Assembly: GCA_963765205.1 (NCBI GenBank) | Contig: CAVXVB010000005.1 | Location: 448,001 to 512,000, forward strand | Direction: 5' to 3' | DNA from: an uncultured Verrucomicrobiae bacterium | GTDB taxonomy: Bacteria > Verrucomicrobiota > Verrucomicrobiia > Opitutales > JABDGR01 | Length of the DNA stretch: 64,000 nt | The notes under the pieces: generated by a model | What the model was told of the DNA's origin: nothing | Seen by the model: only the letters and a program-made list of their open reading frames with translations | Database searches by the model: none | Translations under genes and position numbers: made by a program | Shown here: piece by piece, positions 1 through 64,000 of the stretch | How positions within the stretch are numbered: the stretch's first letter is position 1 | How the letters are laid out: each line of letters starts with the position of its first letter

Positions 1-1319
1 ATTTTCGGCACCCAATAATAAATCCCGCTCAACAAGCCCAGCAGCACGCCGCCCAGCAGCACGTAGTGGAAGTGGGCGACAATGAAATAGCTGTCGTGCT
101 GTTCGGCGTCCGCCGGCGCGGCGGCGTGCATGATGCCGGAAAAGCCGCCGAGCATGAACATCCACACAAAGCCCAGCGAGAAAATCATCGGCACCGTGAA
201 TTTGATGCGCCCGCCCCACAGCGTGCCGATCCAGTTGAAAATCTTCACCCCCGTCGGCACCGCGATCGCCATCGTCAGCAGCGAGAACGCCGCCGTGGCG
301 ACCTTGCCCAAGCCGGTCGCAAACATATGGTGACTCCAGACCGCGAAACCCAGCAGGCCGATCACCGCGCCGGAAAACACAATGATGGGATACCCAAACA
401 ACGGCTTGCGCGAAAACGTCGGCAGCACTTCGGAGACAATACCCATCGCCGGCAGCACCAGAATGTAAACCTCGGGATGCCCGAAAATCCAGAAGAGATG
501 CTGCCAGTAAATCGGCTGCCCACCACCCGCCACCCGGAAGAAATTCGTCCCAAAGGTGCGGTCAAAGAGCAATTCGGCCAGCGCGATGGTGATGGCGGGG
601 AAGGCAAAGATGATGAGGAAGGACGTCACCAGCGTCATCCAGGTGAAGACGGGCAGGCGCATCATCGTCATCCCCGGCGCGCGCAGGTTGATGATGGTGG
701 TGATGAAGTTGAACGCCGCCGCGAGGGAGGCGACGCCGAGGATTTGCAGGCTGAGAATCCACACATCCGTGCCGATGCCCGTGTAGGGCTTTTCCGTGAG
801 CGTGGCATAGCCGAACCAGCCGCCCCCGGGCACAATGTCCGTGCGCCCGTCCACCGGGTTGAGGACGTGGATGATGTTGAGCAATTGCAGGAGCCAGGAG
901 GCGTTCAGGAGGCAGGCCCCCGCGAAAAAAGTCCACAAGCTGAAGGCGTTCAACCGGGGGAAGGCCACGTCGCGCGCCCCGATTTGTAGCGGCACCACGA
1001 AATTGAAGAACGCCGCGGACAATGGCATCACGCCCAGGAAGATCATCGTCGTCCCGTGCATGGTGAAGAGTTGGTTATAAAGCTGCGCGGTGATGATGTG
1101 CTGCATCGGGCGCATCAATTGCGTGCGAATCATCAGCGCCTCGACCCCTCCGACGAGGAAGAAGAAGCACGCGGCCCCGCCATACATGACGCCGATCTTC
1201 TTGTGGTCTACGGTTGTAAACCAGTCCCACCAGCCCGTATGCCGATCCGGCCGCGGCAAGCCGACCCCGCTGCGGCCAGGGGGCAATTCGGTTTTGTGGT
1301 TAATGACGACAGTGGACAT
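1..1319 (-). CDS. ctaD: Cytochrome c oxidase subunit I, A-family (runs off the window start; 3' end missing)
   Basis: Manual translation from ATG 1319: MSTVVINHK...WFTTVDHKKIGVMY...YNQLFTMHGTTMIF...IGARDVAFPRLNAFSLW...WQHLFWIFGHPEVYIL (heme-copper oxidase motifs). Absent from the ORF track because there is no stop codon in the window. Confidence 0.96.
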   Translation of the reverse strand, partial: MSTVVINHKTELPPGRSGVGLPRPDRHTGWWDWFTTVDHKKIGVMYGGAACFFFLVGGVEALMIRTQLMRPMQHIITAQLYNQLFTMHGTTMIFLGVMPLSAAFFNFVVPLQIGARDVAFPRLNAFSLWTFFAGACLLNASWLLQLLNIIHVLNPVDGRTDIVPGGGWFGYATLTEKPYTGIGTDVWILSLQILGVASLAAAFNFITTIINLRAPGMTMMRLPVFTWMTLVTSFLIIFAFPAITIALAELLFDRTFGTNFFRVAGGGQPIYWQHLFWIFGHPEVYILVLPAMGIVSEVLPTFSRKPLFGYPIIVFSGAVIGLLGFAVWSHHMFATGLGKVATAAFSLLTMAIAVPTGVKIFNWIGTLWGGRIKFTVPMIFSLGFVWMFMLGGFSGIMHAAAPADAEQHDSYFIVAHFHYVLLGGVLLGLLSGIYYWVPK

Positions 1320-1412
1320 GGAAAAAGAGGAAATTAACGGGCCAGACAGGGTGGAGGATAAGGCGAATTTGCCCAATGTGCAAGTGGAGAGGAAGATTTG
1401 TGCGGACTGGTT

Positions 1413-2807
1413 TTACTTCAAAGTCATCAGGAACGCGGCCAGGTCATGAAAGTCCTGGTCGGTGATCGGGGTTTTATTGTTAATATTCTTTTGGATTATA
1501 TCGCGCAGGCCGCCTGCCGCCGTGCCCTGATGCGGATACCACATGAGGTTGCCGGGCTTGTAGTCGTAGGGATGCGAAATCCAGTTGTAGAAATTGTCCC
1601 GCTGCCGAACGGGGTCAATTGCCTTGCCGTCGTTGTCCAGGTTGTCCAGGAAGCCCGCGGCGATCGAAGTGCGCGAAGCCACATGGGTGAGGTTCGGCCC
1701 CCCGGTGGCGGTTGCGGGGGAGCCATCAATCGTGTGGCATTGGATGCAGCCGGCCCGGCCGATGAATAGCGCCGCTCCGCGCTGCTCGGGGGTCGCCAGC
1801 ATCGTCTGGTCCGGCGGCACACCGTCATCCGGGTCGGGGTTGACGGCCGAGAAAAATTTAGCCCAATTTCCACCGGCGGCCGGCGCGGGCACCTTCTTTT
1901 TAGTTTGTTCCACCCACGCAGCAAAATCCGTTTCGCTGACGACCCGCGCGCGGAAGAGCATGAAGGCGTGGGACTCGCCGCAGTATTGCGCGCACTGGCC
2001 ATAGTAGAGTCCATTCTCATACTGGTCGGCGCCGATGGGGCCGTGGTCGTAGCCATCGGTGGCGGCCAGGCCGTCGTCCGGCATCATCCACATATAGTTG
2101 GCCCGGCCGGGAATCAGGTCCACCTTGCCGGCGATTTTCGGCAGCCAGAAGGAGTGGATGACGTTGTCCGAGCGGAGTTGGAAAACCACCACTTTGCCCG
2201 CAGGCATGACAAATTCATTTGCCGTCGTGATGCCGAACTGCGGGTATTCAAAGCTCCACCACCACTGCTTGCCCTGAACGATGATTTCAAGCGGTTTGTC
2301 ATCCTGGGTTTCCGGCACGGTGCCAACCTTGGCATACCACTGGCCCAGTTCCGAGGTTTTCCAATAGGGTTGGTTGGTCGGCAGCGCATCAGTCAGGAAA
2401 ATGGCTTTGAGCGTCGGCACGGCGATAATGACGAGCAAAGCGATGGAGGCCGTAATCAGCGATATCTCAATCATCGGGTTGCCATGGCCCTGCGACGGCA
2501 TGGGCTTGTGCTCGTCACCCGGACGCTCGCGGAATCGCCACACCACCCAGGCCATTGTCCCGCCCACCGTCACGAAAATAAACGCGGATACCGCAACGGT
2601 GATCCAAAATAGCGACAATTGCTCGCGCGAAACCAAGCCGTGGGGGTCGAGTGTGGACTGCGGCTCCTTCATGCTGCACCCAGCCAGGAACCCCCCGAAC
2701 GCCAGCATTGCCACCCACCGCGCTAAATTAGCGAGGCAGGCCCTCCCCCCCGGCGTGGCCTGCCGTAGGTCGTGGATTAATGGGTTATGAAGCGTCTTCC
2801 TCCGCAT
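1413..2807 (-). CDS. ctaC: Cytochrome c oxidase subunit II with fused C-terminal cytochrome c (caa3-type)
   Basis: Lipobox FLAGC, two TM helices, GKQWWW, VIHSFW, CuA motif CAQYCGESHAFM, C-terminal heme c motif CIQCH and GPNLTH. True start may be further downstream. Confidence 0.93.
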   Translation of the reverse strand: MRRKTLHNPLIHDLRQATPGGRACLANLARWVAMLAFGGFLAGCSMKEPQSTLDPHGLVSREQLSLFWITVAVSAFIFVTVGGTMAWVVWRFRERPGDEHKPMPSQGHGNPMIEISLITASIALLVIIAVPTLKAIFLTDALPTNQPYWKTSELGQWYAKVGTVPETQDDKPLEIIVQGKQWWWSFEYPQFGITTANEFVMPAGKVVVFQLRSDNVIHSFWLPKIAGKVDLIPGRANYMWMMPDDGLAATDGYDHGPIGADQYENGLYYGQCAQYCGESHAFMLFRARVVSETDFAAWVEQTKKKVPAPAAGGNWAKFFSAVNPDPDDGVPPDQTMLATPEQRGAALFIGRAGCIQCHTIDGSPATATGGPNLTHVASRTSIAAGFLDNLDNDGKAIDPVRQRDNFYNWISHPYDYKPGNLMWYPHQGTAAGGLRDIIQKNINNKTPITDQDFHDLAAFLMTLK

Positions 2808-3221
2808 GTGAGCAATTCAAAGGTAAACACTGCGCCAAGGCAGCGACCAGCACAAGGAATTTTTATAAAAATCGCCGCCTTCCCACTCAAGCGGGAAGCG
2901 GTTTTCCCGTGCCGCTAACAGCAATGCTAATCCGCCCGCTTACCTCCACTTAAACTATTCCCTGCTGGCATCAGCGGACGCCGATATCGGGGCCGGTGCA
3001 CGCCCCGACCTAGGGATTTTGCTTACTAAGATCGCGGCTCAGCCCCAATTGTTGAATTTTATAGGCTTGGTATAGTGGCCAGGTTGTCTGAACGTTCAGC
3101 CAATTCATCCAACCAGCATCACGCCATGAAATACCGCTCATTCCTCCTCCGCCGCCAGGCCCGCCTGGTGCTGGCTTCTGCTTCAGGCAGTCGATCCCCC
3201 CAACAATCAACCGCCCAGCCC

Positions 3222-4610
3222 ATGAAGCGTCATTTCGCTTGGATTGCAACCTTGTGCTTGACCAGTCTTTTCCTTGCTCCGCTTACTTGCCAGGCGGTGC
3301 CCAGTTTTGCGCGACAAACGGGGCTGCAGTGCATTGCCTGCCATACGGAATTTCCCGAACTCAACAGCACCGGCCGGCTCTTCAAGCTGAGTGGCTTTAC
3401 CCTGGCCCCCGTGCCGAGTGATCTTCCTCCATTTGCAATCATGCTCCAGCCTTCGTTTACGCTGACCCGGCAGGACCAGCCTTCGGGCACCGTGACCCCT
3501 GGATTCAAGCCCAACAGTAATTTTGCCCTCACCCAGGCGAGTCTTTTTTATGCCGGCCGGCTGTTTGGCCCCTATGCCTCCGATCTTTTTGGAAAAGACG
3601 GGGCCGCCATCGCGAATAAATTCGGTATTTTCAGCCAAACCACCTACGACGGGGTCGCGGACCGGTTGCATTGGGACAACACGGAATTGCGCTACGCCGA
3701 CAACCACGACTTGGGCGACACTCCGATGATCTACGGCGCCTACCTGAACAACAACCCGACGCTGCAGGACCCGTGGAACACCACGCCCGCTTGGAGTTTT
3801 CCCTTCAGCCAAACCGGTCTGCCCCGCAATAATGCGAACACGGGGGAGGCCAATGTGCCACCGTCGCCTCTGATTGACGGGCCACTCGCCCAAACGGTAG
3901 CCGGTGCAGGAGCCTATGTGTTTCTGGACAACTCCTATTATTTCGACGTGGCCGCCTACCATATGGTCAGCGCGGAACTCCAAAACAGCCTGGGGATTGA
4001 TCCCGACAATGAAACCCAGATCGCCGGCTTCGCGCCCTACTGGCGGCTCGCGTATACCAAGGCCGTGGACAATAATTCCTTTGAGATCGGCACCTTCGGC
4101 CTCGCGGCCGACACTTACCCGGGTCGCAACCAAAGCGCCGGAACGGATGGGACTTTTGATGTCGGCTTTGACGGGCAGGCGCAGTTCGCATTTGGCCACC
4201 ATGACCTCACCGCGATGCTGTCCTGGATTCACGAGCGGGATAACTGGGCCGCCAGCAGTAATCCGCTCGTGGGCGCCGCCACCAACAGTTACGACAGCCT
4301 GCAAAAATTCAAGGCCACGGTGGACTATTTGTATGACAAGACTTACGGCGCCGCCGTGCAGTTTTTCGATGTGGATGGCAGCGATGATCCGGCGCTTTAT
4401 GCCAACAGCGCAACGGGTTCACCAGGCAGCGACGGTGAGGTTTTGCAACTTAACTGGCTGCCTTTCAATAAAGGCACCGGGCCATCGTTTTGGCCCCGCA
4501 GCAACGTTAAATTCTCGCTCTCTTATACAATCTACAACCGTATCAATGGGGCCAGCCACGGCGCGGCGCAAAACAACACCCTCTACCTCGAGGCGTGGAT
4601 CGCGTTTTAA
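3222..4610 (+). CDS. cyc2: Cyc2-like monoheme cytochrome c / beta-barrel porin fusion
   Basis: Signal peptide MKRHFAWIATLCLTSLFLAPLTCQA, then VPSFARQTGLQCIACHTEFPELNSTGRLFKLSGF (Cyc2 N-terminal signature, single CxxCH); alternating aromatic beta-strands; C-terminus YLEAWIAF (barrel terminal Phe). Confidence 0.85.
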   Translation: MKRHFAWIATLCLTSLFLAPLTCQAVPSFARQTGLQCIACHTEFPELNSTGRLFKLSGFTLAPVPSDLPPFAIMLQPSFTLTRQDQPSGTVTPGFKPNSNFALTQASLFYAGRLFGPYASDLFGKDGAAIANKFGIFSQTTYDGVADRLHWDNTELRYADNHDLGDTPMIYGAYLNNNPTLQDPWNTTPAWSFPFSQTGLPRNNANTGEANVPPSPLIDGPLAQTVAGAGAYVFLDNSYYFDVAAYHMVSAELQNSLGIDPDNETQIAGFAPYWRLAYTKAVDNNSFEIGTFGLAADTYPGRNQSAGTDGTFDVGFDGQAQFAFGHHDLTAMLSWIHERDNWAASSNPLVGAATNSYDSLQKFKATVDYLYDKTYGAAVQFFDVDGSDDPALYANSATGSPGSDGEVLQLNWLPFNKGTGPSFWPRSNVKFSLSYTIYNRINGASHGAAQNNTLYLEAWIAF

Positions 4611-4902
4611 CCGCCCCCGCTTCCATTCGACCATCCCTAATTCCCGGGATCGCTCGTATGCGGGGCGGGCGGGCGCGTCGGCGGGGTGCTCACCCCATTG
4701 CGGGAGAACCGCAATTATCCTAGAATCGGCTGCAGCGTGACTACGGGCCAATCCACGCGGCAGATTATCTATTCCAGCTTCATCAATACCGAATGGTGGG
4801 TCTGCGCGATGAGGCCTAAAGATTTTTCTTAGTGAACTAGAGGGGCGCTCCCAATTGTTGACCCGGCGGGATTATGGTAAAATGGCCCTTAAACTTTCTC
4901 CC

Positions 4903-5430
4903 ATGAAAACAAAATCCAACCTAATCGCCCTTGTATTCATCTTGGCGCTCGGCCGGCTCCCGGCCCAAACCGCCCCGGCTACTCCCGCTGCTTCTGCAGG
5001 ATCCGCCGCTCCGGCGGCTTCGGCTGCCCCGGCGACTCCCGCAGTGGCCCCGCTCGTGGTGGACATTGTTGTCAATGATATGATGACCTTCAGTGTCACC
5101 AAAATCCAGGCCCATCCCGGCCAGACGGTTACCATTAAACTTAAGAACACGGGCACCCAGCCCAAGGCGACAATGGCCCATAACTGGATACTGCTCAAAG
5201 CAGGCACGGACTTGAACGCTTATGCGGCGACGGCGGCCACCGACAAGGCCAAGGACTTCCAGCCCAAAGCGCTCGCCGACCAGGTCTTGGCCTCCATTCC
5301 GATGATTGGGGCCGGTGAATCCGGGAGCGTAACCTTCACCTGCCCGACGACACCGGGCACCTACAAATACCTCTGCTCCTGCTACGGCCACTCCATGACC
5401 GGCATGAAGGGCAGCCTCGTCGTCAAGTAA
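4903..5430 (+). CDS. Blue copper protein (azurin/auracyanin-like cupredoxin), secreted
   Basis: Signal peptide, Ala/Pro linker, MAHNWIL (His ligand) and PGTYKYLCSCYGHSMTGMKG (Cys/His/Met ligand loop). Confidence 0.88.
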   Translation: MKTKSNLIALVFILALGRLPAQTAPATPAASAGSAAPAASAAPATPAVAPLVVDIVVNDMMTFSVTKIQAHPGQTVTIKLKNTGTQPKATMAHNWILLKAGTDLNAYAATAATDKAKDFQPKALADQVLASIPMIGAGESGSVTFTCPTTPGTYKYLCSCYGHSMTGMKGSLVVK

Positions 5431-5491
5431 GACCCTCGGTCCTCGGTTGAAACCGAGAAAGCCGCATAAGACTGGAAGGCTTTTCCCCGCC

Positions 5492-5698
5492 TTAGACCGT
5501 TGTTCCCGCATCGTCGGGTGCCGTTACCACAGGGATGGGAGCATCGGCAGGCGGGGTTGGTGCGTCCGGAGTGGCCTCGCGCATCGGCGGCGGGTCGTTC
5601 TTCAGCAAAAACAACAATGGGGAAATGGGCACGCCGAGCGCGCAGCCTCCGGCGAAGAGGCCTAAAACCAGCAGTAGAAGGGAGAGGGATTTTTTCAC
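5492..5698 (-). CDS. Small putative lipoprotein (68 aa)
   Basis: GTG start giving MKKSLSLLLLVLGLFAGGC (lipoprotein-like signal), followed by a Pro/Asp-rich tail. Confidence 0.5.
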   Translation of the reverse strand: MKKSLSLLLLVLGLFAGGCALGVPISPLLFLLKNDPPPMREATPDAPTPPADAPIPVVTAPDDAGTTV

Positions 5699-5804
5699 AA
5701 CACGAGTTCCCGCCGGGGATGGGGTGGGGCAGACGTGCCCGGCGACCCACCTCAATAACCGAACCTGGGGTGTGTGGCAACAGGTTTCGGAGGGGGGCTG
5801 GGAG

Positions 5805-5975
5805 AAGGATGAGGGATGAAGCAAATTCAGAATGCGGAGTTCGGAGTGCTGAATTCCCCAATACAACTGACGAAAGTGATTCTCAAAGGTAAAATTTTTA
5901 CCAAACCGCATTCAGCATTCCGCACACCGCATTTTCTTCTTTCATCCTTCCTCCCTCCTCCCTCATCCTTCCTCC
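5805..5975. repeat. Intergenic heptamer-based inverted repeat element (GGATGAA / TTCATCC family)
   Basis: gatgaagcaaattcagaatgcggagttcggagtgctgaatt is near reverse-complementary to 7796-7836; related arrays at 7708-7870 and 43484-43512. Confidence 0.7.
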
Positions 5976-6794
5976 ATGGCCCTCTACCGCCCATTCGTGC
6001 GCCGCTTCGAGCAGGCTTTGGCCGTCACCCTGCCTGCGCCGGATCCTCGCGATTTTCCCCTGCCGCCGTCCCCCGCCGCCCATGCCCCGGTCGCCTTGCT
6101 CATTTCCCCGCATCCCGACGACGAAGTTATCACCGGCGCGCTGCCCCTGCGTTTGCAGCGCGAAGCCGGCGCGCGGGTCGTCAACGTCGCGGTGACGATT
6201 GGTTCCGACCCGGCCCGCCGTGAACCGCGCCGCCGCGAACTGGAAAAGGCCTGCGCGCTGCTGGGCTGGGAACTCGAAGTTCTTGGCTGGACGAGCGTGC
6301 GGCCCGACGCCGCGCAACGCGCCCCCCAAATGTTTCAAAAACGCACGCAGTCCCTCGCCAAAATCATCCGCCGCCGGCAGCCGCGCTGGATATTTTATCC
6401 CCATCCGCTCGACGCCCACCCGACGCACCAAGGCGTGAGCCAGCTCGCAACTGCCGCGCTGAAAGAATGCGGCGACGCCGTGCCGCCCTGGCGCATTGAA
6501 ACCGAGTATTGGCAGCCAAACCTGAAGCCGAACCTGCTCGTCGAATGTCCGCCGGCATCGCTGGCCCTCCTAGTCGCCGCGCTCTGCTGCCATCAAGGCG
6601 AAATCGCGCGCAACCCCTATCACCTGACGCTTCCGGCTTGGATGGTCGACAACGTCCGCCGTGGCGCGGAACTCGTCACCCGCCCCGGCCAACCCGCCCC
6701 GGATTTCAAATTCGGCACCCTCTACTGCGTCGAGCCGGGATTGCTGCCGGGGTGGCAGGGCATCCAATCAGCGTCATCGAAGTTGACTGCATAG
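5976..6794 (+). CDS. PIG-L/LmbE family deacetylase
   Basis: SPHPDDE motif, R..ELEKAC..LG segment, DAHPTH. Confidence 0.85.
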   Translation: MALYRPFVRRFEQALAVTLPAPDPRDFPLPPSPAAHAPVALLISPHPDDEVITGALPLRLQREAGARVVNVAVTIGSDPARREPRRRELEKACALLGWELEVLGWTSVRPDAAQRAPQMFQKRTQSLAKIIRRRQPRWIFYPHPLDAHPTHQGVSQLATAALKECGDAVPPWRIETEYWQPNLKPNLLVECPPASLALLVAALCCHQGEIARNPYHLTLPAWMVDNVRRGAELVTRPGQPAPDFKFGTLYCVEPGLLPGWQGIQSASSKLTA

Positions 6795-6828
6795 GCAACC
6801 GCGTGCGCTATTCTCCCGCCTGAAAAGG

Positions 6829-6908
<80 letters not shown>

Positions 6909-7061
6909 TAATCAGTTTCGGCATGTCACCATGCCTGCACGTCATAAACCAAACAATCACGATGCCCGACGTACGCGCGCCTGTCAACTCCGCAACATTT
7001 GCTCGTCCACCGAACTTCTAGCTTCCCGCCTGCGCCAAGTTCCGCCATCCTTGGCCGCTTC

Positions 7062-7712
7062 ATGGCTCTGCTCCATCAATTTATTGACCTCTTCCTGCAT
7101 CTCGACACGCATCTTGACCAGGCGGTGTCTGACTATGGCGCGTGGGTTTACCTGCTCCTGGCGCTGATTGTCTTTTGTGAGACGGGCCTTGTTTTCACGC
7201 CGATTCTGCCGGGCGATTCGCTGCTGTTTGCCGCGGGGGCGATTGCGGAGCGCGGCCAGGTGCTCCACCCGGCCCTCATTATCGCCATCCTGATTCCGGC
7301 GGCGCTGCTGGGCGACAACGTCAATTATTTCGTGGGCCGCACCGCCGGGCCGCGCATATTCCGGCGGCCCAAATCCTGGTTCTTCAACCCCGAGCACCTG
7401 CGCCGCACCCAGGAATTCTACGAACGCCACGGCGGCCAGACGATCATTCTCGCCCGCTTCACGCCCATCATTCGCACCTGCGCGCCGTTCGTGGCCGGGA
7501 TGGGGCGCATGAATTACCGGCGTTTTCTCGCTTTTTGCGTGGTGGGGGCGGGTTTGTGGGTTCCTGCTTGCGTTTTGGCGGGCAAGTATTTCGGCGAGCA
7601 GGAATTTGTGAAGAAGCATTTCACGCTGGTCCTGCTGGCGATAGTGGCCATCTCCTTGCTGCCTGCTGCGATTGGTGTCCTGCGGGCGCACCGGGGAGCA
7701 AGGAAAGGATGA
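7062..7712 (+). CDS. dedA: DedA family membrane protein
   Basis: FCETGLVFTPILPGDSLLFAAG and ARFTPIIRTCAPFVAG motifs. Confidence 0.93.
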   Translation: MALLHQFIDLFLHLDTHLDQAVSDYGAWVYLLLALIVFCETGLVFTPILPGDSLLFAAGAIAERGQVLHPALIIAILIPAALLGDNVNYFVGRTAGPRIFRRPKSWFFNPEHLRRTQEFYERHGGQTIILARFTPIIRTCAPFVAGMGRMNYRRFLAFCVVGAGLWVPACVLAGKYFGEQEFVKKHFTLVLLAIVAISLLPAAIGVLRAHRGARKG

Positions 7713-7870
7713 AGGATGAGGGATGAAGGATGAAAGAGGAAACTGCGGAATGGTTGGATCAGCATGGAGACGCAGCGGCCCATTTTGCGCTATAAAATTC
7801 AGCATTCAGAACTCAGCATTCAGAATTTGCTTCATCCTTCATCCCTCATCCTTCATCCTTCATCCTTCCT
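7708..7870. repeat. Heptamer tandem/inverted repeat element
   Basis: ggatgaaggatgagggatgaaggatgaa ... ttcatccttcatccctcatccttcatccttcatcc. Confidence 0.75.
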
Positions 7871-7874
7871 TCCC

Positions 7875-10541
7875 ATGCCCGCCGCGCGTTCAACCAAGCC
7901 AGCCCCCGGCCCGGCGGCTCCCGCCGACGGAGTGCCGGTGGAAAAATTGCCCGGCGCGGACACGCCGATGCTCAAGCAATACTGGGAGTTGCGCCGGCAA
8001 CTTTCCGCCGACACGTTGCTGCTGTTCCGCCTCGGCGATTTTTATGAGTTGTTCTTTGAGGACGCGGTGCAAGGCGCCCGCCTGCTGGGCCTCACCCTGA
8101 CCCAGCGCAACGGCCACCCGATGGCCGGCATCCCCTACCACGCCGCGCCCAACTATATTAAAAAGCTCCTCGACGCCGGCCGCAAAGTCGCCGTATGCGA
8201 CCAGACGGAAACACCTGTGCCCGGCAAGCTCGTCCGTCGTGCGCTGACCCGCGTGCTCACGCCCGGCACGATTCTCGAAGACCACCAACTCGAGGCGGGC
8301 CGGCCGCATTACCTGTTGGCGCTCGCCGCCGACCGCGCCGGGTTGCGTGCGGCGTGGCTCGACCTCACCACCGGCGATTTTCAAATTGCGACCGACGCCG
8401 ACCCCGCGCGCCTCTGGCCCGTGCTGCACGCGCTCGACCCGCGCGAAATTTTGGTGGCGGAATCCCTGCCCGAAAGCGGCCCCGCGCCCGCGGGCTGGGG
8501 CGAGGCGTGGGAGAGTTTGCGGGCGAACCGGCCCGTGTCGCGTCTGCCGGATTTTCAATTCGAGCGCGCGCCCGGCGCGCGGCTGGTCAAGGAAACGCTC
8601 GGCGTGCTCAACCTCGAAGGCTTCGGACTGGACGACGCGCACCCGGCGCTCGGTTGCGCGGGCGCGCTGATTGCCTACGCCACGGACACGCTCTGCGGCC
8701 GCCCGGCGCACCTCCACCAACTGCGCGAATACCGCTCGCGCGAGGCGCTGCTGCTCGACCCCGCGACGCTGCATAATCTCGAAGTGCTGCGCTCCGCGCG
8801 CGGCGCGCGCGAAGGCTCGCTTCTGCACGCCGTGGATGCCACTGCCACTGCGCCGGGCGCTCGGCTGCTCGAGCAATGGCTGGCCGCGCCGCTGCTGGAT
8901 TTGACGGAATTGCGCCGGCGGCAGGCCTGCGTCGGCGCGTTTTTGGAGGAACCTGGCCTCGCCGCGCAGGCGCGCGAGGGGCTGGGCGCGGTGCGCGATC
9001 TGGCGCGCATCCTTTCCCGCCTGCAAAACCGCCTGCGCCATCCGCGCGAATTGGCCGGCGTGCGCGACACCCTGCGCGCGCTGCCGGCGGTGCACGCCAC
9101 GCTGGCCGCGTTGCCGGCGCCCGCGGACGCACTGGCCGGGCAGATTCCGCCCTTCGACGATTTGGCGCTGGTGCTTGAAAAAGCCCTCGCCGAGGAACCG
9201 CCGATTGATTTGCAGGATGGCGGCGTCATCCGCGACGGTTACGACGGCGAACTGGACCGCCTCCGCGCTTTATCCCGCGGGCACAAGACCTGGATTTCCG
9301 ATTTCCAGCGCGGCGAGCAGGAACGCACGGGCATCAAAAATCTCCGCGTGTGCTACAACGGCGCGTTCGGCTACTACATTGAGGTCACGAAATCCAACCT
9401 CGCCAACGTGCCGCCGGATTACATCCGCCGCCAGACCATGACCAACGCCGAGCGCTACGTCACCGAGGAGCTGCGCCAGCGGGAAAAACAGATTCTGCAC
9501 GCCGAGGAAAACGCCCTCGCGCGCGAGGAGGAATTGTTCCGCGGGCTGGTCGAGGCCGTCTTGGCCGAGGCCGGCGCCCTGCGCGCGGCGGCGGCGGCGC
9601 TGGCGGAGGCGGACGTATTCCAAGGCTGGGCCAAACTTGCGCGCGAACGCGATTTTTGCCGGCCGGCGCTCGACGACGGCGATGTTTTTGAAATCGAGCA
9701 AGGCCGCCATCCCGTCGTCGAAGTCATCCTGCGCGCCAGCGCGGAAGGGCTGGCCGGCAGCCGCGCGTTTGTGCCCAACGACACCTGCTTGAGCGCCTCG
9801 GGCGAGCAAATCGCGCTCATCACCGGACCGAACATGGCGGGCAAAAGCACTTATATCCGCCAGGTCGCGCTGATTGCAATCCTGGCGCAGGCCGGTGGGT
9901 GGGTGCCGGCGAAAAAATGCCGGCTCGGCTTGGTGGACCGCGTCTTCTCGCGCCTGGGCGCCAGCGATGAACTGGCGCGCGGCCAATCCACTTTTATGGT
10001 TGAGATGAACGAAACCGCGAACATCCTGCGCCACGCCACCGCGCGCAGCCTTGTCATCCTCGATGAAATCGGCCGCGGCACGAGCACCTACGACGGCCTC
10101 GCCATCGCCTGGGCGGTGGTCGAGCGCCTGCATGGGACGGGCGCGGCCGGCCCGCGCACGCTCTTTGCGACACACTATCACGAATTAACCCTGTTGGATC
10201 AATCACTGCCGCGCCTGCGCAACTATGCCGTGACGGTCAAGGAATGGAACGACGAGATCATTTTTGTCCGCCAGGTCACGCGCGGCGCGGCCGGGCGCTC
10301 CTACGGCATCCAGGTGGCGCGGCTGGCCGGGCTGCCGCGCGAGGTGATTGGCCGCGCGCAGGAAATCCTCGCCGCGCTGGAAGCCGAGGGGCGGGCGTTG
10401 CCGGCCCATGTGCGCCGTTCGCTGGATGCGGCCACCCAGCCCGCTTCGTCAATGACGGGAGAAACTCCGGGCACCCGCGCCTTTGCCGATGGCACGGGTG
10501 AGCTCGCGGAACCAACGGTGCCGCAACTGGAATTGTTTTGA
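7875..10541 (+). CDS. mutS: DNA mismatch repair protein MutS
   Basis: TPMLKQY, FRLGDFYELF, Walker A GPNMAGKST, STFMVEM, DEIGRGT, FATHYHEL, SYGIQVA; C-terminal QLELF clamp-binding motif. Confidence 0.98.
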   Translation: MPAARSTKPAPGPAAPADGVPVEKLPGADTPMLKQYWELRRQLSADTLLLFRLGDFYELFFEDAVQGARLLGLTLTQRNGHPMAGIPYHAAPNYIKKLLDAGRKVAVCDQTETPVPGKLVRRALTRVLTPGTILEDHQLEAGRPHYLLALAADRAGLRAAWLDLTTGDFQIATDADPARLWPVLHALDPREILVAESLPESGPAPAGWGEAWESLRANRPVSRLPDFQFERAPGARLVKETLGVLNLEGFGLDDAHPALGCAGALIAYATDTLCGRPAHLHQLREYRSREALLLDPATLHNLEVLRSARGAREGSLLHAVDATATAPGARLLEQWLAAPLLDLTELRRRQACVGAFLEEPGLAAQAREGLGAVRDLARILSRLQNRLRHPRELAGVRDTLRALPAVHATLAALPAPADALAGQIPPFDDLALVLEKALAEEPPIDLQDGGVIRDGYDGELDRLRALSRGHKTWISDFQRGEQERTGIKNLRVCYNGAFGYYIEVTKSNLANVPPDYIRRQTMTNAERYVTEELRQREKQILHAEENALAREEELFRGLVEAVLAEAGALRAAAAALAEADVFQGWAKLARERDFCRPALDDGDVFEIEQGRHPVVEVILRASAEGLAGSRAFVPNDTCLSASGEQIALITGPNMAGKSTYIRQVALIAILAQAGGWVPAKKCRLGLVDRVFSRLGASDELARGQSTFMVEMNETANILRHATARSLVILDEIGRGTSTYDGLAIAWAVVERLHGTGAAGPRTLFATHYHELTLLDQSLPRLRNYAVTVKEWNDEIIFVRQVTRGAAGRSYGIQVARLAGLPREVIGRAQEILAALEAEGRALPAHVRRSLDAATQPASSMTGETPGTRAFADGTGELAEPTVPQLELF

Positions 10542-10568
10542 CCCCGGGGCCAGGGCTGGGCGCCGGGT

Positions 10569-11237
10569 TTACGGCGTCGCAGAGTCGGATTCACCCGGCG
10601 GCTTTACATCCCAGGTCGTGATGATATCCACGACGGACACGCCCTGGCCGGGCGAGAGCGCCACGCAATCTTCGTTGATGGGGATGTTGGGGTCCTGGGT
10701 GATGGACAGGGCATTGCCATCCAGCGGTGTCAAGGCGATTTGGTTCACCACATTGGGTGAAATCGTGTGCGGGGTGGAAATATTGGTGTTGTAAACGAGC
10801 CAGAGGTCGTCATTTCCAAACGCATCAATCGGGGTGATGGAATTGGGGTCGTTGCTCAAATCACTGTCCTTGAAAGTGGCGAATTGGATGCCTTGCTTGT
10901 TATAGATCGCGTCACCCTGGTCCGGATTCGCCGTCATGATGTGGACAAAGCGCGGGGCCACGATCTTCAGTTGGAAAGCCGTGTCCTCGGTGACGACCGG
11001 AGTGGGGTTGAAGGTGGGCCAGATTTTGTAGGCATCATGGTAGCTTTCCGCCATCAGCACAAGGTTGTTGAGCTGGACTTTGGTTTTGCTGTCGCGGGCT
11101 TTTTTGACGGCGATGCTGCCGATGGGGATCAGAATGCCGGCCAGAATGCCAATGATGCAGATGACGGTGAGCAATTCCACGAGGGTAAAGCCCGCGCGCG
11201 CGCGCCGGTAAAGAGACGGGTAAAGTAGAAGGTGCAT
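10569..11237 (-). CDS. Prepilin-type N-terminal cleavage/methylation protein (pseudopilin)
   Basis: RAG|FTLVELLTVICIIGILAGILIP type III signal; DAFGN motif. Confidence 0.88.
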   Translation of the reverse strand: MHLLLYPSLYRRARAGFTLVELLTVICIIGILAGILIPIGSIAVKKARDSKTKVQLNNLVLMAESYHDAYKIWPTFNPTPVVTEDTAFQLKIVAPRFVHIMTANPDQGDAIYNKQGIQFATFKDSDLSNDPNSITPIDAFGNDDLWLVYNTNISTPHTISPNVVNQIALTPLDGNALSITQDPNIPINEDCVALSPGQGVSVVDIITTWDVKPPGESDSATP

Positions 11238-11281
11238 GGGGAGGGGGGCGGAAAGGGTGGGAGGGCGGTCGGGAGGGTGGA

Positions 11282-11992
11282 TTATTGGTCGTAATCACCG
11301 TAGGTCCAGGTCGTGACCCATGAGGAATTGACGGCGTCGTCGTTCAGGTCCTGAATCAGCGAATAAAGGACGATGGTGAGTGGGATGTTGCGCACCACTT
11401 TCGGCACCAGCGGCCCATTGCCATCCGCATCATTGACGCCTTTCACAAACGCATTTTTGTCAATTTCATGGGCCGTGCCGACGTGGACGACGACTCCGAT
11501 GTCCGAGTTGCCAAACCCATCCACCAACAACGGATCCTCGTCGCTGCCGGGGGGCTCGCGGGAGAGCAGGCTGTCATCCACCCGGAGAAAGGGGATTTTC
11601 AGGCGATTATAATTCGTGGCCCCCGGCGAGCTGGCGGTGGTCTGGTAGTTCGCATCGTTCATCAACACCTGGCGCAGGAGGGACTTGTCGTCGTTGAACA
11701 GGAAGGTGTAGTCAATTTCGTGCGGGTTGTTTTCCCACGGCTTCGCCTGGGCGGACAATTCGTTAAATATGGGGTAGCGCCCATATTGCTCCTTGTAGGA
11801 CTCAAAGGCCATGGCGATATTGGTATAGAGCGTCTTTGTGCGGTTATACCGGTTCTTGCGCAGCACCACGCCGATGGTGGGCACGAGGATGCCGATGAAA
11901 ATGGCGATGATGGCGATCACCGTGAGCAACTCGACGAGCGTAAAGCCGCGGGGCAGGCGCGGGCGGCGGAAAGTGGGGGCGGGCCGGGGCAT
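11282..11992 (-). CDS. Prepilin-type N-terminal cleavage/methylation protein (pseudopilin)
   Basis: PRG|FTLVELLTVIAIIAIFIGILVP; YKEQYGRYP; DGFGN. Confidence 0.88.
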   Translation of the reverse strand: MPRPAPTFRRPRLPRGFTLVELLTVIAIIAIFIGILVPTIGVVLRKNRYNRTKTLYTNIAMAFESYKEQYGRYPIFNELSAQAKPWENNPHEIDYTFLFNDDKSLLRQVLMNDANYQTTASSPGATNYNRLKIPFLRVDDSLLSREPPGSDEDPLLVDGFGNSDIGVVVHVGTAHEIDKNAFVKGVNDADGNGPLVPKVVRNIPLTIVLYSLIQDLNDDAVNSSWVTTWTYGDYDQ

Positions 11993-12102
11993 AAGGGGCT
12001 ATCCGTAAACTTATCCCTAGCCGCGCACAACTGCAAAGTTTTAGTGAATTATTTTGGCAAATTCTCCTTGCCGCCGGGCCGCCGGCCCCCAGTCTGGCGC
12101 CA

Positions 12103-13029
12103 ATGCCCGCCGTGCCCGACTTTGTCCAGGCCAATACCAACGGCCGCCTGCACGATGCCCGCGCCGCGAGCCTCAGCCCGCTGGATCGCGGCTTCCTCTA
12201 CGGCGACGCCGTTTACGAGGTCTGGCGCACCTATGGCGGCGTCCTGTTTGGCGTGGACGAGCATGAGGAGCGCCTCGCAACCTCCGCGGCGGGCTTGGGT
12301 TTGCGCCTGCCCTTGGACCGGGCGGGCTGGCTGGCCGAGGTCCGCCGCACTATCGCCGCCGCGCGCGCGCAGACCGGCTGGGCGGGCGAACACTACGTCC
12401 GCCTGCAAATCAGCCGCGGCAGCGGTCCTATCGGGCTGGACCCGGCCCTGGCCGGAACCGACCCCACCTGGGTGCTGCTGGTCAAGCCCCTGGCAGATTT
12501 GACGGAGGCGGAATTGGACGCCGGCTTGCGCGTTGAGCTGGCGCGCGTCGTGCGCCGCAACGATTCGCGCACGCTCCCCCCCAGCCTCAAAACCGGCAAT
12601 TATTTGAACAACGTCCTTGCATTGCGCGAGGCCCTGGCCGCCGGCGCGCAGGAGGTGCTCATGGTCAACCTGGCCGGCCGGCTGACGGAAGGCTCGGTGC
12701 GCAATTTCTGGTTCGTCGAAAACGGGGCCGCCTTCACGCCCCCATTCGAGGAGGGCCTGCTCGCCGGCGTCACCCGGCGGATTCTATTCGAGCATGTCGC
12801 GCCCGCCGCCGGCCTCCGGTTGGCCGAAGCTGCGCTCACGCCGGATGATTTGCCCCGTTTTTCGGAATGCTTTGTGACCTCGACCACGCAGGACATCGCG
12901 CCCGTCTCCGCTATTGGCCCGCGCCATTTCCGCCTCGGCCCGGACACCTGGGCGCGCCAGCTCAAAACCGCCTTCCGGGCCTACGTGGAAAAATACAACA
13001 AAGAGCATCCGGAGTTCCGGGTGGTCTAA
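12103..13029 (+). CDS. Class IV PLP-dependent aminotransferase (IlvE/Dat/PabC family)
   Basis: DRGFLYGDAVYE, KTGNY, TEGSVRNF, LLAGVTRR, ECFVTSTT. Confidence 0.9.
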   Translation: MPAVPDFVQANTNGRLHDARAASLSPLDRGFLYGDAVYEVWRTYGGVLFGVDEHEERLATSAAGLGLRLPLDRAGWLAEVRRTIAAARAQTGWAGEHYVRLQISRGSGPIGLDPALAGTDPTWVLLVKPLADLTEAELDAGLRVELARVVRRNDSRTLPPSLKTGNYLNNVLALREALAAGAQEVLMVNLAGRLTEGSVRNFWFVENGAAFTPPFEEGLLAGVTRRILFEHVAPAAGLRLAEAALTPDDLPRFSECFVTSTTQDIAPVSAIGPRHFRLGPDTWARQLKTAFRAYVEKYNKEHPEFRVV

Positions 13030-13234
13030 GCGGTTGCTCGCGGCACTGGGCTGGATGCTTTTGACCACGGAGAGCGGAGGACGCGGAGGGAGCAGGTTTG
13101 CAGTTTTTAATTTACAGTTTTCTCCGTGTCCTCTGTATTCCCCGTGGTTGGATCTCTTTATGCCATCAACTACTGAACTGATAGAAATTCGCTTTCTTTG
13201 GGTTGTTGGGCGGGAGGCGGGGGTTAAGCTTTAT

Positions 13235-13570
13235 TTAGTGTACGGCGGCGGCGCTTGCGGCCTGCTGCGCGGCGCGAGCGGCAGCCACAGACACGGAGGA
13301 GTTCGAGGCCGCGCCGTTGGCCGAGACAAGCGAAGCGACGCCGGTGCCAAAGCCGCTCATCGGGTTGGACCAAAGGAGGTCTCCCGAAAAGGGATTCAGG
13401 CCATACATATAGCCGTCCACGGACACAACGAGCACATCGCCATCCAGCAACAGGGTGGTATACAGGCTGCCTTGCGGAGCGTGCCACTGCCACACGAGAC
13501 TCCCGGTGGTGCGGTTCAAAGCCGCCACCCGGCGGTTGAACCCGGTAAAGATGAGGTCGTTGATATTCAT
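13235..13570 (-). CDS. Small PQQ-like (BamB-type) beta-propeller repeat protein
   Basis: Two blade motifs VAALNRTTGSLVW and MYGLNPFSGDLLWSN; Ala/Gln-rich tail. Confidence 0.7.
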   Translation of the reverse strand: MNINDLIFTGFNRRVAALNRTTGSLVWQWHAPQGSLYTTLLLDGDVLVVSVDGYMYGLNPFSGDLLWSNPMSGFGTGVASLVSANGAASNSSVSVAAARAAQQAASAAAVH

Positions 13571-13771
13571 GGGGTTGTTACGGAGGGGAATTTGCTTTTT
13601 TAGGATTGTTTGGGTTGGGGTGGGGCTGGAACTGAATTTTTGGGGGTGGAATTTCTTCTGGCAAGCGAGCTTTTGAGTATTCAGCAATCAATATTCAGAA
13701 ACAGCAATTTGCCTTGGCTCCTCGGCCGCCTTATCGCCTCAGTGGCCTCAGTTGCCTTTGTTAGCTCCCCA

Positions 13772-15766
13772 TCACGGGGCCACGTTTTTATTAATCGTGT
13801 TTAGCAGCCGGGTGCGCGTCGCATCAGATATGTTTGCCGATTGGACGGCGGCGGTGGCGGCATTCGGATCCGCCCGCGACCAGACTTGGACGACGTTGTT
13901 CAGTTGGTTGCCCTGCATGGTGGCGGCGCTGATCGAGGCTGCCCAAGTGAAGGCCGCCGGCGAGTCGGTCGCCGACAGGGCGCCGACTTCGGCCCGGGCC
14001 GCCCGGTCGCGTGGATTGCCTGCGGGCAGGGTGTTAATCCACTGCGCAGCCGCGGCGGGGTCCGTTTGAATCCAGTTCGTGGCAACCGTTTGCGTCGCGA
14101 CATCCAGGGTATTGCCGGCAGGCAGGCTGGGCAGCGACGCGGCTGCGGTGGCGGGGTCGGTTGCGCTCCAAGCGCCGATCACCTTGCCATAAGCTGCGTC
14201 TTGCGCAGTGCCCGCAGGCATCTCATTGACGAGGGTGAGTGCTTGTTGCGGGTCCGAGGACGTCATCTGGGTCAGCACCGCGCCGAGGGCGGCCGCGCGC
14301 GTCCCATCGTCGGGGAGCGTTTGCACCCAGGCTGCCGCCGCGGTTGGATCCGCTGACGCGCGACTGGATGCGACCGCCGCCATCATGGCTGCGAATTGGG
14401 GATTATCGGTGCCGAGGGATTCGACATAAGCCGCCGCCGCGTCGGGATCGCTGGCTGCCCAAGTTGAAACGACATTGTTCTCCACCCCGCTTTTGAACGC
14501 CCCGACGGGAGCGGTGCCACTGGCGTCGTCCAGATACTTTAACCACGTCAAATCCGCCTGGGGGTCCTGTTGGGCCCAATTACTGGAAGTTTCTTCTTCG
14601 GACATCATGCGGTATCCGCCGCCGGCGGGCATTTTGGCCAGGTAATCCGCCGCCATTTGCGGGTTGGTCAGGCTCATCGGATCAAGCGCCGTGGTCAAGG
14701 CTTGCTTCAAGGTGCCGCCGGTGGCGTTTTGCAACACCCAGTCCGCCGCCGCTTGCGGGTCATCCTGCGACCAACTGGCCGCCAGTTGCACGGTCATCTT
14801 ATTGCGGTCGGGAACACTGGCAATGTTGGCCACATAGCTGGCCGCCTGCTGCGGGTCCTGCTGGGCCAGGGCGCCAATGGCCGCATTAATCGCCTGGTTG
14901 CGCATGGTTCCGTTCGGCAGTGTCGCGGCATAAGCCAGGGCCGCCTGCGGATCCGCCGTCGCCCAGCCTTGCAGCGCGCTTTGAATGGCCGCGTTGCGGT
15001 CGCGATTGGCGGGCAAATTCATGGCGGCCGCCAGGGCCGCCTGCGGATCCTGGCTGGCCCAGCTGTTGAAGACCTGGCCAATAATCGAGCGATAGGCGCT
15101 GTTGAGGGGCAAACTTTGCAACGCCGCCAGCGCCGCCGCCGGATTGCTGCTGATCATGCTCTGGGCAATTTCGCCAATCACGGATTCCCGCAAACGCTTG
15201 TCGTCAATTTGACCGGCGGCCGCGAGGGCCCCGGTCGGGTCAAAATTGGCCCAGGACGCAAACACCAGGCCAATCACCTCGTCCCGGCCATAACGGTTGG
15301 GCACCGCCGCGGCCCAGCCCAACGCGCTGCTTGGGTTAAGGTGCGCCAGCCGGTCTATCAGGAGGGACAACGCCAATTGATTGTTGCTCGAGGCCGGGCC
15401 GCCCATTCCCCCTTGCATCAGCACCATCATGGCGTAGCCGCCCAGACCGGTGTTGTGCGTGGTCCCGGGCAATTTGACGAGGTAATCCAGCAAAGGCCGG
15501 ATGCCGGCCGCATCCAGGCCGCTCACAAAATCGCCGAGCGCGCGGATCATTTGCAGCGGGTCCTTCATGGCGAGGATGCTTTTGAGCATCGCCAGGCTGT
15601 CGGTCGGGAGCGCCCCGCCGCCGGATTTTTTGGGAGCGGCGGCGACCCGCGGCGGCGGCAGCCTCGCCTCCAATTGCATGATTTTTTTCTGTTGGAGAAA
15701 AAGCGGGATCGCGGCCGCGAGGGCCACGACGAGACAGGTGGCCAGGATCGTGTTTCTTTTATTCAT
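13772..15766 (-). CDS. Membrane-anchored alpha-helical repeat protein (WxxxDPxAA repeats)
   Basis: N-terminal TM helix, then ~15 repeats of ~32 aa (WANFDPTGAL, WASQDPQAAL, WATADPQAAL, WSQDDPQAAADW...). Confidence 0.8.
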   Translation of the reverse strand: MNKRNTILATCLVVALAAAIPLFLQQKKIMQLEARLPPPRVAAAPKKSGGGALPTDSLAMLKSILAMKDPLQMIRALGDFVSGLDAAGIRPLLDYLVKLPGTTHNTGLGGYAMMVLMQGGMGGPASSNNQLALSLLIDRLAHLNPSSALGWAAAVPNRYGRDEVIGLVFASWANFDPTGALAAAGQIDDKRLRESVIGEIAQSMISSNPAAALAALQSLPLNSAYRSIIGQVFNSWASQDPQAALAAAMNLPANRDRNAAIQSALQGWATADPQAALAYAATLPNGTMRNQAINAAIGALAQQDPQQAASYVANIASVPDRNKMTVQLAASWSQDDPQAAADWVLQNATGGTLKQALTTALDPMSLTNPQMAADYLAKMPAGGGYRMMSEEETSSNWAQQDPQADLTWLKYLDDASGTAPVGAFKSGVENNVVSTWAASDPDAAAAYVESLGTDNPQFAAMMAAVASSRASADPTAAAAWVQTLPDDGTRAAALGAVLTQMTSSDPQQALTLVNEMPAGTAQDAAYGKVIGAWSATDPATAAASLPSLPAGNTLDVATQTVATNWIQTDPAAAAQWINTLPAGNPRDRAARAEVGALSATDSPAAFTWAASISAATMQGNQLNNVVQVWSRADPNAATAAVQSANISDATRTRLLNTINKNVAP

Positions 15767-15988
15767 GGCGAAAAAGTCGGTTGGGGCCGGCCGGGCGGGA
15801 TGGAATAAACGGGGATAAACTCATGGATTACTGATTTATGATGTTTAAAATTGAATGAAAGCTTGGTCGGGGACGAGCGCATGCCGTCAAGGATCAATCG
15901 CCGGATTTCAGAATTCAGCAACCCGCATTAAAACGGAGAAGAAAACTTTTCATTTTTGATGCAGCGGGGAGTGGAAGCGGGGCTATCC

Positions 15989-16891
15989 TCACCCATTCTG
16001 CTGCGCCAAGTGTTCGAGGCCGCTGCGGGAATTGGAACCGAGGCGTTGGATGACGGCGATGTTGGCCTGGACTTGTTCGAAATACGGGTTCGGGCCGCCG
16101 GGAAACGGGTCGGCGAGGTAGCGGCCAACATCCCCGCATTCGTCGCGGAATTTGGGGAGGACAAACTTGTCCCAAAACGCGGGCGTGCGTTGATACAATT
16201 CGTTGACGGTCTTGAACTGGCGCTGGTCGGGGGGGATGTTGTTGGCCCGGTCGCTTTCCACGAATTCCTCAAACAAGTTGGGCAGCTTGCGCGCGTAGCC
16301 CGGGTCGCTCATCTGGCTCAGGAAATCAGCCGTGCAGACGGCTTGGCCGAGGAGGCGGTGGGCGGGGTTGCCAAACCGCGTGCCGCCGAGGTTGCTGCGG
16401 GGGCCGGTGCAGAGGATGAGCGAGCAGACGCGCTCGATGTCCAGCGCCTCCCAATGTTCCTCGGCGAGAAAGTTGCGGGCAATGTCACAGCCGCGGGGCT
16501 CGTGGATGAGGGTGTGTTTGGCGCCGGTGCCTTCGTCGTCCCCGCGTTTCTTCAGGTAGCCGACGTCGTGCAGGAGCAGCGCATGGTAGGCGATGCGGAA
16601 ATCGCGCGGGGTGAGCACGGGGGTGGCGCGGGCGCGCTGGTGGCCGGCGAGGATGCGCAGGCCGCAGAGCGTGGCCTGGAGCGTGTGCTCGATGTCATGA
16701 TAGGCGGTATCCATCGCCTGGTAGTCGCCCCAGCGCCCGGCAAATACGTCCTCGATCTTCCGCATGACCGGCTGGAGGTAGAGCGCGCGGGCGCCCGGAA
16801 ACATTTCCTCATGCAATTTCTGCACCGCGCCCGCGACCGCCATGGGGTTGCGGGTGTCAGGGTCAAGCAGGGTATAGGTCTGCTGGTTCAT
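15989..16891 (-). CDS. HD-superfamily metal-dependent phosphohydrolase
   Basis: AYHDIEHT...LLHDVGY...HEPRG...TADFLSQ. Confidence 0.8.
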   Translation of the reverse strand: MNQQTYTLLDPDTRNPMAVAGAVQKLHEEMFPGARALYLQPVMRKIEDVFAGRWGDYQAMDTAYHDIEHTLQATLCGLRILAGHQRARATPVLTPRDFRIAYHALLLHDVGYLKKRGDDEGTGAKHTLIHEPRGCDIARNFLAEEHWEALDIERVCSLILCTGPRSNLGGTRFGNPAHRLLGQAVCTADFLSQMSDPGYARKLPNLFEEFVESDRANNIPPDQRQFKTVNELYQRTPAFWDKFVLPKFRDECGDVGRYLADPFPGGPNPYFEQVQANIAVIQRLGSNSRSGLEHLAQQNG

Positions 16892-16990
16892 CACCACAGG
16901 CCACCGAATCGGAGGCCATGGGGTGAAAATATCCCAAAGCGCCCAATACGCAACCGCAAAAACGACCATGGCGCTCGGTGATATGACCCG

Positions 16991-18370
16991 TTAGGGGGAG
17001 GCGGTGTAGCCACCGGCGCGCAAATCATCCGCGGACGGATTGTCGAGCCTGGGCAGGTCGCGCGTGATGCTGATTTTGCCCACCTCATGGTTTGAGTTGT
17101 TGTCCAGGATATGCAGCTTGAGAGGGGGCAACTCCATGTTCGCGTCGAAGTCTGCGACATCGGGCACCAGCCATTCGCCGCCAACATCGGCCGGACTGGC
17201 GGCCAAATCGCCGGGTTTGTCCGGCGGCAAAACCATGCTCAGGAAATCCTGGTCCGACAGGCCCAGATCGCCTTGCTGGTCCCGGAAGTAGGATTTGAGC
17301 ATCAGGATGGCGAAACGGTTTTCCAGCGTGTCGGGGTGGCCCTGCGTGCCGACCCGGAAGGCGAAGGAGACTTTCTTGGCGTCGGCAATCACGTTGTTGG
17401 GGTCATCCAGATGCACGGTGATGGTCTTGGCCGGCTCAACGTCTGTGCTGTCGGGCGTGGGCGCAATGCGCTTGGACATGTTTTTATAAATGGCCAGGCC
17501 AAGCGCCTTGCCCAGGCTCGGGTCCACGGAGAGCATCATGATTTGGTTCGCGACGATGTGCATGTTGGACAGGTCCACCGCGCGCAAGTCCACCGCTGCA
17601 TAACCGTTGTGCGACTCATAGAGCACTTCACCGACGATCAGCGCCGCTTTTGTGTTGCCAGCCTGCACAAAGGCCCGGTCGGGATAGGAAATGATCAGCT
17701 TGCCGTCATCCTGGCCGAGGGTGAAAGTCGAGTCCTTGAAGCTTTTATTCTTGTCGAATTTGAGGATTTCCTGGCGGACTTGCGCGGTCAAATCAGGCTT
17801 GGCCACATAGGCCGGCTCCTCGAAGGCATAGACGCCGGCGAGGTAAATCTGCTTGTAGTTTTGATCCGCGAGGGAACCGAGCACCTTGTCGCACATGCTG
17901 GCATAAACATCCGGCCATTGCCCCGTGGTGACGGCGAGGGTGGCGGCCTCGGTCGCGGCCACGCCGCTCTTATCCTCCTCGCGTTTGGCGATGGCAATTT
18001 GGCGCAAGCGGTCCTGGTCGGCATTAAGGAGCTTGAGCTTGGCCGTGGCTTCCTTCATCTCCTGGGTGCCTTTCGCATGCTGGGCCGTCAGGTCTGTCTT
18101 GAAGACCGCGTTCGGGTCCGCCTTGGCGGCCTGGTCTTTCTTGCCTTCCTGCATCTCGCGGTTGGCATCGGCAATGTCCTGCACGTTTTGGTTCCATTCC
18201 GCCAGGTCTTTTTGGCTGACCTGTGTCAGGTAGCGCACGACCTCCTTGTCGGAAATCGTCGGCTTGGCCGAGGTGCCGGAGGCCACGGCCGGGCTGGTCG
18301 CCGCGTGTCCAACACAAGTCGCACCGCTCAAAATCACGAGGGTCGCAATGAGGTATTTTCGCATGGTCAT
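16991..18370 (-). CDS. Secreted hypothetical protein with N-terminal coiled-coil
   Basis: Signal peptide, long ORF with host-like codon usage; no family recognised. Confidence 0.7.
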   Translation of the reverse strand: MTMRKYLIATLVILSGATCVGHAATSPAVASGTSAKPTISDKEVVRYLTQVSQKDLAEWNQNVQDIADANREMQEGKKDQAAKADPNAVFKTDLTAQHAKGTQEMKEATAKLKLLNADQDRLRQIAIAKREEDKSGVAATEAATLAVTTGQWPDVYASMCDKVLGSLADQNYKQIYLAGVYAFEEPAYVAKPDLTAQVRQEILKFDKNKSFKDSTFTLGQDDGKLIISYPDRAFVQAGNTKAALIVGEVLYESHNGYAAVDLRAVDLSNMHIVANQIMMLSVDPSLGKALGLAIYKNMSKRIAPTPDSTDVEPAKTITVHLDDPNNVIADAKKVSFAFRVGTQGHPDTLENRFAILMLKSYFRDQQGDLGLSDQDFLSMVLPPDKPGDLAASPADVGGEWLVPDVADFDANMELPPLKLHILDNNSNHEVGKISITRDLPRLDNPSADDLRAGGYTASP

Positions 18371-18583
18371 GATGTAACGGAAATGGGGTAAGGCACAAAA
18401 ATAACACAAATATCCCAGAGGCCAAGCCGAAAGAATCGTGGGTTTCCAACGGGCGGCAAATCAGGGTGGGTTTGCGCTGGTTATGAAGACCCGCCTGCGC
18501 GCGGTTCGGTTCCCTTCTCCTTTATCACTTCCAAGACACGCTTGCCGGTTGACTTTCCGGGTCGGACGCGGGAAGTTGCCCCC

Positions 18584-19141
18584 ATGGTCAACGAGGATTT
18601 TACGCTCCTGCGCGATTGTCCTGCCACGCTCATCCCGGCCGGCGATGCGGTCGTGCTGCCCAAAGGCGCGACCGTCACTGTCTCCCAGGCCCTCGGCGGC
18701 GTGCTGACGGTGCGCGATGCCCTCGGCCTCTACCGCATCGGCCCCCGCGACCTCGAGGCCCTCGGCCCGCGCGCCAGCGCCTGGGCAGCCGGCGAGGCCA
18801 AGGAAGCCGCCGCCACGGCTCCGGGTGAATTTTCCGTCGAAAGCGTGTGGGACACCCTCCGGCAGTGCTTCGACCCGGAAATCCCCGTGAATATCGTGGA
18901 CTTGGGCTTGATTTACGACCTGCGCCTCGAACCCGGCGAAAATGGGGGCCAAATGGTTTTAGTGAAAATGACGCTGACCGCCGTGGGCTGCGGCATGGGC
19001 CCGGTCATCGCGGAAGATGCGCGGAGCCGCCTGGTGGCGCTGCCGGGTGTCGCCGGCGCGAAAGTGGACATCGTCTGGGACCCGCCCTGGACCCCGCACA
19101 TGATCTCCGCGGTGGGGCGGGAGAAACTGGGGTTGGAGTAA
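18584..19141 (+). CDS. sufT: Putative Fe-S cluster assembly protein SufT (DUF59)
   Basis: RDCPATLIPAG N-domain; CFDPEIPVNIVDLGLIY, MTLTAVGCGMGPVI, VWDPPW. Confidence 0.9.
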   Translation: MVNEDFTLLRDCPATLIPAGDAVVLPKGATVTVSQALGGVLTVRDALGLYRIGPRDLEALGPRASAWAAGEAKEAAATAPGEFSVESVWDTLRQCFDPEIPVNIVDLGLIYDLRLEPGENGGQMVLVKMTLTAVGCGMGPVIAEDARSRLVALPGVAGAKVDIVWDPPWTPHMISAVGREKLGLE

Positions 19142-19279
19142 AAGCTTCGTCGTAAGTGTCAGCCTCCCTCTGCCAACCCAATCTCTACTCAACTCATTAT
19201 GGCATTAAGGTGAAGCCTAGCCTTCTCTGGTTCCTCCTTCGTTGCTTGCTTATCTTCGTTTTTTTGACATAACAATACT

Positions 19280-20560
19280 ATGCCCGGCGTATTAGGATAT
19301 GGTTGGCACGAAGGAAATCGTGGCGAATATTTGGCGCAATATTTTTTGTCGAAATTAGGGGTATCTGCCCCCGTAATCCGGCAAGAAGATATCGGTGTCG
19401 ACTTTTATTGCGCATTGGCAAAAGAAGAAAATAAGAAGCTGATCTTCCACTCACCCTACGCTGTCCAGTCTGGGTCGGCAGAAGCAAAAGAATTTATCTA
19501 TGGCGATTTTACTGAAACAGGAAAATGGAGAAAAGAGGGAATCGAATGGCTATTTTCGCAAGAATTGCCTTTGTTTGTCTGCACAACCGAACGCGCAAAA
19601 GCCCGTTTCCGACTGTACTCTACAAGTGCGATGTGGTTGGTTCGGTATCAATTTGGCCATATAACGCAACTTATTCTTTGCCCTGATGAGTTCCATGACC
19701 CCTTAAATGAATCGCGCAGCAAAGACCCAATTGCCGCTGCGGGGTATGGCGACGGATTCAGTTATAGGATTCCGCTTGGTAATCCTGTAATTGACCTCGA
19801 CATTTTTGAACTAGAAACCGAAAAATCAGCGAAGGCCTGTGACGCCCTTACGCTGGCAATCCAAATCGAACAGACAAATATCACGTTTAGGCGACTCGGG
19901 ATTCATATCGCATCTTGGTTCCCCAATATAAGACCTAACGATCCAACTTCTCTCCGTAATCAGGGAGGCTCGATTTTTTGGAATTCAAATCCCGGACAAA
20001 ACATCGAAGCCCAGATTAATTCCCTTAAAAATATCTCCCTAACACTTGCACTCAATTTCGGAGCCCAAGGTCTCCATGAGCAAATTTCCCACTTAGCTCC
20101 CGTCTTCAAACTTTTCCCCAAACAGGAAATCCCAGAATGGATATTTTCCAAACTTCCTAAAGCTGTCCAGGAAGTTATTGGAACCACCTTAAGCGTTGCA
20201 AATACCCCCTCAGTTTTGGCTTCCTCATTCGGCTTTTTTCCCGTTTCCTTGCGTCTCCCCCTGTTCCCCCTCCATGAGCCTCCCCATCAAACCCGCCTCC
20301 GATTGCACCTTCGACATGATCGCCCTGGGCGAAATCATGCTGCGCCTCGACCCCGGCGAGGGGCGCGTGCGCACCGCCCGCGAATTCAAGGTGTGGGAGG
20401 GCGGCGGCGAATACAACGTCGCGCGTGGCCTGCGGCGCTGTTTTGGACTGCGCACGGCGGTCGTCACCGCGTTCGCCGACAACGACGTGGGCCGACTGCT
20501 CGAAGACTTTATCCTGCAAGGCGGCGTGGACACGCGCTTCATCCGCTGGATTCCCTATGA
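19280..20560 (+). CDS. AT-rich hypothetical protein with putative PD-(D/E)XK-like N-terminus; 3' part runs into kdgK
   Basis: GNRGEYLAQYFL...RQEDIGVDFYC resembles restriction-endonuclease-like (DUF4365-type) N-termini; GC content clearly lower than the flanks up to ~20200. Confidence 0.55.
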   Translation: MPGVLGYGWHEGNRGEYLAQYFLSKLGVSAPVIRQEDIGVDFYCALAKEENKKLIFHSPYAVQSGSAEAKEFIYGDFTETGKWRKEGIEWLFSQELPLFVCTTERAKARFRLYSTSAMWLVRYQFGHITQLILCPDEFHDPLNESRSKDPIAAAGYGDGFSYRIPLGNPVIDLDIFELETEKSAKACDALTLAIQIEQTNITFRRLGIHIASWFPNIRPNDPTSLRNQGGSIFWNSNPGQNIEAQINSLKNISLTLALNFGAQGLHEQISHLAPVFKLFPKQEIPEWIFSKLPKAVQEVIGTTLSVANTPSVLASSFGFFPVSLRLPLFPLHEPPHQTRLRLHLRHDRPGRNHAAPRPRRGARAHRPRIQGVGGRRRIQRRAWPAALFWTAHGGRHRVRRQRRGPTARRLYPARRRGHALHPLDSL

Positions 20561-21371
20561 CGGGGTGGGGCGCACGGTGCGCAACGGGCTGAACTTCACC
20601 GAGCGCGGTTTCGGCCTGCGCGGTGCGGTGGGCATTCCCGACCGGGGGAATTCCGCCGCCTCGCAAATGAAGCCCGGCCAGGTTGATTGGGACAATATCT
20701 TCGGCAAGCTCGGCGTGCGCTGGCTGCACACAGGGGGCATTTTCGCCGCGCTGTCGGACACCACCCCCGCGCTGGTCGAGGAGGCCGTCCAGGCGGCGAA
20801 AAAGCACGGCGTCATCGTTTCCTATGATTTGAATTACCGGCCCTCGCTCTGGAAGGCCATCGGCGGCAAGGCCCGGGCGCAGGAGGTCAACCGCCGCATC
20901 GCGCGCTACGTGGACGTGATGATCGGCAACGAGGAGGACTTCACCGCCTGCCTCGGCCTCAAAGTCGAGGGCCTCGACGAGAAAATTTCGCACATCGAAA
21001 TTGACGCCTTCAAGGGCATGATTGAGAACGCGGTGAAGGAATTTCCGAATTTCAAGGTCGCCGCGACCACCCTGCGCACGGTCAAAAGCGCCACGCGCAA
21101 CGACTGGAGCGCCATTTGCTGGCACGACGGAAAGTTTTACGAATCCAACGCCTATCCCGACCTCGAAATCCTCGACCGCGTCGGAGGCGGCGACAGTTTC
21201 GCCTCGGGCCTGGTCTATGGATTCCTCAAGCACAACGACGCCGCCCAGGCCGTGCAATACGGCGCAGCCCACGGCGCGCTGGCGATGACCACCCCCGGCG
21301 ACACCTCGATGGCCTCGTTGGACGAGGTGGAAAAAGTCATCGGCGGCGGCGGCGCGCGGGTCGTGCGATAA
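20274..21371 (+). CDS. kdgK: 2-dehydro-3-deoxygluconokinase (PfkB family)
   Basis: [38 protein letters not shown]. Confidence 0.9.
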
Positions 21372-21472
21372 ATTTTCTACCACAAAAAACGCAGAAGACG
21401 CAAAAGACAAAATCTAATTGGGATTTTTTTGCGTCCTTTGCGTTTTTTGAGGTAAACCCTTTCTCCTCTCTC

Positions 21473-22252
21473 ATGTCCTACCTCGAAACCCTCTTTTCCC
21501 TCGAAGGCAAAACGGCCGTCGTCATTGGCGGCACCGGCGAACTCTGCGGCGCGATGGCCGAAGGCCTCGCCGGCGCCGGCGCGACCGTCATCCTCGTCGG
21601 CCGCAATCCCGACAAGGCCGCCGCGCGCCTCGCCAAAATCCACCACGCGCACCACTCCCGCGCCTGGTTCGAGTCCGGCGACGTGAAGTCCAAGGACGCG
21701 TTGACGGATTTGCTCGACCGCATCCTGGCCAAGGCCGGCGGCGTGGACATCCTCATCAACGGCGCGGGCGTCAATTCGCCAACGCCGTTCCTCGAAATCA
21801 CCGAGGAGGAATACCAGCGCATCGTGGACACGAACATTAAGGCGGTGTTCCTGGCTTGCCAGGTATTTGGGCTGTATTTTTTGGAGAGCGGCCGCGCGGG
21901 CAGCATCATCAACATCGGCTCGATGGCGGCGATGAAGCCGCTCTCGCGCGTCTTCACGTATTCGGCGACGAAGGCGGCGGTGCATAATCTGTCCGGCAAC
22001 CTCGCGCGCGAATGGGCGGCGAAGGGCGTGCGCGTCAACACGCTGGTGCCCGGTTTTTTCCCCGCCGAGCAAAACCGCAAGGTACTCACGCCGGAGCGCG
22101 TCGCGCAAATCATGGGGCACACGCCGATGAAGCGCTTTGGCGAGGCGGCCGAGCTGGTCGGCGCCACGCTGCTGCTGGCCTCCGACGCCGGCCGCTTCAT
22201 CACCGGCATCGAGCTGTTGGTGGACGGCGGCTTTAACTGCATGGCGATCTGA
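21473..22252 (+). CDS. SDR oxidoreductase, probably D-mannonate/fructuronate oxidoreductase (KduD/UxuB-like)
   Basis: [27 protein letters not shown]; located in a hexuronate operon. Confidence 0.82.
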
Positions 22253-22375
22253 AACTGGAATTAAGAATTAGGAATTAAGAATTAAGAAGTAAAACAACAA
22301 TGTCCGCACGCCATTAGCCGGCCATTTTTTATTTTCACCTCGTTTCGTAATTCGAAATTTAATAAATTTATCTTT

Positions 22376-23788
22376 ATGAGCTTTTTGAACGACAACTTCC
22401 TCCTGCCCACCGAACTGGCGCGCACGCTTTACCACCAGGCCGCCGCGCCGGAACCGATTCTCGACTACCATTGCCACCTGCCGCCCAAGGACATCGCGCA
22501 AAACCGCCAGTTCAAGAACCTGTTCGAGGCCTGGCTCGAAGGCGACCACTACAAATGGCGCGCGATGCGGACGAACGGCGTCCCCGAGGATAACATCACC
22601 GGCCCGCTCGACCCCTGGGAGAAGTTTTTGTGCTGGGCCAAAACCGTGCCGCACACGCTGCGCAACCCGCTCTATCACTGGACGCATCTCGAATTGCGCC
22701 GCTATTTCGGCATTGAGACCCTCCTTAACGAACACAGCGCGCGCCGCATCTGGGACGAGGCCAACGAAAAACTCCAGACGCCGGAACTTTCGACGCAGGG
22801 CATCCTGCAAAAATTCAAGGTCGCCGCCGTTTGCACCACGGACGACCCGGTGGACTCGCTCGAATATCATCACGCCCTCGTGGATCAGAACATCGCCACG
22901 CGCATGTTCCCCGCGTATCGGCCCGACAAGGCTTTCGCGGTGGACAATCCCTCCGCTTTCAACGCCTGGATTGCGAAGCTCGAACAGGCCAGCGGGCTGG
23001 ATTGCGCGAAATTCGACGGCTTCCTCGCCGCGCTCGACCACCGCCATGCCTTCTTTCACAGCTTCGGCTGCCGCCTCTCCGACCACGGCCTTGAAGCGAT
23101 GTTTGCCGGCCCGTGTTCGGATATCCAGGCCGCGATGATTTACGATTCCGCGCGCGCCGGCCGCCCCGCGCCGCCCGCGCACGCCCAGGCCTTCGGCTTT
23201 TGCCTGATGCTGCATTTGGGCCGGCTCGACCACCAGCGCGGCTGGACCAAGCAGCTCCACCTCGGCGCCATCCGCAACAACAACCTCTACTTGATGGACC
23301 GGCTCGGCCCCGACACCGGCAGCGATTCTATCGGCGATTTCCCGCAGGCCCGCACCCTCTCCGCCTACCTCGGCGCGCTCGCCAAGGAGGAGCGCCTGCC
23401 GAAAACCATCCTCTACAACGTCAACCCCGCTGACAACTACGTCTTCGCCTCGATGATCGCCAATTTCCAGGGCGGCGGCATCCCCGGCAAATTGCAGTTC
23501 GGCTCGGGCTGGTGGTTCCTCGACCAGATTGAGGGCATGAGGTGGCAGCTCAACGCGCTGTCGAATAACGGCCTGCTCTCGCGCTTCGTCGGCATGTTGA
23601 CGGACTCGCGCTCGTTCCTCTCCTATCCGCGCCACGAATATTTCCGCCGCTTGCTTTGTGGGATGCTCGCGGAAGATGTCGCCGACGGCGCGGCGCCGCA
23701 CGACCTCGATTTGCTCTCGAATTTGGTGCGCGACGTTTGCTTCCGCAACGCGCGCAATTATTTCGGCCTCGCGCTGCCGCCCGAATAA
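22376..23788 (+). CDS. uxaC: Glucuronate isomerase
   Basis: [56 protein letters not shown]. Confidence 0.97.
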
Positions 23789-23810
23789 GCGCGCCGCACT
23801 GCTTCCCGCC

Positions 23811-25118
<1,308 letters not shown>

Positions 25119-25211
25119 GAAGGATTTTGAACCACGGAGAACCCGGAGAACACAGAGGATTTATATCCCCCTCTCCGTGCTCTCCGGGTCCTCTGTGGTT
25201 CAATTTTATTT

Positions 25212-26753
25212 ATGTCATACTTGATCGGCCTCGACGTGGGCACCTCCTCGGCCAAAACCGTGCTGATGGACGAACGCGGGCGCGTGGTTTTTACTACCGC
25301 GCCGGCCTACTCCTTTCGCACGCCAAAACCTCTCTGGGCCGAGTCCGACCCCGCCGATTGGTGGGCCGCCGCCGTCACCGCGCTGCGCGAGCTGTTCGCC
25401 CGCTCCGGCGTCGCGCCGGGCGACATCGCGGGCGTGGGCCTGACGGGCCAGATGCACGGCCTCGTGCTGCTCGACGCGCGCGGCGAGGTTTTGCGCCCCT
25501 GCATCATGTGGAACGACCAGCGCACCGCCGCGCAATGCGCCGCGCTCACCAAAAAAATCGGCCGCGCACGCATCCTGCGCCTGACGGGCAACCCCGTGCT
25601 GCCCGGCTTCACCGCGCCAAAAATCGCCTGGGTCGCCGAGCACGAGCCGCAGGTCTTCCGCCGCATCGCCAAAATCCTCCTGCCGAAAGATTACCTGCGC
25701 TACAAACTCTCCGGCGAATTTTTCACCGACGTATCCGACGCCTCCGGCACCTCCCTGCTCGATGTGGCGAAGCGCCGCTGGTCGGACGAGATGTTGCGCG
25801 CCTGCCGCGTCCCGCGTGCCTGGCTCGCGGAAGTCACCGAGTCGCCCGTCGCGTCCGCCAAAGTTTCCGCCGCGGCGGCGAAGGCGACTGGCCTGCGCGC
25901 AGGCACGCCCATCATCGCGGGCGCGGGCGACCAGGCCGCCGGCGCGGTCGGCTGCGGCATTGTGCGGCCCGGCGTCGTCTCCTGCACGCTCGGCACCTCG
26001 GGCGTTGTCTTCGCGCACGCGGATAAATATGCCCCCGATCCGCAGGGCCGCCTGCACGCGTTCTGCCACGCCGTGCCCGGCAAGTGGCATCTAATGGGCG
26101 TGCAGCTTTCCAGCGCCGGCTCGTTCCAGTGGTTCAAAAATAATTTTGGCGGCGAAGAAATCGCTCGCGAACAAGCCGGTGGCCCCAACGCCTACGATTC
26201 GCTCACTGCCGCCGCGGCCACGGTCCCCGCCGGCTGCGAGGGCTTGATTTTCCTGCCTTATCTTTCCGGCGAGCGCACCCCGCACCCCGACCCCAACGCA
26301 CGCGGCGTTTTCTTTGGTCTCACGCTGCGGCATGGCAAGGCGCATCTGGCGCGCGCGGTGTTGGAGGGCGTCACTTACGGCCTGCGCGACGCGCTCGAAT
26401 TGATGCGCGGACTGGGCCTCAAGCCCCGGGAAATCGTCGCTTCGGGCGGCGGCGCGCGCAGCGCGTTCTGGCGGCAAATGCTGGCGGACAATTTCGGTGC
26501 GCCCATCGTGACGGTGAGCGCGGCGGAAGGCTCGGCTTACGGCGCGGCGCTGCTCGCCGGCGTCGGCGCAGGCGTCTGGCCCACCGTCGAGGCCGCCTGC
26601 ACCGCCTGTGTGACGGAAACCAGCCGCGTCCAGCCCCAGCGCGCCGCCGCTGCGGTTTACCGCGATTATTATTCGCATTTCCGCGCGTTGTATCCGATGC
26701 TCAAAGGCGAATTCGCCGCCCTGGCCGCCACGGTGGCGCAGCACCATGGTTGA
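25212..26753 (+). CDS. xylB: Xylulokinase
   Basis: GLDVGTSS, GQMHG, WNDQR, LGTSG, FLPYLSGERTPH, GGGARS. Confidence 0.95.
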   Translation: MSYLIGLDVGTSSAKTVLMDERGRVVFTTAPAYSFRTPKPLWAESDPADWWAAAVTALRELFARSGVAPGDIAGVGLTGQMHGLVLLDARGEVLRPCIMWNDQRTAAQCAALTKKIGRARILRLTGNPVLPGFTAPKIAWVAEHEPQVFRRIAKILLPKDYLRYKLSGEFFTDVSDASGTSLLDVAKRRWSDEMLRACRVPRAWLAEVTESPVASAKVSAAAAKATGLRAGTPIIAGAGDQAAGAVGCGIVRPGVVSCTLGTSGVVFAHADKYAPDPQGRLHAFCHAVPGKWHLMGVQLSSAGSFQWFKNNFGGEEIAREQAGGPNAYDSLTAAAATVPAGCEGLIFLPYLSGERTPHPDPNARGVFFGLTLRHGKAHLARAVLEGVTYGLRDALELMRGLGLKPREIVASGGGARSAFWRQMLADNFGAPIVTVSAAEGSAYGAALLAGVGAGVWPTVEAACTACVTETSRVQPQRAAAAVYRDYYSHFRALYPMLKGEFAALAATVAQHHG

Positions 26754-28197
26754 GACCTCCGCAAAATTTTCCGCCGCCACGCGCGCACTCGTGCGTGCGC
26801 TCGGTGCCGCGCAAGTGCGCACGGACGAGGCCGTGCGCCGCACCGCGTCGCTCGACAATCTGCGGGTGTCCTTCCTCCCCGCGGCAGTCATTTTTCCGAA
26901 AAACGACGCGGCCATCGCCACTGTGCTGCGTCTCGCCAATCAACACCGCGTTCCAGTGACGCCCCGCGGCGCGGGCAGCTCGACGACCGGCTCGGCCTGC
27001 CCGGTGCGCGGCGGCTGGGTGCTCGATTTGTCGCGCTGGAATAAAATCGAGATTGACCCGCTGGCGGGCCTCGCGCACGCCGGGGCCGGCGCAGTCACCG
27101 CCGCGATTGACGCCGCCGCCGCGAAGCACGGGCTGTTTTACCCGCCGGACCCGTCGTCGCTGCATTATTGCACCATCGGCGGCAACCTCTCGCTGAACGC
27201 CGGCGGGCTGCGCGGCGCGAAATACGGCGTGACGCGCGACTACGTCCTCGCGCTCGAAGGCTTTTTGCCGACGGGCGAAAAAGTGCGTTGGGGCGCGCCG
27301 CTGCGCAAATTCGCCTCGGGCTATAACCTGCGCGACCTGTGGATTGGCGGCGGCGGCACGCTCGGCGTCATCACCGGCGCGACGCTCCGGCTCGTCCCGC
27401 GCCCCGCCGCGCGGCACACGCTGCTCGCCGCGTTTGCGAACGAAAGCGCCGCCCTGCGCGCGGTGCTGGCCATCATGCGCGCGCGGCTCGTGCCCTCGAT
27501 TTGCGAATTTCTGGACCGGCCCACGGTCGTCTGCACCGAGCGCAAATGGGGCCGCCCGGTCTTCCCGCAGGCCCCCGGCGCGGCGCTGCTGCTGCTCGAA
27601 GTGGACGGCTCAGCCGCGGAAGTCGCCGCGCAGAAAAAGGCCCTGGCCCGACTTTTGCGAAAATCCGGCGCGCTGGCCCTGCGCGACACCGGCGACCCGG
27701 CCGCGGCGGAAAAACTCTGGCAAGTGCGCCGCACCTGCTCGCAGGCGATGTTCCAGATGGGCGACGCGAAACTTAACGAGGATGTCGTTGTGCCGCCGCG
27801 CGCCTATATCCCGCTGCTGACTTATGCCCGCGCGCTCAGCCGCGCCACCGGCCTGGCCACGCCGACTTACGGGCACGCAATGGACGGCAATTTCCACGTC
27901 CACCTCATGTATCATCGCAGCGACCCACGCGAATGCCGCCGGGCGGAACGGGGCGTGGCCGAGCTGATGAAAAAAGTCCGCGCCCTCGGCGGCGCCATCA
28001 CCGGCGAGCACGGCATCGGCCTGGCCAAATCGCCCTTCCTGCGCCTGCAACACGCCCCCGCGGAAATCCAGGCGATGCGGGCCATCAAAAAAGCCCTCGA
28101 CCCGCGCAACATCCTCCACCCCGGCCAGATTTTTGACCCTGTCTCCGTCTGGCAGTTTCCGCATGTCAAAGTGAAGTTGCCGTGGGATAAGGACTAG
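26746..28197 (+). CDS. FAD-linked oxidase, GlcD / D-2-hydroxyacid dehydrogenase family
   Basis: PRGAGSSTTG, YPPDPSS, GGNLSLNAGG, KYGVTRDYV, GHAMDGNFH, TGEHGIG, DPRNILHPG. Confidence 0.9.
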   Translation: MVETSAKFSAATRALVRALGAAQVRTDEAVRRTASLDNLRVSFLPAAVIFPKNDAAIATVLRLANQHRVPVTPRGAGSSTTGSACPVRGGWVLDLSRWNKIEIDPLAGLAHAGAGAVTAAIDAAAAKHGLFYPPDPSSLHYCTIGGNLSLNAGGLRGAKYGVTRDYVLALEGFLPTGEKVRWGAPLRKFASGYNLRDLWIGGGGTLGVITGATLRLVPRPAARHTLLAAFANESAALRAVLAIMRARLVPSICEFLDRPTVVCTERKWGRPVFPQAPGAALLLLEVDGSAAEVAAQKKALARLLRKSGALALRDTGDPAAAEKLWQVRRTCSQAMFQMGDAKLNEDVVVPPRAYIPLLTYARALSRATGLATPTYGHAMDGNFHVHLMYHRSDPRECRRAERGVAELMKKVRALGGAITGEHGIGLAKSPFLRLQHAPAEIQAMRAIKKALDPRNILHPGQIFDPVSVWQFPHVKVKLPWDKD

Positions 28198-28299
28198 CAG
28201 AGGGACAAAGGGACAGAGGCACTAAGGCACTGAGGGCCGAAGTTTGGGTCACTTGTTGGTTTTGCGGTTTGGGCGGCGTCTCTATTATAAACACCCGCC

Positions 28300-29562
28300 A
28301 TGGATGACCACGAACTGCTGCGAGAATACGTCGAGCGCCAGTCGGAGCCAGCCTTCGCCGAACTGGTGGCGCGGCATGTGGATTTTGTCTATGCCACGGC
28401 CTGGCGCGTCATGGGCGATTCGGCGGCGGCGCAGGACGTGGCGCAGGCCGTATTCATTCATCTGGCGCGCAAGGCCTGGACGGTGCGCGACGGCCGCGCG
28501 CTCGTCGGCTGGCTCTACCGCGCGACGTATCGCACCGCGCTCGACACCCGGCGCGGCGAACAACGCCGCCGCCAGCGGGAGACCGACGCCATGATCCTGA
28601 CCGAACAAAACTCCACTTCGCCCGCCGCGTGGGAAAAGCTCGCGCCGCTGCTCGACGAGGCGCTGCAACAGCTCAGTCGCGCCGAGCAAAACGCCGTGCT
28701 GCTGCGCTATTTCGAGGGCAAGACCCTGCGCGAAACGGGCGCGGCCCTCGGCACGACCGAAGACGCCGCGCAAATGCGCGTCAGCCGCGCGCTCGATAAA
28801 ATGCGCACCCACTTCGCGCGCCACGGCATCACCGTCGCGACCGGCGCGTTGGCCGTGGCCCTCTCGGCGAACACCGCCAAGGCCGCGCCCGCCGGGCTGA
28901 CCACGCGCGTGACCGGGACTTCCCTGGCCGGCGCAAGTGGCGCAGGATTGGGCGGAGCAATGTTGAGAATTCTTTTTATGAGCACCAAAACTAAAACAAT
29001 CCTCGCCGTCGTCATTGTCTTGGCTGTTGTCATCGGCTTAAAATTCACCCTGTGGCAACCGGCGGAATCAACCACTTCCGTCAAGACGGCTACCAACCTT
29101 ACCGCGAGCAGCGCACCACCTGCCGCCGCGTTGCCGACCGCCAGACCTCCCGCCATCCTGCCCCCCACCACGCCTCCAGCCCCGGCGAGAAACGTGGCCA
29201 GTTCAACCGCGGTGGTAGCCAACCCGCCGGTCAACGAGCAGGTCAATATTGATGAGGCCACCGTCTTCGTAACGCAGTCAATTCAGACGCCTTTGCTGTC
29301 CTACAAGCTGGCGATGGGGCACTACCCCTCGACGGAAGATGGCTTGGACGCGCTCGTGGATGTCCCGATCCACGATAACGCCGCGAGCTGGAAAGGTCCC
29401 TATTTCAATACCACCGTTGTGCCGCTGGATCCCTGGGGCCACCCATATGAATACGCCTTTCCATCAATTCACGGCCAAGTCGATGGCAGATACGATGTCT
29501 GGTCCGACGGCCCGGACGGCATCAACGGCTCCGCCGACAACATCGGCAATTGGGAGAAATAA
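28300..29562 (+). CDS. ECF sigma factor fused via a TM helix and linker to a GspG-type pseudopilin C-terminal domain
   Basis: Sigma regions 2 and 4 (AFAELVARH...DVAQAVF...GWLY; LLRYFEGKTLRETG...RVSRALDKMR), TM ILAVVIVLAVVIGL, Pro/Thr linker, then YKLAMGHYPSTEDGLDALV...WKGPY...DPWGHPYEYAFP...YDVWSDGPDG...DNIGNW. Confidence 0.85.
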   Translation: MDDHELLREYVERQSEPAFAELVARHVDFVYATAWRVMGDSAAAQDVAQAVFIHLARKAWTVRDGRALVGWLYRATYRTALDTRRGEQRRRQRETDAMILTEQNSTSPAAWEKLAPLLDEALQQLSRAEQNAVLLRYFEGKTLRETGAALGTTEDAAQMRVSRALDKMRTHFARHGITVATGALAVALSANTAKAAPAGLTTRVTGTSLAGASGAGLGGAMLRILFMSTKTKTILAVVIVLAVVIGLKFTLWQPAESTTSVKTATNLTASSAPPAAALPTARPPAILPPTTPPAPARNVASSTAVVANPPVNEQVNIDEATVFVTQSIQTPLLSYKLAMGHYPSTEDGLDALVDVPIHDNAASWKGPYFNTTVVPLDPWGHPYEYAFPSIHGQVDGRYDVWSDGPDGINGSADNIGNWEK

Positions 29563-29594
29563 CAGGCCGATAGTCGCAATCGGCGCGTTTCTTC

Positions 29595-29750
29595 CGTCCC
29601 GGGGAGCGCGACCGTCCCGGTCGCTGCGGTCGGCGTCTCGCCGACCGCTTCTTGGCCAACGCGGCGGTGTAGCGCATTCCCCGCTTTCTCAAAGATGTCC
29701 TCGGCGAGACGCCGAGGACGGCGGGCGGGACGCCCGCGCTCCCCGGGACG
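29595..29750. mobile_element. 156-bp MITE/REPIN-like palindromic element
   Basis: Perfect 16-bp terminal inverted repeat CGTCCCGGGGAGCGCG; nested hairpins (gcggtcggcg tct cgccgaccgc; gtcctcggcg aga cgccgaggac). Confidence 0.7.
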
Positions 29751-29820
29751 ATAACGCTGCTTCTAAAAGCCCCAAAAAATTCAGCGTTGGTATCAGAACC
29801 AAATGGCCCCGCCCCATTCC

Positions 29821-30543
29821 TCACGCTTCCGGCCCGGTTTGCGCTTCTTCCCAGAGCAGGAATTGGTATTCGCGGCGGCCAATCCAGAGGATAAAGAAAA
29901 ACAGGGCGGCAAGCAGATACGCCTTGAGTAGGAGCGCGACAACGATGCCCGCGACGGCGACGCAGCGGCCGATGTTGAGCGCCCAGCGCGTGGCGCGCAG
30001 GTAATCGAGCTTGAAGGCCAGCAGCGCGCGCAGGATGCGCCCACCGTCCATCGGGAACGCCGGCAGCAAATTAAAACAGCCGAGCACGAGATTGGAAACC
30101 AGCAGGAATTCCAGAATGTCGTGCCAATGCGTAGTCGGCAGCGTGTCGTCCGACAAGTCCGCCGGCCAGCCGCCGAGCAGGGCGAGGCTGAGGCCCGCGA
30201 TAATGAAATTCACCGCCGGGCCGGCGGCGACGATGAGCAATTCCTCGCGCGGGCTTCGCGGTAGTCGGCCCAACAGCGCCATGCCGCCAAAGGGCAGCAG
30301 CACGATGTGCTGCACAGCAACACCCAGCTTGCGCGCGGTCAGCGCGTGGCCGAATTCGTGCAGCACGACGCAGGTGTAAACCAGCGCGACCGCGCCGAGG
30401 CTCTGGAACAAGCCGCGCCAGGGGTGGTGCGGCTCGTCCATCCAGCCCTGCGCGCCGACCACCAGCGGCAGCAGGTAGAACGTCGGGTGCAGCTCGAGGG
30501 TGATGCCACGAAAGCGGAATAACTTCATTGACCCGAAGGGCAT
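29821..30543 (-). CDS. Site-2 protease (M50 family intramembrane metalloprotease)
   Basis: LHEFGH (HExxH), LLPFGG, AAGPAVN, FNLLPAFPMDGGR. True start taken at MPFGSMKLF; the upstream part of the tracked ORF is a shadow of the NtrC gene. Confidence 0.9.
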   Translation of the reverse strand: MPFGSMKLFRFRGITLELHPTFYLLPLVVGAQGWMDEPHHPWRGLFQSLGAVALVYTCVVLHEFGHALTARKLGVAVQHIVLLPFGGMALLGRLPRSPREELLIVAAGPAVNFIIAGLSLALLGGWPADLSDDTLPTTHWHDILEFLLVSNLVLGCFNLLPAFPMDGGRILRALLAFKLDYLRATRWALNIGRCVAVAGIVVALLLKAYLLAALFFFILWIGRREYQFLLWEEAQTGPEA

Positions 30544-30609
30544 GAGGATGAATGTTGTTGGGTTCGGAAGGCCGCGAACGCGCCGCCTCCGCCAAGTTGA
30601 ATTCCCATC

Positions 30610-32133
<1,524 letters not shown>

Positions 32134-32136
32134 GGT

Positions 32137-32218
32137 TCACCGCAAAGAAGCAAAGGGCGCAAAGAAAGATTTTTAAATCCTGACTTTCTTTGCGATCTTC
32201 GCGCCTTGGCGGTGAATT
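32137..32218. repeat. Intergenic inverted repeat element (TTCACCGC-AAAG...CTT-GCGGTGAA family)
   Basis: Similar elements at 21379-21455 and 43726-43824; related ACCACGGAG-type elements at 13064-13149 and 25130-25201. Confidence 0.65.
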
Positions 32219-33213
32219 TTCCTCTTATCGTCAAACCCTTTGGGATGCGCGCGGTGCCAGGCCCAGGCGGTTGCGACGATTTGATCGAGCTTCGGATACT
32301 CGATTTTCCACCCCAGTTCGCGCACGGCTTTTTGATTGTCCGCATAAAGCGCGGGCGGGTCGCCGGCGCGGCGCGGCGCGAACTTCACCTTCACTTTTTT
32401 GCCGGACGCCTTTTCGACCGCGGCGATGACTTCGCGCACCGAATTCGGCGCGCCGGTGCCAAGATTATAAAACAACTGCGCGCCGGGCTTTTTGAGTTTG
32501 TCGAAGACGAGGATGTGGGCGCGCGCCAGGTCGTCCACGTGGACGTAATCGCGCAGGCAGGTGCCGTCGGGGGTGGGGTAGTCCGTGCCGAAGATTTTGA
32601 TATGCGGCAACTGGCCGAGCACCTGCGCGATGGCGAGTGGGATGAGGTGCGTCTCTGGGGCGTGATCTTCGCCGATGGCGCCGTTGCGCGCCGCGCCCGC
32701 AGCGTTGAAATAGCGCAGGGCGGCAAAGCTCAGGCCATCGGAGCGCGCGAGGGCTCTCAGGACATTTTCCAAATCGAGCTTCGATTCGCCATAGGGGTTG
32801 ATGGGGCGCTGCGGATGGTCTTCGGTGATCGGCAGGCGCTCGGGCACGCCGTAGGTGGCGCAGGTCGAGGAGAGCACGAATTTTTTCACGCCGCTGGCGA
32901 GCATGGCCTCGAGGAGGTTCAGTGGCGCGGCCAGGTTGTTCTGATAATACTTGAGCGGGGCGGTCACCGACTCGCCAACATAGCAATAGGCGGCGAAGTG
33001 CATGACCAGCTCGATGCGGTGCTTTTTCAAAATCGCCCGCATGGCCTTGCCGTCGCCGAGGTCGGCCTCCTGGAACGGCACGCTGTTGGCGACGGCTGCG
33101 CGGTGGCCGTAAACCAGGTTGTCCACCACGACCGGGCGGTGGCCCTGCGCGCTGAGCTGGCGCACGCAATGGCTGCCAATATAGCCGGCTCCGCCGACGA
33201 CGAGAACATTCAT
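32173..33213 (-). CDS. galE: UDP-glucose 4-epimerase
   Basis: GGAGYIGSH, HFAAY, YGESK, LRYFNAAGA, DGTCLRDYVHV, RRAGDP. Confidence 0.95.
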   Translation of the reverse strand: MNVLVVGGAGYIGSHCVRQLSAQGHRPVVVDNLVYGHRAAVANSVPFQEADLGDGKAMRAILKKHRIELVMHFAAYCYVGESVTAPLKYYQNNLAAPLNLLEAMLASGVKKFVLSSTCATYGVPERLPITEDHPQRPINPYGESKLDLENVLRALARSDGLSFAALRYFNAAGAARNGAIGEDHAPETHLIPLAIAQVLGQLPHIKIFGTDYPTPDGTCLRDYVHVDDLARAHILVFDKLKKPGAQLFYNLGTGAPNSVREVIAAVEKASGKKVKVKFAPRRAGDPPALYADNQKAVRELGWKIEYPKLDQIVATAWAWHRAHPKGFDDKRKIHRQGAKIAKKVRI

Positions 33214-33450
33214 GGGCGCGCAGTGTGGGGGCAAACCGGCCCCGTTGCCAAGACGGAAAGAGGGCGCGCGCGACAAGAGCACCCGACCGCCCACGGTCTT
33301 TTTTTATGTTGATTAGGCCCGCTGAACCGGGTTAGCTATACCCTGACTAACCAAAACCAGCCGGAATTACGTGAGTTTTACCCGACGCATGAACAGCACA
33401 CAGCATCTCGCAGGGCGGCCATCCGGGCTTCGCCCCAACCCCCTGCGTTA

Positions 33451-34383
33451 ATGGCCGTTCAATACACCAGCACGGGGGCGCAGCGCCCGATGGCTCCGCG
33501 CCCGCCAATGGGGCCGATGGGACCGCGGCCACCCATGGGTCCGCGGCCCCCGATGTCCGGGGGTTCCTCGATGGGTTCGCGCGGCCCGCGCCGCCCGTAT
33601 CCCGCTTCGCACACGCCGCAATTGCGCAAGAACGAGCGCATCCGCGCGCTCGAGGTCCGCGTCATCGGCCCCGACGGCAAGCACCTCGGCATCCTGCCCA
33701 CGCGCGAGGGGATGCGCATCGCCCAGGCCCACGCGCTCGACCTCGTCGAAGTTTCGCCCGGCGAACGGCCGCCCGTTTGCAAAATCCTCGACTACGGCAA
33801 ATTCATGTATGAGGAGGGCAAGAAGCAGAAACACAGCAAGCCCCACGCCTCGAAACTCAAGGAAGTCAAATTCCGCCCCCGCATCGAGCAGCACGACTAC
33901 GACACGAAGCTGCGCCACGTCGAGGAATTCCTCTTCCACGGCGACAAGGTCAAGCTCACGCTCTTTTTCAAAGGCCGCGAAATGGAGCACAAGGAACTCG
34001 GCTTCGAGACGATGAAGCGCGTCCTCGCCGACCTGACGCACGTCGGCCTGGCCGACCAGCCCCCGCGCCTCTTTGGCCGCAACATCAACGCGACGCTTTC
34101 GCCCCTGCCGCCCAATAAACGCAAGTGGAAACATAATTTGCGCGAGGACGGTTCCGCGCCGCACGGCCACACCCATACGCCCCGCACGCACGAAGATGAC
34201 CAGGCCCGTGGTCACACGCACGATCACAGCCACGAGCATGGCCACCAACATGGCCCCGCGCATGACCAAGCGGCGCCCGCCACGCCCGCGCCCGGTGGCG
34301 CGGTCACGTTGCTCGGAGCCGCGCTTGATTCCGCGCCCACCGTCCCGCCTCCATCTCCCGGCGGGCCGCCGGTCAGCGCGTAA
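33451..34383 (+). CDS. infC: Translation initiation factor IF-3 with Pro/Met-rich N-terminal and His-rich C-terminal extensions
   Basis: NERIRALEVRVI...LDLVEVSP...PVCKILDYGKFMY...KEVKFRPRIEQHDY..KL...GDKVK...FKGRE. Confidence 0.93.
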   Translation: MAVQYTSTGAQRPMAPRPPMGPMGPRPPMGPRPPMSGGSSMGSRGPRRPYPASHTPQLRKNERIRALEVRVIGPDGKHLGILPTREGMRIAQAHALDLVEVSPGERPPVCKILDYGKFMYEEGKKQKHSKPHASKLKEVKFRPRIEQHDYDTKLRHVEEFLFHGDKVKLTLFFKGREMEHKELGFETMKRVLADLTHVGLADQPPRLFGRNINATLSPLPPNKRKWKHNLREDGSAPHGHTHTPRTHEDDQARGHTHDHSHEHGHQHGPAHDQAAPATPAPGGAVTLLGAALDSAPTVPPPSPGGPPVSA

Positions 34384-34404
34384 TTTTGCGCGTCTCATCG
34401 CCCC

Positions 34405-35499
34405 ATGAAACAGGCCACCCCCGCCTGGTCCCACCCCGCCCGCCGTTGGGCGCGGCTTGTTGCCTGCTTGATCGCGGTTCTGCTGCTGCCCGGTCCCACT
34501 TCCACAGTGCGCGCCGATGACCAGCCCATTGACGGCAATGATTACCGCCCGTTCTCGGATGTCGCCGCCCTCTACGGCATGAAAATCACCTGGGTGACGC
34601 CTGCGCAAACCCTTCAGGCGCAAAACCAATACTGCACGATCGAAGCCACGGTGAGCGAGCGCGTCCTGCGCCTCAATGGCGAGCCGCTGGCCCTCGGCTT
34701 CCCCATCGTCGAGCACAAGGGAATGCTCTTTGTCTCGAAAAGTGATTTTGATAATAATATCTTTCCGCTCCTTTCGCCTGCGCAAATCCCCCCCCCCATC
34801 CCCCCCCTACATCGCATCGTCATCGACCCAGGCCATGGCGGCACCGACCCTGGCACCCCCCACCCCGAACTGGATACCACTGAAAAGATCAACACCTTGG
34901 ATACCGGCCTGCGTCTGGCGGTCGAATTGCAAAAGCGCGGCTATGAGGTAGTCCTTACGCGCCAAACAGATACGAGAGTCGAAGTATTGGACCGACCCCT
35001 CATGGCCAATCGGGCCAAAGCCGACCTATTTATTAGCATTCACTTTAACGATGCGGCCCAGACCAGCGTGACCGGCGTCGAAACCTGGATTCTGCCGCCG
35101 CCCGGCCAGATGACCAGCTTTGAGGATAAGCCCTCGGTATCTGAACAGACCGTTCTGTCTGGCAACCGTTTTGATGCCTGGAACGCCATCGCCGCCTATT
35201 CCGTCCAGCGCGCGGTGGCGCAGGAGCTGGGGGCGGCCAACCGGGGGGTCAAACGCGCCCACGACGGGGTGCTACGCGCCTTGGACATGCCCGGAATGCT
35301 GGTCGAGTGCGGCTTTTTGAGCAGCCCGGTGGAAGGCCGAAAAATCATCACTGGCGACTACCACCAGAAAATCGCCATGGCCATCGCCGACGGCGTGGAC
35401 TCGTATAAGGCTACCCTCGACCGCCTGCGGCCCAAGCCGGCGGCGGCGATTGCGGCGTCGGCGACCACCAAAACAGCCGCGCCTGCGGCCAAAAAATAA
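34405..35499 (+). CDS. N-acetylmuramoyl-L-alanine amidase (Amidase_3)
   Basis: VIDPGHGGTDPG, EK, LTR, FISIHFN, LVECGFLS. Confidence 0.92.
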   Translation: MKQATPAWSHPARRWARLVACLIAVLLLPGPTSTVRADDQPIDGNDYRPFSDVAALYGMKITWVTPAQTLQAQNQYCTIEATVSERVLRLNGEPLALGFPIVEHKGMLFVSKSDFDNNIFPLLSPAQIPPPIPPLHRIVIDPGHGGTDPGTPHPELDTTEKINTLDTGLRLAVELQKRGYEVVLTRQTDTRVEVLDRPLMANRAKADLFISIHFNDAAQTSVTGVETWILPPPGQMTSFEDKPSVSEQTVLSGNRFDAWNAIAAYSVQRAVAQELGAANRGVKRAHDGVLRALDMPGMLVECGFLSSPVEGRKIITGDYHQKIAMAIADGVDSYKATLDRLRPKPAAAIAASATTKTAAPAAKK

Positions 35500-35613
35500 G
35501 GGGCAAAAAGAGCAATTTTCCGTCGGTTACTGCCTCTACGCAGTGCTCACGCATTGATGAACAAGCGTGCGAATCCCCTTCACCATCTTGTGCTTGTGCG
35601 ACACATCACCCAA

Positions 35614-35909
35614 CTATGCGGCAATGACTTGGAGTTTGAGCCGGCAGCCGACGATGGCGGCGGCGCGCGTGAGGGTGTGGATGGTGATGGAGGTGTTGCG
35701 TTCGTCCAATACCCGGTTCACGGCGGCGCGGCTGGTGCCCAGTTGGCGGGCCAGGGCCGTGACGCTGAGGTGTTTGCGCTTCATCCTTTCGGACAGCGCG
35801 GCGGCAATGACCTTTTTCAATGCGGCGCCTCCACTTCTTCCAGCAGGCCCTCCTGGCGCAGGAAGTCGTCTAAGTTACTGCCGTGGCGGGGGTTGGTGAT
35901 TTTCTTCAT
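35614..35909 (-). pseudogene. Frameshifted XRE-family HTH antitoxin (HigA-like)
   Basis: ATG 35909 gives MKKITNPRHGSNLDDFLRQEGLLEEVEA, then a stop; the continuation ALKKVIAAALSERMK...LARQLGTSRAAVNRVLD lies in another frame (about 1 nt missing near 35825). Confidence 0.75.
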
Positions 35910-36040
35910 ATTCGCGTTTTCTCCGTTTGGCCAGAGCGAGTTCTTGCTTCGGCGTGGTGGTATTTCAGCCATGCACGCACCGGCTCATTGTCCGCCGCGG
36001 TGCGGTAAAAGACGCAGGATAGCGGACGCAGCTTCGACAT
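35875..36040 (-). pseudogene. Internally deleted Gp49/HigB (RelE-like) toxin remnant
   Basis: N-terminus MSKLRPLSCVFYRTAADNEPVRAWLK joined out of frame to the C-terminus TTTPKQELALAKRRKREYE; the central part of the toxin is absent. Confidence 0.7.
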
Positions 36041-36480
36041 CGGCGGGAATGTGCATCAAAAAAGATTCGCTGTCAAGGGCGGAAATAAATAAGCCTGCTG
36101 AATTGTCGCCGGCGACGCCCTCACTCGTCCCGATCCAAGCTCACCACCTTAACCAAAAAACTTCTGCCATGTTTTCAAAAATCCAGGTAATAAGGTGCAG
36201 CCTGACCCCTTCCCCTCCCATCCAACCAACCCCCTTAAACGCCCCTGCAGCGCGCATTAAGACCGCCTTTTTCGCCCACTTTGACCCTTGCAAATTTTAC
36301 GATTTTTCCCAAACCTTCGGTTTTTGTGCCCAAACCGAACGGCGTTTTACATCGGCGATTCAATTTTTAAGTTTTTCATTGAATATTGGATTAAGACAAA
36401 CCTCAAAGAGCCAGTGTTGACTGTGTGCCTGTGTCGAACATATTAACTTAATTGGATCATGGATAACGGGCGAAATGCCA

Positions 36481-36963
36481 TTATGTAGAAATACATTTAA
36501 TAATAGAACATACTATCCAAAACAGAGTAAAAAGTAATGGCAGCAGAGTCATGTTCAAGGTCACGGAGGGTTTCAATAAGATCGCTTCTCGATAAATCTT
36601 ATGGACTCCACCTCGTTCATCAGCTTTAAAGCTAGCCTTTACATCTTCTATTACTCTTGCCGTGTTCGTGTTGAATAGATGCAATTCCGGGTCTAAATCC
36701 TTCTCAAGTTCTTTCAGTCGGAATTCCCAACGAACTTGCCAAAATTTACTACCTAGGTTCGTCCAAGTCCACAGAATGGAAATTCCTGCGCCGATTAAAC
36801 AGAGCCAGATACCCATTGCTTTATTTTCTACAGTAAGAAAGGCTGCGGCAATCGCGGTATCGAGAACCAGATAATAATTAGAACGTTCCCAGAATAGGCC
36901 AATTTCCATATTCCGGGTCTCCGCGGCAATCTTGTAGAATTCCAGTTTATCTTCGGATTTCAT
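36481..36963 (-). CDS. AT-rich small membrane protein (RipA/Rip1-like)
   Basis: YKIAAETRNMEIGLFWERSNYYLVL...two TM helices...GSKFWQVRWE...C-terminal TM; GC far lower than the flanks. Confidence 0.65.
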   Translation of the reverse strand: MKSEDKLEFYKIAAETRNMEIGLFWERSNYYLVLDTAIAAAFLTVENKAMGIWLCLIGAGISILWTWTNLGSKFWQVRWEFRLKELEKDLDPELHLFNTNTARVIEDVKASFKADERGGVHKIYREAILLKPSVTLNMTLLPLLFTLFWIVCSIIKCIST

Positions 36964-37156
36964 ATTTGAAATTGGGCTGTCAGGTTGAGCCTGTCGGACT
37001 AAATGCCATCTCTCAATAAGATGGCTGACATTGACATAGGCTGGAAGATAACATTGGTCGGGCTGGCAGGCAATAATGGAATCAAGGCTGGGGCAACGCG
37101 CAATTTTCCTGGCTCGGTATCTCAATGGGTAATTAACCCCCTTCCCGAAGCTCAGT

Positions 37157-39910
37157 TCAGTTCTGCCGCAACACAAAATACGGCGTGTTGGCCAAGACTG
37201 AATTAAAGCCGGGAAACAACGTCGCGCGCCCGGCGGCGTCTCGCAATTCAAAGTAATACGTCAGCGCGAAGGGCGAGTCGGTGTAACTGGCGGGAATTTC
37301 CGCTTGGAAACCCGCTCCGTCCGGCGTCAGCGCGAGGGTGTTCCAAACTGCGGACTGGTCGGTGTGGCGGTAAAATAATTTGGCCGTGGCGGGGGGCGTT
37401 TTCGTTTCCACGGGCGTGAGCGCGAGTGGCACCGCCGCACCCCGGCGGAAGACGAGCGGGGAGGCGTGTGCTACGTTGGGCGCGGGTCGCGCGTCGGGCG
37501 CGCCGGTGACGCGGCGGATGAGTTCGGCCATCGCGTCGTCGGTCGTCCCCGTCACCTTCGGCGCGGGGGGCTGGCGCTGCTTCATCAAGGCGATGTCCTG
37601 GTCCATCAGCGCCACGCGGTCGTCCCAATTTCCGCGCTGGAACCAGCCGTCGCCATAAGTCAGGTCGGTGACGTAGGCACGGCCCATCGCGTCCACAAAA
37701 TCCGACCAAATCTGCCGCGCGGCGGTGTAGGCCTGCAACGCGGCCACGAAGGCGGCGGGATGGCTGGTGTTTTCAAACAGCGCATACAGCACCGCGGCGC
37801 GGAATTTTTTCGCGAAAAAGCGCCCGAGGCCGATTTGCGTTTGCACGTCCAGCGCGTAGCGCCGCCAGGAGCCGATGCGGCGGTCCGGCACTTCGTTCAC
37901 GGCCTTGAAATAGCCGTCTTCCGCGGTTTGCGCCAAATCCTCCAGCCACTGCGCGACTTCGATAGGCGTGTATTGGCCGGTCAGGCCGACGTTCGGATCG
38001 AGCAAAGCCGTCACATAGTCATCCATGCGGTAGAAAAGCTGCGGGTCGAGCGGGCTGACGGCGTCGAAGCGCTTCGGCGACGGCGTGTCGGTGTAGGGTT
38101 CCGGGTGCGAGGCGTCCACGATGGACATGTTCTCATACATCTCCGGCCAGTAACTGTTGTTCGACGCCGAGGGCAGGTGCGCGGTCGTCACCAGCGGCAG
38201 GATGCGGCTGGCATGGGCGAGGGAAAGCTCGACGGTGCCCGCGCCGTCAAAAAACTCCCGCCGCAAATACCGCCCCCACGTCTGCGGCTGCGCCTCGGTC
38301 GAGTAGAAGAGCCGGCCCCACACGCGGTAAGTGTATTCATATTTCGCGGATTCGCCGGCCGGCGAGCGCAGCGAGGGGTCCGCATAGCCGTCGCGCCCGC
38401 CGGGCAGGCCGGAGCCTTTGCGCCCTTTGAACGACAGCGGGTCAAAAATCTCCTGGCCGAGGCTGCCGCAGAAACTCCCGGCGCGGCTGTAGCCGGCCGC
38501 CAGCACCGGGTCGCCCCACAGCAACACGCGTTGCGTGCCGGGCCAGATGCGGTGGAAAATCCCGTATTTGCGGTCCTCGGTCAGCAAATCGCCGTAGCTG
38601 TAGCGCAGGAAGCTGCGCGCGCCGCTGCTCTGCGCGAACGCGCCGGTGCCGCGCGCGCGCGTCGGCATCTCGAGTTGGCGGATGGCGGCCTGGTGGTAGG
38701 GCAGGCTCATGTGCTCGGCGGAGAATTTCGGCGAGACCGTCACCGGCAGCCCCGTGCCCAGCGCGACGTCGAGGGTTTCCTGATCCATGCCCTTGGCGTG
38801 CATGTCGAGTTCGACGGGCCGGCCGCTGCGCACGCAGCCGTCGAAGATCGTCCGCCACAAATCATAACTGCCCTCCGGCACGCCGCTCTCGCCGTGGATG
38901 CGGAAGGTCACGCCGGTGATGTTCGGGCATTCCTTTAAAATGATTGCCAGCGCGTCGCGCGAGTAGGGCGCCTGCGTCTGCGCGGTGAGGCCGGTGATGA
39001 GGTGGTTCGCGTTCGGGCTGTTCGGGAATTGATAAGCGTGCGTCCAGAGGCCGAGTTGGAATTGCAGGCCGCGCGCCGCCGCCTCGTCGCTGATGAAGCG
39101 CAGCATGGCGAAGTTCTGGTCGCGTTCCGCGTCGGGCAGGTTGGTGGCCGCGACGTTGTAACCGGGCACGGAGAGCAGGAACGGGTAGGCGAAATACAAA
39201 TACGTGTCGCGCACCCCGCTCGGGGAATCGTAGCCCAGCCCGAACGCCAGGTTGAAGCGGTTGAAGCGTTGCGTCGCCAGCGTGGTCAGGTAACTGCGCC
39301 AGAAATCGCGGTCGTTATACCAGGCCTTGTCCTCGACATCGCTGACGAACATCCGCATCACGCTGCGGATTTTGTTGGCCGGGCGTTCGACCAGGGCCAC
39401 TCCCTGCTGGTTCCCGGACGGCAGGGCCGTCGCCGCATTGCCCGTGTGGGCGACGGCGTCGGCGAGTTCCGTCACTGCATACATCAAGCCGCGCGCGTCC
39501 GCCCCGCTGGCGACCAAGAGATCGCGCGCGCCGAGCCGGCCTGGCGCAATGGCGAGCGCTTCGGCCTCGTTGGGAGCGGCGGTGGCGCCCGCGTCGCGCA
39601 CCCGCGCGCTGGTGCGGCCTGCAGCCACAATACAAACCGCGCCCGGCGGCGCGGCGTCCAAGTTCGCCGCCACATTGACCACGAATCCCCGCGCCGCATA
39701 GGCCGCGCGCAATTGCACGATGGCCCATTGCGCCGGCGCGGAGGATGCCACTGGGTCCGCCGGGTCGGCGATGATGCAGGCGGCGTGGCCGGCCACATTT
39801 TGCCCTGCCACGGGAGTGCCCGGCGTTCCCGCGCAACCCCCGAGCGCACCGCCAACCATTCCACCGGCCGCGGCCAGGCCGGTCTTAATCAAAAAATCGC
39901 GCCGTTCCAT
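37157..39910 (-). CDS. Tat-exported lipoprotein, putative glycoside hydrolase-like enzyme
   Basis: ERRDFL twin-arginine signal with LGGC lipobox; SGADARGLMYA N-domain motif of GH20/GH67/GH115-type proteins; TIM-barrel-like core; C-terminal Ig-like domain. Confidence 0.65.
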   Translation of the reverse strand: MERRDFLIKTGLAAAGGMVGGALGGCAGTPGTPVAGQNVAGHAACIIADPADPVASSAPAQWAIVQLRAAYAARGFVVNVAANLDAAPPGAVCIVAAGRTSARVRDAGATAAPNEAEALAIAPGRLGARDLLVASGADARGLMYAVTELADAVAHTGNAATALPSGNQQGVALVERPANKIRSVMRMFVSDVEDKAWYNDRDFWRSYLTTLATQRFNRFNLAFGLGYDSPSGVRDTYLYFAYPFLLSVPGYNVAATNLPDAERDQNFAMLRFISDEAAARGLQFQLGLWTHAYQFPNSPNANHLITGLTAQTQAPYSRDALAIILKECPNITGVTFRIHGESGVPEGSYDLWRTIFDGCVRSGRPVELDMHAKGMDQETLDVALGTGLPVTVSPKFSAEHMSLPYHQAAIRQLEMPTRARGTGAFAQSSGARSFLRYSYGDLLTEDRKYGIFHRIWPGTQRVLLWGDPVLAAGYSRAGSFCGSLGQEIFDPLSFKGRKGSGLPGGRDGYADPSLRSPAGESAKYEYTYRVWGRLFYSTEAQPQTWGRYLRREFFDGAGTVELSLAHASRILPLVTTAHLPSASNNSYWPEMYENMSIVDASHPEPYTDTPSPKRFDAVSPLDPQLFYRMDDYVTALLDPNVGLTGQYTPIEVAQWLEDLAQTAEDGYFKAVNEVPDRRIGSWRRYALDVQTQIGLGRFFAKKFRAAVLYALFENTSHPAAFVAALQAYTAARQIWSDFVDAMGRAYVTDLTYGDGWFQRGNWDDRVALMDQDIALMKQRQPPAPKVTGTTDDAMAELIRRVTGAPDARPAPNVAHASPLVFRRGAAVPLALTPVETKTPPATAKLFYRHTDQSAVWNTLALTPDGAGFQAEIPASYTDSPFALTYYFELRDAAGRATLFPGFNSVLANTPYFVLRQN

Positions 39911-40070
39911 GCCAGTAAAGGGGTAAGGCCGCGATTACATGAAGACCCGCGCGCGTTGGCAATCACCAATGAGAAAAAAGGGTGGGGGACGTTCACTTTT
40001 ATTCGGCAATAATCTTCTAACAAACTTCCGGCTGGCACGTCTTGACCTTAACCACCAAAATCCCTCCTCT

Positions 40071-41555
40071 ATGAAATCCCTGCTTTTTCCCGCCCTGCTG
40101 GCCGCCCTGCTGCTTCCGACCGTGCTGCCCGCCCAGCCCTCGCTGACTATTTACAACCAGAACTTCGCTGTCGTGCGCGACCAGGTGCCGCTCGACCTGC
40201 ACGCCGGTGAGAACGTCGTCCCCTACACCGGCGTCACCGCGCAACTCGAACCTGATTCCGTCGTGCTCCGCGACCCGGCGGGCCTGGTGCCGCTGACAAT
40301 CCTGGACCAGAGTTATCGCGCCGACACTCTTTCACAGGGCTATATGCTCCAGGTCAATGAGGGGAAAACGATTGATTTCCTGGTGCGGGACAAGGACAAC
40401 AAGGAATATACCGTGCCGGGGAAAATCATCCGCAGCGGCTACACGCCCGGCTCCGGTTACAACCCCGCCGAAGACTACAATCCCCGGCCCGCCGGCGACA
40501 CCCCCATCATCGAAGTCGGCGGCCAGTTGCGCTTCTCCCTGCCCGGCGAGCCGATTTTTCCCGCGCTCGCGGACGACGCCGTGCTCAAGCCCACGCTCAC
40601 CTGGCGGCTCGCCGCCGCGGCCCCGGCCAAGCTCAACGCGGAATTAAGTTATATCACCAATGGATTAAGCTGGAAGGCCGCCTACAACTTTGTCGCCCCG
40701 GAAACAGGCGACACCCTCGACCTGGTCGGCTGGGTCACGTTCGAGAACGAGTCCGGCAAGGAGTTCACGAATGCCACCGTCAAATTGATGGCCGGCGACG
40801 TGAATAAAATCCAGACGCCCCAGCCGATGTTCGCGCGCGCCGGCGCGATGGCCGCGATGGCTCCGATGGCCCCGCCGCCCGTCACCGAAAAAGCCTTCGA
40901 CGAATTCCACCTCTACACGCTTACCCAGCCGGTGACGCTCCACGATCACGAGACCAAGCAGGTCGAATTCATCCGCGCGACCGGTGTGAAGGCCGCGACC
41001 CTCTATGTTTACGACGGCGCGGCGCTCGGCAACTTCCAGGGTTGGGACCCCATTAACATCCGCACCAACCCGGACTACGGCACGCAGTCGAATAAAAAAG
41101 TCTGGATCATGCGCGAGTTCAAAAACAGCGCGGACAACGGCCTCGGCCTCGCCCTGCCCGCCGGGCGCGTGCGCTTTTACCGCCGCGACGACGCCGACCA
41201 CAGCGTCCAGTTCGTCGGCGAAAACACCCTCGACCACACGCCCGAGGGCGAAGTCGTGCGCCTCTACACCGGCGACGCCTTTGACCTCGTCGGCGAGCGC
41301 TCACGCACGGACTACCAGCTTGACCAGCGCAACAACCAGGCGCAGGAATCCTTCGCCATCACGCTGCGCAACCACAAGAAAGACCCCGTCGAAATCCGCG
41401 TCGTCGAGCACCTCTACCGCTGGAACAACTGGCAAATCACTGAGAAGTCGGACGACTTCGTCAAGACCGACGCGCAAACCGTCGAGTTCCGCGTCACCCT
41501 CCAGCCCGAAGAGGAAAAGGTCGTCACTTACAAGGTGTTGTATAGTTGGCGGTGA
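40071..41555 (+). CDS. DUF4139 domain-containing secreted protein
   Basis: LTIYNQNFAVVRD, LSYITNGLSWKAAY, LMAGDV, FHLY, LPAGRVRFY, FVGENTLDHTP. Confidence 0.85.
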   Translation: MKSLLFPALLAALLLPTVLPAQPSLTIYNQNFAVVRDQVPLDLHAGENVVPYTGVTAQLEPDSVVLRDPAGLVPLTILDQSYRADTLSQGYMLQVNEGKTIDFLVRDKDNKEYTVPGKIIRSGYTPGSGYNPAEDYNPRPAGDTPIIEVGGQLRFSLPGEPIFPALADDAVLKPTLTWRLAAAAPAKLNAELSYITNGLSWKAAYNFVAPETGDTLDLVGWVTFENESGKEFTNATVKLMAGDVNKIQTPQPMFARAGAMAAMAPMAPPPVTEKAFDEFHLYTLTQPVTLHDHETKQVEFIRATGVKAATLYVYDGAALGNFQGWDPINIRTNPDYGTQSNKKVWIMREFKNSADNGLGLALPAGRVRFYRRDDADHSVQFVGENTLDHTPEGEVVRLYTGDAFDLVGERSRTDYQLDQRNNQAQESFAITLRNHKKDPVEIRVVEHLYRWNNWQITEKSDDFVKTDAQTVEFRVTLQPEEEKVVTYKVLYSWR

Positions 41556-41586
41556 GGGGCGGAGGGACCTTACTGTTTTGTTCCAA

Positions 41587-42012
41587 CTATGGCTTGGTTT
41601 TTGTCTTGGGCGGCAGCATCTGCTGTTTTAAAGCGCCGTAAATGGCGCGAAATTCTGGGTCTTTGTGGATCAGTAATCCTTCCACGCGCAAGGCGGTCGC
41701 GGCCACGAACGCGTCGGCCAAAGAGACCGTATAAACGGCTTTGATTTTGGCTGCTTCACTGCAAAGAACCTCGTCCGTATGGTGCCATTGAATCGGCCAT
41801 GCTTTGATCTTGGCGAGGGCTTTAGCGGCGTCGGTTGCGCCCCGCTCGCGGGTTGTGATGTATTCGATTTCAGTCAACGTGGCGAAAGACGCATGGACGG
41901 ACGCCATACCCGATTTTGCGTTTAACAAACAGGCTTCAACAATCTCCGCCCCCGCCTCGTTTTCAAGGAACGCCAGGCAAGCAGAAGTGTCGAGCACGAT
42001 GACCTCAGCCAC
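41587..42012 (-). CDS. vapC: VapC PIN-domain toxin
   Basis: VLDTSA, E, SLADAFVAATA, HKDPEF. Confidence 0.88.
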   Translation of the reverse strand: MAEVIVLDTSACLAFLENEAGAEIVEACLLNAKSGMASVHASFATLTEIEYITTRERGATDAAKALAKIKAWPIQWHHTDEVLCSEAAKIKAVYTVSLADAFVAATALRVEGLLIHKDPEFRAIYGALKQQMLPPKTKTKP

Positions 42013-42241
42013 GACGACGTTCCTCCGCCCGGCTGGCCAGCAATGCCGAGGTCAAATGGCTGCCGGCAAACATCCCCCGTGCGGATTGGATCGGGTCGTC
42101 GTCCTCTCGCAGATTGGGAGTGCCATTTTTCTTCTGGCCGCTCGATTGCTTGGCGGCAAACGCGTCAAACCACTCCGAAAAGCGGGCTAATTCGGCGCCG
42201 GAAAGCCGGCTTACGGCAGACTCGATTTCTTGGACGCTCAT
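42005..42241 (-). CDS. Putative antitoxin, overlapping vapC
   Basis: 78-aa ORF overlapping the PIN gene start; MSVQEIESAVSRLS..EL..F.EW. Confidence 0.7.
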   Translation of the reverse strand: MSVQEIESAVSRLSGAELARFSEWFDAFAAKQSSGQKKNGTPNLREDDDPIQSARGMFAGSHLTSALLASRAEERRRG

Positions 42242-42291
42242 GATACTAAGGTTAATATAATTAATTTAAAAAGCAAGCTTGCTTCAAGCAA

Positions 42292-43476
42292 CTACCCCTT
42301 TTCCGCCGCCAGGAACGCCCGTAGCAGGGCATACAAATCCGGTGAGTTGAGCAGGAACGAATCGTGGCCGAGGTCGGAGGTGATTTCCGCGAAGGTGGCG
42401 CGTTTGTTCGCGCGCAGCATGGCTTGCGCGATTTCCTGGCTCTGCTCCGTCGGAAACAGCCAGTCCGACGTGAAGCCGACGACGAGCGCGCGCGCCGTCA
42501 TGGCCCGGAAGGCGTCTTCGAGCCGCCCGTCCGGCCCGTGCAAATCAAAGCGGTCGAGCGCCTTGGTGAAATAAAGATAGGTGTTCGCGTCGAAGCGGTT
42601 CACGAAGCTTTGCCCCTGGTGCTGCAAGTAACTCTCGACCTCGAACTCGACCGCGAAATGTCCCGACGCGTCGCCGCTGTTGCCCGCGGGCGCCGGCTCG
42701 CGCCGCGCCCGGCCAAACTTCGAGTCGAGGCTCTTGTTCGACAGATAGGTGATATGCGCCATCATCCGCGCCACGGCCAGGCCGACGTTCGGTCCCGCCT
42801 CCGGCGGGTAGTCGCCGTGGTTCCAGGCCGGGTCCTGCATGATCGCGCTGCGCCCCACCGCGTTGAAGGCGATGGCCTGCGCGCTCTGCCGCGCGGTCGT
42901 CGCCAGCGCGATCACGCTGCGCGCCTGGTCGGGAAAATCAATTGCCCACTGCAGCGCCATCATCCCCCCCATCGAGCCGCCCACCACCGCCGCCAGGCTG
43001 CGCACCCCGAGGTGTGCGACCAGCCGGGCGTGCGCCCGCACCATGTCGCGGATGGTCAGCGCCGGGAAATCGAGGTTGTAGCGCCGGCCCGTGCGCGGGT
43101 TTGGCGAACTCGGCCCGGTCGAGCCGCGGCACCCGCCCAGGCAATTCGCGCAAATGACGAAATACTTTTTCGTGTCAAACGGGCGGCCCGGGCCGATGAT
43201 CTGGTCCCACCAGCCCGGCTTGCGGTCGCCGGCGGCGTGGCGGCCCGCGCAATGGTGGTCGCCGCTCAACGCGTGGCAGATGAAGATCGCGTTGGAGCGG
43301 GCGGCGTCCAACTCGCCGTAAGTCTCGTAGCGCAGCGTGAACTCCGGGATTTCCACGCCGCAGTCGAACTTGAACGGCTCCGGGCACACGAAGTCCTGCG
43401 GGCATACCACGCCCACGCCGCCGCTCTCAGCGGCGGGGTCGGGCGCGGTTTCCAGAGCGGTGCGGTCATCGGTCAT
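42292..43476 (-). CDS. metX: Homoserine O-acetyltransferase
   Basis: CHALSGDHH, GWW, N.LGGC.GSTGP, GGSMGG, RFDANTY, SDWLF, GHDSFLL. Confidence 0.96.
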   Translation of the reverse strand: MTDDRTALETAPDPAAESGGVGVVCPQDFVCPEPFKFDCGVEIPEFTLRYETYGELDAARSNAIFICHALSGDHHCAGRHAAGDRKPGWWDQIIGPGRPFDTKKYFVICANCLGGCRGSTGPSSPNPRTGRRYNLDFPALTIRDMVRAHARLVAHLGVRSLAAVVGGSMGGMMALQWAIDFPDQARSVIALATTARQSAQAIAFNAVGRSAIMQDPAWNHGDYPPEAGPNVGLAVARMMAHITYLSNKSLDSKFGRARREPAPAGNSGDASGHFAVEFEVESYLQHQGQSFVNRFDANTYLYFTKALDRFDLHGPDGRLEDAFRAMTARALVVGFTSDWLFPTEQSQEIAQAMLRANKRATFAEITSDLGHDSFLLNSPDLYALLRAFLAAEKG

Positions 43477-43558
43477 TCAAAAAGGATGAAGGATGAAGGA
43501 TGAAGGATGAAGCAAAAAAGCATCCAAGGCCGACCATCCTGCATTTGGGCAAAAAAAA

Positions 43559-43656
43559 CGGTCAGGCACCCTACGGCACTCGCGAAGCCTGGTTACCGTT
43601 GCACCCTTCCGGGCCTGGCGGAGTTCACCGGTTCTACGTTGCATAGGACCCGACCG
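43559..43656 (-). ncRNA. ffs: Bacterial small SRP RNA (4.5S)
   Basis: Reverse complement CGGTCGGGTCCTATG...GCCAGGCCCGGAAGGGTGCAACGG...CGTAGGGTGCCTGACCG: long hairpin with a CAGG-CCC-GGAA-GGG domain IV, followed by a T8 run. Confidence 0.9.
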
Positions 43657-43849
43657 CCCGGAAGCATCGCACAGGCGGGCGGGTAGGGCAATCCTTTTAA
43701 TTGAGCGGTTTACGCGCCGGGATAATTCACCGCAAAGGCGCGGAGAACGCAAAGGGGGTTTTTGATAGAATTAACAAAATTGACAGAATTAATTCTTAGC
43801 GGTCTTCGCGTCTTCGCGGTGAATTGCCTTGGTGTTTTTCGAACCCAAC

Positions 43850-44470
43850 CTAATCCAGCTTGTCCGCCGGCCGGAGAAACTCCGCCGCCACCCGGCCCGT
43901 CGCGCGCAGTTGCCGCACCAGCGCCGCCGGCGCGTTGACGACGATGAGCTTCCGCGCCGCCGCCCACACCGGCACATCCACATACGAATTGCCCGCGTAA
44001 TCGAAGCCGCCCCGGCCAAACCGCGCCACCAGCGCCGCGCACTTCGCCCGCCCGCGCAAGTTCGTGCGCCCGTCGCTCGCCAGCACTTCGTCGAACAAAC
44101 CGACGTGCGCCGCCACTTTTTCCACCAGTGCGCGCTCCGAGGCGCTGGCCAGCACGAGCTTACGCCCGCGTTTTTTTTCCGCGCGTAAAAAGTCCACGAA
44201 CGGCGTGATGTAGGGCAGCCGCGCCGGGTCAATCGTCGCGCGCGCGGCCACCTGGCGCTTCAAGTTCGCCCGCCCGCGCAAAAACCAAACCGGCACCAGC
44301 AGCAGGTATAAAAAGTTCCGCCGCCGCAAAACCGCCAGCGACTCCCAGAGCAAGTCCGAGTAGATCAGCGTCCCGTCCAAATCCACGCACAGCGGCACCG
44401 CGGAGGCCGGAGCCTCGTCGGCCGCCGCCGGGGTGGGAGAGGATTCATTTGCCAAGCCCGGCCATTCCAC
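43850..44470 (-). CDS. HAD-superfamily hydrolase (stand-alone form of the domain usually fused to UbiA-family prenyltransferases)
   Basis: PLCVDLDGTLIYSDLLWES, LASAS, FDEVLASDG..NLRGRAK, FDYAGNS..D. Confidence 0.78.
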   Translation of the reverse strand: MEWPGLANESSPTPAAADEAPASAVPLCVDLDGTLIYSDLLWESLAVLRRRNFLYLLLVPVWFLRGRANLKRQVAARATIDPARLPYITPFVDFLRAEKKRGRKLVLASASERALVEKVAAHVGLFDEVLASDGRTNLRGRAKCAALVARFGRGGFDYAGNSYVDVPVWAAARKLIVVNAPAALVRQLRATGRVAAEFLRPADKLD

Positions 44471-44565
44471 CCCAAACCCCGCTCCGCCTCAAGCCTTTCC
44501 GGGGCGAAGCCTAACCGCCGCATACGGGTCTTGCTTTTGTCGCAGAAGGTCTTACTATGAGGTTT

Positions 44566-44817
44566 ATGTCCTCCCTAACCATCAAGCTTTCTCCCGCGTT
44601 GAAATCGGAATTGGAAAGCACCGCGCGTCTGCGCGGAAGGAGCGTCTCCGCCGTCGTCCGTGAGGCGGTCGAGGGGCGTTTGCGCCAGGGCCAGCGCAAG
44701 GGCAAGTCGTCCTTGTATGAACGCACCGCTCATTTGCGCGGTTGTTTTGACAGCGGGGTCAAGGATTTGGCCACCAATCCGAAATACCTGGAAGGGTTCG
44801 GCGAGTGGAAACGGTGA
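44566..44817 (+). CDS. Ribbon-helix-helix (CopG) antitoxin
   Basis: LTIKL...SVSAVVREAV...DLATNPKYLEGFG; overlaps the PIN gene. Confidence 0.82.
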   Translation: MSSLTIKLSPALKSELESTARLRGRSVSAVVREAVEGRLRQGQRKGKSSLYERTAHLRGCFDSGVKDLATNPKYLEGFGEWKR

Positions 44818-45221
44818 TTGCCGACGCTGGGCCACTGGTGGCTTATTTTGATCGTGGTGAACTGCACCACGAATGGGTTTGTTCCGTTTTGCAGAAAATG
44901 ACGAAACCGATGGTCACTTGCGATGCGGTCTTGGCCGAGACAGCTTTTGTGCTCAGTCGCAAAGGCCAGCATGCAGACATGGTTTTCTCGCTCCTCACCG
45001 AGGGGCTGGTCACCCTGGGCTTTGAAACGGCGAAACACCATCGTGAACTGGCGGCGCTCATGCGGGTTTATCGCGACGTCCCGATGTCCTTGGCCGATGC
45101 TTCGTTGGTGCGAATGAGCGAACTAAACCGCGACAGCGTCCTTTTCACTCTTGATCGCGATTTTCGGGTGTATCGCCGCAACGGCCGCCAGCGCATCCCG
45201 TTATTGGCGCCCTTTGCTTGA
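44805..45221 (+). CDS. vapC: VapC PIN-domain toxin
   Basis: IADAGPLVA, VLAET, MSLADASLV, FTLDRDF. Confidence 0.9.
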   Translation: METVIADAGPLVAYFDRGELHHEWVCSVLQKMTKPMVTCDAVLAETAFVLSRKGQHADMVFSLLTEGLVTLGFETAKHHRELAALMRVYRDVPMSLADASLVRMSELNRDSVLFTLDRDFRVYRRNGRQRIPLLAPFA

Positions 45222-45282
45222 TTTTCCTTTTGCTCCAAAACCTTGCTTCTACCGGGCGGGAGTGTCATTTTCATCCTTTTGC

Positions 45283-46803
45283 ATGAGCGATCAACCGTCA
45301 AACCCATCCCTGCCCGCCGCGCCGTCCGTTTCCGCCGTCAGCCATGACTTGCGCGCGGTGCGCCTGCTGCGCCTGCAGGAATTGCGCGCGCAGGGGCAGG
45401 ACCCGTTTCAGAACAACTGGACGCAATCGCACACGTCCCAGCAGGCCATCGCGATGTATGTCGAGGGCACGGAACTCGGCCCCGAGGTCTCCGTCGCCGG
45501 GCGCATGACCATCTCGCGCGACCAGGGCAAATCCTGCTTCATCAAGCTGCTCGACCGCGACGGCCTCATTCAGGTTTACGTCCGCAAGGACGAAATCGGC
45601 GACGAGGCCTTCGCCGAGTTCAAGAAACTCGATCTGGGCGACATCCTCGGCGTCGCCGGCCCGATTTTCAAAACCAAGACCGGTGAAATCACCGTCCGCG
45701 CGAAAAAATACGCCTTGCTCGCCAAGGCGCTGCGCCCGCTCCCGGAAAAGTGGCACGGACTCACCGATAGCGAGCAGATTTACCGCCAGCGCTACCTGGA
45801 CCTCATCGTCAACCCCGCCTCGCGCGAGCGCTTTCAACTGCGCAGCCGCATCGTGCGCGCCGTGCGCGAATACCTTTGGAGCCGCGATTTCGTGGAAGTC
45901 GAGACGCCGGTGCTGCAAACCCTGGCCGGCGGCGCGGCGGCGCGGCCCTTCATCACGCACTTCAACGCCCTCGACTGCGATTTTTACCTCCGCATCGCGC
46001 TCGAGCTGCACCTCAAGCGCATGTTGGTCGGCGGCTTCGACCGCGTTTATGAAATCGGCCGCGTTTTCCGCAACGAAGGCCTCTCGCGCCGGCACAATCC
46101 CGAGTTCACCATGCTCGAGGTTTACCAGGCCTACACGGATTACCGCGGCATGATGATGCTCATCCACGACCTCATCCAGTATATCTGCCGCACGGCGCTC
46201 GGCGGGCGCACCAGCATCCCGCGCCCCGAAGGCGGCGAAATCGAACTCGCCGGCAAATGGCGCGAGGTCAAATACAAGGATTTGATCATCGAGGCCACCG
46301 GCGACGCCGAGTGGTTCACGCGCCCGCGCGAGGCCAAGCTCGCCGCCTGTGCCGGCCTCGGCCTCGAGGTTAACCCCGCGCTGCCCGACTTTGCCATCAC
46401 CCAGGACGTGTTCGAGAAGCTCATCGAACCCAAGCTCATCCAGCCCACCTTCGTCACGCACATCCCCGGCGAATTGTGCCCGCTGGCGAAAATCACCCGC
46501 GGCGACCCCTCGACCCTCGACGTTTTCGAACTCTGCATCAACGGCCAGGAAATTGCGCCCGCCTATTCCGAGCAGAACGACCCCCTGCTCCAGCGTGAGC
46601 AATTCACCCGGCAAGTCGGCGACGACATCCAGAAACTGGACGAAGACTTCCTCACCGCCCTCGAACACGGCATGCCCCCCGCCGGCGGTATGGGCGTCGG
46701 CATTGACCGGCTCGTCATCCTGCTCACCGGCGCCGCGAATATCCGCGATACGATTCTCTTCCCCTCGCTGAAGCCGGAAGCCGGCCCGGAGCGGGGGACC
46801 TAA
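45283..46803 (+). CDS. lysS: Lysine--tRNA ligase (class II)
   Basis: OB-fold, KALRPLPEKWHGL, YRQRYLDL, EVETP, FRNEG...HNPEFTMLE, GMPPAGGMGVGIDRL. Confidence 0.98.
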   Translation: MSDQPSNPSLPAAPSVSAVSHDLRAVRLLRLQELRAQGQDPFQNNWTQSHTSQQAIAMYVEGTELGPEVSVAGRMTISRDQGKSCFIKLLDRDGLIQVYVRKDEIGDEAFAEFKKLDLGDILGVAGPIFKTKTGEITVRAKKYALLAKALRPLPEKWHGLTDSEQIYRQRYLDLIVNPASRERFQLRSRIVRAVREYLWSRDFVEVETPVLQTLAGGAAARPFITHFNALDCDFYLRIALELHLKRMLVGGFDRVYEIGRVFRNEGLSRRHNPEFTMLEVYQAYTDYRGMMMLIHDLIQYICRTALGGRTSIPRPEGGEIELAGKWREVKYKDLIIEATGDAEWFTRPREAKLAACAGLGLEVNPALPDFAITQDVFEKLIEPKLIQPTFVTHIPGELCPLAKITRGDPSTLDVFELCINGQEIAPAYSEQNDPLLQREQFTRQVGDDIQKLDEDFLTALEHGMPPAGGMGVGIDRLVILLTGAANIRDTILFPSLKPEAGPERGT

Positions 46804-46853
46804 ATCACGATTTGAAGATTGCCGGGCGGGCGGCCTTTGCCTAGATTTTCTCC

Positions 46854-47048
46854 ATGAAAACTACCCTGATCAGCAAGCCCCGTCGAACCCGTCGCCTGCG
46901 CGTGGCCCGCCCGGCGATCAAACCCGCGCGGCCCACCCTCTGGGAAGTCATCCAGCCTTTCGTCGGCATGGCGGATAATTTGCCCGCCGATCTCGCGCTG
47001 AACCACGATCATTACCTCTACGGCGCGGCCAAACGCGCGGGCCGATGA
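46854..47048 (+). CDS. Putative antitoxin
   Basis: LPADLALNHDHYLYG motif typical of PIN-associated antitoxins; ATGA overlap with the next gene. Confidence 0.78.
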   Translation: MKTTLISKPRRTRRLRVARPAIKPARPTLWEVIQPFVGMADNLPADLALNHDHYLYGAAKRAGR

Positions 47049-47449
47049 AAGCGGTTTTTGCCGACACTTTTTATTTTTGCGCCTTGCTCAATCGCGCGGA
47101 CGCCGCCCATGGCCGCGCCGTGGCCTTTGCCCGCCAGAACACGCAGCCGCTGGTGACGACGGTGTTGGTGCTCGCCGAGTTGGCCAATACCTTTGCCGAA
47201 ACTTCCCTGCGCCGACGCACCAGCGAATTTATCCGCGCCCTCGAATCATCAGCCCAGTTCCGGGCGTGGCCTCTGACCATCGAGTTATGGGACGCCAGTT
47301 TACTTCTTTACCAAGAGCGAGAGGACAAAGGATGGTCGCTGACCGACTGTAGCTCCTTTGTTCTCATGCGCCAGTTGGGTTTAAGCGTGGCGCTGACTGG
47401 TGACCACCATTTTATCCAAGCCGGTTTCGAGGCGATGTTTGCGAAATAG
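47045..47449 (+). CDS. vapC: VapC PIN-domain toxin
   Basis: VFADT, VLAE, DKGWSLTDCSSF, LTGDHHFIQAGF. Confidence 0.9.
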   Translation: MKAVFADTFYFCALLNRADAAHGRAVAFARQNTQPLVTTVLVLAELANTFAETSLRRRTSEFIRALESSAQFRAWPLTIELWDASLLLYQEREDKGWSLTDCSSFVLMRQLGLSVALTGDHHFIQAGFEAMFAK

Positions 47450-47535
47450 ATCAACTATCTTGTGCCTGGTGGCCACCTTCCGGCTTCCTTTTTCCTGCTT
47501 CCGTCTTCTTAATTCTGCCTTCTTAATTCGTCCCC

Positions 47536-49017
47536 ATGCCCTGGCCCGTTTATCTCGCCTGCAAGCACCTCTTCCCCACCGGGCGCGGGCTGACTTGGCG
47601 CGCGATGCGGAGAGTGTGCTTGATTGCGGTCGTGGTCTCGGCGGTTTTATTCGGCAGCCTGCTTTGCTTTTTGTGGTGGCGCGGCGTGCTGACACGACTG
47701 CATCTCCATAACCCCTCGACGCTGGCGTTGGCGGGGCAACTCGGCCTCGTCTGGCTTTGGCTGGCGTTTGCGGTGTTTGTCGTCGCCTTTCTTTTTCATT
47801 GCACGCCGTTTTTCAACGCCATGTCCATCCTCGGCATCATGCTGGGCGTCACGGTGCTTATCACCGTGCAGAGCGTCATGAACGGCTTCGCCAACGAATA
47901 CGTCCGCGTCTTCATCGAAACGCAGGGCCATTTGACTGTTCGGGCGGACGAACCCATGAAAGATTCCAAGCAAGTGGCCGACGTCATCAAACGAGTCTCC
48001 GGCGTGACGCTGGCCGAGCCGGTGGCGGAAGGGGCGGTGATGCTCTTGAGCAGCGCGGGCCGCCCCGCCTTCCCCCAAGTGCGCAGCTTCGACATGAACA
48101 ACCCCGACACCCAGCGCGACCCGCTCGTGCCCGATGTCACGGCAGGCAAGTTTGACGACCTTGACGACCACAGCGTCCTGCTCGGTTACGGCCTGGCCCA
48201 ACTGCTGCAGGCGAACGTCGGCGATACAGTGGATGTATACACGCTCTATATGTTTCAAAGCATCAAGCGTGACGACGTGCTCCGCCCCAAGCAATTGACC
48301 GTGGCCGGCATCTTTGACACCGGCTTCGCCGTGTATGACGACAACACCATGGGTGTCACCTTGCGCACGATGCAGGAACTCTATGGCTTCAGCGACGAAG
48401 TGGGCGCCATCGAAGTGCGCCTCGATAATGACGATGAAGGCCACCTCTTGGACGTGCAAAACGCGATTGAAAAGGCGCTGCAGCCCCTCAACCAGCAGCG
48501 CCTCGCCGCCGGCGGGCCGGGCGCGCTCCTGCAAGTGGAAAACTGGGAAGAGCGCAACCACGACCAACTGCAAATCCTCTTTGTCGAAAAATCGGTCATG
48601 TTCTACATCATGATCGTCATCGTCATCGTGGCGGCCTTCTGCATCCTGTGCTCGCTCGCCACCTCCGTGGTGCGCAAGACGCGGGAAGTCGGCGTGCTCG
48701 GCGCGCTCGGCGCCCGGCCCACGCAGGTGGCGGCGGTGTTTTGCCTCCAGGGCCTCCTCATCGGCGCGGTGGGCACGCTCTTGGGCGTGGGCCTCTCGCT
48801 GCTGCTGCTCCATTACCGGCAAGTCATCGTGACCGCCTTCGTGGACCAATACCTCATCGAGGAATTTTATAAGTTCTACAGTTTTCCGGCGGAGTATCGC
48901 CTGGTGGATTTTGCCCGCATCATCGGCTTTACCTTCGTCATCACCACCCTGGCCGGCCTGCTCCCCGCCTGGTGGGCCGCCCGCCTCAAACCCGCGGAAT
49001 GTTTGCGGTATGAGTAG
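47536..49017 (+). CDS. Lipoprotein-releasing ABC transporter permease (LolC/E, FtsX-like)
   Basis: LGVTVLITVQSVMNGF, periplasmic domain, EKSVM, KTREVGVLGALGA, PAWWAARLKPAECLRYE. Confidence 0.9.
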   Translation: MPWPVYLACKHLFPTGRGLTWRAMRRVCLIAVVVSAVLFGSLLCFLWWRGVLTRLHLHNPSTLALAGQLGLVWLWLAFAVFVVAFLFHCTPFFNAMSILGIMLGVTVLITVQSVMNGFANEYVRVFIETQGHLTVRADEPMKDSKQVADVIKRVSGVTLAEPVAEGAVMLLSSAGRPAFPQVRSFDMNNPDTQRDPLVPDVTAGKFDDLDDHSVLLGYGLAQLLQANVGDTVDVYTLYMFQSIKRDDVLRPKQLTVAGIFDTGFAVYDDNTMGVTLRTMQELYGFSDEVGAIEVRLDNDDEGHLLDVQNAIEKALQPLNQQRLAAGGPGALLQVENWEERNHDQLQILFVEKSVMFYIMIVIVIVAAFCILCSLATSVVRKTREVGVLGALGARPTQVAAVFCLQGLLIGAVGTLLGVGLSLLLLHYRQVIVTAFVDQYLIEEFYKFYSFPAEYRLVDFARIIGFTFVITTLAGLLPAWWAARLKPAECLRYE

Positions 49018-49717
49018 CATTGCTGCCATGTCTCCGCCCATCCTCAGCGCCGCCGGCCTGACCAAGAGTTACGCGACCCCCGCGGGTCCGTTGCCCGTTT
49101 TATGCGGCGTGGACCTTGCCGTCACCCCCGGCGAAAGCGTGAGCATCCGCGGTGAGTCCGGCTCCGGCAAAACCACCCTTTTGTATTGCCTCGCCGGGCT
49201 GGAGGAAATTGACGGCGGCGCCCTCGCCTGGGACGGCCTCGCCGTCACCCCCCTGCGCCCGGCTGCCCGCGCCCCGGCCCGCGCCCGGCTATTGGGATTT
49301 GTCTTTCAATCCTATTATCTAACCCCGGAGCTGGACGCGCTCGAGAACGTCCTCCTCGCGCGCCGCCTCCTCGGCCCGCTGCGGCCGGCGGACACGGCGC
49401 GCGCGCGCGACCTGCTCGGCCGCGTCGGCCTCGGCGGGCGTCTGCGGCACGTTCCCGGGAAGCTCTCCGGCGGCGAGGCCCAGCGCGTGGCCCTCGCGCG
49501 CGCGCTGCTCAACCACCCGCGCCTGCTCCTCGCCGACGAACCGACCGGCAACCTCGATGAACGCACGGCCGAGGAAGTCATCGCGCTGCTCCTGCGCCTC
49601 TGCGCCGAGGAAAACACCGCGCTCGTCCTCGTCACCCACCACGCCGGGTTTGCCGCGCGCACGGCCCGCGCCCTCCGCCTCGCACACGGCCTGCTCGCGC
49701 CCGCGGCCCGCGGTTAA
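49010..49717 (+). CDS. lolD: Lipoprotein-releasing ABC transporter ATPase
   Basis: GESGSGKT, GFVFQ, LSGGEAQRVALAR, LADEPTGNLD. Confidence 0.9.
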   Translation: MSSIAAMSPPILSAAGLTKSYATPAGPLPVLCGVDLAVTPGESVSIRGESGSGKTTLLYCLAGLEEIDGGALAWDGLAVTPLRPAARAPARARLLGFVFQSYYLTPELDALENVLLARRLLGPLRPADTARARDLLGRVGLGGRLRHVPGKLSGGEAQRVALARALLNHPRLLLADEPTGNLDERTAEEVIALLLRLCAEENTALVLVTHHAGFAARTARALRLAHGLLAPAARG

Positions 49718-49786
49718 GTTTCCTAACCGTCCGCCGATTTATAAAAATGCTGTTGATTTCCGCGCCCCGCCGCCTACAACACCCCG

Positions 49787-50473
49787 ATGCTCGCGTGTTT
49801 TAACCCCAAACACCTCCCCGCCGCCGCCTTCTTCCTGCTGGCTGCGACGCTGCGTGGTGGGGCCGCCGACGCTGCCGCGCCCGCCCCGGCGCTGGCCACC
49901 ACGGGCGACGAAATCTCCGTCACCGGCTTCAATTTTAACCCACCCTTGGTGGATCCCTATGCCAAGGCCAGTTGGCTCGTGGCCGAAGTGGATTTCATGG
50001 GCAAGGCCGCCAGCGGCAAATGGTTGGACGACGTGGACGTCAACCTCACCCTCGGCTGGGGCACGACCGGCGTCAAAGCCTCGATTGACGTGGCGCTCAC
50101 TTCGACCGTCCACCTGCTTTCCATCCAAAGCGGCACGCGTGAAGTGGTTTTTTTCTTCGTCCCGCCCGAAGTGCTCGCCCGCGGCGCGAAAAACCAGGCC
50201 TTCGTCGCCAACGCCGCGCCGACCTTTTACGCCGTCCAATTCAAGGAAGGCGGCGCCGCCCTCTCCACCGACTACAAGAAATCCGACGTCTCCGCGCAAA
50301 CGCTGCCCAACAAAGACTATGTGGACGCGTTCGTCGCCAAAGGCGCCGACAACGGCCAGCTCATGTCCGAAGCCACCGTGCCCTCCCATATTCTCTACCT
50401 CGTGCTCGTGAGCAGCCGCGTCGGCAGCAATGTCTTTCCAACTTTTGTGCAAAATTCCACCGCCGGGCATTGA
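49787..50473 (+). CDS. Secreted protein, positional equivalent of Amuc_1102
   Basis: Signal peptide, beta-rich; first gene of the pilus cluster. Confidence 0.55.
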   Translation: MLACFNPKHLPAAAFFLLAATLRGGAADAAAPAPALATTGDEISVTGFNFNPPLVDPYAKASWLVAEVDFMGKAASGKWLDDVDVNLTLGWGTTGVKASIDVALTSTVHLLSIQSGTREVVFFFVPPEVLARGAKNQAFVANAAPTFYAVQFKEGGAALSTDYKKSDVSAQTLPNKDYVDAFVAKGADNGQLMSEATVPSHILYLVLVSSRVGSNVFPTFVQNSTAGH

Positions 50474-50562
50474 CACTGCGGATAATTTCTGCCAAAACCT
50501 TCAATTCCCCCTGAGGAAAAGCCCTTATACCTCCCTAAAATCCGCCCACCCCATTTTGCCGG

Positions 50563-52320
50563 ATGTCCTCCAAAACCCTCGTCATTAACTGCGGCGCCAG
50601 CCATGTGGCCGCCGCTGTTTTTTCTTACACCAACGGCAAGCTTACGTTGGAAGATTTGGACACGCGTGACCTCCGCTACGATGTCGCCAAGGAAGAAGCG
50701 TGGCTGCCCGCCGTCGCCGAGGGCCTGCGCGACCTGACCCGCGCGAACCCCAAGTTCAAAGGCAAAGCCACTTTTATTCTACCCGGCTACCAGCTCCTTA
50801 TCAAGCCCATCAAGATCCCGCATGTGGATCCCTCGAAGCGCACGCAGATCATAGCTTTCGAAGCCCAGAACAACATTCCCTTCCCGCTCACCGAGGCGGT
50901 CTGGGGCAGCCAGGTCATTGCCGATGACGGCATTGAAACCGAAGTCCTCCTCGCCGCCCAAAAGGCCGAGGCCGCCAACCGCTTTTGCGGCCTGATGTCC
51001 ACCATCGGTTTCGAGCCGGTGGCCCTCCAGCCCAGCTCGCTGCTCGATTTTAACGCTTACAAGCTTGTCCACGGCAACGACCTCGAGGACACCCTGGTCG
51101 TCAACATCGGCGCCCGCTCGACCAATCTCACGTTCATCAGTCCGGCCGGCATCTTCATCCGCAACGTCAGCCTGGGCGGCAATTCCCTGACCCAGATGGT
51201 GGCCGACGGCCTCGGCAAGCCCTTCCTGCAAGCGGAGGAACTCAAAGTCAACTTTTACACGGGGGAGACCCCCTTCCAGGCGGACGACCCCTCGGTCGCC
51301 CCGCTCCAAGCCAAGGCGCAGGATTTCATGAAGCGCCTCAGCCAGCAGATTACGCAGTCTATTATAGCTTACCGCCGCGCCAGCAACCGCGCCGCGCCGG
51401 CGCGCATCCTCCTGACCGGCCGCGGCAGCCTCCTGGCCGGCCTGCCCGAATACCTCAGCGAGATGCAAAAAGTCTCGGTGGACTATTTCAACCCCACGGC
51501 CGTCCTCGGCGTCGGCGCCCGTGTTAATCGCGGCATGTTGGGCCAGCTCTATTATCAAATTAGCGAAATCACGGGCGAAGCCGCGCGGCTGGCCAAGCCC
51601 GATGCCATGGGCGTCAACCTCCTTCCGCCCCTCATCCGCTCCCGCCTCGCGTTCCAACGCAAACAGCCCTTTCTCGTCCTGGCCGGCGTCTGCCTGGCCC
51701 TCGCCCCGTTGCCAATGCTTTACCGGCTCTACGCGCAAAAATCCACCATCCTGGCGGAAACGAAGGAATGGAAGAGCCGGTCGGACACCCTCGCTTCGAT
51801 GGCCAAACAGATTTCGACGGCTTCCGACCAAGCCGATGCCACGGCCAACCAAATCTCCCAGTATCAGAATCTGTATGAATCCCGCTTTAACTGGATCACT
51901 TTCTTCACCGACCTCCAAAAGGCGCTCGTAGACACGAAGGACGTTTGGATTGATAATCTTTCCGTGGACCGGGAAATTCCGCTGGCGGTTCCCATCCTCA
52001 GCCGCCCAACCCGGGGACGGGCCGCGGGCACGGCCGCCGCCGGTTCGCCGGATGCCGCCACGCCGCCCCCGCCCGCCGCCGTTTACAAAATTGACATCCA
52101 AGGCCGCATGTTGCTCCGCGATGTGGATCCGGACGCCAGGGTCGCCCGCTTCAGCCAGGTGGGGGCGCAGGCGAGCATCAAGAAACTCATGGAAGCCTGC
52201 GCCAGTATTCCCTTTGTCAAGGCGGTGCCTCCGGAAAGCTTCAAATCCGACTTCCTCACTGACCGCCGCATTGTCGGTTTCGAGTTCACGCTGGTTATCA
52301 ATCCCCAAAACCCCCTTTAG
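50563..52320 (+). CDS. PilM-like actin-fold protein fused to a PilN-like TM/coiled-coil region (Amuc_1101-like)
   Basis: FEAQNNIPFPL, VNIGARSTNL, RNVSLGGNSLT, LTGRGS, VNLLP, then TM, coiled coil and RFNW. Confidence 0.85.
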   Translation: MSSKTLVINCGASHVAAAVFSYTNGKLTLEDLDTRDLRYDVAKEEAWLPAVAEGLRDLTRANPKFKGKATFILPGYQLLIKPIKIPHVDPSKRTQIIAFEAQNNIPFPLTEAVWGSQVIADDGIETEVLLAAQKAEAANRFCGLMSTIGFEPVALQPSSLLDFNAYKLVHGNDLEDTLVVNIGARSTNLTFISPAGIFIRNVSLGGNSLTQMVADGLGKPFLQAEELKVNFYTGETPFQADDPSVAPLQAKAQDFMKRLSQQITQSIIAYRRASNRAAPARILLTGRGSLLAGLPEYLSEMQKVSVDYFNPTAVLGVGARVNRGMLGQLYYQISEITGEAARLAKPDAMGVNLLPPLIRSRLAFQRKQPFLVLAGVCLALAPLPMLYRLYAQKSTILAETKEWKSRSDTLASMAKQISTASDQADATANQISQYQNLYESRFNWITFFTDLQKALVDTKDVWIDNLSVDREIPLAVPILSRPTRGRAAGTAAAGSPDAATPPPPAAVYKIDIQGRMLLRDVDPDARVARFSQVGAQASIKKLMEACASIPFVKAVPPESFKSDFLTDRRIVGFEFTLVINPQNPL

Positions 52321-52372
52321 GCCGCATCCGGCTCCACTCCCTTTTCGCGCCCATCCCTAATTTTCCGCCCCC

Positions 52373-53371
52373 ATGGATTTCGTCAAACGATACCCGATTT
52401 TGACCGCGATTTTGGTCTTCTGCATTCTCGCGTTCGCCGGCGAGATGTTTTTCCTCCGCACCTTCAGCCGCAGCGTGGCCATCGCGGAGAGGGATCGCAG
52501 CACGGCCAAGCAGCGGGCGCAAGGCTCCCTGGGCGAGCAAATGGCCATCGCCCCCACCCCTGACAATCTGGCGGCCGCCCAGCAAAATGCCAATGACCTG
52601 AAGGCGGTTCTCGACACGGTCAAATCCACGTTGCAGGACACGCCGGACAAAATCACGGATGCGCCCGGCAGCGGCCCCGAGTTGCTGGTGGACATCCAGA
52701 GTTATGCTTCCGACCTGCAAGCCAAGGCCAAGGATAAAGACGTCGTGCTGCCCGACCCCGATTACACCTTTGGCATGGCCATGTATGTCGGCCGCGGCGT
52801 CTCCGCGCCCCCCGCCGATAAAATCACGGCCGTTTACACCCAGATGAAAGTGCTTCAGTATATCCTGAACCATCTCATGGATGACGCCAAGCTGCCCAAC
52901 CAGCCCATGAAACTCGTCTCGGTGCTCCGCGAAGATGTCACCGCCGTCAAGCGCACGGGCTTTGTGGCCGCCGCGACCGCCCAGACTGATGACGAGAAAA
53001 CAGAAATTTTCAGCATTGACCCCGCCGTTACCGCCCGCGTCCCCGGCTTTATTGACACGCTGGCCTTCCAAATCAAGTTCATCAGCTACACCGAATCCCT
53101 CCGGCTGCTCCTGCAAGACCTCAAGAATTTCGAGTTGCCCCTCGTGGTGCGCAGCATTGAGGTCGAACCGGCCACTGACGACCGCGCCGGCGCGACGCCC
53201 AACACCGGCAAGAAAAACGTGAGCGATGCCGCCAAGCCCGTGATCGCGGAGAATCTCTCGCAATTCACCCTCGTCATCGAGTATATTCAGTTGCCCACGC
53301 CCCCGGCTCCCGCCGATGCCGCCGGCATGGCCGCTCCCGCGACTACGGCCGCCCCCGCCGCCAGCAATTGA
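52373..53371 (+). CDS. Amuc_1100-like / PilO-like pilus-associated protein
   Basis: N-terminal TM, coiled coil, F..Y motif, C-terminal ferredoxin-like segment (FQIKF...LVVRSIEV); third gene of the cluster. Confidence 0.65.
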   Translation: MDFVKRYPILTAILVFCILAFAGEMFFLRTFSRSVAIAERDRSTAKQRAQGSLGEQMAIAPTPDNLAAAQQNANDLKAVLDTVKSTLQDTPDKITDAPGSGPELLVDIQSYASDLQAKAKDKDVVLPDPDYTFGMAMYVGRGVSAPPADKITAVYTQMKVLQYILNHLMDDAKLPNQPMKLVSVLREDVTAVKRTGFVAAATAQTDDEKTEIFSIDPAVTARVPGFIDTLAFQIKFISYTESLRLLLQDLKNFELPLVVRSIEVEPATDDRAGATPNTGKKNVSDAAKPVIAENLSQFTLVIEYIQLPTPPAPADAAGMAAPATTAAPAASN

Positions 53372-53420
53372 TTTTCATTCCGCCCCCCAACTTTAACGCC
53401 ATCCCCAGCCATCGTCCGGC

Positions 53421-54524
53421 ATGAAAAATAATTACGACAAAATTCTCTTCCTCCTCGGGCTAATCATTCTAGTCATCGGGGCCGGCATCTTTTTCCAAAA
53501 AGGCGGCACGCCCAAGCCCTTGCACATTGCTCCCCCGCACCTCACCGGCGCCAGTTATACGCCCATTCCGGTGCCCGAAACAAAGCAACAGAATCCGCTT
53601 TGGGAGCAGCCGCCGGACCAGCGTGAGGATCTCAATGACCCCGGCTGGACCTATTCCATTTTCACCCCGCCCAAAATTTGGTGGGAAACCGGCAATGGCT
53701 GGATTGTCCAGCCCCCCGTGCCGGTCGGCCCGCCGCCGCCCTTTGGCGTGCATCTCGTCAAATCCGGCGAGGAGCTTTACCGCGTGCAGGTGCAAGGCGT
53801 CTCCGGCGCCGGCAACAAGGATGACATTATCAATTTCAGCGACGAGGATGACGGCAACGACTTCCAGCTTAAAGTCGGCGAGGAAAACACGCTCCACCAA
53901 ATCAAGGTGCTGGACATGACCATTCCCGACCAGCCCGATGTGTCGCACGGCGTCTGGAATAAAAACGCCACCGTCACGATCCTCGACGAACGCACCAACG
54001 AGACGCTCACGCTCACCCAGGGCGTCCTCTATTCTCCGACTGGCAACCGCTTTTGCATCCTCCAATTCGAGGAGCCCTTCGGCACCGACGAATGGAAAGT
54101 CTCCAAAGTTGGCGACAGCCAGGAATTCCCCGGCAGCACCATCAATCTCCCCGACCCGGTAAAATTCGTTGTGGACGCTATTGACTTCGATACCCCGACT
54201 GTTACGGTCGAACGTCAGACCAAAAATAAACGCCATCTGGACGTTCCCCCCACCATCCAAACCCTGGCCCTGCCGGACACCTCCACCCCCGCGCCCGTAG
54301 TGAGCGCAACCACCGCCCCCAAAACCCTGACCCACTCCTTCAGCACGCCCGCGTCGAAGCCGCCCGCCTCCAACTACGCGGCACCCCAGCCCATGCATGC
54401 CGCCAGCACGATCACGGTCAACAAGGTGCCCGCCGCGGCTTCGACCACCCCCAAAGCCGGCTCGGCCCAATCCATCGGTGTCAAACAAACCCCGGCGTCG
54501 AGTAGTGGTACCGGTAATAGATAA
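53421..54524 (+). CDS. Amuc_1099-like pilus-associated protein
   Basis: KNNYDKILFLL N-terminus with TM; position between the Amuc_1100-like gene and the secretin. Confidence 0.6.
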   Translation: MKNNYDKILFLLGLIILVIGAGIFFQKGGTPKPLHIAPPHLTGASYTPIPVPETKQQNPLWEQPPDQREDLNDPGWTYSIFTPPKIWWETGNGWIVQPPVPVGPPPPFGVHLVKSGEELYRVQVQGVSGAGNKDDIINFSDEDDGNDFQLKVGEENTLHQIKVLDMTIPDQPDVSHGVWNKNATVTILDERTNETLTLTQGVLYSPTGNRFCILQFEEPFGTDEWKVSKVGDSQEFPGSTINLPDPVKFVVDAIDFDTPTVTVERQTKNKRHLDVPPTIQTLALPDTSTPAPVVSATTAPKTLTHSFSTPASKPPASNYAAPQPMHAASTITVNKVPAAASTTPKAGSAQSIGVKQTPASSSGTGNR

Positions 54525-54587
54525 CGCCATTCACCCCCTTTCCTCACCCCATCCCCTTCAACACCAGCTCCACGCTTGCACCCGCCT

Positions 54588-57500
54588 ATGAAGACGCATC
54601 GGAAATCCCGCCGCTCCACGACCAACGCTCTGGCCCTCGCCGCCGGTTTGCTGGCTGGCGCCCTCCTCCTCGCAACCCCTGTCCTGGCCCAGGCCGCCAA
54701 CCCCGTCGGTTCGGCCAGCGACAAGATCGGCTATTATACCGATGCCATCACCGCCGAACAAAGCGGTGATTACGCCAAAGCCAAAGACCTCCTGAACAAA
54801 ATCATTGCCATGGATCCGACCGATCCGGGCAACAAGGAAGTCGAGGCCCACATCGCCCTGCTCGACCAGGCGATGGCGGCCCAGACCAAAGGCAATCCCA
54901 CCCTCTTTGCCACCAATGGCGCCCCTGCCGCCGCCGCCGTGGCCCCCATCGTGGTAACGCAGTTGCCGGCGGACGCCGCCGCGCCCGCGCCCAGTACCGC
55001 CCCCATGGCCGCACCCATGGCCGCACCCGCGCCGGCCGCCGCGGTTGCGCCCACGGCGGAAGCCGCTGCCGCCATGAAAATCGCGGCGCAAAAACAACAA
55101 AACCAACTCACGGCCGCCCGCTCGGCGATTGCCGAAGCCCGCAGCCTCGAACAAGCCGGCCAGTTTGATGACGCCCGCGCCAAACTCGCCCAGGCCCAGC
55201 AGCAATTGCCCCCCGGCCTCGGCTCGCTCTATGTGGCGCAGGAAATTAACAGTGAAATTGCCAATTCCTATTACAACCAGGCGGTGGATCACTATAACAC
55301 CAAGGCCTACGCGGCGACCAAGGATGACCTGGCCAATTACCTCAAGGCCGGTGGCGACCCCGCCCGCGCCAAGTCCATGCAGGACAAGGTCACCAGCGCG
55401 ATCAACAACCCCATGCTGCAGGATGCCAACGTCGTGGCCCCGGGGTTTGAGTCCAAACAAGACATGATCAAGCAACTGCTCATCAAGGGCGAAGCCGAAT
55501 ACATCCTCGGCGACTTTACGGACGCCATGCAGACGTTTGACACCGTCATCACCAACGACCCGGACAACATACCCGCGCAGGCCTACGAAAAGAAAATCAA
55601 CCAAGTGCTGTTCGACAAGTCCTCCATCAGCCATGATACGACCCGCGCCCAATTCCTCAAGGAAGTCAATGACGACTGGCGCCTGCCCAGCGTTTACACC
55701 GGCACGGAAAATGGCAATACGGGGAACGTGACTATTTCGCCCGACATGAAAAAACTCGGCGAAATCGTCGTGCCCCTGGTGGACATTGACATCCCCACCC
55801 CGCTGGACGAAGTGGTCAACACATTCAGCATGCTCTCCCAGAAATATGACAAGGACGGCAAAGGCCTGACTTTCCACGTCACGCCTCCGCCCAATGGTGA
55901 GGCGATGCCCAAGGTCAAATTGCAAAATTTGCGCGACCAGTCGTTGGAACGCCTCCTCGAATTGGCCTGCCGCGACGTCAATTTCGGCTATTTTGACGAC
56001 AATGGCATCATCGAAGTCAGCCAAGGCTCCAGCAGCGCCATGGGCATGACGGGGCAATTTGAAACGAAGTCCTTCCCCATGACCGAGAGCACGCAGACCC
56101 GCCTGCTCGGTTACACCAGTGGCACGGGCGATACTTCCGGCGGGGCCTCGAGCACCCCGTTCTCCGATTCCTCCAGCGGCGGTTCGAGCAACAGCACCGC
56201 GGGCAGCAGCACCTCTTCCGACTCCGGCAGTTCCGCCCCCGCCCCCAGCGATGTGGAGCAGCGCCTCAGCGACTTCTTCCAGCGCGCCGGCATTGACTTC
56301 CCCCCCGGGGCCCGCATCGCCTACACCCCCGGCGAAATTTATGTGACCAACACGCCCAAGAACCTGGAGATGCTGGGCAACTTCCTCAAGAAGTATAGCT
56401 CGGTCAAGCAGGCGGAAATTGAAGCCCGCTTCCTTGATGTCAGCGAGGGCGACCTCGAGCAATTTGGCACCAATTGGAACGTGGCCAGCCCCACCGGGAA
56501 CACCCAACTCTTCCAAACCAGCTCTGTGGGTGGCGGCAATGCCAGCCTGCGCAACATTGGCGCCGCCTTCCCCCTGGGCAATACCGGCGCCCAGCCCACG
56601 ATTGTGACCGGTCTTTCCACCAGTACGGAAGTCACCACAGACACACTCGAATCCGTGGGCAACACGACGGGATTGGTTGAGTCTACCGGCAATGTCACCA
56701 CCCCTCTGCCCAATCTGACCATCCCGCAAGCCATTCCCACGCTGCCCAATCAAATCAACGTCGGCGGCCAAGCCTCGAATTTGTTCCAAGGCGTCCTGGG
56801 TTATGTCGAAGGCTACAAGCTTAACTTCATCCTCTCGGCCCTGTCCCAGAAGCAAGGCAATGACTTGATGAGCGCGCCCAAAATCGTCTGCATGACCGAG
56901 CATGACGCCAACATCACCATCGCGCAGCAATTGTCCTATCCCGAAACCTTCTCGCCGATTCAGTCGCAAGTCAGCCCGGCCAGCGGCTCCGGCGGCACGG
57001 CCAGCGGCTCCGGCGGTGTGACCATCACGGCCGGCACGCCCAACGGTTTCGTGACGGCCAACATCGGTGTCACCATGAGCGTGGTGCCCAAGATTTATGA
57101 GGACGACACCATCGAGTTGAGCCTCTCCCCGGTGGTGACCGAGTTCGAGGGCTTTATCGAATACGGCGGCACCTCCCTCGCCATTCAGGCCGGCACCACC
57201 GCCAGCGTCCCCTCCGGCTTTATCCAACCCATCTTCGACGTGCGCCAAATCAACACCAACGTCACCATCTTTGACGGCGCCACGGTGGTTCTCGGCGGGC
57301 TGACCCGCGACCAGGTCGAGACCGTGGACGACAAGGTGCCAATCCTGGGCGACCTTCCCCTCGTCGGCCGCCTCTTCCAATCCAAAGGTGAAACTTCGCA
57401 GAAGCGCAACCTGATGATCTTCGTCACGGCCAACATTATATCGCCCGGGGGCGCCCCCGCCAACCAGTCCATCGCCAATATCACGCCTGGCGCGGTCTTC

Positions 57501-57590
57501 CAGAACCCGACCATCGTCACGCCACGGGGTGACGTTCCGCGCGTGCCGGAGAATGCCTTGGGCGCGCCTGCCGCCAACGCGGCCCCCTAG
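54588..57590 (+). CDS. Secretin (PilQ/GspD family, Amuc_1098-like) with N-terminal TPR-like helices
   Basis: QAEIEARF, LMSAPK, NIGVTMSVVP, TNVTIFDGATVVLGGL, KVPILGDLPLVGRLFQS...NLMIFVTA. Confidence 0.92.
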   Translation: MKTHRKSRRSTTNALALAAGLLAGALLLATPVLAQAANPVGSASDKIGYYTDAITAEQSGDYAKAKDLLNKIIAMDPTDPGNKEVEAHIALLDQAMAAQTKGNPTLFATNGAPAAAAVAPIVVTQLPADAAAPAPSTAPMAAPMAAPAPAAAVAPTAEAAAAMKIAAQKQQNQLTAARSAIAEARSLEQAGQFDDARAKLAQAQQQLPPGLGSLYVAQEINSEIANSYYNQAVDHYNTKAYAATKDDLANYLKAGGDPARAKSMQDKVTSAINNPMLQDANVVAPGFESKQDMIKQLLIKGEAEYILGDFTDAMQTFDTVITNDPDNIPAQAYEKKINQVLFDKSSISHDTTRAQFLKEVNDDWRLPSVYTGTENGNTGNVTISPDMKKLGEIVVPLVDIDIPTPLDEVVNTFSMLSQKYDKDGKGLTFHVTPPPNGEAMPKVKLQNLRDQSLERLLELACRDVNFGYFDDNGIIEVSQGSSSAMGMTGQFETKSFPMTESTQTRLLGYTSGTGDTSGGASSTPFSDSSSGGSSNSTAGSSTSSDSGSSAPAPSDVEQRLSDFFQRAGIDFPPGARIAYTPGEIYVTNTPKNLEMLGNFLKKYSSVKQAEIEARFLDVSEGDLEQFGTNWNVASPTGNTQLFQTSSVGGGNASLRNIGAAFPLGNTGAQPTIVTGLSTSTEVTTDTLESVGNTTGLVESTGNVTTPLPNLTIPQAIPTLPNQINVGGQASNLFQGVLGYVEGYKLNFILSALSQKQGNDLMSAPKIVCMTEHDANITIAQQLSYPETFSPIQSQVSPASGSGGTASGSGGVTITAGTPNGFVTANIGVTMSVVPKIYEDDTIELSLSPVVTEFEGFIEYGGTSLAIQAGTTASVPSGFIQPIFDVRQINTNVTIFDGATVVLGGLTRDQVETVDDKVPILGDLPLVGRLFQSKGETSQKRNLMIFVTANIISPGGAPANQSIANITPGAVFQNPTIVTPRGDVPRVPENALGAPAANAAP

Positions 57591-57615
57591 GTTGTGTTCT
57601 AAAATTGGCTTGATC

Positions 57616-57681
57616 CGTAGCGCGGAGGCCACTCCCTCTTTTTCCCACTTGACCTTAGTGATTGATATAAGGCCATTTGCG
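57616..57681 (+). repeat. Imperfect direct repeat, copy 1 (copy 2 at 61646-61711)
   Basis: cgtagcgcggaggccactccctctttttcccacttgaccttagtgattgatataa versus cgtagccgggcggctactcccgctttttgccacttgcacttagtcattgcatataa; 46/55 identities plus one gap by hand count. Confidence 0.7.
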
Positions 57682-57942
57682 AAAGAATGGAGAGTTTTGC
57701 GGATACCGATGGGCCAGTGAGTGGGAACGAACCAAAGACCACTCTTAAGCCCGTTCCGACCCGAAATATACGTGTTCCGAACCTAAAAATCGAGCCAAGT
57801 TTCATCGTTCACCACCCGCAAACCGGGGTGGCTAACGGTTGCCTAAGAAGCCCCAGCAATGCTGCCTAATTGAGTCAGAGGCACCCTATTGGAGTGTGGA
57901 AAAAAGGCCTTGCAAGCGGCAGTTCCTGGTGGCACAGTGTCT

Positions 57943-57998
57943 AGAGCGACCAGTTGGGCCGGTTTCATACCGACCCGGGTTTATCCCCTGGCCGCTCC
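57943..57998 (-). ncRNA. Putative DUF3800-associated structured RNA (three-way junction)
   Basis: GGAGCGGCCAG-GGG ATAAA CCC-GGGTCGGT ATGAA ACCGGCCC-AA-CTGGTCGCTCT, overlapping the DUF3800 stop codon and preceded by A7. Confidence 0.6.
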
Positions 57999-58762
57999 TT
58001 TTTTTGTTGGGAAACCAACCAGTCGATAGTGTCCTTATAGGCTTCGTTGCCGCGATAAATGAGCGGCTCGATTAAGCTAACGCCGCCATCGTCAATCGGT
58101 CTTGAGGGGAAGCCAGCCTTGGCTTCCTCTTTTTTACGCGCACTGTAAACGCACAGGTCGCATAGTTGAATTAGCAAGCTTGATGCCGAATCGATAAAGA
58201 AGCCTTTTTCGATGATCTGTCCAAGTTTCAGCGTTCCTTCCGCGCCCCGGAGAAGTTTGATGGCTTTCTCAACGTCGCCAATAATTTCCCGGTTGTCATC
58301 CGCAATAAAAATACCCAATGGCGACCCAGGCAAAGCCTTGAGATATTCATCCACGACCCGGGCAACCAGAGGAAAAGCAGCAACATGCGGATTGATAATC
58401 ACGCCGGAGCCGAACGTGCTTTGAATCCAACCTTGAAAACGCTTTTTGCTGATTGCCCGATAAATGAGTTTGAGGCCATGCTTTTGAGCGACTTTCAAGC
58501 ATTCGTCACGAAAAGCCAAACGATGACTTACCGGGAAACTGCGGAAGTGCCCCTCGCCATTGCGCAAGCCTTTAGCATGAATTTCAAAGCGATCCGGGCG
58601 AGGCGAAGGGAAATATTTTTCCACGATTCCCCCAAGCTCCTTCTCCATAGGCAGCCAAGTGGTTTCAGGAACGACCAAGGCAGCCAAAACGAAAACGGGT
58701 TGTGCCGCGTCGTTGAGGTTGTTTCCTGTCTGGCCTGATTCGTCAAAATAAACAAGGTGCAT
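57965..58762 (-). CDS. DUF3800 domain protein (RNase H-like fold)
   Basis: YFDESG, FVLAAL, EIHA, IADD, S..IQLCDL..Y motifs. Confidence 0.85.
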   Translation of the reverse strand: MHLVYFDESGQTGNNLNDAAQPVFVLAALVVPETTWLPMEKELGGIVEKYFPSPRPDRFEIHAKGLRNGEGHFRSFPVSHRLAFRDECLKVAQKHGLKLIYRAISKKRFQGWIQSTFGSGVIINPHVAAFPLVARVVDEYLKALPGSPLGIFIADDNREIIGDVEKAIKLLRGAEGTLKLGQIIEKGFFIDSASSLLIQLCDLCVYSARKKEEAKAGFPSRPIDDGGVSLIEPLIYRGNEAYKDTIDWLVSQQKKERPGDKPGSV

Positions 58763-58923
58763 GATAACGAGCAACAAGGGTGCAACGTCAGGCCATTTAA
58801 GTCCATGCCATACTTGCCGGAAGATAAATCTGCCTGGATCCGCCCTGATTTCAATTGATCAAAGAGAAACGGCGTGCTTAAAGTTCCATAGCGGCTAAGG
58901 AACTTGGACTGTCTTGGGCTAGA

Positions 58924-61479
58924 TCACCCAAAATCCAAACGCGGAGCGGAAACCTCATTTTCCAAATCCATTCGATAGCCCATTTGCCTATAGGCGCTGC
59001 ATCGGCGACGGAACATTGCCAATGTCACCGGGTGGTCGTCAAGGTAATCGTAGATTTGGACTTCGTGCTTATCAATATGCGGACGATGCAGACGACCGGC
59101 GTATTGAATCAGCCGGCCTTTGAACGAGAGCGGCATCGAGAGGATCAGCGTATCCAGCCGAGGAAGATCGTACCCTTCACCGATAAGCGAAGCGATGGCG
59201 AGAATCACAAACTTACCACCAGTCTCGAACCGGTGATCAATTTCTTCCCTCATCTTTTGCCGGAGTTTTTTGCCGGTACCACTTTCAAGTCGAAAGACCA
59301 CCACATCTGCGGAGCCAATGGCTATTGCGAGCGCTGCTTCGATCTTGGCAAGGTGGCCCTTCCGATCCGACAGCACCAGCGGGCACCGACCCGCATCAAG
59401 GGAAAGTTGGATGTCTGCCACGACTTGCTTTGTGCGGACAGGATCGTCCACGAGCGCCTGCCAGATGCGGTGAATGGGTTGTCGCGCACCATGATCTGCT
59501 GGGACAAGAAATGAACTTCTGCGCACATGCACGGTTTTCGACAGTGTTTCTTCGACTGAGGCGCTTGCCGTGTGGCGAATCGGTCCACATTGCAAATATA
59601 GCAATTTCTCAAGGCTGTCCTTCCGGACAGGGGTTGCCGTGAGCCCGACGATCTTTCGGACAGGACAAGCCTTGAGCAGCGCCTCGAAAGAAACGGCGGG
59701 CACATGGTGGCATTCATCAATGATCACCAAGCCATAACCCTGAAACAGCGCGGAGTAATTCTCCGCCCGTGTAAGGCTTGGCAACATGGCGATGTCGAGT
59801 TGGTGGGTGAGGCGCCTAGAGCGCCCACGCCAGACGCCGATTTCCTTGCGCTTGAGACCGAGCAAGTTTCCCGCTTCCTGACGCCATTGATCAAGGAGTA
59901 TGTTGCGGTGAACCAGCACCAGCGTAGAGGTGCGATGGCGGGCAATCAGCGCGCAGCCAATCACGGTCTTACCCGTCCCCGGCGGGGCACATAAAACGCC
60001 ATAATCATGCCCAACCATTTCTTTTACGGCAGCTTCCTGGTCCGGACGTAGCTCCCCGTGGAATTTCCAGCGCACACGCGCCCCATCAGAACGAGCGTCC
60101 AGAAGAGTGACATTTGCGCCAGCAGATTCTAGAATCGCGACGGCGGCATCTACCGTTCCGCGAGGAAGCACCAGCCGATCAGGATGCCATTCTCCCGCGA
60201 AAATAAACCGCGGCGTGTCGTAAGTCGGGAAACGCAACCGCAATTTCTCGTGAAAAACTGGATTTGCAAAAGTTGCGAGCCGCTTCAGTGCGGCCAGCAG
60301 GCCCGCGGGAATTGAGCGTGGAATATGCAGCTGCGCATCAAGGCGAACGGTGAGTTCGCCCGAAATGACGCCGCGCTCAATCGCGGGCCGAGACAAATCC
60401 AAGGCGCATTCATCGCTCTGCAAGGAGAAAGCCGAACTGGGTGAGTTCGTAATTGGGCCGAGTTGAATTAGCGGAGCGATGCGCGCCAAGATTTGATCCA
60501 GATCAGGCCGCGCCAAACGGTGGATAGCGGACAAAAACGACCATTGATCGGTGTGCGGTTTGAATTCGTCGTCTAAAAAAACAGTGTTCGCCATTTTGCG
60601 TGGCGCTTTGGCCAACGGCAGGGCGATGAGGTTGCCAAATCCTCCTTCTGGCATTGTGTCTTGGTTGGGGAAGAGCCGGTCGTAGGCCCCGAGGCTCATG
60701 GCGGGGTGTGTAGCTGACGCTTTCGCGAGCAGGATAGTGCCTAATCTCCGGGCCAGTGCCGCTGGAACTGGTTCGGCAAAAAAGATCCAAGCGTGAGCAC
60801 CATTGCCGGAACGCGAGCGTTCAATTGAGACTTCAACCCCGCACTTTCGGGCAGCATCCCGATAAGCGACAATATCGTTTCGCCAACCGTCCCCATCAAA
60901 ATCAGCCGCGATAAAAACACATGAATCGTTCTCCCGCAGGGCATAGACGCCAATGGTCTGATCCCCACGCAAGTGCGCCTCAATGGCGCGCTCATCGAGG
61001 GGAGGAAACCGTTGATGGCAACACTCCGCGCATTTTATCTGTGGCTTCCGGCAGATGCCCGGCTTCCACTCGTTGTCGCAGGCTGGCGAGTAACCCTTCT
61101 TCCCTGTCTTGGTGTTCTCCCAGAATTTCGGATAGACGGATTTCCTGGCACCAAACAAGTCAAGGAAGAGCGCAATTTTTTCACCGGGTCGCAATCCCGC
61201 AGTTCCACTCCGCTCGCGTTTCGTGAAATCCAGCTCCGATGCTGGCCGATTTTGCAACCGCTGTAACTCTTGTTCGGTGGCTCGTTTTTCAATTTCAAGT
61301 GCATCTACCCGCCGGCGCAGTTCCTCAATTTTGGACTCACGGCCCGTCTCCACACCGACAACGGGAGTGTCTTCGCCTAGGTGGCCGGCGCGCGGGTTCA
61401 TGGCAATCGGACTTATCTTCGTCGGCAACGCCTTATTCGCAAGCTTTTCGTGCGCTAGTTTGTCCGGCGTGTATTTCAC
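58924..61479 (-). CDS. Archaeo-eukaryotic primase-like (TOTE-type) domain fused to an SF2 DEAD/DEAH helicase
   Basis: GYSPACDNEW...C..C, HLRG..TIGVY, ADFD, ERSRSGNGAHAWIFF, GNLIALPL; helicase APPGTGKT, IIDECHH, GLTATP, GEGYD, QYAGRLHR. Start may be ATG 61401. Confidence 0.88.
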   Translation of the reverse strand: MKYTPDKLAHEKLANKALPTKISPIAMNPRAGHLGEDTPVVGVETGRESKIEELRRRVDALEIEKRATEQELQRLQNRPASELDFTKRERSGTAGLRPGEKIALFLDLFGARKSVYPKFWENTKTGKKGYSPACDNEWKPGICRKPQIKCAECCHQRFPPLDERAIEAHLRGDQTIGVYALRENDSCVFIAADFDGDGWRNDIVAYRDAARKCGVEVSIERSRSGNGAHAWIFFAEPVPAALARRLGTILLAKASATHPAMSLGAYDRLFPNQDTMPEGGFGNLIALPLAKAPRKMANTVFLDDEFKPHTDQWSFLSAIHRLARPDLDQILARIAPLIQLGPITNSPSSAFSLQSDECALDLSRPAIERGVISGELTVRLDAQLHIPRSIPAGLLAALKRLATFANPVFHEKLRLRFPTYDTPRFIFAGEWHPDRLVLPRGTVDAAVAILESAGANVTLLDARSDGARVRWKFHGELRPDQEAAVKEMVGHDYGVLCAPPGTGKTVIGCALIARHRTSTLVLVHRNILLDQWRQEAGNLLGLKRKEIGVWRGRSRRLTHQLDIAMLPSLTRAENYSALFQGYGLVIIDECHHVPAVSFEALLKACPVRKIVGLTATPVRKDSLEKLLYLQCGPIRHTASASVEETLSKTVHVRRSSFLVPADHGARQPIHRIWQALVDDPVRTKQVVADIQLSLDAGRCPLVLSDRKGHLAKIEAALAIAIGSADVVVFRLESGTGKKLRQKMREEIDHRFETGGKFVILAIASLIGEGYDLPRLDTLILSMPLSFKGRLIQYAGRLHRPHIDKHEVQIYDYLDDHPVTLAMFRRRCSAYRQMGYRMDLENEVSAPRLDFG

Positions 61480-61645
61480 CGCTTGAAATAATAGTGATAA
61501 TAAATAATATTAAAATATATAAAATCTATTATTAATAAATAGTAATCGTATTACAGCCGCTAATGGTATATGGATCGTCGCCTGAAAACTAAGGTGATTT
61601 CACTAACACATTATTCAACAAACGCTTATGAAACCTAAGCGCGGG

Positions 61646-61711
61646 CGTAGCCGGGCGGCTACTCCCGCTTTTTGCCACTTGCACTTAGTCATTGCATATA
61701 AACAAGTTGCG
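61646..61711 (+). repeat. Imperfect direct repeat, copy 2
   Basis: Matches 57616-57681. Confidence 0.7.
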
Positions 61712-61787
61712 GTAAATCGGCGATCCAAGCGAGCTTAATTCACCGACTATTTTCGCCCAAGTGGGAAAGGTAAGGCCCCAACCCCTT

Positions 61788-62093
61788 TCAGGCCCCCGAT
61801 TGCAAATAACTCTCAATGCGCTGATTCACAAAATGCAAATGCCGCAATGACAAATAAATAATGGTGGCAGTCACGCAAAATATGACCGTCAAATTGGCTG
61901 CGAAGCTAGTCATGCCAAATCCAAAATAATATCCGTAAACGGCTAGTAAAGGAATCGAAAGGCAAATGATGGTGATAAGAAACGCAATGTGACGCTTCCG
62001 AAACTGTGCATCTTGGCGGAATAACAGACTGTGGATGGCTTGCCTTTTGGCAAGGCGTTCGCGTTTCGTCCAGATGTAGGTTTGTAGTTTCAT
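61788..62093 (-). CDS. Small AT-rich two-TM hypothetical protein
   Basis: 101-aa ORF with two hydrophobic helices. Confidence 0.55.
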   Translation of the reverse strand: MKLQTYIWTKRERLAKRQAIHSLLFRQDAQFRKRHIAFLITIICLSIPLLAVYGYYFGFGMTSFAANLTVIFCVTATIIYLSLRHLHFVNQRIESYLQSGA

Positions 62094-62276
62094 ATTGCCG
62101 GGGTCGGGAGACGGGGGTTAAGCATTCTCGCTCCCAAATCTCAAACTGACTTATCACCTTAAAAACAGCACTTGGCAAATCTGAAAGCGCAATTTATTAT
62201 AAGCACAGTCGTTGCAATCCGAACGATATTTTTATAAATACATAAACAAAAAACACTTAAGAAACACCAGCGTGGG

Positions 62277-62350
62277 CGTAATCGGGTGCTTTAGTCCGCG
62301 CTTTAAGCGCTACGAACGCCTCCGAGCGCGGGCTAAAGCACCGCGCTACG
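62277..62350. repeat. REP-like (GTAG-type) doublet
   Basis: cgtaatcgggtgctttagtccgcg ... cgcgggctaaagcaccgcgctacg inverted pair. Confidence 0.6.
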
Positions 62351-62570
62351 GACAACTGGCCAAATTGATTCATGGGTTAAAACAGAACCTAGTCGGGGCA
62401 TCTATTCGTGGCCATGATGCCGCTCCTCATCCAGACTCCCAGCTCCCGGCTCGGAGCCTGGGTTGTTTTTCCCGAGGGCCGGACACTGCCAGCCGCTGGG
62501 TCGTCGTCCCATCCGTCCTATCTACCGCATTCCTCCCATCCCTTGCCCAATGGAATTGCGCAAAATCGCC

Positions 62571-62993
62571 TTATCCGAAAACTTCATCCGCCCGGAAAAA
62601 GCGCTGGATTTCCGCCGCCGCCGCCGCCGGGCTGTCCGACGCATGGCAAATATTCGCCATCTTGTCCGTGCCGAAATCGCCGCGGATGGTGCCCTTGGGC
62701 GCTTTGGCCGAGTCCGTCGGCCCCAGCAATTCGCGCACCCGGTCCACCGCCCGGTCGCCCCGCAGGATGAGCACGATCACGGGACGCGAGCCCATGAACT
62801 GCTCAATTTCCGGAAAGAAGGGCAATTTGACCAAGTGGGCGTAATGTTCGCGCAAAAGCGGGGTCGTCAAGCGCATCATTTTGCCGCCGACGATTTCAAA
62901 GCCCGCGCGCTCAAAGCGCTCGAGCACGGCCCCCGCGGCGTGTTGGTTCAGGCAGTCGGGTTTGAGGATGACCAGGGTTTTTTCAGCAGACAT
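62571..62993 (-). CDS. ndk: Nucleoside diphosphate kinase
   Basis: TLVILKPD, HY.HL..PFF, GPTD..KAPKGTIRGDFG, NICHASDS. Confidence 0.97.
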   Translation of the reverse strand: MSAEKTLVILKPDCLNQHAAGAVLERFERAGFEIVGGKMMRLTTPLLREHYAHLVKLPFFPEIEQFMGSRPVIVLILRGDRAVDRVRELLGPTDSAKAPKGTIRGDFGTDKMANICHASDSPAAAAAEIQRFFRADEVFG

Positions 62994-63177
62994 GGGTTCG
63001 TGGCGGATGGGTGGATAAGGTTATCGAAAGCTCGGCTCAACATGGCCGGAGGGTGCGCCCGCGGCCCGCGGGAAAGTCACAAAACATCCAAAATGACAGC
63101 CTAACGGCGCATTTCAAGCCTCTTTACGCGCTTGACCTTTTGCCCGTCACCCTATTGATACAAACCTTTTACCCCGC

Positions 63178-63732
63178 ATGAACCTCACCAAGCTAACCAC
63201 GCTCACCCTGATCCCCCTAACCCTCGCGCTGTCCACGGGCTGCACGCTTCTGAAAAAGAAGAGCGCACCCGCGCCTGCTCCCGCCGACGCGACCGCTGCC
63301 GCCACGCCCGTCAAGGCACCCAAAGCCCCCGTGTGGCAGGATGTCGTCATTCGTTCCGTTCCGTCGGGCGCGACGGTCGTGATTGACGGCCAGGAAGTCG
63401 GCGTCACCCCGCTCAGGGCCTCGCTTGATCTCGCCCAGAGTTACGACCTCGAACTCAAGCTTTCCGGCTACCTGCTTAGCATGCAATCCCTGCATGCGGT
63501 TGCTTCCGGCGGCAGCGGCGTTTCCCTTGGCAAGTCCGGCCTGGCCGGGTATCACCCGCCCGCCTTTCCCCGCCAGGTGCGCATTCCCCTGGTCTTGAAC
63601 AAGGACTCCTTCAAGGCGCTCGAAAACGCCATCGCCACGCTCGACAACCAGCTCAAACGGCAGAAAATCACCGCCGCAGCCTACCAGCAAAAAGTCACCG
63701 AAGTTACTCGCTTCTACAGCCAGGGCAAGTAA
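63178..63732 (+). CDS. PEGA-domain lipoprotein
   Basis: Lipobox [25 protein letters not shown]...LSGY. Confidence 0.82.
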
Positions 63733-63743
63733 CGTTGGGGGTG

Positions 63744-64000
63744 ATGACCGCCGCTCCCTCGCGCACGCCCCTCCACGGCTGGCACGCCCGGCATGGCGCA
63801 CGCTTCGTGCCCTTCTCCGGGTGGGAAATGCCCGTGCAATACACCGGCATCCTCGAGGAACACCGCGCCACGCGCCAGGCGGCGGGCCTCTTCAACGTCT
63901 CCCACATGGGCGAGGCCCTGGTCTCCGGCCCTCAAGCCGCCGCCTTCCTCGACCACGTCGCCACCAACCGCCTTGGCGATCTGGCGGTCGGGCGGGCCCG
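63744..64000 (+). CDS. gcvT: Glycine cleavage system T protein (5' partial)
   Basis: Manual translation [57 protein letters not shown]. Confidence 0.92.

Follow-up and report, generated by a model that had tools for sequence, protein, structure and literature searches.

A pseudopilin-type GspG head on a membrane-tethered ECF sigma factor of an uncultured verrucomicrobial bacterium

The IutY/ECF243 type of sigma factor combines a FecR-like periplasmic domain with a cognate outer-membrane receptor. PVC bacteria very often encode tethered ECF sigma factors whose ectodomains vary. Membrane-tethered types with extensions that are already known include IutY, SCO4117 and ECF57, as set out in the available parts of PMC8999054 and of PMC7826278, the main text of which makes no mention of Verrucomicrobia. 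IutY, from Pseudomonas putida, acts in iron cell-surface signalling and is the only proteolysis-activated fusion characterised experimentally, being cleaved by Prc and then by RseP (PMC8999054, in part). Proteolytic activation has also been proposed for SCO4117 and the actinobacterial groups ECF48, ECF52 and ECF53, in which sigma core, transmembrane (TM) segment, proline-rich stalk and distal folded domain follow one another, and ECF57 is typified by a WD40-like extension with two conserved cysteines (same source). Planctomycete ECF sigma factors, ECF57 and its kin among them, appear in the accessible sections of Pinto et al. 2020 (PMC7671368) as duplicated sigma cores with captured extensions and discordant trees.

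The gene described here was found in a window of 64,000 nucleotides, the whole stretch of DNA that was analysed, from an uncultured Verrucomicrobiae bacterium, the genome of which comprises 12 contigs and is 92% complete. It is a single frame of 420 amino acids without internal stops, and the features of the locus are as follows.

26746..28197, forward strand: FAD-linked oxidase gene upstream of the fusion, left border of a variable slot
28249..28284, forward strand: promoter-like motif of ECF type (TTGT..G-TTT, then a spacer and GGCGGCGTC), lying 15 nt ahead of the ATG and common to paralogous ECF genes
28300..29562, forward strand: fusion gene encoding ECF sigma factor, hinge, TM helix, stalk and GspG head (ORF, Pfam, hydropathy, AlphaFold)
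28363..28569 (aa 22-90), forward strand: Sigma70_r2 (Pfam, E 2e-10, over cut-off)
28651..28806 (aa 118-169), forward strand: Sigma70_r4_2 (Pfam, E 3e-10, over cut-off)
28825..28977 (aa 176-226), forward strand: hinge of conserved cytoplasmic helices, candidate built-in anti-sigma element (model, paralogue conservation)
28885..29004 (aa 196-235), forward strand: crossover zone from P0005-like sigma to P0002-like TM-stalk-head (switch in identity)
28978..28980, forward strand: internal Met227 (MSTKTK) in an AT-rich context, possible second start (GC3)
28996..29049 (about aa 233-250), forward strand: single TM helix (hydropathy, AlphaFold)
29056..29235 (aa 253-312), forward strand: disordered stalk rich in Pro, Thr and Ala (translation, AlphaFold)
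29245..29553 (aa 316-418), forward strand: GspG (T2SSG) soluble domain, starting at the point where the hydrophobic helix of the pilin stops (Pfam, PulG alignment)
29359..29394 (aa 354-365), forward strand: variable loop aligned with the PulG/OutG 69-83 loop, following the host GspG (alignment)
29503..29541, forward strand: putative Ca2+ loop by alignment, D406, S411, D413 and N414 corresponding to PulG D117, S122, D124 and D125
29821..30549, reverse strand: M50 site-2 protease, convergent neighbour, candidate releasing protease

A sequence-only reading had proposed an ECF sigma factor, a TM helix, a Pro/Thr/Ala linker and a GspG head lacking a prepilin site, and Pfam, hydropathy and AlphaFold bear this out; every GspG/PulG hallmark motif that it quoted is present in the translation, and the C-terminal domain does match T2SSG (aa 325-418, E 3e-23, 82 bits against a cut-off of 21). 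Sigma2 and sigma4 are joined by a short linker, with neither sigma3 nor sigma1, the arrangement of ECF (group 4) factors; TIGR02937 scores 72.6 bits (cut-off 42.9), and Foldseek with the full model returned sigma factors only, the best of them ECFs. The head aligns to the solved PulG structure 1t92 (E 3e-15). There is one hydrophobic peak, at about aa 231-250 (Kyte-Doolittle 2.25), and in the AlphaFold model a sigma core of high confidence is followed by three helices in the hinge and a TM helix at 229-250, from which the topology in the membrane is predicted, with an unstructured, low-confidence stalk (253-312) and a low-confidence head, including when the head is modelled alone (pLDDT 51).

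Like IutY, the protein carries its sigma core and membrane-bound extension in one chain; unlike it, the ectodomain is a GspG head, release is a prediction only, and neither a FecR-like domain (Pfam) nor a receptor among the scanned neighbours was found. The order of parts is that of SCO4117 and ECF48/52/53 (described in the available part of PMC8999054), but those carry a zinc finger (ZAS), whereas the fusion has a distal pseudopilin head, no ZAS and not one cysteine among its 420 residues; the WD40-like extension and cysteines of ECF57 are likewise absent, T2SSG being the only domain that Pfam finds after the TM helix. The T2SSG domain, specificity loop and putative Ca2+ loop correspond to those of GspG, PulG and OutG, from which the fusion differs in lying outside the gsp operon, with no link to gsp genes in its neighbourhood, and in lacking the class III signal, the G/F site, the pilin helix and E5. 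Pfam finds no N_methyl match in it, against one in the host's true GspG, and the GspG profile TIGR01710 falls below its cut-off (73.3 against 88.85), as the match sets in only at profile position 42 and the 41 preceding ones are absent. As in planctomycete ECFs, sigma cores have been duplicated and extensions captured, but here swaps fall at the conserved hinge before the TM helix or at the stalk end instead of being inserted at random, and purifying selection acts on what was captured; no T2SSG entry was found in the accessible portion of the planctomycete extension table of Pinto et al. 2020. A search of the literature outside subscription journals returned no sigma-GspG fusion. The new element is thus a GspG module on a tethered ECF, and its recurrence, mapped swap and host-matching head go beyond an ordinary captured extension.

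That the fusion might be an assembly chimera is ruled out, because full-length sigma-T2SSG fusions recur independently in other assemblies (at least four, one of them in G009, a genome of the same genus). Contigs from public runs of one study, possibly the source sample, are identical over 28226-28532, 28527-28677, 28664-28861, 28679-28924 and 28921-29628; since none of the pieces listed bridges 28921-28924 by 31 bases, the reads neither prove nor question the hinge in 28300..29562.

The pairing of sigma factor and T2SSG was found in at least 12 protein clusters, the window's own included. Among the 120 matches listed for the initial protein search were four further full-length fusions (P0002, P0003, P0004 and P0006, the last at the same locus in G009). 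The C-terminal 281 aa, used as query in an exhaustive search, led to P0125, P0129, P0161, P0172 and the partial P0177, these being the five positives of 24 candidates scanned, picked from 150 matches listed, while P0268 and P0269 came from a profile search. Sigma relatives that bear names belong to Verrucomicrobiota, and G401, a genome from the Opitutae, encodes a related fusion, which points to a PVC and probably an Opitutae host. In a tree of 42 heads, a subset of an 88-row set, 14 of them labelled fused (counting L038, whose contig opens within the stalk, and the sigma-less L040) against 28 other rows, a single origin of the fused heads was rejected (p-AU 0.008), as was a single clade for the sigma cores of five fusions (p-AU 3e-5). 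Fused heads fall into at least three separate groups, namely the window's genus, G401 and one distant group, and by these trees the pairing has arisen several times independently. Within the genus the fusion was found in two of seven genomes, the others being 50-92% complete. An order-wide search found clean frames of more than 400 aa only in the window's genome and G009 among the 150 matches listed, along with long frames containing an internal stop in G225, G129 and G382 among the matches listed; a region search with 73 candidates says little because it missed the known fusions P0003 and P0004. GspG heads also appear as mobile modules elsewhere, doubled or tripled with no prepilin motif, combined with LRRs, or following DUF805 (P0127, P0131, P0137, P0138, P0142 and P0163).

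Paralogous ECF genes have a common upstream motif. In the 20 paralogues used for the matrix its end lies 13-23 nt upstream of the homologous start; the leave-one-out score is 17.8 before the fusion and at least 12.9 in 18 of the 20 upstream regions, and the G401 fusion, outside the training set, scores 28. The fusion is therefore probably autoregulated through its own motif. The genome has 98 sites scoring at least 13, against 27 in shuffles, and the top ones belong to ECF genes; the matrix mixes paralogues, and therefore does not define a sigma-specific regulon. High-scoring motifs also precede a few non-ECF frames (C4:243726, C7:290347, C2:133540, C9:660876, C8:214689 and C9:922982), which are candidate members of the regulon. 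The hinge helices (181-191, 200-213 and 218-225 in the AlphaFold model) are conserved across paralogues, and a complex model of the hinge (aa 176-232) with the sigma core scored 0.45, where the best control gave 0.00, a result graded weak: of 157 solved pairs 116 reach the mark, as do 2 of 215 mismatched ones, and scores of 0.60 or less among those reaching it come from 18 solved and both mismatched pairs. Runs agreed in at least 90% of contacts, with a partner pLDDT of 61-62. Proteases of the S41 (Prc-like) type are encoded at two loci of the genome and those of the M50 type at four, and there is a T2SS operon.

Two T2SSG matches were found in the genome, the fusion and a true prepilin GspG at the start of the T2SS operon on another contig (C8:17604-18146), the head of which is 65% identical to that of the fusion. 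The fused head is under purifying selection: dN/dS is 0.11-0.25 in five of six pairs, the sixth being saturated at synonymous sites, compared with 0.15-0.25 for native gspG and 0.20 for the fusion's sigma core. These values led to the rejection of a decaying pseudogene piece. In a first tree, the heads of the window's genome (G000) and G009 each grouped with their own host's GspG. When the head was split at the PLDPW motif, a cut chosen post hoc, after the data had been seen, the host GspG ranked first of 71 non-fused heads for the N-half in G000 (66%), G009 (75%) and G401 (48%, the margin being 48 to 47%), and 17th, 17th and 38th for the C-half. Rare residues common to the N-half and the host numbered 12, 16 and 9, against 9, 11, 9, 2 and 4 in five cross-host controls, and in the genus set a single clade of fusions is rejected by the N-half (p 0.012), whereas the C-half (0.12) and the whole head (0.26) do not reject it. 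Synonymous sites of the fused heads carried no host signal (5 host-matching, 1 fused, 5 neither). The C-halves of the five closest fused heads are 73-89% identical among themselves, against 59-70% to natives. Host-matching of the N-half, in three pairs, is thus suggestive; recent gene conversion from gspG is unsupported, fused/native dS in the N-half being 1.8-2.0 over about 60 codons against 0.67-0.82 for flanking genes compared between these genomes, and on the present pairs co-evolution cannot be told apart from an old conversion or capture. Just upstream of the true gspG lies an orphan fragment of a gspG C-terminal half (C8:17342-17452; L001:1038-1160), and in relatives there are 2-8 matches, most of which are GspG-like genes arranged in tandem; many of the matches lack a canonical prepilin motif.

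The reading we prefer, and to which we give an even chance, is an IutY-like sigma/anti-sigma hybrid released by proteolysis, with the GspG head serving as a proxy that gates the first cut. We infer autoinhibition, proteolysis, signal and regulon as follows. The sigma core would be kept inactive at the inner membrane by the TM anchor and its own hinge helices, and regulated intramembrane proteolysis would free it, by analogy with IutY. The ectodomain would be a domesticated copy of the host GspG soluble domain, unable to enter a pilus; folded, Ca2+-bound and unengaged, this pseudopilin-head proxy would resist site-1 cleavage, until its unfolding, or its binding of a natural partner of the GspG head (secretion substrate, minor pseudopilin or secretin), allowed the protease to cut. 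The freed sigma factor would then transcribe from the family promoter, its own gene included. Candidate signals are a GspG partner, Ca2+ or folding, or none that is specific. In its favour count the recurrence of the pairing, the purifying selection, the host-like N-half with its specificity-type loop, the Ca2+ ligands kept in most fused heads, the hinge complex score, the proteases and T2SS operon of the genome and the IutY precedent. Counted against this model are the post-hoc split, the narrow first rank in G401, the whole-head p of 0.26, the silence of synonymous sites, the lack of enrichment for Ca2+ ligands and their loss from two fusions, the absence of the motif from gsp promoters, the differing sigma cores that carry the head, the detection of the fusion in only 2/7 genus genomes and the pLDDT of 51 for the head.

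Fusion aa 1-195 are 97% identical to P0005, which has another ectodomain, and 49% to P0002, whereas the TM-stalk shows 66% identity to P0002 and 35% to P0005, and the head 76% and 22%, respectively, so that the swap can be followed at residue resolution, a sigma core from one paralogue having been joined to the ectodomain of another through a crossover in the hinge. The records of P0002 and P0005 both name a contig 14,651 bases long, and because of these records and of the tandem ECFs in G009 they are probably arranged in tandem; the mosaic is most simply read as the product of a deletion that joined two tandem paralogues within the conserved hinge. G401 and G402 have a common sigma and stalk with a different ectodomain, the swap falling at the stalk end. 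Swapping in this set extends the planctomycete duplication-and-capture process, as far as the available part of PMC7671368 describes it. The genome has 17 paralogous tethered ECF cores with unrelated extensions (2-37 across family members), and the slot between FAD oxidase and M50 protease holds zero to two ECF genes in relatives: one with a different ectodomain in G006, two in tandem in G009, the second bearing the GspG head, and a TM-stalk-head gene without sigma in L040. No ECF was found in the slot of G007 and G003, where the protease is nonetheless present, which weakens the case for the M50 neighbour as a dedicated partner of the fusion. Calcium exchanger (Na_Ca_ex) genes lie in the slot at L082:6725-7945 (G007) and L083:4910-6076 (G006). 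In G008 the slot-flanking genes stop at contig edges, and a 3-kb contig (L154, C291) with two tandem ECFs of the same type and non-GspG ectodomains may fill its slot.

Such turnover fits the idea that the ectodomain was captured from the host by recombination and kept simply as a protease-resistant cap holding the sigma factor off, with no pilin-specific signal. GspG heads are small, stable, abundant and adapted to the periplasm, and so would be captured often, as their occurrence on other anchors, doubled or behind DUF805 illustrates; the unrelated extensions of the 17 paralogues, the relatives' slots with other extensions or no ECF, the G401/G402 pair and the unrelated extensions captured by planctomycete ECFs (PMC7671368, in part) all point the same way. 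Folding alone would account for purifying selection, and capture from the host for the resemblance to its GspG. A single capture does not, however, predict host-matching confined to the N-half with C-halves nearer to other fusions, and the fusion has at least three separate origins with about the same domain boundary; we consider such a cap somewhat unlikely, if a serious contender. Whether captured extensions regulate, a question raised in the available text of Pinto et al. 2020 (PMC7671368), is testable by point mutants of the fusion because its ectodomain has solved homologues, a known ligand (Ca2+) and known functional loops.

A stronger version of a gating head is a one-protein monitor of the T2SS in PVC bacteria. 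Here the head would be a bait, its helix and specificity loop co-evolving with the host GspG, and sigma would be released when secretion stalls or cargo builds up. In the available part of PMC13081927, the 69-83 loop of OutG/PulG sets secretion specificity, and the N-half of the fused head, which matches the host, includes the specificity-type loop (numbered on the fusion head by counting back from D117), the C-half including the Ca2+ loop. We think it unlikely that such a monitor operates, and similarly doubt that a bait binding the same partners as GspG (substrates, minor pseudopilins or secretin) has been built repeatedly. If the head were a bait, it would offer a handle on which partners the variable loop of the major pseudopilin binds; the fusion would translate the state of the T2SS into transcription by means of one of that system's own parts, and could serve as a natural reporter of the partners of the GspG head.

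The Ca2+ ligands of PulG are D117, S122, D124 and D125, and PulG without Ca2+ is degraded in vivo (PMC13081927, in part), so that the head could instead be a dedicated sensor of Ca2+ or periplasmic folding, unfolding at low Ca2+ and exposing the protein to proteolysis with no involvement of the T2SS. By alignment, the fusion keeps the D117, S122 and D124 equivalents of this predicted site, whereas the host GspG has lost those of D117 and D125; moreover, conservation among genus fusions is highest in the C-half (dN 0.09-0.19), and the exchanger genes of G006 and G007 occupy the same slot. However, D125 is Asn in the fusion, exchangers are absent from the loci that carry fusions, and the ligand motif, present in 12 of the 14 fused heads and in 59 of the 71 native ones, and so lacking from two of the former, is therefore not enriched over natives; for OutG, heads of this kind can be stable without Ca2+ (same source, in part). 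A dedicated sensor thus appears distinctly unlikely. Major pseudopilins without canonical D117/D125, unusual for GspG, are encoded at C8:17604-18146 and in G005 (C144).

The selected product might also be a sigma-less anchored GspG head begun at Met227, acting as a T2SS decoy or accessory, with the sigma factor as a replaceable passenger. The sigma-less gene in the slot of L040 (L040:2466-3089, P0126) is intact and conserved, starts 11 nt past the FAD oxidase stop and begins at a Met matching Met227; other anchored heads without a prepilin site exist. GC3 is 0.35 in the five codons before the internal Met, against 0.77 in the sigma core, in the 15 of 20 paralogues analysed, the other five lacking the search pattern, and the internal ATG context is AT-rich and weakly folded in 12/15. 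By its sequence context, Met227 may possibly start a second, sigma-less anchored head; as the main selected product it is very unlikely, since the internal Met is family-wide and independent of the head, the strict motif occurs in only 69/120 homologues and 15/20 paralogues, the sigma core is itself under purifying selection (0.20) and L040 is known from one contig.

In work attributed to Nivaskumar in 2016, recruitment to the assembly platform is said to require pilin residue E5. The sequence-only reading had suggested that the head mimics a pilin and engages the assembly platform or the pool of pilins, working like PilS/PilR in one chain; while the host has a T2SS operon and the head is most like its own GspG, such a counter of pilins that regulates their expression is extremely improbable because there is no pilin helix, G/F site or E5, a 60-residue stalk keeps the head off the membrane, PilS of Pseudomonas aeruginosa, a six-TM histidine kinase acting via sigma54 at the pilA promoter, contacts PilA directly through transmembrane segments (PMC6058289, in part), and the family motif is absent before gsp clusters (1.4 in G000, 4.3 in G009 and 0.4 in L039, against 26 for the fusion gene), so that the idea of the family promoter driving the gsp operon was rejected. 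The fusion, with one TM helix and no kinase, has only the idea of a pilin-tied membrane regulator in common with PilS/PilR, and unrelated sigma cores carry the head; its sigma output is not fixed, because the cores are only 46-49% identical. What stands of the earlier proposal is the one-component, membrane-tethered architecture with a selected head resembling host GspG; the PilS/PilR mechanism, lacking pilin helix, E5, gsp promoter motif and linkage, finds no support, and head-gated proteolytic release remains the reading we favour.

Among the other ECF paralogues of the genome, C7:125111-124338 (257 aa) has no family similarity after its sigma core and looks frameshifted, and C4:182048-184339 has an ectodomain that presumably resembles a serpin. 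Rfam gave no match over 27500-31000. Downstream of the fusion, positions 29595-29750 form a 156-bp imperfect palindrome with 70-nt arms that are 77% complementary; it is a dispersed repeat, with 39 blastn matches in the genome, several of them full-length at 86-91%, and numerous partial matches in soil contigs.
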